From a virus (taxonomy: Duplodnaviria > Caudoviricetes), in IMG/VR virus record IMGVR_UViG_3300020045_014696, positions 1 through 39,948 of that record: a stretch of 39,948 nt of DNA. One strand, 5' to 3'. The translations under genes and the position numbers were made by a program. Positions 1 to 39,948 of this stretch are shown in pieces; the first letter of the stretch is position 1, and each line of letters starts with the position of its first letter. The notes below the pieces were generated by a model, which saw only the letters and a list, made by a program, of their open reading frames with translations, did not search any database and had not been told where the DNA came from.

Positions 1-168
1 GATGCGATTGGAAAGGCCGATATCCCTACGCTCGAGGGCTATAGGGAAAAGCTCGCAACGTCCGACAAGTATACCGACGAGCAAAAAAAGGAGCTCGCTG
101 ATATGATAGAGAAACGAATTACCGAACTTAAAAATTCTAAAAATGAAAGTAATACCACGGAGAAATAG
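1..168 (+). CDS. C-terminal fragment of a protein, possibly a single-strand annealing recombinase (Bet/RecT/ERF-like)
   Basis: Frame 1 is open from base 1 (DAIGKADIPTLEGYREK...TTEK*) to TAG 166-168. Lies upstream of the nuclease and SSB genes, where annealing proteins usually sit; function is from synteny only. Confidence 0.4.
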   Translation, partial: DAIGKADIPTLEGYREKLATSDKYTDEQKKELADMIEKRITELKNSKNESNTTEK

Positions 169-415
169 GGTGAAAAGAAAGGCGAAAGAATTGAGGGCGA
201 TAGAAACTATTAGAGGACGTATGAGGTTTTTGGTTGAGGGTTATGTCAATCCAAGATTCCCGTTGTACTCACCGAAAGACCTTACCATGTTTCTGGGAAA
301 ATCTAGGCAGTTATGGGGTAAGGTTATTGGAAATGGGCAACTCGAGGCTTATTGGACTTCGGCGGGTCCGATTGTTACGACAGAGCAACTTGTTAAATTT
401 TACCAATTGCAATGA
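143..415 (+). CDS. Hypothetical protein
   Basis: 90-aa ORF with ATGA overlap into the next gene. Confidence 0.65.
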   Translation: MKVIPRRNRVKRKAKELRAIETIRGRMRFLVEGYVNPRFPLYSPKDLTMFLGKSRQLWGKVIGNGQLEAYWTSAGPIVTTEQLVKFYQLQ

Positions 416-1068
416 CCCCACGCCCATATCTTAGTTTTTCGCAGATGACTACGTTCGAAATGTCGCCAGAAAAATTTCTGGAGCGTTACATTTACGAAGA
501 AAAGGAGAGGATATCGCGTAATATGCAGTACGGTAGCATGTTGGCCAAAGGGTTGGAGTTTGAAGAGGCAACGGGCGATCCGTTTCTTGACCTTGTGATG
601 GAACGTTTACCAAAATTTGAGCGCATGGACCTTCCCGTGGAGGATCCGAAAGGATTCGAGGTTGAGGTTAACCGAAAAGGAGTGAAAATGAAGGTGAAGG
701 TCCCTGTGCTTAAGGATAAAGATGGAAATATTCCAATTCTCGCTCTTCCCGATACGGCGAAAGTGGATTATTCAGCATTCAAAGAATACAAAACGTCTGT
801 GCAAGGTTGGACACAAAGGAAAGCGGATGAATCGGGACAGATAAGTTTCTATGCAACTGCTATGTGGCTTGCGACGGGAAAGATTCCGAATGATATAGAG
901 CTTATCAATGCGAAAGTTGAGTATCAAGAAGATGGGTCCCTTGTGCCGACGGGTGAAATTTTACAGTTTAGAACACGCAGACATATGACAGATATCATCA
1001 AAATGACTTTGCGGATGCGAAAGGCGTGGGCGGGCATTAAGGAGCTTTGCAGTAATGAAATATTATAA
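412..1068 (+). CDS. PD-(D/E)XK superfamily nuclease (recombination exonuclease-like)
   Basis: N-terminal YLSFSQ, LPD...EYKT catalytic-like motif, QISFY; between putative annealing protein and SSB. Confidence 0.7.
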   Translation: MTPRPYLSFSQMTTFEMSPEKFLERYIYEEKERISRNMQYGSMLAKGLEFEEATGDPFLDLVMERLPKFERMDLPVEDPKGFEVEVNRKGVKMKVKVPVLKDKDGNIPILALPDTAKVDYSAFKEYKTSVQGWTQRKADESGQISFYATAMWLATGKIPNDIELINAKVEYQEDGSLVPTGEILQFRTRRHMTDIIKMTLRMRKAWAGIKELCSNEIL

Positions 1069-1083
1069 AATAATCGAATAGCA

Positions 1084-1509
1084 ATGTATATAAATAAATG
1101 TCAACTCTATGGAAATTTAACAAAAGACCCAGAGCTTAAGTCCTTACCGAGTGGGTCTGTGGTGTGCAATTTCACAGTAGCAACTAATCGAAAATGGAAA
1201 GATAAAAACAGCGGGGAGCAGAAAGAAGAACCGCAGTTTACGAATGTGGTTGTCTTTGGGAAAACGGCCGAGAATGTGGCGAAATATATGCGAAAAGGGA
1301 GTCCGATACTTGTTGAGGGCAGACTTCAAACACGATCTTGGGACGCAAAGGATGGGAGCAAGCGATATTCAACCGAAGTCTTTGCGGAACAGGTACAATT
1401 CGGGCCAAAGAGGGTAGGACAGGAAGAGTCTAGACAGGATGATGCGCAGACAACTGACCCTAATTATGGTGGAGTTGGGGAAATTAATCCTGATGATATT
1501 CCATTTTAG
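1084..1509 (+). CDS. ssb: Single-stranded DNA-binding protein
   Basis: NK..LYGNLTKDPELK, VEGRLQTRSW, acidic tail ending DDIPF. Confidence 0.97.
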   Translation: MYINKCQLYGNLTKDPELKSLPSGSVVCNFTVATNRKWKDKNSGEQKEEPQFTNVVVFGKTAENVAKYMRKGSPILVEGRLQTRSWDAKDGSKRYSTEVFAEQVQFGPKRVGQEESRQDDAQTTDPNYGGVGEINPDDIPF

Positions 1510-1510
1510 G

Positions 1511-1557
1511 TTATCCACTTTATGAAATTGAGTTAATTACCAAGCGCTCGGTATAAT
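1511..1557 (+). promoter_or_regulatory. Sigma70-type promoter with DnaA-box-like 9-mer and palindromic operator
   Basis: TTATCCACT 1511-1519; TTGAGT 1528-1533; TATAAT 1552-1557; operator TACCAAGCGCTCGGTA 1538-1553; ATG only 6 nt after the -10. Confidence 0.8.
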
Positions 1558-1563
1558 AATATC

Positions 1564-2280
1564 ATGGCACAACGTAGAATGTTCAGTAAAGATATAGTGA
1601 AATCAGACGCGTTTTTGGATATGCCTGTGAGTTCTCAGCTTCTGTATTTTCAACTTGGGATGGAGGCCGATGATGATGGTTTTATAGGCAATAGCAAGAT
1701 GATAATTCGGACGGCGGGAGCAAACGATGATGATATGAAAATACTCCTCACAAAGCGATTTCTATTACAGTTCAATAATGGGGTGATCGTGATTAAACAT
1801 TGGAAAATAAATAACTATATCCAAAAAGACAGATACAACGAAACTAAGTATTTAGAAGAAAAAAATAGCCTTATTACTAAGGAAAATGGAGCGTATACAG
1901 AACGTATACAGAATGTGTCCAGTTTGGAAACACAGGTAAGGTTAGGTAAGGTAAGGTTAGGTAAGGTTAGTATAGGTAAGGATAGAGATACTAGCGACGT
2001 AAAACCGTCGCAGGATATACCAGTTGTGATAGATATGTTCAAAGTTGTGAACCCTTCTTATAAAAAATGGTTCGGGAATAAAACACAGAGGGCGGCGACT
2101 GAGAGGTTGATAAAATATCACGGGGTTGAAAAGTTAAAAAAAATAATTGATCAACTTCCGAAATCGAATAACACAGATTACATGCCCGTTATTACAACTC
2201 CCGTTCAGCTCGAAGATAAAATGGCGCAACTCGCGGCTGCCTGGCAGAAATTAAAAAATAAAGGTCCGTTGATTATATGA
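1564..2280 (+). CDS. Phage replication initiator (replisome organizer)
   Basis: MAQRRMFSKDIV.SDAFLDMP.SSQLLYF.LGM.ADDDGF N-terminus typical of phage replisome organizers; internal repeats. Confidence 0.85.
   Translation: MAQRRMFSKDIVKSDAFLDMPVSSQLLYFQLGMEADDDGFIGNSKMIIRTAGANDDDMKILLTKRFLLQFNNGVIVIKHWKINNYIQKDRYNETKYLEEKNSLITKENGAYTERIQNVSSLETQVRLGKVRLGKVSIGKDRDTSDVKPSQDIPVVIDMFKVVNPSYKKWFGNKTQRAATERLIKYHGVEKLKKIIDQLPKSNNTDYMPVITTPVQLEDKMAQLAAAWQKLKNKGPLII
1893..1985. repeat. Iteron-like repeats, probable replication origin within the initiator gene
   Basis: 11-bp tandem units GTATACAGAAC/GTATACAGAAT/GTGTCCAGTTT (1893-1925), then ten 5-mers GTWAG-like (1936-1985). Confidence 0.65.
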
Positions 2281-2720
2281 AAGACGAAAAGCGATATTTC
2301 AAAGTTAAATTTGGATTTACGGTTTCTGACCAGGTATCGATCGAAGAACATGATTTGGAACGTGCCATCTTTGCTCAGGTGAAAGGAATACCTGTTCAGT
2401 TAGGAACTTCGTATGTCAATGGAAAAAATATTATCAGCATCACCCCTCATTGGCACAAGCATACTGGTTGGTACGATTACTACGAGCCAGAAAGTGGCGA
2501 TGATTGGAAACAGATCGAGCGAGATTGTCCGAGTTATGAGGGTATCATCGAGCATTATAAAAATCGTGTTCAATATCTTTTGCAGTCTGGTCAGGTCCAC
2601 CTCATTGGTAAAAATGTAGAAATACCCGAGGTCCCAAAAGTGTTATCTGGGTCTAAAAAGGTCGATGGGAGTATTTCGCAAGAGGTCAAAGAACTTGCGG
2701 AAAAAATGCGGATCGAGTAG
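2277..2720 (+). CDS. Hypothetical protein, translationally coupled to the initiator
   Basis: 147-aa ORF, ATGA overlap with the initiator gene. Confidence 0.75.
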   Translation: MKDEKRYFKVKFGFTVSDQVSIEEHDLERAIFAQVKGIPVQLGTSYVNGKNIISITPHWHKHTGWYDYYEPESGDDWKQIERDCPSYEGIIEHYKNRVQYLLQSGQVHLIGKNVEIPEVPKVLSGSKKVDGSISQEVKELAEKMRIE

Positions 2721-2744
2721 GTAATTATTAGTAAGGAAAAAATA

Positions 2745-2918
2745 ATGAAGTCGATACTGGCGTGCAAGCTTGATAAACGAAAGGAACCGTATATGCGGAA
2801 GCATCAAATGGTTTTAGCGAATGATGCGTATGGAAATAAATTTTTGGTTTGTGAAAAATGCGGGGCTTGTCCCGTGGAGATGGGAAAGTTGAGGAAGACG
2901 GGTGAAGTTAAAAGTTAA
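2745..2918 (+). CDS. Small Cys-rich hypothetical protein (57 aa, not in ORF track)
   Basis: MKSILACKLDKRK...LVCEKCGACP...VKS*; fills the gap. Confidence 0.55.
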   Translation: MKSILACKLDKRKEPYMRKHQMVLANDAYGNKFLVCEKCGACPVEMGKLRKTGEVKS

Positions 2919-2929
2919 GTAAAAATTAT

Positions 2930-3139
2930 ATGGGCGCAACAGGAAAGTATTACTCGGTAGTAGCTCCAGTCGGAAGTAGTTCGATAGTTAATCTTTTGGA
3001 TGAGAAAGAATTGCGAGCTTTGGCAAACAGAGCGAATACTGCAGGTGATCCAGTCTGGGCGGAAAAAATTGACAAAGATCCGATAGAGTCAGTAGTCGAA
3101 TGGCTCGAGCAGATAGGTTATAACATCACAATACGATGA
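2930..3139 (+). CDS. Hypothetical protein
   Basis: 69 aa, AT-rich start context, ATGA overlap downstream. Confidence 0.7.
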   Translation: MGATGKYYSVVAPVGSSSIVNLLDEKELRALANRANTAGDPVWAEKIDKDPIESVVEWLEQIGYNITIR

Positions 3140-3489
3140 GCCTTCATTCGCTAGTCAAAGATTATCTCGAAAATGAGGTTCAGTTTCGGGAGAGAAAAAA
3201 TAAGGACCGAGGTATTATGAATATTTTAGTAACTCGGCACGGTCTTACATCCCTTGTTAAAGATGGGATTATAACCAAAGAAAAACTTGTCAGGTTGATT
3301 CAGGATTATACGGTGATGGATCGCGCGTGGAGGCAGATACTTGAACAAACGCCGTACCTACGCGGAAGTGATTACAAGAAAAAAGACGAGCTTGAAAATA
3401 AAAAGTTGGTTTCGCTTGGGTATAGGTCCAGAGAATCGGGCTCGTGTGAAGTCTTTGAAAGAGAGGCAAGGCAGGAAAAACTTATATGA
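3136..3489 (+). CDS. Hypothetical protein
   Basis: 117 aa, coupled to recA by ATGA overlap. Confidence 0.75.
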
Positions 3490-4463
3490 AAAAACCGAAA
3501 TTATCTGATACGTTAGCAACAATAAAAAAACGCTTTGGGAGCGAATCTGTGATGATGTTAAATGAAAAACCTAGTGTCGATATCGATACTATTCCTACAG
3601 GGTCTATCGGTTTAGATCGGGCGCTTGGGGTGGGTGGTTTGCCTAGAGGTCGAATTGTGGAGATTTTTGGACCCGAGGCTTCGGGCAAAACGACCCTTGC
3701 TTTGCACGTAATCGCCGAGGCGCAGAGAAAGGGTGGCATGTGTGTTTTTATTGACGCAGAACACGCATTAGACCCCTTATACGCGAAGCGTATCGGGGTT
3801 GTAACCGAGGAATTGGTCATATCACAACCAAATGGAGGTGAAGAAGCGCTACAAATCGTCCAACAGTTCGTGAAAGATGGGACAGTTTCGGTGGTGGTTG
3901 TGGACTCGGTTGCGGCGCTTACGCCACGCTCCGAGATCGATGGGCAGATTGGTGATATGAGTATGGGGGCGCAGGCGCGCCTTATGAGTCAGGCGATGCG
4001 GATGCTCACGGGTGAAATCTCACGGACAAATACCTTGGTAATTTTTATTAATCAGATTCGCACAAATATCGGAGGTTATGGAAATCCTGAAACGACCGCG
4101 GGGGGTAGAGCATTAAAATTTTATGCTTCTGTCCGTATCGACATTAGGCGCACGGCGGTAATAAAGTCAGGTGATGAATCTATCGGGTCGCAGTCGAAAG
4201 CGAAGGTTGTGAAGAATAAAGTTGCAGCACCATTCCGAGAGGCAGAATTTCAGATTATGTATGGTGAAGGCATATCAAAGGCGGGAGAGATTTTGACTTT
4301 GGGTGAAATGTTAAAGGTCGTTGAAAAAAGTGGGTCGCATTACAGTTATGGTGATACGAAGCTTGGGAATGGGTATGATGCTTCGAGAAAATTCCTTCGA
4401 GAAAATACGACTGTTATGGACATGATCGCAGACGAAATTAGAAAAATTCATGCCGATATATAA
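3486..4463 (+). CDS. recA: RecA recombinase
   Basis: [21 protein letters not shown] (Walker A), [48 protein letters not shown]. Confidence 0.98.
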
Positions 4464-4464
4464 C

Positions 4465-4617
4465 ATGAAAAAGAAACAGGTAAAAAGGGTTACGAAGGTA
4501 GAGCGGGGCTTGATTGTTCTGGCGAATTACCTCGAAGACCCGTGCCACGACCAGTATCGAGTGCGCGATCAGATTTTAGAAATCCTTGGCCTTGAAGAAA
4601 TTAAAAAGCACATCTAA
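4465..4617 (+). CDS. Small hypothetical protein (50 aa)
   Basis: MKKKQVKRVTKVERGLIVLANYLEDP...KKHI*, starts right after recA. Confidence 0.55.
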   Translation: MKKKQVKRVTKVERGLIVLANYLEDPCHDQYRVRDQILEILGLEEIKKHI

Positions 4618-4627
4618 CCCCTCTACT

Positions 4628-4744
4628 ATGGAAAAGGAAAAAACAAAAGAGTTCCCCGAAGGAAAAGAAAACTACTGCCCCCAGTGTTACTTTGAAGATG
4701 AAAAGGTCGTTTTAAGAGCAGATTGCAAAGGCCATGCCAAATGA
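4628..4744 (+). CDS. Small CxxC protein (38 aa)
   Basis: MEKEKTKEFPEGKENYCPQCYFED...CKGHAK*. Confidence 0.45.
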   Translation: MEKEKTKEFPEGKENYCPQCYFEDEKVVLRADCKGHAK

Positions 4745-4883
4745 ACCAGAGAGGAGGATAGAAAGAGAGGTTGAACTGGCGATATTTGAACTGAACGTAC
4801 TTTATTACCCTCATAGAAGTTTCGAGCTTAGGAATCTCGAAGTCATCCAACAGGAGGGGAGATTAAATAAAAAAGATGAGTAA
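4734..4883 (+). CDS. Small hypothetical protein (49 aa)
   Basis: MPNEPERRIEREVELAIFELN...KKDE*, overlaps both neighbours. Confidence 0.4.
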   Translation: MPNEPERRIEREVELAIFELNVLYYPHRSFELRNLEVIQQEGRLNKKDE

Positions 4884-5028
4884 ACTTTACTGTCCAAAGT
4901 GTAACAAGGTAATCACGCGCGACCTTCGTCTTAGAAGTTCAAAGCGGTTTATGTCGAAACGTGGTTACAAGTCTTTCTGTGAAAAAGCGGGCCAAACGGT
5001 ATTTTTAAAAACTAGCTCAAATGCCTAA
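4876..5028 (+). CDS. Small CxxC protein (50 aa)
   Basis: MSKLYCPKCNKVITRDLR...SFCEK...SNA*. Confidence 0.55.
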   Translation: MSKLYCPKCNKVITRDLRLRSSKRFMSKRGYKSFCEKAGQTVFLKTSSNA

Positions 5029-5033
5029 ATAAC

Positions 5034-5531
5034 ATGACCCCCCAAGAGAAAAACCCAGAATGTAAAGAGTGTGGTCTACTTAAAAGCACTGTGTTGTCTA
5101 CAGGTGCGGCCTGTGTTGAAGTGGACGAGAATGTTCACGACTTTGGCGATTCCCCACCCCCTAAAGAAAGTTGGGAGGAAAGATTGCGAGACTTGTATCT
5201 GATTTCTTCTCCTGACGAGGATGGTTTAATTACCGATAGCATTCTTTTTGAATGGGCGAGATTTAGTATAGAACCCCGCACGAAAAATAAGATTGAGTTT
5301 TACTTAACGACAAGAGAATCCATCGAGGATTTTATCCGATCCACCCTCTCCTCCTACAAGCAAGAACTGGTGAAGGTGATTGAGAAAGCGATACCGAAAA
5401 AGAGGAAAGCCGACCGAGTATGCACTCACTATCAGGATAATTGCTCCTGCTATACCGAGCGTGATGTTCAGCAGTTTAATGAGTGTGTTGAATTATTCCG
5501 TGCCGCTTTTTCCAAATTAAACAAAAAATAA
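5034..5531 (+). CDS. Hypothetical protein
   Basis: 165 aa with CKEC and Cys/His clusters. Confidence 0.7.
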   Translation: MTPQEKNPECKECGLLKSTVLSTGAACVEVDENVHDFGDSPPPKESWEERLRDLYLISSPDEDGLITDSILFEWARFSIEPRTKNKIEFYLTTRESIEDFIRSTLSSYKQELVKVIEKAIPKKRKADRVCTHYQDNCSCYTERDVQQFNECVELFRAAFSKLNKK

Positions 5532-5534
5532 GCG

Positions 5535-5711
5535 ATGAAAAAAGTTAAACAAATATATCTCACAGAGAAAGAGGTAGGTTATGCAGGCACAGGTTTGATT
5601 TTGGAACTAGAGGACGGCACGTTTCTTGCTCATTACAGTACCGACCCTATAAAACCCTTTGAGAAGATTGACCCCGACCTCCTCTCCCCCACCCCCATTA
5701 AAAGCTCATAG
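5535..5711 (+). CDS. Small hypothetical protein (58 aa)
   Basis: MKKVKQIYLTEKEVGYAGTGLILELEDGTF...KSS*; fills the gap. Confidence 0.6.
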   Translation: MKKVKQIYLTEKEVGYAGTGLILELEDGTFLAHYSTDPIKPFEKIDPDLLSPTPIKSS

Positions 5712-5714
5712 AAT

Positions 5715-5945
5715 GTGATGAAGATAAAAGAAGGATACAATGGAAAAGTATTAGAAATCCGCATAGGTGGTAGGCGAAATGGCACGGCTGAACTTTGGAT
5801 TGTGCAAAATGGTTTACCTGAAGAGGTAGATGTTTCTCGCTACAAAGAGACTCTTTCCTATGCTTCTTTGCAGGAACTCGTCGAACTGAAAAAGGAAATT
5901 GAAGATGCTATTCTTGAAATTACTGGAATAAATCGCACTTACTAA
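5715..5945 (+). CDS. Hypothetical protein
   Basis: 76-aa ORF (start may be ATG 5718). Confidence 0.7.
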   Translation: MMKIKEGYNGKVLEIRIGGRRNGTAELWIVQNGLPEEVDVSRYKETLSYASLQELVELKKEIEDAILEITGINRTY

Positions 5946-5947
5946 CC

Positions 5948-6343
5948 ATGACCCTCCTAGAAACAATCCAACAAGGCCAGAGGGAGTTTGAGAGAATGAA
6001 ACTCCGAAAATTTAGAGTCATGAACGGCCTATGCGCCACCTGCGGCGCTCGCTTTAGTGAACACGATTTAGGAAATAAGCCAGTTACGACTCACTCTTTC
6101 GACACTGGAATTGACGCCGCGTGCTTCGATGAAGTTGAATACGTCAACACTTTTGCCCTCGCCCTCCTACGGGCGGTGGTGGAAGAAATTGGAGAAGATA
6201 AAGATTTGGAAGCGATAGACCTAGATGACGACATGAAGTGGGGAACTGAAAGAGTGCGAGATATGTGGTCAGGGAGAAATGAAGAAAAAGCCCGCCTCCG
6301 CACCTCCCTCACCGAGATTATAAATAAGTTGGAGAAGAGATGA
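5948..6343 (+). CDS. Hypothetical protein with CATC/H motif
   Basis: 131 aa; ATGA overlap with the next gene. Confidence 0.7.
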   Translation: MTLLETIQQGQREFERMKLRKFRVMNGLCATCGARFSEHDLGNKPVTTHSFDTGIDAACFDEVEYVNTFALALLRAVVEEIGEDKDLEAIDLDDDMKWGTERVRDMWSGRNEEKARLRTSLTEIINKLEKR

Positions 6344-6717
6344 CCTATTTTCAACGATCAGGGAACAAATATCGGGCAAAGAGTACAGAGTATGGCGGTC
6401 ATGTTTATCATTCAAAACTTGAGGCGGCGTATGCTTGTGAGTTGGATCTCCGTAAAAAAGCAAAAGACATCAAAGATTGGGAGCGTCAAGTTAAGTTGGA
6501 CCTTCGTGTAAATGGTGTCCATATCACGAATTATTATATTGATTTTATTGTTACTCACAACGATGAGAGTCGAGAGTATGTAGAGGTAAAGGGTATGGAA
6601 ATGGAAGTGTGGAAAATCAAGTGGGCGATTCTCGAGGCGGTTTTCGACACAGATTTTCGGAAACATCCTGATGATAAGCTTATGGTGATAAAACAAAGTT
6701 CGATGAGGTTCAGGTAG
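6340..6717 (+). CDS. DUF1064-like PD-(D/E)XK endonuclease
   Basis: NKYRAK...HSKLEA.Y...YYIDF...VEVKG pattern. Confidence 0.8.
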   Translation: MTYFQRSGNKYRAKSTEYGGHVYHSKLEAAYACELDLRKKAKDIKDWERQVKLDLRVNGVHITNYYIDFIVTHNDESREYVEVKGMEMEVWKIKWAILEAVFDTDFRKHPDDKLMVIKQSSMRFR

Positions 6718-6730
6718 TTCTAAAAGAATA

Positions 6731-6759
6731 TTTACTTAGCCGACCGCTTGGTATAAAAT
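6731..6759 (+). promoter_or_regulatory. Promoter with palindromic operator
   Basis: TTTACT 6731-6736, 17-nt spacer, TAAAAT 6754-6759; operator AGCCGACCGCTTGGTA 6738-6753. Confidence 0.75.
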
Positions 6760-6769
6760 ATATATATAT

Positions 6770-7315
6770 ATGGTAAAGGCACAAAAAAAGAAAGAGGTAC
6801 ACTTAAAACCTAAGTCAGAAATGATAACGCGAACTGATCCATTTGCGGCTGTAGTAAAAGCAGGACCTGATGGGAAGAAATGGCTATATGTTAAGAGTTT
6901 GCGTTGGTATCGTTTTCAGATATCAAAATTCAAAGAGGGAGACGAGGTTACTCTTGAGGTTCATTCAAAAAAACCGAAGCGTACGGAGGCGCAGAATAGG
7001 TATTATTTCGGGGTTTATTTACCATTGGTGTCGGCAGAAACAGGTGAGAGTGATATTAATAAATTGCACGAATTATTTAAAGGAAAGTTTTTGACTGAAG
7101 AGGTTGCGGAAGTGCTTGGACAAAAGGTTCGTATAAAAAAGAGTACGACAGAACTTAATGTTGGAGAGTTTTGCAAATATATTATGGATATAGAAGCTGA
7201 AACTCGGGTACAGGCACCACCAACAGAAAACTATGGGCTTGCGCCACTCCAAAGGGAGAGCGAAGTGGTCGCTGGTTATAAGTACCCTGAAGAAGAATTG
7301 ACCCCGTTATTTTAA
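6770..7315 (+). CDS. NinB/Orf-like recombination protein
   Basis: RT.AQNRYY.GV, LHE.FK, KSTTEL...EF..YI..I motifs. Confidence 0.7.
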   Translation: MVKAQKKKEVHLKPKSEMITRTDPFAAVVKAGPDGKKWLYVKSLRWYRFQISKFKEGDEVTLEVHSKKPKRTEAQNRYYFGVYLPLVSAETGESDINKLHELFKGKFLTEEVAEVLGQKVRIKKSTTELNVGEFCKYIMDIEAETRVQAPPTENYGLAPLQRESEVVAGYKYPEEELTPLF

Positions 7316-7319
7316 TTAT

Positions 7320-7973
7320 ATGAAAGAAACATACTGGAGAAAGGCAAATTTAGAATTTTTTCGAGGCGTATTGATATCGCAAGGAAAAAGGAAAAAGAAA
7401 CTTCTTGATATCGGATCGGGGAACGAGCCGTTTAAAGACCTGACGCGTCGTGGTTTTGATGTTACGACTTTCGATATAAGACAATTTGGGAATACTGATA
7501 TTGTGGCAGATTTAAATATGAAGTGGCCTGTTGAATCGTCCACTTTTCATGTTGTTTATATGTCTAATACGTTAGAGCATATTTTTAATCCAGCGAATGT
7601 TTTTTATGAGTCATACAGGGTGTTAAAACGTGGGGGGTTAATCGTTGGGACGGTGCCATTTATGAAGACACCCCATCAGGTGCCTTATGACTATCATAGA
7701 TATACCGCTTATGCGTTGAGGGATTATCTTAAGGGGAGTAATTTTAGTGAGATAGAAATATTTCCGATATCGAACGTCTTTAATGGGTTTATGGAAACGC
7801 TTCATCAAATTACGGAAAAGTATCAGAGCGAGGAAAAAAAGAAAAAATTGTCGTTCAAAATAGCTAAGCGTGTCATTTATAATGCATTCCGATTTTTTGG
7901 TAAATATATCCAACCAGAAATAAGTGTAGATTTTTGTGAGGGGTATGGTTTCACAGCAAGGAAGAGAACTTGA
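7320..7973 (+). CDS. Class I SAM-dependent methyltransferase (Methyltransf_11-like)
   Basis: LLDIGSG motif I, LEHI.NP, RVLKRGG, PF...H..PYDYHRYT. Confidence 0.88.
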   Translation: MKETYWRKANLEFFRGVLISQGKRKKKLLDIGSGNEPFKDLTRRGFDVTTFDIRQFGNTDIVADLNMKWPVESSTFHVVYMSNTLEHIFNPANVFYESYRVLKRGGLIVGTVPFMKTPHQVPYDYHRYTAYALRDYLKGSNFSEIEIFPISNVFNGFMETLHQITEKYQSEEKKKKLSFKIAKRVIYNAFRFFGKYIQPEISVDFCEGYGFTARKRT

Positions 7974-8018
7974 ATATCCACAGTTTTGTTTGATTGTGCC
8001 GACTGCTTGGTATAAAAT
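7974..8018 (+). promoter_or_regulatory. Promoter with DnaA-box-like 9-mer and palindromic operator
   Basis: ATATCCACA 7974-7982; TTGATT 7990-7995; 17-nt spacer; TAAAAT 8013-8018; operator TGCCGACTGCTTGGTA 7997-8012. Confidence 0.78.
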
Positions 8019-8032
8019 AATGTTACGTTAAT

Positions 8033-8194
8033 ATGAAATACAAAAATAAAAAACTTAATTCTGCTGCGGTTGCGCTTGGTAGGAAAGGTGGCCAGGAAAC
8101 GGCCAAACGTGGGAAGCGTTATATGACAAAGCTTGCGAAGATGGCGGCTAAGGCTCGTTGGGAACCAGAAAAAAATCAAACAATTAAAAGTTAA
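8033..8194 (+). CDS. Small basic KGG-motif protein (53 aa, not in ORF track); candidate DNA-binding regulator
   Basis: MKYKNKKLNSAAVALGRKGGQETAKRGKRYMTKLAKMAAKARWEPEKNQTIKS*; matches the AAVALGRKGG...A.KAAKARW pattern of small phage proteins; first gene after an operator-bearing promoter. Confidence 0.8.
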   Translation: MKYKNKKLNSAAVALGRKGGQETAKRGKRYMTKLAKMAAKARWEPEKNQTIKS

Positions 8195-8205
8195 TTTTTT
8201 GTGTT

Positions 8206-8427
8206 ATGACACCAGATGAGATTCTTGAGTCGAAGTTGAAGGATGCAGATCGGGAGATTAAAAAAATTCTTGGTAAGTATGGATTTGCTCTTACGGCGAT
8301 TCCGTTTATTGAGAATGATGGGAGAGTCATGGCAAGACCAGTTCTGGCAGTTTTGAGGGATGATAAGAAGGAAGTCCCTGACTCGGTAGATTCAGGTACA
8401 CCGTCAGATATTGCTAAAGCGGATTAG
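8206..8427 (+). CDS. Hypothetical protein
   Basis: 73-aa ORF in operon context. Confidence 0.7.
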   Translation: MTPDEILESKLKDADREIKKILGKYGFALTAIPFIENDGRVMARPVLAVLRDDKKEVPDSVDSGTPSDIAKAD

Positions 8428-8433
8428 AGATTT

Positions 8434-8694
8434 ATGGGTATTAATTTTTTGATTTTTGTTTCTGGAATTATTGTGGGGTTTTTGGTGGCTATGCTTGTGA
8501 TCGTGGTACTGGTTTTTTTCCGAAGAATTGTCGAACAAAAAGCGGTTGTCTTTGAAAATAAAATAAGTAGTTTGGGTCCACAACCAAAGGGGTTCATTTT
8601 CATACCCCCTGATGACGCAGAAGCGGCGAGGCAAGAGATTATCGAGAAAAATCGAGCGCTTGGGAAAGATACAAAATTATCAGAGCTTATATAA
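8434..8694 (+). CDS. Single-pass membrane protein
   Basis: Long N-terminal hydrophobic helix followed by RR. Confidence 0.75.
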   Translation: MGINFLIFVSGIIVGFLVAMLVIVVLVFFRRIVEQKAVVFENKISSLGPQPKGFIFIPPDDAEAARQEIIEKNRALGKDTKLSELI

Positions 8695-8701
8695 AAATCG
8701 T

Positions 8702-8986
8702 ATGGCAAAAAAAATTACTCCGCGGGCAAAGCAAGTGCTTGTAAAACCTGATGGGGTGGAGAGTCGCGAGTCAGAGTCTGGTATTATTACTCCATCGAAT
8801 ATTGAGCAGGAACAGAAAGCTATCGGCACGGTTATTGCTGTGGGGTCCGATATTAAGGATATCTACCGTGATGATCGGGTAATTTATGGTGCTTATGCGG
8901 GTGAGGTTATAAAGTTCCGCGAGGGTGGTAAAGATGTGGAGTATCGCATTTTATTCGACGAGGATATCCTCGCATTCATCGAATAG
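8702..8986 (+). CDS. groES: Co-chaperonin GroES (start corrected to ATG 8702)
   Basis: ITPRAKQVLVK...SGIITP...GTVIAVG...DRVIYGAYAG...ILFDEDILAFIE. Confidence 0.92.
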   Translation: MAKKITPRAKQVLVKPDGVESRESESGIITPSNIEQEQKAIGTVIAVGSDIKDIYRDDRVIYGAYAGEVIKFREGGKDVEYRILFDEDILAFIE

Positions 8987-8989
8987 GTC

Positions 8990-9112
8990 ATGGCAGTAGC
9001 ACAGATAAAATTCGAAATCATCAAATACGGAGCTATGTTCGGCTTTTTCAAAGAGAGAGGAACCTTTGTGGTGTACCTTGGTCCATTTATGATTATTTTT
9101 ACAAAGTTATGA
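8990..9112 (+). CDS. Small hypothetical protein (40 aa)
   Basis: MAVAQIKFEIIKYGAMFGFF...FTKL*, ATGA overlap with the next ORF. Confidence 0.5.
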   Translation: MAVAQIKFEIIKYGAMFGFFKERGTFVVYLGPFMIIFTKL

Positions 9113-9366
9113 GATACGGCCGAGATTTGGGATGCCGTTTCGGGCAACCGCACGACCTCAAAAACATTCACGAAAATCCGCATGTACTTTGGGAGGTGTG
9201 CAAGATTTGTGGGAAGCGGTTCAGGTGGAATAAAGGTTATAGGGGGCGGGTGGAGAATGCTGAATATTTGAGAGTCCATGTTCGAAATTATGCACAGCAG
9301 TTTGGAGCGACAAAGCGAATTTTTAATAAACTGTACGATCCTAAGAAATGCGAAATATTTATATGA
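9109..9366 (+). CDS. Zn-ribbon-like hypothetical protein
   Basis: C...H...CKIC motif; ATGA overlaps on both sides. Confidence 0.7.
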   Translation: MRYGRDLGCRFGQPHDLKNIHENPHVLWEVCKICGKRFRWNKGYRGRVENAEYLRVHVRNYAQQFGATKRIFNKLYDPKKCEIFI

Positions 9367-9548
9367 CCAGAGCAACAAATACAAGAATTTTCAGATATTT
9401 TGAGCAGGGTCAAATGGGAGCGTTGGTGAAGAGAGAGAGTCCGATTTCTGCTCAAGAAAAAAAATTTGTGGGAAAGTGTAAGTGTGGTCGGGAGTTATGG
9501 GCAAGTGCGGGACAAATTATTAGGACTAACAAATGTAGGCACAAATGA
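9363..9548 (+). CDS. Small Cys-rich hypothetical protein
   Basis: ATG 9363 overlaps the previous stop; CKCG...CRH; ATGA overlap with groEL. Confidence 0.6.
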   Translation: MTRATNTRIFRYFEQGQMGALVKRESPISAQEKKFVGKCKCGRELWASAGQIIRTNKCRHK

Positions 9549-11071
9549 ATCCGAATGAAACGATTGTGATCGAGGACGGTGTTCTCGACATTATAGAATC
9601 CGCAGTCAATAAGTTGGTTGATACTGTTCGTCCAACTTATGGGCCAGCGAGCAATAAGGTTATTATTGACAAGATGGCATATCGAATGGTCGTTGATGAT
9701 GGTGTGCAGATTGCCCGTGATTTCGAATTGCCAGACCCAGCGGAGAATGCGGTGGTGAAGATTATCCGTGAAACTGCTATTCGTACGAATGACATTGCGG
9801 GTGATGGGACCACTAGCTCGCTTATCATGCTTCAGGCCATTATCCGAGAAATTCGAAGGAAGACGAAAATTAATGGTCGCAAAATTGAAATCGAGTTGAA
9901 TAGGGGTATGGCAGAGGTGCGCGAGCAACTTCTAAAATCTGCTAAAAAAATAAAGACTCGTGAAGAGTTAAAAAAGGTTGCCCTTATTTCTTTTGACGAT
10001 GAGAAAATTGCCGACATGCTTGCTGATTTGTATTTCAAACTTGGAAAAGATGCGACTATCACTATTGATAAGTCACCAACGATGGACACGTTTATGGAGT
10101 TGGCAGATGGTATTGAAATTCCTCGGGGGTATATCAGTCCGTATATGATAAACAACCCAGAGCGTATGGAAACGGTGCTTGAAAAGCCGTATATCTTGAT
10201 GACGGATTATCGCCTTATGGAAGCGACGGATTTATTGCCTATTATGGAGAAAATGGCAAAGGCGAACAAGCGTGAGTTGGTCATAATTTGTGAGAATTTG
10301 GAGAATAGTGCGCTTGCAACGGCCGTGCTGAATCGAATACAGCAGAAATTTTTTACAGTTGCCATTCCAGTACCAGCGTACGATAACCGAAAAGTGAGGC
10401 TTGAGGATATAGCGCTCATGACGGGGGCGAAATTGTTTACTGCGGATAAGGGGGATAAGCTCGAGAATGCTGAACTTGCCGATCTTGGTCGTGCAGAGCG
10501 TTTTATTTGTCGAAAGGAGCATTCGATAATTATCGGTCCGAAAGGAAAAAAGGTTGATGTTTCTATGGCCATAAATTCTATTCGGTCCGCAATTACGAAT
10601 GAGCAGAAAGAGAAAGACCGAAAAGAGCTCGAGCAACGTCTTGCCGTGCTTACGAATAGTCTTGCGGTCATTAAAGTAGGGGCGCCGACTGAGAATGAAC
10701 AGAAAGCTCTTAAGTATAAAGTCGAGGATGCTGTGAATGCGGTAAAAGCGGCATATAAAAATGGTGTTGTTTGTGGCTCGGGGCTTGCTTTGGCGGGATT
10801 AAAAACATCCAGTCCGATTCTTAATGAAGCGTTGAAATATCCAGCGCGACAGTTGAGGGAAAATATGGGGTTAGATGATGTCGAGTATTTACAATCAGGT
10901 CATGCGTATAATGTCGTGACGCAGAAGGTAGGGCCTTATCTTGAGGTGGGGGTGGTCGATCCTGTGGATGTATTGATTGCGGGTGTTCAGAGCGCTGTTT
11001 CAATTGCTTCGGTGTTGGTTACGAGTTGCAAAATGATCGTGGAGAAGCCAAAAGATAAGGTTACGGAATAG
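9545..11071 (+). CDS. groEL: Chaperonin GroEL (divergent, 508 aa)
   Basis: TYGP, DDGVQIA, AGDGTTS, RGYISPY, AVIKVGAPTE, VEDAVNAVKAA, GVVDP. Confidence 0.96.
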   Translation: MNPNETIVIEDGVLDIIESAVNKLVDTVRPTYGPASNKVIIDKMAYRMVVDDGVQIARDFELPDPAENAVVKIIRETAIRTNDIAGDGTTSSLIMLQAIIREIRRKTKINGRKIEIELNRGMAEVREQLLKSAKKIKTREELKKVALISFDDEKIADMLADLYFKLGKDATITIDKSPTMDTFMELADGIEIPRGYISPYMINNPERMETVLEKPYILMTDYRLMEATDLLPIMEKMAKANKRELVIICENLENSALATAVLNRIQQKFFTVAIPVPAYDNRKVRLEDIALMTGAKLFTADKGDKLENAELADLGRAERFICRKEHSIIIGPKGKKVDVSMAINSIRSAITNEQKEKDRKELEQRLAVLTNSLAVIKVGAPTENEQKALKYKVEDAVNAVKAAYKNGVVCGSGLALAGLKTSSPILNEALKYPARQLRENMGLDDVEYLQSGHAYNVVTQKVGPYLEVGVVDPVDVLIAGVQSAVSIASVLVTSCKMIVEKPKDKVTE

Positions 11072-11083
11072 GTTGATAAGTGG

Positions 11084-11111
11084 TTGCCATTCCCCACAGA
11101 AATGATATCTT
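11084..11111 (+). promoter_or_regulatory. Putative promoter of the membrane-protein gene
   Basis: TTGCCA 11084-11089, TGaTATCTT extended -10 ending 11111; DnaA-box-like TTCCCCACA in the spacer. Confidence 0.45.
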
Positions 11112-11118
11112 GTAAAGT

Positions 11119-11850
11119 ATGCCAGTAATGATGATTATTTTAATAGGGGTCTTTGCGGTCGGCGCATTTGTGTTCGAGAGTATTCCTGTGGAGTTAGAGA
11201 TGCCTGTTAAGTTGCCTCCGATTTCTGTGGAGATATCCACCGAGGCGAGTGCCGTAATGATTGATGAAAATGTTATAATTGAACCAACAGAGATAGAAGA
11301 GATTCCTACTGCGACAGAAACGGGAATAGAGATTCCATCAACAGAACAGTATAGTGAGCCGACCAAAATTTATGTTCCGATTTATATTACAGTTCCGCTT
11401 CCAGTTGAAACATTATTACCTCAACCACAAGAACCAATGCCATCTGAGCCAACAGAAATAGCTAGTCCGAAATCACCAGAGATAAAGGTTATTAATCCGA
11501 TTCCAGGTAAGGGTTTGGGAAGGATTTATTATGTTATGCCTGTGGATCCAAATTTGTCGGATGAAAGCAATTATATTGTTCTGGGTTTTGTGCTGAAAAA
11601 CGAATCAGGTGATGTGGTGAGAGAGGCGGTGGCAGAAGTTGTGGCGACAGATGACAAACAGAATATGACTATAAACGGCACGGGGAATCTTGCAAAAATT
11701 ATAGAGGACGGGGCAGAGAAGAGGTTATATTATTACCCATTTACGTATTACTTTAATTTTTCGGGAAAGCATACGATAACGTTCAGTGCGCTCGGGGTTT
11801 CGACCTCTGTTGAGGTGGATGTATTGGAGCTTGTCTCAGAAGAAAACTAA
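11119..11850 (+). CDS. Membrane-anchored surface protein (TM helix, Pro/Glu/Thr linker, beta-rich Ig-like C-domain)
   Basis: Hydrophobic N-terminus, P/E/T-rich linker, ...SGKHTITFSALGVSTSVEVDV. Confidence 0.75.
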   Translation: MPVMMIILIGVFAVGAFVFESIPVELEMPVKLPPISVEISTEASAVMIDENVIIEPTEIEEIPTATETGIEIPSTEQYSEPTKIYVPIYITVPLPVETLLPQPQEPMPSEPTEIASPKSPEIKVINPIPGKGLGRIYYVMPVDPNLSDESNYIVLGFVLKNESGDVVREAVAEVVATDDKQNMTINGTGNLAKIIEDGAEKRLYYYPFTYYFNFSGKHTITFSALGVSTSVEVDVLELVSEEN

Positions 11851-11854
11851 TTTT

Positions 11855-12103
11855 ATGGAAAAAGCAAAAATTTTACTGGAACAAATTATACTCGCTTTGG
11901 TGGATAACCCAGATTCAGTGCAGGTTGAGGGCAAGACTGATGAAATGGGAGTGTTGCTATCTTTGAGGGTGGCGAGAGAGGATATGGGCAAGGTTATCGG
12001 CAAGGCGGGAGAAACAGCAAAAGCGATTCGGCTTGTTATGCGTGTTGCGGGTATGTCCGAGAAGGCTCATATAAATGTCAAAATTTTAGAACCTGAGTAT
12101 TAA
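11855..12103 (+). CDS. khpA: KH-domain RNA-binding protein KhpA (UPF0109); start corrected to ATG 11855
   Basis: LVDNPDSVQV...DMGKVIGKAGETAKAIR (GxxG loop), 82 aa. Confidence 0.92.
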   Translation: MEKAKILLEQIILALVDNPDSVQVEGKTDEMGVLLSLRVAREDMGKVIGKAGETAKAIRLVMRVAGMSEKAHINVKILEPEY

Positions 12104-12112
12104 TTGCACTTT

Positions 12113-12709
12113 ATGGAAATTCAAGAAACACCAATCGGGAATATAATCCCGTATTCGAAGAACTCGAAGGACCATTCCGAGGACCAGATAAGAAAGATTG
12201 CGGCGTCCATTCGAGAGTTTGGATTCAATCAACCGATCGTCATTGATAAGGATGGTGTGATTATCGTGGGTCATGGTAGATATTTTGCGGCCGTAATGAT
12301 TGGTATGGAGAAAGTGCCGACTTTTTCGGTTGATATTAGCGAAGAGAAGGCTCGAGCTTATCGTATCGCTGATAATAAGTTGAATGAGAGTGAGTGGCGT
12401 ATGGGTATAGTTCTCGAAGAGTTGAAACTTTTGTCGTTGGAGATGATCGATTTGACGGGTTTTAACAGAGAGGATTTTGAGGGGATGGCGGCCGCTGATG
12501 AAATCGGACAACTTGCAAGAGAGAGGGATATCGATTTGGGCAAATATAATGTTCTAACCGTGGAGGCGCCCGAGGCGCCAAGACTTAAGGCGAGGTGTAG
12601 TTTTTATTTTGAGAAAATTGAGGATTTTGACCGAGTTAAGCGATTTTTCAATGCAGATGGAGGGGAGTTGGATGTGAAAAAGCTTTTGGATATAGTAGAT
12701 TCAAAATAA
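12113..12709 (+). CDS. ParB/Srx N-terminal nuclease-domain protein
   Basis: IAASIREFGFNQPIVID...IIVGHGR...AYRIADNKL; adjacent to the methylase as is common in phages. Confidence 0.88.
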   Translation: MEIQETPIGNIIPYSKNSKDHSEDQIRKIAASIREFGFNQPIVIDKDGVIIVGHGRYFAAVMIGMEKVPTFSVDISEEKARAYRIADNKLNESEWRMGIVLEELKLLSLEMIDLTGFNREDFEGMAAADEIGQLARERDIDLGKYNVLTVEAPEAPRLKARCSFYFEKIEDFDRVKRFFNADGGELDVKKLLDIVDSK

Positions 12710-12713
12710 TAAA

Positions 12714-13628
12714 ATGTCGCTGAGATATTTTTCAACATTTACAGGAGTTGGAGGGCTTGATTATGGGCTTGAGCAAATAGGAGCTAAGTGTGTCGGTTTT
12801 TCGGAGATACGGAAGAGTTCAGAGAAAATATATAAATCTCATTACCCACAGCATTTTAATTATGGGGATGTAACGGTCTTCGATCCAAATTCCTTGCCAG
12901 ATTTTGATATTCTTGTAGGAGGGTTTCCTTGTCAGAGTTTTTCACTTGCAGGGCTTCGAAAGGGGCTCGAGGACGGGAAAGGGAAGAAAGGGGCGATGGT
13001 TCTTTATCTTCATAGGATATTGCAGGCAAAACAACCGAAATTCTTTGTTCTTGAGAATGTGAAAGGCATATTGAATCACGATAAAGGGGCAACTTTTCGT
13101 AAGATTTTCCGTGTTTTTGAGAATGCTGGGTATCATGTAAGGGTGCTCTTGTTAAATGCTCTTAATTACGGATCTGCGCAGAATCGAGAGAGGGTGATTT
13201 TTATAGGGAGTAAGGAGTCTTTTGACGCCGTGAGGCCTGTTATTTTGGATAATTCAAAGAGATTTCGGGATGTGTTTGATGGTGATGAGGCGAAATATAA
13301 GCAAATCAAAGAAACAGAGAGGAATTTAGCCAAAATAGAACAGCTTTTGCAGTTTAATTTTGAACTTATAGGGAAGTGGGATAGGGTTGGGACCCTTACG
13401 ACTCAGGTGGGTTGTGGTGAAAAAGCAGTTCCATGGGGCGATAAATGGCGCATGCTGACGGTTCTCGAGTGTGAGAGGTTGCAAGGTTTCCCAGATGGAT
13501 GGACAGAGGGTGTGGCGGATTCATCGAGGTATTTTGCTATGGGTAATGCAGTTAACTGTCAGATGAGCTCGTATCTTTTTACAGACTATTTACCGAAAGT
13601 CTGGAAAACAGATTGGCAAAAGGTATAA
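12714..13628 (+). CDS. DNA (cytosine-5) methyltransferase
   Basis: FTGVGG, GGFPCQSFS, ENV, QNRERV, RLQGFP, GNAV motifs. Confidence 0.96.
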   Translation: MSLRYFSTFTGVGGLDYGLEQIGAKCVGFSEIRKSSEKIYKSHYPQHFNYGDVTVFDPNSLPDFDILVGGFPCQSFSLAGLRKGLEDGKGKKGAMVLYLHRILQAKQPKFFVLENVKGILNHDKGATFRKIFRVFENAGYHVRVLLLNALNYGSAQNRERVIFIGSKESFDAVRPVILDNSKRFRDVFDGDEAKYKQIKETERNLAKIEQLLQFNFELIGKWDRVGTLTTQVGCGEKAVPWGDKWRMLTVLECERLQGFPDGWTEGVADSSRYFAMGNAVNCQMSSYLFTDYLPKVWKTDWQKV

Positions 13629-13664
13629 TTAAGGTGGTGCGTAGAACACAATAAAACTTTCATT

Positions 13665-14159
13665 ATGGCAACCCCGAGTAAAAAGGAAGAGATGTACAAA
13701 TACATCGGCCGACCGACTAAGTTAACGCCTGAAAGTGTCAGAAAATTAGAGGAGGCTGCTGCAGTTCGCGCAACTGTTAGAGAGTCATGTTTTTATGCGG
13801 GGATTTCCGCGGACACTTATTACAAGTGGATGAAAGAAAGTCCTGAACTTTTGGAACGTTTGGAAGACCTTCGTCAAAAACCCTTTCTGGTAGCCAGGAA
13901 AACGATTATCGATAGTTTGAATGACGTTAATGTTGCGTTTAGATTCTTAGAGAAAGAGAAGCCAGAAGAGTACGGCGATCGTATCAAAGTGGAGCATTCA
14001 GGAAATGTTCAGCAAGGTGATACCATTCATCCTGATGATGAAGCATTAAGGCTTGAGTTTAAAACAAAACTCCTAGCGAATATACGTCGACGTTGGGATG
14101 AAAAAGAGAAACGGTTAGTTGTTAATAAATTACCTGATGGGGTGGGACAAAAACTTTGA
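13665..14159 (+). CDS. terS: Terminase small subunit
   Basis: GRPTKLT, HTH-like AGIS.DTYYKW, LE...PEEYG...KVEHSG; upstream of TerL; TATAAT at 13624-13629 precedes it. Confidence 0.78.
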   Translation: MATPSKKEEMYKYIGRPTKLTPESVRKLEEAAAVRATVRESCFYAGISADTYYKWMKESPELLERLEDLRQKPFLVARKTIIDSLNDVNVAFRFLEKEKPEEYGDRIKVEHSGNVQQGDTIHPDDEALRLEFKTKLLANIRRRWDEKEKRLVVNKLPDGVGQKL

Positions 14160-14337
14160 TAATCGAGTTCCTTTAAAATTTTGTGGCGGGAAACCGTCTT
14201 ATGATAAGAAATCAGCACAGACCGCGGCGAATAGTAGATTTGAGCAGGACCATGTGAAGCTTCGAATTTATAATTGCCCTAAGTGTAATGGGTGGCATCT
14301 TACTAAGCAGTCATATAATCCAAATTTCGATGAATAA
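14137..14337 (+). CDS. Small Zn-finger phage protein
   Basis: C..K..Y...LRIYNCPKCNGWHLT pattern. Confidence 0.7.
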   Translation: MGWDKNFDNRVPLKFCGGKPSYDKKSAQTAANSRFEQDHVKLRIYNCPKCNGWHLTKQSYNPNFDE

Positions 14338-14524
14338 TGAAAGACCGTGCGTAGAACATGATTTTGTGGCTCTCCTGGGGTTTTTAACGCATACCCCTGT
14401 TGTTTGCGCTTATTGTGGCCAGGTTCGAGAGGTTAGAGCTGATGGGACTGTTATTATTCTTAGGCAAAGAGGCGAAGTAAAAAATGGAAGTACAGAAGAA
14501 ACAACCGAAGATAGCCGAGCCTGA
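14330..14524 (+). CDS. Small Cys/His hypothetical protein
   Basis: C..H...CAYCG motif. Confidence 0.55.
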   Translation: MNNERPCVEHDFVALLGFLTHTPVVCAYCGQVREVRADGTVIILRQRGEVKNGSTEETTEDSRA

Positions 14525-16145
14525 TAATGGTATTCTCGATTGGATCGGCGAAAATAAAATTCGCAATGAGAAAGGCGATATCATTGAATTTGATATGCAC
14601 CCGTTTCTTGTCGATATCTATGATGACCAGTCGCAAAACCTGACCGTTATGAAGGGGGCGCAAATTGGCATGAGTACTTTGCAGATACTTAAGAATCATC
14701 GGGATGCGAAGCGCTATAAAATGGACATTATCTATACGCTCCCGACCGATAAAGATGTGAGTGTTTTCGTTGGTGGTAAGGTGAACCGTATTATTGCGAA
14801 TAACCCCGTCATGCTCGAGGATGTCGCAGACAAAGACTCTATCGAGCAGAAACAGGTTGGAAATTCGATGGTGTACTTTCGAGGGACATGGACTAAGAAG
14901 GCCGCCATTATGGTTACGGGCGATCGTTTGGTCCACGATGAGAAAGACAGTTCGAAACTCGATATCATTTCGGATTATCAGGCGCGTCTACAGCATTCAA
15001 AGTTCAAGCAGACTCATACGTTCAGTCATCCTTCATTACCAGAAACGGGTGTACATGCTGATTGGATGATGAGCGACCAAAAACATTGGCATGTTATGTG
15101 TCGAGCGTGCGGGTATGAACAATTTCTTAATTGGGACACGGAACAACCTCGCAAGATGTCTGTTGATATTGAGCGCCGAGCGTTCGTCTGTAAGCGTTGT
15201 AAGGGCATTCTGACGGATAGGGACCGCGCATGCGGACGTTGGATAGCGCGATATCCGAATCGGAAGTGGAGTGGTTATTGGGTTTCGCTTTTGATGTGCC
15301 CATGGGTGAGTGCAGGGGATATTGTAGATAAATTTCAGCACAAAGACACGACTGCAGAGTTCTTTTATACGAAAATACTTGGACTCCCGTATGCGGATGC
15401 TTCGGCTAAGCTTTTGCGAGATAGTTTCTTTCAGAATCTTACAGGCAAAGCTTATGCTCCGATGCCCGATGAGCGTATTGTTATCGGTATAGATACGGGA
15501 CTCCGAATTGATTACGTTATGGGCGATAAGATGGGGTTATTTTTCCACGGTGATTGCGATGATTACAATGAGTTGGATGCAATAATGCTCCGTTGGCCTA
15601 AAGCGATAGCGGTCATAGACCAGGGTGGGGATTTAATCGGATCTCGTAAATTTTATCAGCGTTGGAAAGGTAGAGTCATTTTGTGCGCGTTATCGGGCGA
15701 CAGAAAGACGAAGGAGTTGGTCAAGTGGGGTAAGGGAAATGAAGAGGGAACTGCGGTGGCCGATCGTAACCGAAGCATTCAACTTGTCGTTGATGAGTTT
15801 CGTACACGCCGAATACCTGTTCATGGGACCGAGGGTGATTGGTTTGAGTATTGGTCTGATTGGAATAATCTTGCAAAAATGAGGGTGCTTGACCCTGATA
15901 CTAACGCTACGAAAGGGTATAAGTGGGTTCGAAGCGGGCGCGACCACAGAGCGTTAGCGACTGTCTTCTGGCGTATTGGGATGATGCGTTATTCGACCGC
16001 AGGCGCTGTCATTATGCCGCCGACCGCTATGCATAGCCCTAATAGTTATATGGTAGAGCCGAATCAAACCGTAAATTTCAACCCGAAAGAAATGTTTGAT
16101 CAACAGGAATTGGCAGCCGAAGATGATTGGCGTCGAGTTGGCTAG
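14484..16145 (+). CDS. terL: Terminase large subunit (GpA-like ATPase, Zn-finger, nuclease)
   Basis: KGAQIGMST Walker A-like, VHDEKD Walker B, FSHP, CRAC/CKRC, IGIDTG nuclease motif, C-terminal DH. Confidence 0.92.
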   Translation: MEVQKKQPKIAEPDNGILDWIGENKIRNEKGDIIEFDMHPFLVDIYDDQSQNLTVMKGAQIGMSTLQILKNHRDAKRYKMDIIYTLPTDKDVSVFVGGKVNRIIANNPVMLEDVADKDSIEQKQVGNSMVYFRGTWTKKAAIMVTGDRLVHDEKDSSKLDIISDYQARLQHSKFKQTHTFSHPSLPETGVHADWMMSDQKHWHVMCRACGYEQFLNWDTEQPRKMSVDIERRAFVCKRCKGILTDRDRACGRWIARYPNRKWSGYWVSLLMCPWVSAGDIVDKFQHKDTTAEFFYTKILGLPYADASAKLLRDSFFQNLTGKAYAPMPDERIVIGIDTGLRIDYVMGDKMGLFFHGDCDDYNELDAIMLRWPKAIAVIDQGGDLIGSRKFYQRWKGRVILCALSGDRKTKELVKWGKGNEEGTAVADRNRSIQLVVDEFRTRRIPVHGTEGDWFEYWSDWNNLAKMRVLDPDTNATKGYKWVRSGRDHRALATVFWRIGMMRYSTAGAVIMPPTAMHSPNSYMVEPNQTVNFNPKEMFDQQELAAEDDWRRVG

Positions 16146-16183
16146 TTATCCACATGTTGTGGTGTAATAATTTATGCGATAAT
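16146..16183 (+). promoter_or_regulatory. Putative late promoter preceded by a perfect DnaA box
   Basis: TTATCCACA 16146-16154; TGcGATAAT extended -10 16175-16183; no palindromic operator. Confidence 0.55.
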
Positions 16184-16238
16184 TGTGTTGTCGAGCACGC
16201 GACTCGATTTTCGCTTCCCCCCATTCATCCTCAAGGAT

Positions 16239-16277
16239 AGGACTACCGACCTCTACTATGTCGCGTAGTCCTTTTTT
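16239..16277 (+). terminator. Intrinsic terminator-like hairpin in the portal leader
   Basis: AGGACTAC-CGAC / GTCG-c-GTAGTCCT stem followed by a T run. Confidence 0.7.
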
Positions 16278-16295
16278 GCATAAATTTAAAAAACG

Positions 16296-18233
16296 ATGCC
16301 AGATCCAAACTTAAGCGGGTACGTTTCGCTAGGAGATGATATTAACAAAAGACCAACGGATGGTTCTGATGAAACGCGTCAGGGCGTTGTGTCGGTGAAG
16401 CAGAGCGAGCTCACGCTCGATATGAAGAATGAGGACATTATTGCCCTTACTGAAAAGTGGAAAAAAGCATGGGACGATTCGCCGAAGAAAGCTGAATGGG
16501 AAAAGAAATATGCTGAGAATGAAAAGTACTGGCTTGGTGAGCAGTTTGATATGCCGAAAGTTGATAAGTCACGGCCGATGGTGGACAATCTCATGTTCGA
16601 ATCGGTTGAAACTTTCTTACCGCAAGCTACGCGCAGGAATCCTGAACCGCTTGTAACTGTTGATGCAAGTGAGGCAGATATAGACGGAAATATTAAGAAA
16701 GAATATACGGCGTATGCGGCGAAGGTTAAGAATCGCCTTGCTGATATTGCAGACAAAAATACACTTCGCTTGAAATTGAAGAAAGCAACACGGCATTGGG
16801 CGATTTATATGCTTGGTGTTGCAAAACTCGCTTGGAATGTTGAAAAGAAAATGCCGATGGTGCAGATAATTCGACCGCAAAAGATTGTACTTGACCCAGA
16901 CGCAACGACTGATGAGGACGGGTACTCGGGCGATCGTGTGGGAGAGATTCGGAAACTGACGGCCGACAAAATTCTTACGATAATAAAAGGTTCAGATACT
17001 TATATAGAAGCGGAGAAAGCTATCAAAGCTCTTGTGAAAGAAGATTTGGGAACTGAGGTCCAGTTTATGGAGTGGTGGACTTCGACTTATATGTGTTGGA
17101 CGTTTGGTAAAACGGTTCTGTGGAAAAAGAAAAATCCGCATTGGAATTATGACCGCACGGAAACACCGCAAGCAACTGAATTGGCCTCGGAGGGAGTTCA
17201 GGTTGATGATTATGGGAATACAACAGTGCAACCGATAGAGGTTGAGGGGATTAATCATTTCGAAACTCCGCGTCTTCCTTATGAGTTTCTTTCGATTTTC
17301 AATCTTGGTGATCAACCTGTCGATAAAACTTCGCTTATGACGCAGAATTTGTCTAACCAGGACAAAATCAACAAGCGTAACAAGCAGATCGATAAGAATA
17401 CTGACGGTATGAATGGCGGTATCGTTGTATCGCTTGAACGAACTGGTCTTTCTCAAACGCAAGCGTCGGGAGTTGCAAAAGCCTTAGAGAAGGGTGGAAT
17501 TGTCGCGGTGCCTACGGGACCCGCGGGAGAGGGTGTGGCGCGCGTATCGGCCCCTGGATTGCCCCCAGATGTCTATAATGACCTTGTGGACACTAGAGCG
17601 CGTATGCGCGATATCTTCGGGGTAAAAGGTTCTTCACAAGCAGGGCTTCAGACCGAGGACACGGTGCGCGGAAAGATATTGAGTAAAGGATTGGACACGG
17701 ATCGAATTGGTGGGGGTATCACAGAATTTATCGAACAGTTTGGAGATAGGATTTACAATTGGTATACCCAGCTTTTGTATGTTTACAGCGATGCGTTCCA
17801 ATTCATTGAAGGAGCAAGACCGCCGTTGATAATTGTCTCGGTGAAAGAGGGTTCGCTTCTGCCAAAAGATAGTTCCTCGCTTGCGACCCAAGCGCTCGAG
17901 CTTGCGAAAATGAATAAAATTTCGAACCTCGATTTGTACAAACAACTTGAATATCCTAACCCTGAAGAGATGGCGGCCAATGCATGGCTTGAAGTAAATG
18001 CCCCGCAGATTTTGTATAAGGACAATCCGATGGTCCAGGAAGTATTGGCGATGCAGTCGGCAGCGGCGGCAGTAGAAACTGAGAAAGACCAACAGAAAGG
18101 CGAGCAAGAGCATCAGAGGGGCATTGAGAAAGAGATAGTGAAAGGTGCGGTGAAAGAAGAGCAGGGAGTAGGGAAACCAGGCGGGTCGATACTCTCTCGC
18201 ATACCGACATCACCATTAGAGGCAATAACGTAA
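16296..18233 (+). CDS. Portal protein
   Basis: 645 aa directly after TerL; P22-like size, RDIFGV...G motif, charged C-terminal tail. Confidence 0.85.
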   Translation: MPDPNLSGYVSLGDDINKRPTDGSDETRQGVVSVKQSELTLDMKNEDIIALTEKWKKAWDDSPKKAEWEKKYAENEKYWLGEQFDMPKVDKSRPMVDNLMFESVETFLPQATRRNPEPLVTVDASEADIDGNIKKEYTAYAAKVKNRLADIADKNTLRLKLKKATRHWAIYMLGVAKLAWNVEKKMPMVQIIRPQKIVLDPDATTDEDGYSGDRVGEIRKLTADKILTIIKGSDTYIEAEKAIKALVKEDLGTEVQFMEWWTSTYMCWTFGKTVLWKKKNPHWNYDRTETPQATELASEGVQVDDYGNTTVQPIEVEGINHFETPRLPYEFLSIFNLGDQPVDKTSLMTQNLSNQDKINKRNKQIDKNTDGMNGGIVVSLERTGLSQTQASGVAKALEKGGIVAVPTGPAGEGVARVSAPGLPPDVYNDLVDTRARMRDIFGVKGSSQAGLQTEDTVRGKILSKGLDTDRIGGGITEFIEQFGDRIYNWYTQLLYVYSDAFQFIEGARPPLIIVSVKEGSLLPKDSSSLATQALELAKMNKISNLDLYKQLEYPNPEEMAANAWLEVNAPQILYKDNPMVQEVLAMQSAAAAVETEKDQQKGEQEHQRGIEKEIVKGAVKEEQGVGKPGGSILSRIPTSPLEAIT

Positions 18234-18237
18234 TGCA

Positions 18238-18390
18238 ATGCCTTTCGTATCAAAAGCACAGCGCGGGTATATGTGGATGCACCATCCAGAAATTGCGAAA
18301 GAGTTCGAGGAGAAAACTTTGAACTCAAAGAAACTTCCAAAGCATGTAGAGAGAAAAGAGTCGAAACAGGAACGATCGAGTAAAGAGTAA
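18238..18390 (+). CDS. Small conserved phage protein (50 aa, not in ORF track)
   Basis: MPFVSKAQRGYMWMHHPEIAKEFEEKT...KKLPKHV, a recurrent MPF.SKAQ head-module peptide pattern. Confidence 0.7.
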   Translation: MPFVSKAQRGYMWMHHPEIAKEFEEKTLNSKKLPKHVERKESKQERSSKE

Positions 18391-18443
18391 GTTTGAGCGC
18401 AAATTATCATCGGAAATCGCTCCCCCGATAACAAATAAATACG

Positions 18444-19280
18444 ATGCCAGAACCAGTATCGGCGCAGTTTAGGACAGAAGGCGAACCCGCCTTCCCGATC
18501 CAAGACAAGGAGAACGAAAACTCCGCTTCCTCGCCAGAAGGTGAAAAAACGAACGCTAACCCGACCCAATCGCAAGAGGGGGACCAAAACTCAGGCGAAA
18601 CATCAAAAGAGGGTAGTGGACAGAAGACAGGAGAAGAAACGAATTTCGCCGATCATCCACGTTGGAAAGAACGTGAGACTGATTGGACAAAGCGCTTTAA
18701 TGACCAGGAAGTACGTCATACCAGTGAGTTGGCTAATTTGCGGGCTGAGATCCAAAAACTTACTACCGCATCAGCGGCCAAACCGACTGATACTGCCGCA
18801 ATCAGTGTGGACCAAATACCAGACTGGTTCGGAGGTGATGAAAAGGCCTGGGCAAACTTCGTCAAATGGAATAACGACAATATCACGAAAGCAAAGCAAG
18901 AGGCACGAAGTGAAGCGTTGAACGAAATCGAAACAAAAAGCAAAGAGGAACAGGGGCTCATCAAAGCTGCAACAGATTTCTTTCAACAAGAGGTAACAGC
19001 TATTGAATCGGATAAAACTTTGAACCCGAAAGGGCTTAAGGTAGACCGAAACAAGCTACTAAAAATCGTCTTAGACGAAAAGCTCACAGATACCGAGGGT
19101 CGGTGGAACTACCGAGCAGGATGGAAAATCTTGCAGGCAACAGCTTCCGCTTCGAAACCCGTGAATGATGAGCGAAATAAAGTAGCCGATGCGACCAGTT
19201 CCGAAAGCAGACCAGAAACGAAACCATCTTCGGTTACGACAAGTGAGGATTTCATAAATCCATCGAACCGACCTTGGTAA
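18444..19280 (+). CDS. Capsid scaffolding protein
   Basis: Acidic disordered N-terminus, coiled coil; between portal and capsid genes. Confidence 0.7.
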   Translation: MPEPVSAQFRTEGEPAFPIQDKENENSASSPEGEKTNANPTQSQEGDQNSGETSKEGSGQKTGEETNFADHPRWKERETDWTKRFNDQEVRHTSELANLRAEIQKLTTASAAKPTDTAAISVDQIPDWFGGDEKAWANFVKWNNDNITKAKQEARSEALNEIETKSKEEQGLIKAATDFFQQEVTAIESDKTLNPKGLKVDRNKLLKIVLDEKLTDTEGRWNYRAGWKILQATASASKPVNDERNKVADATSSESRPETKPSSVTTSEDFINPSNRPW

Positions 19281-19304
19281 TTACAATTTAACCTTTTAAC
19301 CACC

Positions 19305-20324
19305 ATGGCCGAATTATACGGACAAAGAGTACAGACCACAGTGCAGACCAAGTATCTGCCTTTTGTGGTCGATACAGTACTCAACTCCAACGTTTTGTTC
19401 CAGCGCACAGTTCGCGCGGGCAAGAAGTGGGGAGGTCGCACGCTTCGCGTGCCGATCAAAGTGTCGAAGAATACGACTGGTCAGTCATTCCGCGGTTTTG
19501 ATACCTTCTCGACAGCAGCAACGGATAACCGCCAGTTCCTAGAATTTACTCCGAGCTTCTATCAGATTACGTGCGCTCTTCCAGGTGATGAGCTTTCGGT
19601 TGCTGATACGGAGGATAAAGTCTTGGACTTGATGAAACTTACCATTCAGTCTGATACCGAAGATATGGCCGATGACCTCGGTACTATTTGGTACTCGGAT
19701 GGTACGGGTAACTCGTCAAAAGATCCATTGGGTCTTGGTGCTCTCGTTGATGATGGAAACAGCGTCGCCTCGATCGGTGGACTTTCACGTTCGACTTACA
19801 CAACGCTCGCATCAACGGTAACCGCTTCATCGGGAACACTTACTCTCGCCAAAATTGACACCCTATGGAACAACGTTACGTCAGGCGCGCAGAAGCCAAC
19901 GGCTTTCTACACGACCGAAACGGTGTTCAGTCTTTATGGTCAATTGCTTCGCCCGCAAGAGCGAATCACTAAGGACGCTTCACTCATGAAAGGTCTTGAG
20001 GGAGGCACAGGCTTTACTGCGTTGTCATACAACGGTAAGCCAGTCCTTATGGATGAGAAATGCACCTCGGGTGCTCTTATTGCCCTGAATGAGAACTATG
20101 TTGATTGGTATGCACTTCCGTTCTTTAACGCGAAGCCGATCGGATATAAGTCGCAAATCAAGGGTAATGATTATGAAGCTCCGCTAGGTTTGGGCTTCTC
20201 ATGGTCAGATTGGATTGTCCCCGCAAATGCAGGCTCTGTTGTAGGGCACATTTACTTCGGTGGTCAGTTCATTACGACCAATCCGAAGCGACATGGAAAG
20301 CTCACTGGCATCACAGGTATTTAA
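19305..20324 (+). CDS. Major capsid protein (HK97 fold)
   Basis: 339 aa after the scaffold; LGLGALVD, IGGLSRSTY, GFTALSYNGKPVLMD, NPKRHGKLTGI. Confidence 0.88.
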   Translation: MAELYGQRVQTTVQTKYLPFVVDTVLNSNVLFQRTVRAGKKWGGRTLRVPIKVSKNTTGQSFRGFDTFSTAATDNRQFLEFTPSFYQITCALPGDELSVADTEDKVLDLMKLTIQSDTEDMADDLGTIWYSDGTGNSSKDPLGLGALVDDGNSVASIGGLSRSTYTTLASTVTASSGTLTLAKIDTLWNNVTSGAQKPTAFYTTETVFSLYGQLLRPQERITKDASLMKGLEGGTGFTALSYNGKPVLMDEKCTSGALIALNENYVDWYALPFFNAKPIGYKSQIKGNDYEAPLGLGFSWSDWIVPANAGSVVGHIYFGGQFITTNPKRHGKLTGITGI

Positions 20325-20350
20325 TAGCCATTAATTAAAACACAACCACC

Positions 20351-20980
20351 ATGAGTGAAAATTCAACGTCAAAAATTGTAGTGGTCGGTGTGGTGGCATT
20401 AATTATTGGTGCTGTCATCACATGGGCTTTCCTACGCGTCCCTGATTTAACAGGGAAGCAAGCGCCTACTGCTGGTGCGCCAGGTAATCTTCTTGCAGAG
20501 GATTACGATCCGTATATCCAGTACAACGGAGGATTCAATACCGCCAAGGGAATCACAAACTCGGGTACGCTTACTCAAAGTGGAGCATCCACTTTTAGCG
20601 GCACGGTGAGTATTTCGGGAGCTTTGACCCAAGGAACCGCGTCAAATTCTTCGACGCTTCATTCGTCGGGAACTTGTAATTTGTATTCGGGTAGGGGTAT
20701 TACTACAATCCTAGCTTCCACGACAAGGTTTCTTGATTGTCAGGCGGGAGAATCAACTGCGACTGCGTTATCGGACATTCCTGCATGGGCATTAGGAGAT
20801 GTGGTCTTGGTTGGAATGCCAACAACGACCCCGACAACTCTATTGGGTCTTCGGGTCACATCGGCACAATCATCGACAACGGCAGGATATATTCAGATAG
20901 GGTTGATGAATCAGACGGGAGCCGATTATACTTTGGCCCCAGCAGCTACAGGAACGTGGTTCTATTTTTTCGAACGATAG
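20351..20980 (+). CDS. Structural-module protein with N-terminal TM helix
   Basis: IVVVGVVALIIGAVITWAFL then Gly/Thr/Ser-rich beta-like sequence. Confidence 0.7.
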   Translation: MSENSTSKIVVVGVVALIIGAVITWAFLRVPDLTGKQAPTAGAPGNLLAEDYDPYIQYNGGFNTAKGITNSGTLTQSGASTFSGTVSISGALTQGTASNSSTLHSSGTCNLYSGRGITTILASTTRFLDCQAGESTATALSDIPAWALGDVVLVGMPTTTPTTLLGLRVTSAQSSTTAGYIQIGLMNQTGADYTLAPAATGTWFYFFER

Positions 20981-21012
20981 AATCAATTTATTAGTGTAAA
21001 GATTACATCACA

Positions 21013-21741
21013 ATGAGTTCACAACTTACAGGTGCGGTTGTAGTTGCAGCGCAGGGTATTCACTCTGAAAGCTCGACACAGTTGCACGGCATCGGAGAGA
21101 TGGTCCACTCGAATGATGGTCGCAAGTTCCGCTACTGCAAAGTAGGCGGTACGTCCCTCGCAGCTGGTAAGCTCTACCAGTCACGCGCAGAGGACACGAC
21201 CAACTTTCAGAACCTGACCTGCGCGGTCAGTTCCGCGGCAGCGACTTCCATCACGACTACTACTACGGTTACTCTTACCGCGAATCAGCTTGCGGGCGGT
21301 TTCTTGACCGTTACGGCGGCAACTACAGGCGCTGGATTTACTTACAAGATTAAGAGTCATGCGGCCGCCTCTGGCGCTGTGGTGACTTTCAACTTGGAGG
21401 ATCCAGTCGTCGTTGCGACTACAGGTACGGTCACGGTTGATGCGCATCCGAACCCGTACGACGCGGTTATCATCGCGCCGACTACGGCAACTTCGGGTAA
21501 CGCAGGTTTCGCAGTTTACAACGTTACAAATGCTTACTTTGGTTGGCTCTGTACGCATGGACCGACATCGGCTCTTGCTCAGGGAACGATTGTCGTCGGT
21601 GATAACGTTTGTCCTGCAGAATCAACCAACGCAGGGGCGATTGGTCCAAAGGCAGATGCAACCCTTTCTCAAGTCGTTGGAACTGCTCTCACAGGCATTG
21701 CTTCGACGGAGTACGGCGTCATCTTTGCTTCGATCGACTAA
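21013..21741 (+). CDS. Probable capsid decoration/cement protein
   Basis: Ala/Thr/Gly-rich, DGRKFRYCK and YFGWL..HGP motifs; follows the capsid gene. Confidence 0.6.
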   Translation: MSSQLTGAVVVAAQGIHSESSTQLHGIGEMVHSNDGRKFRYCKVGGTSLAAGKLYQSRAEDTTNFQNLTCAVSSAAATSITTTTTVTLTANQLAGGFLTVTAATTGAGFTYKIKSHAAASGAVVTFNLEDPVVVATTGTVTVDAHPNPYDAVIIAPTTATSGNAGFAVYNVTNAYFGWLCTHGPTSALAQGTIVVGDNVCPAESTNAGAIGPKADATLSQVVGTALTGIASTEYGVIFASID

Positions 21742-21748
21742 CCTCAGA

Positions 21749-21797
21749 GTCTTCGCTTCACTCTGTCCCCTTCGGGGGGCAGGGATGAGGTGAAGAC
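21749..21797 (+). other. Long RNA hairpin with cUUCGg tetraloop (mRNA stabiliser or processing site)
   Basis: ~22-bp stem with four G-U pairs on the + strand; followed by an A run, not a U run. Confidence 0.7.
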
Positions 21798-21890
21798 AAA
21801 AAAAAGACCAGCGCATAAAAAAATAACGCGGAATCGCTGCAGCCGCTTGAGCATTAAAAGTAGGTGAATGCTCCCCTACAAAATCACATC

Positions 21891-22349
21891 ATGAAAACAG
21901 CACTATTTGTCAATTTTACGGAGGAGGAATTTATCGGGTATTGGGATGGTAAAGGAAAGAAGTTTGTCCCTGGAGCTTCGCTTTATATGCCTGATTACCT
22001 TGCTCGACACTTTGCAAAGCATCTTGTAAATCGTGAGTTGCTTCGTAAGGACCGCGCGGGGAATCTCATATATAAAGACGGAGAAAAGTTCACCTCACCA
22101 AAAAAACCCGAAGAAGTTCCGATATTCATGGAATTGTTCGGTAAGGCGTATATCCCAGATACAGACGACGAGCTTGCGCAGCCGAAAGATGATATTGATG
22201 CGCTTATCAATTCAGCGAATAAAAATCGTACGAAAGAAAGTGGAGAGGGTAAGCCCTCAAAAGGCGGTATTCAAGACCCATCTCAACCGCAAATAGTGGT
22301 GTCGCCAGACTTCGACGAAGAGGGCGAGGAAGCTGGAAAGGAAGAATAA
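21891..22349 (+). CDS. Hypothetical protein (start likely ATG 21891)
   Basis: MKTALFVNFTEEEFIGYWDG...YLARHFAKHL. Confidence 0.75.
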   Translation: MKTALFVNFTEEEFIGYWDGKGKKFVPGASLYMPDYLARHFAKHLVNRELLRKDRAGNLIYKDGEKFTSPKKPEEVPIFMELFGKAYIPDTDDELAQPKDDIDALINSANKNRTKESGEGKPSKGGIQDPSQPQIVVSPDFDEEGEEAGKEE

Positions 22350-22361
22350 TTATTTAACATT

Positions 22362-22811
22362 ATGGCTCAAATTTTATCAGCGTTTTCGCGCGATGCGAAT
22401 GGGGTCCCGATCACAACGATGGGGATCCTTGCAACACCGAAATCGATCACCTTTGTCGCGGGGACAACGGGTGCTGTCGGTGCGACAACGTTGTTCACGG
22501 TGACAGGGACAATTGCTGTCAATATTATTGGGTTATGCACTACTGACCTTGCGGGTGCGGGAACAATTGAAATTGGTACGGCTACATCGACGGCTTGTTT
22601 GTGTGATCAGCAGTCGGCAACAGCGATCGACAACCATGAGGTTTGGCATGATAACATTCTTGCTATCGGAGGTGCGGCCGCGAATCATTGGCATGTGATT
22701 AATGAAAGTGTCATTCAAACAATTGCAACAAATACGGTCAGTGGAGGTATTCTTACTTATTATTGCAATTGGGCACCTTTGTCGTCTGATGGAAATGTGG
22801 TAGTGGCTTAA
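22362..22811 (+). CDS. Putative virion structural protein
   Basis: Gly/Thr/Ala-rich beta protein; N-terminal RDAN.V motif shared with downstream genes. Confidence 0.7.
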   Translation: MAQILSAFSRDANGVPITTMGILATPKSITFVAGTTGAVGATTLFTVTGTIAVNIIGLCTTDLAGAGTIEIGTATSTACLCDQQSATAIDNHEVWHDNILAIGGAAANHWHVINESVIQTIATNTVSGGILTYYCNWAPLSSDGNVVVA

Positions 22812-22816
22812 ATCTT

Positions 22817-23527
22817 ATGCAACTTCTCGAACCCCAAGAAGTAAAACAGGAGTATGACCAGAAAACGGAAGAACAGGCCGAGCGTGTTCGAAAATTACGT
22901 GATGCGGAGAATTTATTGGTTCAGAATCTGAATGCAACGCGTGAAAAGGTGGGGTCTGAAATTGCTCGGCTTACGAAAGAATTGGAAGATTTCGAGACAA
23001 AGGGCAAAAATCATATTCATGATTTGTTACTCGAGGTGAGTTCTCTTGAAAACCGTAAAAAGGAGGCACTTAAGCCGATAGAAGCAGAGCAAAAACAGCT
23101 TGATGAGCGCAAAATTGACATCGATCGTGGAGAAAAGGCGCTTGTGGAGGCAAAAGTTGGCTTGGATGCTCGAGAATTCGACCTCAATGACCGAAGAGAT
23201 GACCTGGATGAGAGTGAAACGCTTGTTCAGGAGCGCGAGGACCTTGTTTCTTTGAAAGAATCGAACTTGGTGAAGGCCGAGGATCGCCACAAGGCTTCTG
23301 AAGAGGCTTTGTCGAAGAGGTGGGCCGAGTTTCATGTCGAAGTTGCCCGCGCGAACACGGATTTGTTAAGGAGAGAGAAAGAAGTCATTGATGGGAGGAT
23401 CGCGAATGAGGCAATTCGCGCGGAATTGACTGAAGAACGAAAGAGAATGAGTGATGAGCGAGTTTCGATTCGTGATACTTATCGGGCAATCGAACAAGCG
23501 AAGCAACACTTAGGCGTAAAAATATAA
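22817..23527 (+). CDS. Long coiled-coil protein
   Basis: 236 aa, Glu/Lys/Arg/Leu heptad pattern, almost no Pro. Confidence 0.75.
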   Translation: MQLLEPQEVKQEYDQKTEEQAERVRKLRDAENLLVQNLNATREKVGSEIARLTKELEDFETKGKNHIHDLLLEVSSLENRKKEALKPIEAEQKQLDERKIDIDRGEKALVEAKVGLDAREFDLNDRRDDLDESETLVQEREDLVSLKESNLVKAEDRHKASEEALSKRWAEFHVEVARANTDLLRREKEVIDGRIANEAIRAELTEERKRMSDERVSIRDTYRAIEQAKQHLGVKI

Positions 23528-23529
23528 CC

Positions 23530-23802
23530 ATGGCCCAAGCAAAACACGATAATAATGGAGTTACCACAATGTCAGGTGTCTTGAATACAGACGGGGTTAC
23601 TCCGACGCTCGTTAAGGCGGACCCATCGACTCATATCTTAAGCGTTTTGGATGGTACTACGGGAAGTGATGCGGGGGCCGATAGTGCGTATCGTGATGAC
23701 AATATGGTTCCCGTAATGATTGCGGTTTCCGAAACAGATGGGCTCACGCCGACCAATCTTTATGTAAATTCGAGTGGTCAGCTTTTAATAGATTCAAACT
23801 AA
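23530..23802 (+). CDS. Putative fibre adaptor made of two tandem ~40-aa repeats
   Basis: Two copies of A..D.N.V......DG.TP... Confidence 0.65.
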   Translation: MAQAKHDNNGVTTMSGVLNTDGVTPTLVKADPSTHILSVLDGTTGSDAGADSAYRDDNMVPVMIAVSETDGLTPTNLYVNSSGQLLIDSN

Positions 23803-23806
23803 AACG

Positions 23807-25375
23807 ATGGCAGAAGCAAAACGAGATGGTAATTATGTGACAACACTTCTGGCGGTTTCGAATGCCGACGGCACGACGCCTGTTGTGCTTTACGCGGATC
23901 CGACAACCCACAGGTTGCTCGTTTCTGCCACGGCGGGGGCTCTTGATGATCTCACAGATGTCGTGATTACGAGCGCGGCGCAAGGAGATGTTTTATATCA
24001 CAATGGGACAAATTGGGTGAATCTGGCGGCGGGGACAAGCGGTTATTTTCTTAAAACGCAAGGGGCGGGAGCAAACCCCGTCTGGGATGCTACGTCGTCA
24101 GCAACTATAACGGTTGCAAATGAAGCCACCGATGCATCATGCTTTTTGGTATTTGTAACAGCGGCAACAGGGACTCTTGGACCGAAGACGAATGTCGGTG
24201 CGACCTTTGACTCGAGTACGGGAGTTATTACGGCAACAGGTTTTTCGGGTCCTTTGACGGGCAATGTTACTGGAAATGCAAGCGGTACGGCGGCGACGGT
24301 AACGGGGGCGTCACAAGCTTCGATAACAACGCTCGCAAACCTTGTGAGCGTACAGGGGAGGACGGTTACCCTGGCAGACGCGGGAGCGAATGCAATATTC
24401 GGATGGGATGACACCGCAGGAGCGTATGAAAATCTGACGCAAGCGGAGGTTTTGGCGGTTATCGGCGATTCATCGGAAACTGCAAAGGGTGTTATCGAAC
24501 TCGCGACTGATGCCGAAACTGTAACGGGAACAGATACGGTTAGGGCGACTACTCCTGCAAACATTACTGCAAAAATGGCGGCTCCTGGTACGATCGGGGG
24601 CACGACACCTGGAAATATTACAGGTCTTGTGATTACGGCGAATACCAGTATTTTGCCAGATGCTGACGATGGCGCCCCGCTTGGTGATGGAACCCATGGA
24701 TTCTCGGACCTATTTCTTGCCTCTGGTGGCCTTATCAAATTTGCGAGTACGGATGCCGTGATAACCCATTCGGCAGGTGTCTTGACCGTTTCGACGGGTG
24801 ATTTGCGAGTTACGACGGCGGGGACGAACTCGGCATCGGTCGTTACGGTTGGAGGTACGCAGACGCTTACGAGCAAAACCCTTACCTCGCCAACCTTGAC
24901 CACCCCGAGCGCTTTTACAACGGGAGGCACAATCACCCTTGCAGAGAATAGTTCGATTGCACTTGACCCTGCAGGTTCGGCAGATGGAAAGTATACGGGT
25001 ATCACTATTGCGGGAACTGCGGGCGCTACGCTTGCTTTTGGCGATTTGGTGTACCTAGCGGCGGCAGATTCACGGTGGGAACTAGCAGACGCAGACGCGG
25101 CTTCAACTTCGGGTGATGTGATGCTCGGTATGTGTGTCCTCGCAGCCGCGGCCGATGCGGATCCGACAGTCATTCTTCTTTATGGAAATATTCGGGCCGA
25201 TGCGGTATTCCCAGCCCTTACGATTAGTGCTCCCGCTTATGTGGGCACTACTGCGGGAGATATTCAGACGGCGCAACCATCGGGAACAGATGATGTAATC
25301 AGACGTGTAGGCTTTGCACTCACGGCCGATGAGCTTCTGTTCAATCCTTCAAATGATTACATTACTCATACATAA
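23807..25375 (+). CDS. Tail fibre-like protein
   Basis: LDDLTDV, GDVLY.NGTNWVN, KGVIELAT.AE, TQTLTSKTLTSP fibre motifs. Confidence 0.8.
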   Translation: MAEAKRDGNYVTTLLAVSNADGTTPVVLYADPTTHRLLVSATAGALDDLTDVVITSAAQGDVLYHNGTNWVNLAAGTSGYFLKTQGAGANPVWDATSSATITVANEATDASCFLVFVTAATGTLGPKTNVGATFDSSTGVITATGFSGPLTGNVTGNASGTAATVTGASQASITTLANLVSVQGRTVTLADAGANAIFGWDDTAGAYENLTQAEVLAVIGDSSETAKGVIELATDAETVTGTDTVRATTPANITAKMAAPGTIGGTTPGNITGLVITANTSILPDADDGAPLGDGTHGFSDLFLASGGLIKFASTDAVITHSAGVLTVSTGDLRVTTAGTNSASVVTVGGTQTLTSKTLTSPTLTTPSAFTTGGTITLAENSSIALDPAGSADGKYTGITIAGTAGATLAFGDLVYLAAADSRWELADADAASTSGDVMLGMCVLAAAADADPTVILLYGNIRADAVFPALTISAPAYVGTTAGDIQTAQPSGTDDVIRRVGFALTADELLFNPSNDYITHT

Positions 25376-25377
25376 AG

Positions 25378-25731
25378 ATGCCAGAAGATAGAAAATTACA
25401 AAAAGTGAACTTGCTTGGGAGCCGATACTTTTTCAGATTCCTTGATGATAAAGGTAACATGATGAAAGTGGAGGTCCCCGAGGCCGAGTTCAGAAAGTTG
25501 CTTGTAAAAGACTGCCCGAGGCCAGCGTTACCTGAGGGCGCGGTAATTTTCGATAGTGCGGGTGATGAAATATGGGTGGACACTCCGTCGGGTAATTTGG
25601 AAAAAAATCAGTATGTTGTCATGGGCGACTATTGTGTAGTTTCTTTGGAAGAGAATGAAAAAGACTATCCCGTTCTGGTCGAAAAAATAGAGAGTGATTC
25701 ATTAAAAGCTGACTCAATTTTAACCAAGTAA
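25378..25731 (+). CDS. Hypothetical protein in the tail module
   Basis: 117-aa ORF tightly packed between fibre genes. Confidence 0.7.
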   Translation: MPEDRKLQKVNLLGSRYFFRFLDDKGNMMKVEVPEAEFRKLLVKDCPRPALPEGAVIFDSAGDEIWVDTPSGNLEKNQYVVMGDYCVVSLEENEKDYPVLVEKIESDSLKADSILTK

Positions 25732-25734
25732 ATC

Positions 25735-26439
25735 ATGGCTGTTGCAGTAGATACATCGGGTGGTGCAGACGGAACAGGATCGACTCTCACAAAGTCGCTT
25801 ACTCTTGCTGGTTCGGACATCGTGCTTCTTGTTGTGGGAACCACTCGAAGTGCTACGAACGACATTACGGGGTGTACTTGGAATGGTGCAGCGATGACCC
25901 AGATAGATTCTTTTGACAAAGTTTCGGGAGTGTATCATTTTAGAACTTTTGTGATGTGGGCGGCCGAGAGTGGGACTCACGATGTCGTCCTTTCTCGCAG
26001 TGGGTCGGGTACAGACATTGAACTTGCGGCGGTGTCATATAACGGTGTGCCGAATACGGCGTTTGATGCACAGGCGACGGATTCGAGTTCGGGAACAAGT
26101 TTTTCTGGATCGCTTACGACAGTTGATGATTTGTCGCAGGTGGTTTTCTTAATTGGCGGTACAAACGGTTCGCAAACCGCAGGAACTGATACGTTAAAGG
26201 TTGTTCAGGATGATCAGGTAGTGATCATGTCAGGAGATGGCACGACTACTCCCGCAGGGAGTCAGACCCTTGCCTGGTCATCGGGCTCTTCGGTTACAGA
26301 GAACTTCTGGTCGGAAGTTTCGCTGTCGCCAGAGGCAGGTTCGCTTATTAAAACGGTTAATGGCCTTGCCCGAGCGAGTGTAAAAACTGTCAATGGTTTA
26401 GCGATAGCAAGTGTGAAAAATTATAATGGTTTAGCTTAA
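25735..26439 (+). CDS. Putative receptor-binding/fibre-associated beta protein with C-terminal KTVNGLA repeats
   Basis: Ser/Thr/Gly-rich; ends in three 11-aa repeats. Confidence 0.65.
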   Translation: MAVAVDTSGGADGTGSTLTKSLTLAGSDIVLLVVGTTRSATNDITGCTWNGAAMTQIDSFDKVSGVYHFRTFVMWAAESGTHDVVLSRSGSGTDIELAAVSYNGVPNTAFDAQATDSSSGTSFSGSLTTVDDLSQVVFLIGGTNGSQTAGTDTLKVVQDDQVVIMSGDGTTTPAGSQTLAWSSGSSVTENFWSEVSLSPEAGSLIKTVNGLARASVKTVNGLAIASVKNYNGLA

Positions 26440-26450
26440 AGTTAAAGGCG

Positions 26451-26681
26451 ATGGAGGACCATGGATTACATAATGAAATAATGCGGGCTTTGGGTAGGCT
26501 TGAGGGTAAGGTGGATGGGATTTTGGTAGAGCAAAAGAAGACGAACGGTCGTGTATCTACGCTCGAGGGTAAAATGTCCGACCTAAGTGTGATGGCGAAC
26601 GTTAATAAGGCGAAGTTGGGAATCATGGCGTCGGCGGCAGGGACTATTGGGGGATTAATAATTACTTGGGTATTGAAATAA
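26451..26681 (+). CDS. Small coiled-coil protein with C-terminal TM helix (holin-like)
   Basis: LGRLEGKVDGI...KTNGRV..LE then a hydrophobic C-terminus. Confidence 0.6.
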   Translation: MEDHGLHNEIMRALGRLEGKVDGILVEQKKTNGRVSTLEGKMSDLSVMANVNKAKLGIMASAAGTIGGLIITWVLK

Positions 26682-26682
26682 A

Positions 26683-28344
26683 ATGTCAGAACCACTCATC
26701 ATAAATCAATTCCAAAACGCAATTGGCGATTCCGCGCATACGGGATTTGGTCTTATGAGGTGTGTGGATATTGAAGCATTCCCTGGGGCGGTAAAAGTTC
26801 AGAATATTCCGAGTACGATATTTCATACGGCATTTTCGGGGACATTTACGGCGGCGGCAGATGATGTGTGTACGTTGGTTGGCGGTGCGCCGACTACAAC
26901 GGGAACAGCGGTGACGGTTTCGACTACAGGAGTTCTCCCTGCGGGTCTATCTGCAGGAACGAACTATTTTATAATTGCCGTAAGTGGGACGACGGTGAAA
27001 CTTGCTACGACGATTGCCCTTGCTGGTGCTGGCACGGCGGTCGATATAACGGATGCGGGGTCGGGAACGCATACGATGACTACGGTCGATCCTGGGACGG
27101 TAAATCATATTGTCAGAAAAGTTAGCGGGGTGAGATTTTTGCAAGATTCAAATGGGAGAGTTTGGTATTTACAGAGTGGAGCTTCGAGGTGTTTTCTCTT
27201 GAATGGGAACACTCTTACAGGATCCGCGGGAAATGGAATAGTGGTCTTTCAAAACTCCGATGCGAGTGCGACTTATTTGTTCGCTTTCAGAAATGGATTT
27301 ATCGATGTCATTAATGTGACAGCAACGGCAAATCTCGAAACGCCGTCTTGGACTAATGGATGGCAGTCGCTTAATTCGGGAACTGGTACGGGAAATCGTC
27401 ATCATGCGATTCACGGGCAAGATAATATTATTTATTACACGGATGACCGTTATATTGGGAGTATTCGAGAGCTTACAATTTTTGATCCATCCAGCGGGGC
27501 GACGTTTACATTCAATCAGGACGCTCTCGATACTCCAAGTGGTGAGGTCTTGGTCCACCTTGAAGAGCTCGGGGCTAACCTACTTGCGGCGGGACAGACG
27601 TATGACCATATCTATCCCTGGGATAGAGTTTCAGACTCTTTTAATTTGCCGATTTCAGTACCCGAGAGGCAGGTTTTTCGTCTGAAAAATATTGGTGGTA
27701 CTGTCTTTATTCTCGCGGGTACATCGGGAAACATTTATATGACTCAGGGGACGTATGTAAAGCATTTCAAAAAGCTCCCCGACCAAGTGATAAATAATTC
27801 AGGCAGTCTGCAGTCGAACGTTGTGACTTGGGGTGGAATCGATGCTTTGAACGGTAGTTTGTTAGTCGGGGCGAGTGTCTTAACTTCTGGGAATAACGGG
27901 GTATATAGGATTTACCCAGATGGGCGTTTGGTAATTCATCAAATCCCGTCTACAAGTTCGACGAGCGTTACAGCTCTTGAGGTCTCGAATACTTTCTTTT
28001 ATATGGGATATGCGAGTGGCGCGGATGAACTCACGACCTCACGTTATAGTTCGTTTCAGGGGGTAATTCAGTCGGCATTTTATGTTGTCGGCACAAAGAC
28101 TAATAAAACAAAATATTCGCTTCTTGAGGTTGTTATAGCAAAACCCGCGTCAAGTGGGAATGTTCGCGTGAGTTATCGCACTGATACTTCGAGCTCGTTT
28201 ACTACTTTAGATACTTTTGCGGCCGATTCTACAAATACAACTTTCAAGAATGATGCCATTGGGCTTATCGACATTGAGAATATTCAGATTCAGGCTGAGG
28301 TCGATGGGACCGTTGAATTAGTAGAGATAAGATTGCTTCCATGA
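26683..28344 (+). CDS. Tail hub/nozzle-like beta-propeller protein (P22 gp10 / T7 gp12 analogue)
   Basis: 553 aa, repeated beta-blade pattern; position in a podovirus-like tail module. Confidence 0.6.
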   Translation: MSEPLIINQFQNAIGDSAHTGFGLMRCVDIEAFPGAVKVQNIPSTIFHTAFSGTFTAAADDVCTLVGGAPTTTGTAVTVSTTGVLPAGLSAGTNYFIIAVSGTTVKLATTIALAGAGTAVDITDAGSGTHTMTTVDPGTVNHIVRKVSGVRFLQDSNGRVWYLQSGASRCFLLNGNTLTGSAGNGIVVFQNSDASATYLFAFRNGFIDVINVTATANLETPSWTNGWQSLNSGTGTGNRHHAIHGQDNIIYYTDDRYIGSIRELTIFDPSSGATFTFNQDALDTPSGEVLVHLEELGANLLAAGQTYDHIYPWDRVSDSFNLPISVPERQVFRLKNIGGTVFILAGTSGNIYMTQGTYVKHFKKLPDQVINNSGSLQSNVVTWGGIDALNGSLLVGASVLTSGNNGVYRIYPDGRLVIHQIPSTSSTSVTALEVSNTFFYMGYASGADELTTSRYSSFQGVIQSAFYVVGTKTNKTKYSLLEVVIAKPASSGNVRVSYRTDTSSSFTTLDTFAADSTNTTFKNDAIGLIDIENIQIQAEVDGTVELVEIRLLP

Positions 28345-28859
28345 CGGATTCTAAACTTGAAAAAAGAATATCGGCGCTCGAAAAAGAGCTCTCTTATCTC
28401 AAAGCGAACCCGTTGATGCCTGACCATTTTCATAATGGGTCTGATGCTAGTCGGATAAATTTCAATGACTTGGACCAAAAAAAACATTGGATATCTTATA
28501 CGATACCTGGGACAAATTCGGCGACAGCAGCAAACTACAGTGTGTTTTTTGTGAATGAAATCGGTCCTTGTTATGTTTCAGCTTTTTATGAGGTGCATGA
28601 AACTGCGGGAACAGATGCGGGTGCTGTAACGGTGATGCTTGAGAAACTCACAGGAACAACGGCGCCAGCGAGTGGATCGTCTGTGCTCACAACCGCGCTT
28701 TCTTTAAAAGCAACGGCGAATACCGTGCAGGAGGGAACTTTGACGAATACTTTTGCGGATAGGAATTTGGCGGCGGGGGATAGGCTCGCCTTGAAAGATT
28801 CTGGGACGCTGACCGCAGTCGCGAATGTAACTGTTTTTGTGGAACTAACAATCACTTAA
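28341..28859 (+). CDS. Putative tail structural protein
   Basis: N-terminal coiled coil, H.HNG.D motif, beta-rich C-domain. Confidence 0.65.
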   Translation: MTDSKLEKRISALEKELSYLKANPLMPDHFHNGSDASRINFNDLDQKKHWISYTIPGTNSATAANYSVFFVNEIGPCYVSAFYEVHETAGTDAGAVTVMLEKLTGTTAPASGSSVLTTALSLKATANTVQEGTLTNTFADRNLAAGDRLALKDSGTLTAVANVTVFVELTIT

Positions 28860-28882
28860 TAAAAATTATATAATTTAAACAC

Positions 28883-29776
28883 ATGAAAAGTTACACTCAA
28901 CTAAGAACAGATTATGGTGTCGAAACGAAGAATACAGCGGCGGCGAATTTGACATGGGGTAGTACTGTGATGAATGATTTCTATCGAAAACTTCTCGCAA
29001 AAGCTGATTGGCCGTTCCTTCACAGACTCCGTACCGCAACAACTCTCGCCTCGACAACTTTTGTGGCGCTTCCGTATGATGTGGACCTTGTGGAGAGTGT
29101 TTCTGTCACGGTTGGTTCGACGGTGTATTCCCCGAAACCTGCGCCGAGCAGAAAATTCTGGGATGAGCTTCATTACACTTCACAAACATCGGATGTCCCT
29201 CTTTATTGGTTTGTCTACAATGGCGAAATCGGATTGTGGCCTAAGCCAGCGACAGCGGGGAGCACGATATCTTTAAATTCGAAAGTACGGGTGATCGATT
29301 TGAATACTGCAGATATCACTTCATCTACGATAACCACTCTTGCAAATGCGAGTACTGCGCTCACGGTATCGGCAGGTCTTACAACTCAGATGGCGGGTTT
29401 TTGGATCCGTCCGACATATAGCACGACCGCGAATACTGGCGATGGGGTCTGGTATGAATTATCTAGCGTGACCAGTGCAACAGTTGGAACTTTGGTTCGA
29501 AAATATGGAGGTCAATCGATTGCGGCAGGAACGGCGGCTTGTACGATATCGCAGATGCCACTCTTGCCAGAGGCGCACCAAGACCTACTTGTTATACATG
29601 GGGCATTCAGATATTGGACCAAAGAAAAAGACGAACGAGCGCTTGCGTATAAAAATATGTTAGATGAAGGAGTCAAAGAAATGTTCAGAACTTATGGATT
29701 TAATGATCTGTCGATGGTCATTGATAACGGGGATGATGAACCCATCACAAATCCAAACTTAACTATCAGTTTATAA
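28883..29776 (+). CDS. Head-tail adaptor-like protein
   Basis: DWPFL, ALPYD, IGLWPKP, LPEAHQDLLVIHGA pattern of podovirus adaptors. Confidence 0.65.
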   Translation: MKSYTQLRTDYGVETKNTAAANLTWGSTVMNDFYRKLLAKADWPFLHRLRTATTLASTTFVALPYDVDLVESVSVTVGSTVYSPKPAPSRKFWDELHYTSQTSDVPLYWFVYNGEIGLWPKPATAGSTISLNSKVRVIDLNTADITSSTITTLANASTALTVSAGLTTQMAGFWIRPTYSTTANTGDGVWYELSSVTSATVGTLVRKYGGQSIAAGTAACTISQMPLLPEAHQDLLVIHGAFRYWTKEKDERALAYKNMLDEGVKEMFRTYGFNDLSMVIDNGDDEPITNPNLTISL

Positions 29777-29786
29777 AATAATTATC

Positions 29787-31157
29787 ATGTTCCCAAACGA
29801 TGTATTTAAAAACTATTCCTTTAAAGATTCGCTGAACCAGATGCTTAGTCCGTTTTCGCAGATGCTGAAAAAACCGAAGCCCTCGACCCTCCCAGGAATG
29901 ACACCGATCGGGCCGACCCCATCGATTACTCCACCGTATGGGATGACTCCTAAAATCGGTATGTCCCCTGCACCCGTTGTCCCGCAGGTAAAACCAGCGG
30001 CCGCGGTCCCTACGATGAATGCCGTAACGCAACCCGTTACTGCGGTGGCCGCGCCGTCACCGTCGCCAATGACTTTGGGAACAAATGCGACGGTATATTC
30101 TCCTAAAATACCCGAAATTACGCCAAATTCGACCCCTGGCGCGAGTTCTAAGCCCACTTTGCCAACTCTACCTAGTGGGGCAGAAAAAGCGCGGGAAAGC
30201 GCAGAAAAGGCCTATCAGGATAGTCTGAAAATTAGTCCTGAAGAATTATCTACGCAAGAGGACTTAGATCGGCTTATCGAATCGACCAAGGGTGCATATC
30301 GGCAAACTTCGGGGCAGACGATTCCTCTTGAATTTATTACAGGTCAATTGAAATCAGTCGAAGAAAGAGCGCTTGGCTTGGCCGAACCGCTTGAAAGAAA
30401 ATTGGCTCGTATGCAGGCGGCACGCCAATCATCTTCGGAATCCTCAAAATTTGCACTTGAACGTGCAGACAAAGAGCTCGAACGCGAGAAAGGGGAAGCG
30501 GGCGGTTTCACCCTGGGAGAAGGCCAGGCGCGGTATGACGCGTCAGGAAAACTCATCGCAAGTTCGCCAAAGGGAGCAGAAACGAAAGCGCCGACGACAA
30601 TGGAAACGGCGTCAGGAATCGTGCAATGGGATCCGACAACGGGGACATGGAAATCAACGGGATATTCAAAAGCGCAGACCGAGGCGGAACGGACGAAGGC
30701 GGGTGATAAGGTTGATGCGGATATTGCAAAGCAACAGCAGGCTACGCAGTCCATTGGTGTTATCAATTCTGTACTCCAAAACCCAGGTTCTATTTCGGGA
30801 ATAATTCAGACTGGTAGTGTTCCTTTCACGGCGGGAGCAAAGACGAAAAACCAGTATGAGCAACTTAAAGCTATGCTGGCTCTTGGCGCGCGCGGTCTTC
30901 TCAAAGGTTCGGGTGCAGTTTCGGATTACGAGAGCCGTATCTTGAATCAGTCCACTTCGGACCTTGGCAGGAATCTAACGGAGGAAGATTTCACGAAGTC
31001 CTTGAAGCGCATCCGCGGTGTCCTTAAGACGAATAATGGCCTCGAAACGGAGGTGTCCGTTACGAATCCGACTACGGGAGAAGTGATAACCACGATTGCC
31101 TCGGGTGATGAAATATATGCATTAGTCGCTGAGGGAAATGTTGTAGAGTACCAATAA
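29787..31157 (+). CDS. Putative internal virion/ejection protein
   Basis: Pro-rich N-terminus, helical core, FTLGEGQARYD and GSGAVSDYE motifs; precedes the giant ORF. Confidence 0.6.
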   Translation: MFPNDVFKNYSFKDSLNQMLSPFSQMLKKPKPSTLPGMTPIGPTPSITPPYGMTPKIGMSPAPVVPQVKPAAAVPTMNAVTQPVTAVAAPSPSPMTLGTNATVYSPKIPEITPNSTPGASSKPTLPTLPSGAEKARESAEKAYQDSLKISPEELSTQEDLDRLIESTKGAYRQTSGQTIPLEFITGQLKSVEERALGLAEPLERKLARMQAARQSSSESSKFALERADKELEREKGEAGGFTLGEGQARYDASGKLIASSPKGAETKAPTTMETASGIVQWDPTTGTWKSTGYSKAQTEAERTKAGDKVDADIAKQQQATQSIGVINSVLQNPGSISGIIQTGSVPFTAGAKTKNQYEQLKAMLALGARGLLKGSGAVSDYESRILNQSTSDLGRNLTEEDFTKSLKRIRGVLKTNNGLETEVSVTNPTTGEVITTIASGDEIYALVAEGNVVEYQ

Positions 31158-31161
31158 AAAA

Positions 31162-34100
31162 ATGGCATCCGCTTTCGAACAATTAAAACTGAAAGCTCAG
31201 GGTCAGACGACGGTTCCGACTACGGGGTTGTCGGCATTTGACGCGCTGAAGCAAAAATCGGTTTCACAAGGTGGTGAGGTTTCACGTGTAAGCACCGAAA
31301 AGCCCGAGGGTTTCGTGAGTAAGGTGTTTCGCGGTATTACAGAGCCAGTCGTCACGATGGTTGCTCGTCCGTTTCAGGCCGCCAAAGCGATCGGCGGTGC
31401 GGAAGGTGAAGATTTGGACGTTAATTTACCTTATTACGGGAAAATAAAGGCTCCTACGACTGGAAAGGACATCTTAAGGGACGTCGGTCGCGGTCTTGAA
31501 ACTGTGTCCTTGGGAGTTGGAGGTACGGTGCCAAAAGTCGGGCATGGTGTTCTTGGAGCGACAAGGGCGGGGCGGGCGGTTCAAACAACGGCAGCGGCGA
31601 TAGCGCGGCCAGGTGTTCCGACAATTGTCCGTGGGTCAGTTTCACGGCCTTTACGTGAAACGATAAAGCAGGGTGCAGCGATCGGTGCAAAATCAGGCGC
31701 TTTGTTTGGCGCGGGTGCTGGGTTAGAAGAAAAAGCAACGCTTGGTGCGGCTGCCGAGGGCGCGGTAACGGGTGCAATTTCAGGTGGTGTGTTTGGCGCG
31801 GCGATACCCGCCGTTACTGGTATTGCGGGAAAGACCTTTAAATATGCGACATCCCCGAAAGCTCAAAAGGTGGCGAATGCCATTGATGACCTGGAGGACA
31901 CTTACAAAGATATAAATCGCGGTTGGGTACAGACACGCAAAGCAAGCGATAAAGCGGCGCGGGTTACCCAGATGAAAAATAAATCGGGAACGATTGGCAG
32001 GGTGCCCGAGCGCGTACTTGCGGAACACGGAATTATTCCCGAACATTATGGGACAGATTTCACGACAAGGGCTCAAGCTGCAAAACTAAAGTCAGAGGTT
32101 ACTCCACTTGCGGAAGCGAACAGGTCAGCTTTGAGAGAGGCAGGGCTTTCGACACAACCTATTGGCATTGACGATTTGGAGCTTCGTGCTATTTCACGCG
32201 CACGGACCCCAGAGAATATTGCGGGGGGTATTGCGGATGACCTTGAAAATGGGATTCGGAAACAGATGGATTTATATAGGAAAAATTATGGCGGTACGAT
32301 TCCTCTCGAAACTTTGGATGATATAAAAAGTGCTCGTTGGAAACGAACGGGTTTTAGTCTTACCCGAGAGGACAAACTTGCGGGTGATATTGATTACACG
32401 ATCGGTAAGGCGTCCCAGGAGGCTATTGAAGAAACGGCGGCAAAAGCGGGAGCAACGGATGTGGCGCAATTGAACCGAGATATTGGAGATATATTAGAAG
32501 CTGCGAAGTTCCTCGAGAATTTGGATGGCAGAAAGATTCTCTATGGCCGAATGGGGACCCACATGTTGCGTCTTGCGGGAACAATTTCAGGTGCGGCGGG
32601 TGGGGGTATTCCAGGTGGTATCGTTGGAGGTCTTGGCGGCGAACTCTTGGCGCGTATGCTTCGAAGCGCCTCGATTTCAACGCCTGTAAAAAGACTTATC
32701 TTACGAGATTTACAGAACAAAGCGCCTGACGCGTATATTCGCACGCTTAATTGGTTGAAAAAACAAGGTCTTGATCGGGAGTTTAGACTTATGTTGCCAC
32801 CACCGCGCGGGCCAGTCGGTCCGAACCAGGGACGACCAATTCCTGTATTCCCACAATCGACAAAAAATATCGATTATGTCGGTAGTGAAACAGTTGTTCC
32901 ACCTCAAATGGGAGGTTTACCGTCAAGCATCCAAGATAAGACAAACCAAATGGCGATTCCTGATAAGACTGCTTCCATGAGAAAAAGTATACCAAACGCT
33001 CGGCAAGAGTACAATGAGCCGTATATCCCCGAGAGTGAATTACCTGTGATCCCCATGGGGCCGAAACCAAAACCGAAGATAGACCCGACAATTCCAGTAG
33101 TCCCCGCCTCAAAGTTGCAACCCCCTTCTGTGTTCGGACGCCCAAAAGAACAAGGGGGCGCCCTTAAAAAACGCGCGGGACAGCAAGCTTTCGGTGCTGT
33201 CGCTGGTGTTGAGCAAGACGATGAAGGTAATTTTCGGATTAACCATGAGAAAGCGGCTCTGGGGGTTTTGGGCGTTGCGGGATTTACAAAGGCACAGCAA
33301 AAAGGGGCGTTCAAAGGTTTCGATGACCTTACGACAAAATTACTCGACAAGCTTAAAGGACGCACGACTGTTTCGAAACAATTCATCGAGGACCTCACGA
33401 ACACGCCAGACCTTCGTCAGCCCGAGCGAGAGTTGATCCGAAAGATATTGGAGGAGGGTGGAAAAAAGACGCGAATAGCGCAATTTACCGAAGGTGGGAA
33501 GGGCGGTAAATTTTGGACTACACCAGAAGGTGCCGACGAGGGTTTCGGTTCTATTAAAAAAGAGGCATTTGTCGATACTTCAAAACTTTTCAAAGGTACA
33601 AGTAGTTATGATTTCTTAAAAGAGCGTGGTCTCATCACTCCTAAAATGCAGAAGCAGATAGATAATGCCTGGAGTACATCGGATCCGAATATGGAGTTCA
33701 AAATTTCGCAAGACGTTGCCGAGGCGGTATTGAAAAAAGAAGGGTATGGGGGAGCGCATTGGTCGTATGAAGACGACTTGAATCCGACACAATATCAAAT
33801 CTGGGATAAAAACTTAATCGAAAATTCCGACCAAATCAACGTTACCGACTTCGCCAACAAAGTAAAGACAGAGTTGCTTCCACTCAAAGTAAAATCATCG
33901 ATTCCTGAGGAAGCACGGGGTGTGGCCGATTATAACCCAGGGCGATATGAGAGCATCGTGCTCCCAGACGACCTTCGTGGTCCTGTTGCGAATTACGAGG
34001 AACGCATATACGAGTCGCCGATAAAAACATCGGCGGGGAGTGTACATTTTGGAGATTATTCAGGGGGAGAGATTCCTTCGACTCAAAATTACTTCGCCCA

Positions 34101-35580
34101 CACACGTGTAGAGGATTTGCCGAAAGACGCTAGAAGTGGATATGACAGTGCTGGTAATAGTCTATATAAGAAGGCAGGTGGAGACACCCGCCGTGTCATA
34201 GAACTCCAATCAGACCTCTTTCAGAAGGGGAGGTTGGAGGGGGAAAATGTGGCGCACCAAACTCCTGCGCAAATAGCAGAGTATAAGCGACTAATGAAAT
34301 CGGGAGGCGACGTGAAGGGGTATCTCGAAGGTTTAGACGCAAATCGAACAAAAGAACTCTCCAAACTCGAACCCTACCGCAACACATGGCACGAACGAAT
34401 CATTCGAGAAGAAATAAAACAGGCGGCAAAAGACGGAAAGACCAAGCTCCAATTCCCCACGGGCGAAACAGCTATGAAAATAGAGGGGCTAGGGGGAAAT
34501 CTCGATCCCAATTCAGGCCGAGGCTGGTACATAAACACAGGTCCTGACTCTAGCCCATTCAATAGTGGCCTCACGCCAGAAAAAATAAAAGTGGGACTAA
34601 AAGTCAATGACGTTACTGACGAAGAATGGATAATCACCGACGTACTCGGAGATGGGAAGTTCAAGGCGGTGCCGAAGAGAAATGTACCTAAGGTGGAATT
34701 TATGCGTAATGGCCTTACAAGGGTGGAACATCCTAGTGGTCGTGTGGAAACCTTGCAGGGCAACAAGACAGCATTGGAGGCTATGAAAGAAAGCCGATAC
34801 AGTGAGGGTTATTTGAATGATACTGAAACCTTCGACATCTCTGGCAAAGTAGACACCTCAAATCCCATCTATAAGTTCTATGAAAAAGAGGTCGGTCGTT
34901 TTCTCTCAAACAAGTTCGGCGCGAAAAGAATCACAGACGCCCAGGGTGTAACTTGGTGGGAGATTCCGATTACAAAAGAAGAGGCGAAAAAACCTGTGTA
35001 CGCTTTCGGTAAATCTCAATTAGGAACAATTATGGGAGTCGGGGCGGGAACCGCATTGGGTGCGGGTGCGATCGGCGCGGGGGGTATTGATAGTAAGCCG
35101 ATGATTTACAAAGCTCCGACAGAAACTCAAAAGAGCAATTTCGGTCCGAAAAAAACAGAAGAGCCAAAAGGAAGTCTGGCTAGGCGCAATAATAATCCCC
35201 TGAACCTCATATATGCCGAACAACCAGGGGCAAAGAGGGGAGATAAGCGACTAGACGGCACTTATTGGGCCAAATTTGACTCACCTGAGGCGGGAATGCT
35301 CGCGGGTGAGAGAGATATCATGGCGAAGCTTAAACGCTCGCCAGAGATGACTATACGCGAATTGATAGAGGTGCGAAGTCCGTCGTCCGAGAACGATACG
35401 GCGCAGATCCGCTTTATCGTCATGGACACCCTCAAAGATATGCACGATGAGGGCATTATTAAGAGCCTCCGAGCCGATAAGGTCAAGGTGAAAGAGGTTG
35501 TTCCGATGTCGCGACTTGTCGAGGCATTGGCTAAGGCAGAGGGTTATTACAATGAGCATGTTGAGAAAAATACTCGATAG
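31162..35580 (+). CDS. Large multidomain ejection/polyvalent protein (1472 aa)
   Basis: Gly/Ala-rich hydrophobic segments, RVIELQSDLFQKG motif, ART-like segment, C-terminal RRNNNPLNL motif. Confidence 0.7.
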   Translation: MASAFEQLKLKAQGQTTVPTTGLSAFDALKQKSVSQGGEVSRVSTEKPEGFVSKVFRGITEPVVTMVARPFQAAKAIGGAEGEDLDVNLPYYGKIKAPTTGKDILRDVGRGLETVSLGVGGTVPKVGHGVLGATRAGRAVQTTAAAIARPGVPTIVRGSVSRPLRETIKQGAAIGAKSGALFGAGAGLEEKATLGAAAEGAVTGAISGGVFGAAIPAVTGIAGKTFKYATSPKAQKVANAIDDLEDTYKDINRGWVQTRKASDKAARVTQMKNKSGTIGRVPERVLAEHGIIPEHYGTDFTTRAQAAKLKSEVTPLAEANRSALREAGLSTQPIGIDDLELRAISRARTPENIAGGIADDLENGIRKQMDLYRKNYGGTIPLETLDDIKSARWKRTGFSLTREDKLAGDIDYTIGKASQEAIEETAAKAGATDVAQLNRDIGDILEAAKFLENLDGRKILYGRMGTHMLRLAGTISGAAGGGIPGGIVGGLGGELLARMLRSASISTPVKRLILRDLQNKAPDAYIRTLNWLKKQGLDREFRLMLPPPRGPVGPNQGRPIPVFPQSTKNIDYVGSETVVPPQMGGLPSSIQDKTNQMAIPDKTASMRKSIPNARQEYNEPYIPESELPVIPMGPKPKPKIDPTIPVVPASKLQPPSVFGRPKEQGGALKKRAGQQAFGAVAGVEQDDEGNFRINHEKAALGVLGVAGFTKAQQKGAFKGFDDLTTKLLDKLKGRTTVSKQFIEDLTNTPDLRQPERELIRKILEEGGKKTRIAQFTEGGKGGKFWTTPEGADEGFGSIKKEAFVDTSKLFKGTSSYDFLKERGLITPKMQKQIDNAWSTSDPNMEFKISQDVAEAVLKKEGYGGAHWSYEDDLNPTQYQIWDKNLIENSDQINVTDFANKVKTELLPLKVKSSIPEEARGVADYNPGRYESIVLPDDLRGPVANYEERIYESPIKTSAGSVHFGDYSGGEIPSTQNYFAHTRVEDLPKDARSGYDSAGNSLYKKAGGDTRRVIELQSDLFQKGRLEGENVAHQTPAQIAEYKRLMKSGGDVKGYLEGLDANRTKELSKLEPYRNTWHERIIREEIKQAAKDGKTKLQFPTGETAMKIEGLGGNLDPNSGRGWYINTGPDSSPFNSGLTPEKIKVGLKVNDVTDEEWIITDVLGDGKFKAVPKRNVPKVEFMRNGLTRVEHPSGRVETLQGNKTALEAMKESRYSEGYLNDTETFDISGKVDTSNPIYKFYEKEVGRFLSNKFGAKRITDAQGVTWWEIPITKEEAKKPVYAFGKSQLGTIMGVGAGTALGAGAIGAGGIDSKPMIYKAPTETQKSNFGPKKTEEPKGSLARRNNNPLNLIYAEQPGAKRGDKRLDGTYWAKFDSPEAGMLAGERDIMAKLKRSPEMTIRELIEVRSPSSENDTAQIRFIVMDTLKDMHDEGIIKSLRADKVKVKEVVPMSRLVEALAKAEGYYNEHVEKNTR

Positions 35581-36688
35581 GATTATAGGCGGTAAAAAAA
35601 ATACAGGGGCACTTTTGGATTTTCGGAGTCTTGAGGCGAAAATTAAAGATTATAAATTCCGTGAGGTGGTAGCGACGGTCAATGCTGTGCAGTGGGTAGA
35701 GAAACCGCAATCACAATGGCGAAAGTTCCCAGAGCAAAACCAATATATGCAGTTTTCTTGTGTAGCGCAGACAGTCAGAAAAATGATGCGGATAATTTAT
35801 TATTTGCGAACAGGAGAGATGGTGGATTTTTCGTCTTCACATCTTTATAAACGGCGCGCGAATGCCCCGTTCCCTGGGATGATTGGTTCAGATGCTTTAG
35901 AAATTGCTCGAAGGAAAGGAGTAACGCTCGAGAGTTTGCTTCCATCGGTGCAGGCAAATGATAAGGCGATCGACGCTTTAAAAGTTGAAGAATACAAAGA
36001 AGAAGTCGGTGCAGTTTTCAAAGTGCCGAATTATCTCATTATGGACGATGATATTGGAGATATCGAAGTGGCGGCATCGGTTGTTCAAACAACCAAAAAA
36101 GGCGTCATGGCGTGGTTTTTCTTTCAGGAAAATGAATGGAACTCATTCGTGCCAGTTATTCGGAATAATAGTTTGGAGTCTGGAGCGCCTGGAGTTTTGC
36201 GCCACTCGGTTACGATTGTGGATTATACGCTCTGGGAGGGTAAGAGGGCGGTTATTATTGAGGATAGTGCATGGTTTGGTGGGATTAATCGCCGTGTCAT
36301 TACCGAGGACTTCTTTAAAGCGAGAAATTTCTTTTTGGCATATATGATTTCATTCCGTTTCGATGATCAATTGTCCGAAGTGCCACAATTACCGACACCG
36401 CAAGCAATACTTGCGGATCCGAATAGGCCAAGATACACCTTTAATAAAGACTTGGCGTTTTCTGTGACGTTCTTCACAGATAAAGATGTTGTCGCACTGC
36501 AGAATATTCTAAAATATGAAAAGGTGTTTCCGTCTAACATAGCCTCGAGTGGTTATTTCGGCTCCATTACGGCAAAAGCCGTTCTTACATGGCAAAAGAA
36601 TCACGGGCTAAGCGATCTGGTTCCATTCCAGGGTCGAGTCGTCGAGGCTTTCACAAGGGGAAAACTTAATGAAATCTACGGGGCGTAG
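35552..36688 (+). CDS. Putative endolysin: papain-like (C1) peptidase plus peptidoglycan-binding domain
   Basis: Q...SC (QNQYMQFSCVAQ), HSV, EDSAW; C-terminal DVVALQ.IL...GYFGSITAKAV..WQK.HGL. Start likely ATG 35552 or 35558. Confidence 0.78.
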   Translation: MSMLRKILDRIIGGKKNTGALLDFRSLEAKIKDYKFREVVATVNAVQWVEKPQSQWRKFPEQNQYMQFSCVAQTVRKMMRIIYYLRTGEMVDFSSSHLYKRRANAPFPGMIGSDALEIARRKGVTLESLLPSVQANDKAIDALKVEEYKEEVGAVFKVPNYLIMDDDIGDIEVAASVVQTTKKGVMAWFFFQENEWNSFVPVIRNNSLESGAPGVLRHSVTIVDYTLWEGKRAVIIEDSAWFGGINRRVITEDFFKARNFFLAYMISFRFDDQLSEVPQLPTPQAILADPNRPRYTFNKDLAFSVTFFTDKDVVALQNILKYEKVFPSNIASSGYFGSITAKAVLTWQKNHGLSDLVPFQGRVVEAFTRGKLNEIYGA

Positions 36689-36719
36689 GAGTATAATTAT
36701 AAGGTAATAAAAAATCACC

Positions 36720-36878
36720 ATGATTACATCAACTTGGAATTTTTTCAAAGGAAAGAAAACACATGTCGTCGGTATTCTCATGATCATTCTCGGTTTCCTT
36801 AATGGGGATAACCAGATGATATTGGAAGGCATAGGATTTATGACTGTACGGTCAGCAATTGCTAACCAGACGGTATAA
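36720..36878 (+). CDS. Putative holin (52 aa, not in ORF track)
   Basis: MITSTWNFFKGKKTHVVGILMIILGFL...ILEGIGFMTVRSAI; two hydrophobic segments, next to the endolysin. Confidence 0.7.
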   Translation: MITSTWNFFKGKKTHVVGILMIILGFLNGDNQMILEGIGFMTVRSAIANQTV

Positions 36879-36946
36879 CCTATAGGGCGGTCCCCCGCCC
36901 CTTTCCTGCGAAATGACTCGTTGGAAAGGCATGGGGGAACTGAACT

Positions 36947-37159
36947 ATGCAACGATGCCACTACTGTGGCGCTTGGGTCGATGTCCTCGACTGTTTGCAC
37001 CACAGAGGAAAAGTCTACTGCACCCTTTTGTGCATTGGACGAGATAGGACTCATGAAAAACCACAAAACGATGATCGCCAGAAAGAAAGGCAAAAAAATA
37101 ATCAAAGTTGTGTTCCAACCAAAGCGCCAGTCTTCGTTCCGAGCGATAATTCATCGTAA
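36947..37159 (+). CDS. Small metal-binding protein (CxxC...CxxxC)
   Basis: MQRCHYCG...YCTLLC; SD-like GGGGGA 8 nt upstream. Confidence 0.5.
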   Translation: MQRCHYCGAWVDVLDCLHHRGKVYCTLLCIGRDRTHEKPQNDDRQKERQKNNQSCVPTKAPVFVPSDNSS

Positions 37160-37241
37160 CGATGCCTGGATTCCGCAACGGGACTGATCTACGGTGGTTC
37201 TCGTCCGCCAACCCTATAGGAATAAGAGCGAGAATACCACC

Positions 37242-37269
37242 ATGGAGAGGCTAATACCTCTCCGTTTTT
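37242..37269 (+). terminator. Intrinsic terminator ending the late/lysis region
   Basis: GGAGAGG-ctaata-CCTCTCC followed by GTTTTT. Confidence 0.8.
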
Positions 37270-37291
37270 ATGGCTATATAGAGGGGTAAAG

Positions 37292-37336
37292 TTACTCACA
37301 TGTAGATTTGACAATGCCGAGCGCTTGGTATAGAAT
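37292..37336 (+). promoter_or_regulatory. Strong sigma70-type promoter with operator and DnaA-box-like 9-mer
   Basis: TTACTCACA 37292-37300; TTGACA 37308-37313; 17-nt spacer; TAGAAT 37331-37336; operator TGCCGAGCGCTTGGTA 37315-37330. Confidence 0.88.
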
Positions 37337-37385
37337 GGTTTCAGGTTGGGTTCCTCGAAAAGAGAATAGGGGTAATAAAAAACTC

Positions 37386-37478
37386 ATGAGAAAACTCTCA
37401 AAGGAAATCGTTAAGAAGATTTTAGTCCTTCACAGTCAAGGAAAGAGTGAGAGAGCCATCGCATTGGTGGGCAGGTAA
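37386..37478 (+). pseudogene. Truncated HTH-like ORF (30 aa)
   Basis: MRKLSKEIVKKILVLHSQGKSERAIALVGR* stops where the recognition helix should begin. Confidence 0.45.
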
Positions 37479-37731
37479 AAATTATCCTTCGGGTTACATG
37501 ATTTCTCATGGTGGGAATCATTACCAGAATATGGATATGCACTCACGCCGAGCAGTTGCAGAAAGTGGAGTGCTAGGGATGAATGGTTTCCCAACAAGAG
37601 TTCAGACCTATATCGATTAACCCTCGCGTATTGTCTTCCGACTCCTCGCGAGGGGGTCGGGCGAAAGTAAATTAAAAAATACCCTATTCAGTTATGAGCG
37701 AATCTCCGAGGTTCGTTGAGAGTTGTAAAAA

Positions 37732-37840
37732 ATTCGGTTATCCAAATCCCCGCGGTCCGAGGTCCCTTTCTCCATAGGGGGCATAGTACATCTCCGTAGG
37801 GAGCATCGTACACCTCGGACGGGGGTTTGGATGACTGAAT
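37732..37840 (+). ncRNA. Highly structured RNA element of unknown family
   Basis: 20-bp outer stem with three G-U pairs, 3-nt bulge, 9-bp stem, three-way junction with two hairpins. Confidence 0.65.
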
Positions 37841-37929
37841 AAAAGGTCGAATATTAAAAAGTAATTTTCGCAAACAGAGTAGCTACGAAAAATTGTACAT
37901 ACTCTCGGCGCGGAAAAATATAAAATATC

Positions 37930-38217
37930 ATGATGACGAAAAGTGGTCAGTTGCACCTTACTAAGACGGATCGTAAGTGCCTTCAGGAGATGTTGGCTCA
38001 TGTCAGGGCCGATTTATCTTTTAAAGAGGGCGGTTCGTTTGTGGACCTAGATAATGATAAATTTGATGGGAAAGCGGCAAAGAGGGCGGTGGAGGGGATT
38101 CGAATTGTGGAGTGGATTCTTGAGCATGCAGATTTTAGCAGGCGTGAAAGTGATATGGCGGTAGAAAAAAGGAACAAAGCAAATGTTGCCTTGTTAAAAG
38201 TTTTGAACGTTAAGTAA
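37930..38217 (+). CDS. Hypothetical protein
   Basis: 95-aa ORF, AT-rich start context. Confidence 0.65.
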   Translation: MMTKSGQLHLTKTDRKCLQEMLAHVRADLSFKEGGSFVDLDNDKFDGKAAKRAVEGIRIVEWILEHADFSRRESDMAVEKRNKANVALLKVLNVK

Positions 38218-38352
38218 CATTAGAATGAAATATACTAAAGTTGGTAAAAAATTCTGGGGTGAGTACCATAGTACCCTTATTGAGAACAGGGTAAAGTTTG
38301 TGGTGTTGGTGATATCTGTATTGGTGGTGTCTTGCTTAATAGCATCAGTCAG

Positions 38353-38559
38353 ATGAAACTCGAACCTATCACGATCCGAATTGAAGAAGCCTCAAATGGC
38401 GATATTCATGTTCGCGTGAGCGTGAAACATGAGAATGGGTCTTCAGAGTGTTCGGGCATAATTCCGAATGTGGGAGAGGGGCGTAAAGCGCCACTTATTG
38501 TGGTGGAAATTCTCGAAATACTCACAGATTACGAGCAGGACGGAACATTAGAAGCGTAG
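38353..38559 (+). CDS. Hypothetical protein
   Basis: MKLEPITIRIEEASNGDIHVRV...; ATG 38353 is in frame with the listed ORF. Confidence 0.55.
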   Translation: MKLEPITIRIEEASNGDIHVRVSVKHENGSSECSGIIPNVGEGRKAPLIVVEILEILTDYEQDGTLEA

Positions 38560-38575
38560 AAATAATTAAAATTAT

Positions 38576-39124
38576 ATGGGATTAGATATGTATCTTTATA
38601 AGAAGACTTATGTCAAAAATTGGGACCATCAAGAAGCAGACGAAAAACATACGGTGACGATTGTCGGTCCGAAAGCTAAGGAAATAAAACCAGAACGCAT
38701 TAGCGAGATTACCGAAGAAGTTGCGTATTGGAGAAAGGCTAATCAAGTTCACAAGTGGTTTGTCGATAACGTGCAGAATGGTGTGGATGATTGCGATCAT
38801 TATTCGGTTGGTAAGAAAGAACTGCGCGAATTGCTTAGGTTGTGTAAAGTTGTGTTGGAATCGAGTATTGTGATCGATGGAAAAGTTCGAAACGGTAAAC
38901 GATATGAGAATGGTGCATGGGTTTCCATTCTTGTTGATGGAAAGACAATTGAAAATCCTGTAACTGCGGCGGCGCTTTTACCGACCACATCGGGGTTCTT
39001 TTTTGGGGGGGCTGATTATGACCAATATTACATCGATGACCTAAAATATACAGTTGAAACAATCGAGGCTCTTCTTGCCGAGCCTAATGATTATGCCGAT
39101 TACGAGTATCACTCGAGTTGGTAG
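38576..39124 (+). CDS. Conserved phage hypothetical protein
   Basis: MGLDMYL...EVAYWRKANQVHKWF...LPTTSGFFFG...YEYHSSW, a recurrent phage family of unknown function. Confidence 0.85.
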   Translation: MGLDMYLYKKTYVKNWDHQEADEKHTVTIVGPKAKEIKPERISEITEEVAYWRKANQVHKWFVDNVQNGVDDCDHYSVGKKELRELLRLCKVVLESSIVIDGKVRNGKRYENGAWVSILVDGKTIENPVTAAALLPTTSGFFFGGADYDQYYIDDLKYTVETIEALLAEPNDYADYEYHSSW

Positions 39125-39161
39125 TTATACACATGGAAAAGTACCGACCGCTTGGTATAAT
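39125..39161 (+). promoter_or_regulatory. Promoter of the recombination operon with DnaA box and operator
   Basis: TTATACACA 39125-39133; operator TACCGACCGCTTGGTA 39142-39157; TATAAT 39156-39161. Confidence 0.8.
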
Positions 39162-39198
39162 ATACCTAGGTCGATACATTAAAAATTACATAAAAATT

Positions 39199-39789
39199 AT
39201 GACAGAAACGAAAGAAATAGTGGCTCTTAAGGGCCAGGTTTCAAAGCTAGTTGAACAAGCCTCTGAGATCACCATTGCAACGGCAGAAGATAATGCCCAT
39301 GCAACTGAAATCAAGGCAAAGCTTAATGAAACCAAAAAGGTTATCAAGGCAAGGAAAGAAGAAATCACTAAGCCCCTGAATGCCGCGTTAAAGAGCGCTC
39401 GCGATTTATTCGCTCCGATAGAATCACAGTATGAAGAAGCAGAATCTATTCTCGCGACCAAGCTTATTGGTTACAAAAGGAAAGTAGAAGCCGAAACCGA
39501 AGCGGCCGCCGCCAAACTTGCAGCTAGGGTCGAGAAAGGCACGATGAAAATCGAAACTGCAGAACGAAAGATTGGTGAGTTACCGACGGTTCAGACAACG
39601 GTGCAGACTGAACACGGTCGGGTACAGTTTAGGAAGGTGAAAAAAATGCGAGTCGTTGACGAGTCGAAGGTCCCAGATGAGTATTGGGTCGTTGATATGG
39701 TCGCACTTTGTAGGGATGCATTGGCAACAGGTTTTATGGGTCTGGTTTTTGGTGGTGCGTGTGAAGTTTATGAAGAGGAAATTGTATAA
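39199..39789 (+). CDS. Coiled-coil recombination-module protein (Gp157/Gam-like); start corrected to ATG 39199
   Basis: RKEEITKPLN..LK..RDLFAP coiled coil and VVDESKVPDEYW motif. The listed upstream start runs through the promoter. Confidence 0.65.
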   Translation: MTETKEIVALKGQVSKLVEQASEITIATAEDNAHATEIKAKLNETKKVIKARKEEITKPLNAALKSARDLFAPIESQYEEAESILATKLIGYKRKVEAETEAAAAKLAARVEKGTMKIETAERKIGELPTVQTTVQTEHGRVQFRKVKKMRVVDESKVPDEYWVVDMVALCRDALATGFMGLVFGGACEVYEEEIV

Positions 39790-39791
39790 CA

Positions 39792-39948
39792 ATGACAAAA
39801 ACAAAAGAGAAAGAAATAAAGGCGTCTGAAACTGAGGCGCCTGCGGTAGAACTGAGCAAAAAAGACCAAAAAGAAATTCAGATAATTGAGCGTGTTATTG
39901 AAAACCGAGAAATTGCGCCTCACGACGCATTCGGGAAGTTGAATCGTT
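39792..39948 (+). CDS. N-terminal fragment of a protein, possibly the same annealing recombinase as 1-168
   Basis: MTKTKEKEIKASETEAPAVELSKK...FGKLNR, open to the window end. Confidence 0.5.
   Translation, partial: MTKTKEKEIKASETEAPAVELSKKDQKEIQIIERVIENREIAPHDAFGKLNR

What the first reader, a model, noticed from the sequence alone, without database searches (positions are those of the whole stretch)
37680..37840. Stable three-way-junction RNA with a duplicated competing 5' strand (possible RNA switch or ncRNA)
Seen: 37732-37751 pairs with 37821-37840 (20 bp; all three non-canonical pairs are G-U on +, implying RNA-level selection); 37755-37763 pairs with 37812-37820; two inner hairpins (CCCT/AGGG; GTAC..CTCC-gtag-GGAG..GTAC). 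Upstream, ATTCAGTTAT (37686-37695) and TCCGAGGT (37705-37712) repeat the two 5' arms in the same order and could pair with the same 3' strand, giving mutually exclusive folds. It lies in the transcript from the best consensus promoter in the window. I do not recognise the family.
Basis: partly seen in the sequence, partly recalled or inferred. Interest (0 to 1): 0.7.

Follow-up and report, generated by a model that had tools for sequence, protein, structure and literature searches.

The report
Long-stem RNA cassette in phage leader
A virus that likely infects tiny Patescibacteria carries, ahead of its early genes, a 109-base stretch predicted to fold into a long RNA stem capped by two hairpins; it is likely a cutting signal for the host enzyme RNase III rather than a full on/off switch, and related viruses carry stems of similar build but different sequence.

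Summary
The structure is real: 37732-37840 is the best-folding 110-nt stretch of this 40-kb tailed phage (20-bp helix with three G-U pairs, 3-nt bulge, 9-bp helix, two hairpins). No Rfam family and no sequence homologue was found, so covariation could not be tested. The full switch is not supported: pairing both upstream copies costs 19 kcal/mol and the inner swap has probability about 0. Only a swap of the outer 10 bp is feasible (probability 0-0.23, depending on the fragment folded). Closed 18-22-bp G-U-bearing stems recur in non-coding sense DNA of related phages (12 in 44 records, none in 8 shuffles), often just after a promoter or beside tRNAs; one encloses a tRNA-like cloverleaf. RNase III is in 31 of 31 genomes of the likely host class; Ffh and Ro60 are in none. 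Best reading (about 0.5): an RNase III-type processing stalk that would release a small three-way-junction RNA and give the early mRNA a new 5' end.

The parts
37308..37336 (+). Sigma-70-type promoter (TTGACA-17-TAGAAT) whose spacer and -10 overlap a palindrome-like motif repeated at other promoters of this phage; likely source of the transcript
   Evidence: transcription not shown
37386..37478 (+). 30-codon ORF resembling the first two helices of a helix-turn-helix domain; one in-frame stop in a 95-codon frame, possibly a gene remnant
   Evidence: HTH_SB E 0.0016, HTH_38 E 0.007, both under cut-off; no relative for the read-through frame
37621..37654 (+). GC-rich hairpin upstream of the duplicate, no U-tract
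   Evidence: fold
37681..37717 (+). Partial duplicate of the 5' arm (37686-37695 and 37705-37712); 37697-37717 folds on itself; 37681-37683 could pair with 37845-37847 in the outer-swap form
37732..37751 (+). 5' strand of the 20-bp closing helix
37752..37763 (+). 3-nt bulge and 5' strand of the 9-bp inner helix
37764..37811 (+). Enclosed cargo: hairpin 1 (37764-37780), 5-nt linker, hairpin 2 with GUAG loop (37786-37811); three-way junction with the inner helix
37812..37840 (+). 3' strand of the inner (37812-37820) and closing (37821-37840) helices
37842..37850 (+). AAAGGTCGA leader motif; GGUCGA is complementary to a host 16S rRNA segment; candidate ribosome-docking site
37868..37913 (+). Conserved leader hairpin: P1 37868-37871/37910-37913, internal loop AAAC/CGGC, P2 37876-37881/37900-37905; 16 nt before the start codon
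37930..38217 (+). First gene after the element, 95 aa, small unnamed family
   Evidence: 21 representatives at E<=0.001, itself included; no PHROG hit, no Pfam hit under E 0.1

Best explanation
The stretch is predicted to fold into a two-turn RNA stalk (20 bp, a 3-nt bulge, 9 bp) around a two-hairpin cargo in the likely early transcript of a phage that likely infects Patescibacteria, and it likely works as a processing site for host RNase III. A staggered cut in the 20-bp helix would release a roughly 85-90-nt three-way-junction RNA, still clamped by about 17-19 bp, and would give the downstream early mRNA a new 5' end 10-15 nt ahead of the AAAGGUCGA motif and the conserved leader hairpin. Shown: the pairing, its strand bias, the recurrence of such stalks in related phages, RNase III in the host class, and the two downstream motifs. 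Inferred: host, transcription, cleavage, and any role of the cargo. The upstream duplicate is most likely a remnant of a tandem duplication that at most exchanges the outer 10 bp.
For: Fold and controls. RNA fold favours the + strand by 12.5 kcal/mol, DNA fold by 5.4. Class: in 221,116 non-coding bases of 43 related records plus the window, 12 uninterrupted closing stems of 18-22 bp on the sense strand (9 records, window included; each with 2-6 G-U), 4 of 18 bp or more on the antisense strand, none in 8 dinucleotide shuffles. In a wider set, 38 stems lie in 0.53 Mb of non-coding DNA against 17 in the other 2.24 Mb (6 mixed); 8 of 20 G-U-bearing sense stems begin 2-16 nt after a -10-like hexamer, against 0 of 7 antisense and 0 of 17 coding. 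L255 3721-4267 holds four back-to-back stems, one around a tRNA-like cloverleaf (tRNA clan E 0.0087, under the gathering score). L359 repeats the order stem, AAAGGUCGA, leader hairpin, AUG. RNase III over cut-off in 31 of 31 genomes of the class of G038. E. coli RNase III substrates typically show two helical turns (PMC1540722, passages; 22 bp in PMC3867540, passages); T7 early mRNA carries five such signals. Predicted inner products stay folded at -47 and -41 kcal/mol.
Against: No homologue of the element, so no covariation: nhmmer over 336 and later about 250 loci, model R1 over 197 sources and 55 record searches, BLAST over 32 records and GenBank phages. The stems of the class share no sequence, so the class is one of shape only. 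Unlike 8 of those stems, this one starts about 390 nt after its promoter. Two of the four loci with the leader hairpin (L166, L343) have no stalk before it (by reading), and stalks are not enriched before AAAGGTCG in general (4 of 64 against 7 of 192 shuffled). Removing the 5' part does not raise the predicted accessibility of GGUCGA (0.19-0.27 against 0.48 in the full leader) or of the start codon, so a gain in translation is not supported by folding. The RNase III box sequences could not be placed. The host is inferred from protein relatives.
Confidence: 0.5

Rival explanations
1. The 109-nt unit is an uncut, stable small RNA gene co-transcribed with early genes; its paired ends only protect it, and it acts in trans as a decoy for a double-stranded-RNA-binding or other host protein.
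For: The GC-rich inner helix and two hairpins are more than a cleavage site needs. Similar units sit in tRNA clusters in L403, L405, L166 and L255.
Against: No promoter of its own and no U-tract after it on the + strand. The obvious protein partners are missing from the host class: Ffh 0 of 31, Ro60/TROVE 0 of 31 (incomplete genomes). An uninterrupted 20-bp helix would be exposed to RNase III.
Confidence: 0.2
2. A partial switch: the upstream copy 37681-37695 displaces the outer 10 bp, shortening the continuous helix from 20 to 10 bp (likely too short to be cut) and pairing the GGU of the AAAGGUCGA motif, so that folding sets processing and translation together.
For: Outer-swap form -72.0 against -72.4 kcal/mol in 37670-37860; probability up to 0.23 in short fragments. 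The copy has A-U where the near arm has G-U. An 11-bp helix is the stated minimum for E. coli RNase III (PMC1540722, passage).
Against: Probability 0.001 or less with the whole leader, 0.013 with a 200-nt span limit. No trigger found. Of the 69 non-coding stems scored (output cut, about 45 seen), I saw only one other with an upstream copy beating all 100 shuffles. Tandem units in L403 show competing arms arising simply by duplication.
Confidence: 0.12
3. A stability or boundary element that is not cut: a roadblock to exonucleases for the upstream or downstream RNA, or a terminator for antisense transcription, since the minus-strand fold is followed by a run of T.
For: Six A at 37727-37732 give a U-tract after the minus-strand fold, which still folds at -49 kcal/mol.
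Against: Not called by the terminator scan; the G-U pairs become A-C mismatches on that strand; far longer than a terminator hairpin.
Confidence: 0.1
4. A DNA-level element: a miniature inverted-repeat element or remnant linked to the truncated helix-turn-helix ORF, or a single-strand or cruciform origin signal.
For: Inverted ends; L166 and L343 lack the roughly 480-nt insert between promoter and leader hairpin; the 30-aa ORF weakly matches transposase-type HTH models.
Against: One copy in the genome and none in the loci searched; no target-site duplication beyond A runs; all three departures from a DNA palindrome are G-U on the transcribed strand; class-level sense bias 12 against 4.
Confidence: 0.08

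Closest known systems
RNase III processing signals of phage early mRNA (T7 R sites; PMC3867540 passages; lambda N leader recalled)
   Same: A helix of about two turns with G-U pairs and a bulge, between genes of an early polycistronic transcript, just upstream of a translation start.
   Different: Capped by a three-way junction rather than a simple loop; no sequence relation tested or found; host lineage uncultured here; followed by a non-Shine-Dalgarno motif and a second conserved hairpin.
Leader-trailer processing stalks of rRNA operons, and stable non-tRNA species of the T4 tRNA cluster (both recalled)
   Same: Paired 5' and 3' flanks enclose a folded cargo; in relatives the stalks come back to back and beside or around tRNA-like RNAs.
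   Different: The cargo here is only 48 nt plus a 9-bp helix, matches no Rfam family, and the window has no tRNA gene.
P1/P7 C4 and P4 CI antisense RNAs (recalled)
   Same: A small structured RNA in a phage leader with complementary stretches upstream on its own transcript.
   Different: There the targeting segments are single-stranded; here the complementary strand is buried in a 29-bp helix; no Rfam match.
SRP RNA S domain, Y RNA and phi29 pRNA (shape resemblances recalled)
   Same: About 110 nt, paired ends, three-way junction; a bulge in the stalk as in pRNA.
   Different: No Rfam match at E<=10; Ffh and Ro60 not found in 31 host-class genomes; the phage has small and large terminase genes, unlike phi29.

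Membership tests
RNase III processing site | Double helix of about 22 bp (at least 11 bp) | tested here: met
   20 bp uninterrupted plus 9 bp after a 3-nt bulge; size rule from PMC1540722 and PMC3867540 passages
RNase III processing site | Lies on a transcribed strand | tested here: inconclusive
   Sense to all genes and 395 nt after a consensus promoter; no RNA run listed, which is no evidence either way
RNase III processing site | Host encodes RNase III | tested here: met
   31 of 31 genomes of the class of G038; host class inferred
RNase III processing site | Proximal and distal box base pairs at the right spacing | tested here: inconclusive
   Box rules read as text only, figure not held; the paper notes boxes may vary across phylogeny; not placed on this helix
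RNase III processing site | Actual staggered cleavage | not testable with these tools
   needs an enzyme assay or end mapping
Two-state RNA switch (riboswitch or attenuator) | Two folds of similar energy | tested here: not met
   Full alternative 19 kcal/mol worse, inner swap probability 0.000; only the outer 10 bp come close
Two-state RNA switch (riboswitch or attenuator) | Expression platform (terminator or start site) gated by the swap | tested here: inconclusive
   No terminator; the outer swap pairs 3 nt of AAAGGUCGA
SRP RNA | Helix 8 motif and Rfam match; Ffh in the host | tested here: not met
   Ffh 0 of 31
Y RNA / YrlA | Rfam match, bulged Ro-binding helix or tRNA-like domain; Ro60 in host or phage | tested here: not met
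   inner helix is 9 of 9 Watson-Crick; TROVE 0 of 31
Self-cleaving ribozymes in Rfam | Conserved catalytic core | tested here: not met
   no match at gathering or at E<=10; cleavage itself not testable
MITE / dispersed repeat | Several copies, target-site duplication | tested here: not met
   one copy; only A runs at the flanks
C4/CI antisense RNA | Rfam match; single-stranded targeting segments with targets up- and downstream | tested here: not met
   complementary strand is paired; no downstream copy (downstream duplex -6.7, 95 of 100 shuffles as good)

The most novel reading that the evidence does not exclude
Patescibacteria phages use an undescribed modular leader: a closed stalk with swappable folded cargo, a 16S-complementary AAAGGUCGA docking site and a conserved protein-binding hairpin before the AUG. 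In this phage an upstream copy swaps the outer 10 bp, turning RNase III cleavage off and covering the docking site in one move, so that release of a small RNA and translation of the first early genes are coupled.
Probability: 0.12. Interest if true: 0.8.

Novelty: new variant of a known kind. Interest (0 to 1): 0.47.

Why it matters
Little is known about how phages of Patescibacteria control gene expression, and these hosts often lack an ordinary anti-Shine-Dalgarno end (2 of 3 16S genes read here). If the stalks are RNase III sites, these phages process their transcripts and release small folded RNAs of unknown function from a recurring cassette. The element gives a short, purely in vitro test (one RNA, one enzyme), and the neighbouring covarying hairpin is a new candidate cis-regulatory family. 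As a single unconserved element without expression data it is of moderate interest.

Tried and rejected
Rfam: 0 matches at gathering in the whole window; 4 chance-level matches at E<=10 in 36650-38300, among them RT-17 at E 6.3. No tRNA or tmRNA. Homologue hunts that found nothing: blastn of 37250-37940 against GenBank phages (18 short chance hits); nhmmer; single-sequence model R1 (no positive control other than the window, so weak); BLAST over 32 records (2 hits in one record, to the A/T-rich flank). Single-protein scans with three neighbouring proteins gave no loci. Sequencing runs: none was listed, no RNA holder listed. A pattern scan for the leader hairpin gave 4 loci in viral contigs, 1 already known and 3 without the pairing, and 1 of 401 host-class genomes, the known one. 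Model R2 had a structure string shifted by one column and was not used. No relatives of the 95-aa gene family or of the 30-aa ORF in 421 loci. Neither the element nor the leader shares more than 10 nt with three host 16S genes. Best in-genome partner of hairpin 1 (near 21760) was not tested against a control and is not used. A 27-codon ORF at 37694-37777 runs through the 5' arm; nothing supports it as a leader peptide. An 87-codon antisense ORF (37738-38001) was not searched. Literature: searches showed no paper describing this element, these stems or the leader hairpin (listings only). PMC10690425: passages read; 6 supplementary files searched for three contig ids and three motifs without a hit, files 1, 2 and 4 not searched, so the leader hairpin may be among its candidates. 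PMC9297842: term search matched only its reference list.

Full report
Setting. The window is a whole 39,948-base virus record. All called genes run on the + strand: replication and recombination genes, GroES/GroEL, terminases, head, tail and a peptidoglycan-binding C1-type peptidase, probably the lysin. The capsid protein has 94 relatives in IMG/VR, the 80 kept at 70-88% identity. Named relatives of the peptidase are from Patescibacteria, and 11 of 14 genome contigs that carry it have Patescibacteria-group titles. The host is therefore inferred, not shown. The finding lies between the lysis genes (end 36878) and the first small early-type genes (from 37930).

The observation. Every stated pairing is present: 20 bp with three G-U pairs, a 3-nt bulge, 9 Watson-Crick pairs, and two hairpins that make a three-way junction. 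The 191-nt region has z = -5.47 and beats 200 of 200 shuffles. The 110-nt window at 37731 is the most stable of the genome by 11 kcal/mol. The + strand is favoured by 12.5 kcal/mol as RNA and 5.4 as DNA. Rfam has no match, there is no tRNA and no second copy.

The duplicate and the switch. The upstream copies pair with the 3' strand at -28.1 kcal/mol against -48.9 for the near arm; 5 of 3000 shuffles and at least 40 of 15,900 genome windows do as well. Forcing both copies to pair costs 19 kcal/mol. The inner swap has probability 0.000 at every transcript length where it could form and in every fragment folded, partly because that copy forms its own hairpin. The outer 10-bp swap differs: with three extra pairs onto the GGU at 37845-37847 it reaches -72.0 against -72.4 kcal/mol in 37670-37860, and its probability runs from 0.001 or less (whole leader) to 0.23 (short fragment). 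If the near arm is blocked, the upstream copy takes over the whole 3' strand, but no blocker is evident. So the full switch is rejected on thermodynamics and a partial one stays possible.

Homologues. None was found by BLAST, nhmmer or a one-sequence covariance model. These searches are limited: the closest relatives differ by 12% or more even in the capsid protein, and the model had no positive control but the window. Covariation of the element is untested.

A class of shape. I then asked whether related phages have stems of this build. In 521 non-coding segments (221,116 bases) of 43 related records plus the window, oriented by local gene direction, there are 12 uninterrupted closing stems of 18-22 bp enclosing 30 nt or more on the sense strand, in 9 records; 4 of 18 bp or more on the antisense strand; and none in 8 dinucleotide shuffles (low-complexity arms were filtered out). 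All 12 carry 2-6 G-U pairs, and none exceeds 22 bp. In a wider, partly overlapping set, 38 stems fall in 0.53 Mb of non-coding DNA, 17 in coding DNA and 6 are mixed; 8 of 20 G-U-bearing sense stems start 2-16 nt after a -10-like hexamer, against 0 of 7 antisense and 0 of 17 coding ones. Others stand by tRNAs: L166, L403 and L405. L255 3721-4267 has four stems back to back, one enclosing a tRNA-like cloverleaf (E 0.0087, below gathering). L403 has tandem stems with related arms that can pair across units, which shows how a competing arm can arise by duplication alone. The stems share no sequence with one another or with the window.

Which host machinery fits. In 31 genomes of the class of G038, RNase III is found in 31, Ffh in 0 and Ro60/TROVE in 0; these genomes are incomplete, so the zeros mean 'not found'. 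E. coli RNase III substrates typically show two helical turns and need at least 11 bp (PMC1540722, passages); the ideal substrate spans 22 bp and T7 early mRNA has five processing signals (PMC3867540, passages). The 18-22-bp lengths fit that footprint. This is inference from size and context; no cut was shown.

One base after the helix comes AAAGGTCGA (37842-37850). AAAGGTCG occurs 147 times in the phage loci against 34-78 for four permuted words; of 67 intergenic distinct sites, 58 had a downstream ATG-started ORF, and 32 of those 58 lie 20-59 nt before it. In this window GGTCG precedes only 7 of 48 starts within 100 nt. Next, 37868-37913 is a hairpin also found before the first gene after a promoter in L166 and L343: 30 of 30 cells paired, 3 of 10 pairs with two-sided changes, 18 of 500 shuffles as high, no slid control with a two-sided change. 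A model of the three found a fourth, independent candidate ending on an AUG in L359 (E 0.34); with it 34 of 36 cells pair and 4 of 500 shuffles reach the score. With four sequences this is a candidate, not a proven family. Folding this hairpin would bring the motif from 80 nt to about 35 nt from the AUG (inference). In L359 the order is the same as here: promoter, a closed 92-nt unit (17 bp interrupted, z -3.6), AAAGGUCGA, hairpin, AUG, though its sequence is unrelated (973 of 1000 shuffles align as well). L166 and L343 lack the stalk, and stalks are not enriched before the motif overall (4 of 64 against 7 of 192).

Mechanism and verdict. Most likely (0.5) the element is an RNase III-type stalk that would cut the early transcript, free a small three-way-junction RNA and start the downstream mRNA just before the docking motif. 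Against a simple translational gain, predicted accessibility of the motif does not rise after the cut. Rivals: an uncut decoy RNA (0.2), the partial switch (0.12), a stability or antisense-termination element (0.1), a DNA element (0.08). Earlier notes of this scan describe long processing stems in other phages; I reached this reading before seeing them and they are unchecked, so they are not support, but they do suggest the kind is widespread. Verdict: a real RNA structure, a new variant of a known kind, interest 0.47.

Noticed in passing
window 37868-37913; L166 11021-10957 (-); L343 7218-7278; L359 4783-4714 (-): Covarying leader hairpin with an AAAC/CRGC-type internal loop directly before the AUG of the first gene after a promoter, ahead of four different genes; no Rfam match in the three regions scanned at E-value level or in L343 at gathering level not tested; candidate new cis-regulatory family.
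   Followed up: partly
window 1538, 6738, 7997, 37315, 39142: A palindrome-like word (TACCGA-N4-TTGGTA, up to 2 mismatches) overlaps the spacer and -10 of five promoter-like sites; versions with at most 1 mismatch occur in 14 stretches of related records. Likely a phage regulator site.
   Followed up: partly
L417, L418, L419 (16S genes of G088, G099, G096): Two of three host-class 16S genes end without the usual anti-Shine-Dalgarno sequence; all three carry the segment complementary to GGUCGA.
   Followed up: partly
L255 3721-4267: Four back-to-back long stems, one enclosing a long-variable-arm tRNA-like cloverleaf missed by ARAGORN and by Rfam's gathering score.
   Followed up: partly
L403 2785-3022, 4174-4362, 3210 and 4428: Tandem long stems with related arms and different inserts around two tRNAs, plus a roughly 60-nt exact repeat at two places.
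   Followed up: partly
L285 7584-7704 (-), L283, L295, L267: LOOT RNA (RF03000) matches; the strand 3' of the motif pairs back into it as a 21-27-bp stem, an alternative to the Rfam fold.
   Followed up: no
L323 about 3490-3565 (also L196): An upstream segment pairs with AAGGUCGA itself, a possible translational off-state of the motif.
   Followed up: no
window 36891-36938 and 37186-37265: Two further structured stretches after the holin-like ORF: a 21-nt-arm hairpin and a stem followed by a terminator-like hairpin; the latter is 73% identical over 26 nt to part of the cargo, possibly chance.
   Followed up: no
window 37386-37673: A 95-codon frame with one internal stop, starting with an HTH-like segment; no relatives found.
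   Followed up: partly
window 8612-11071: The phage and most complete relatives carry GroES and GroEL just ahead of the terminase module.
   Followed up: no
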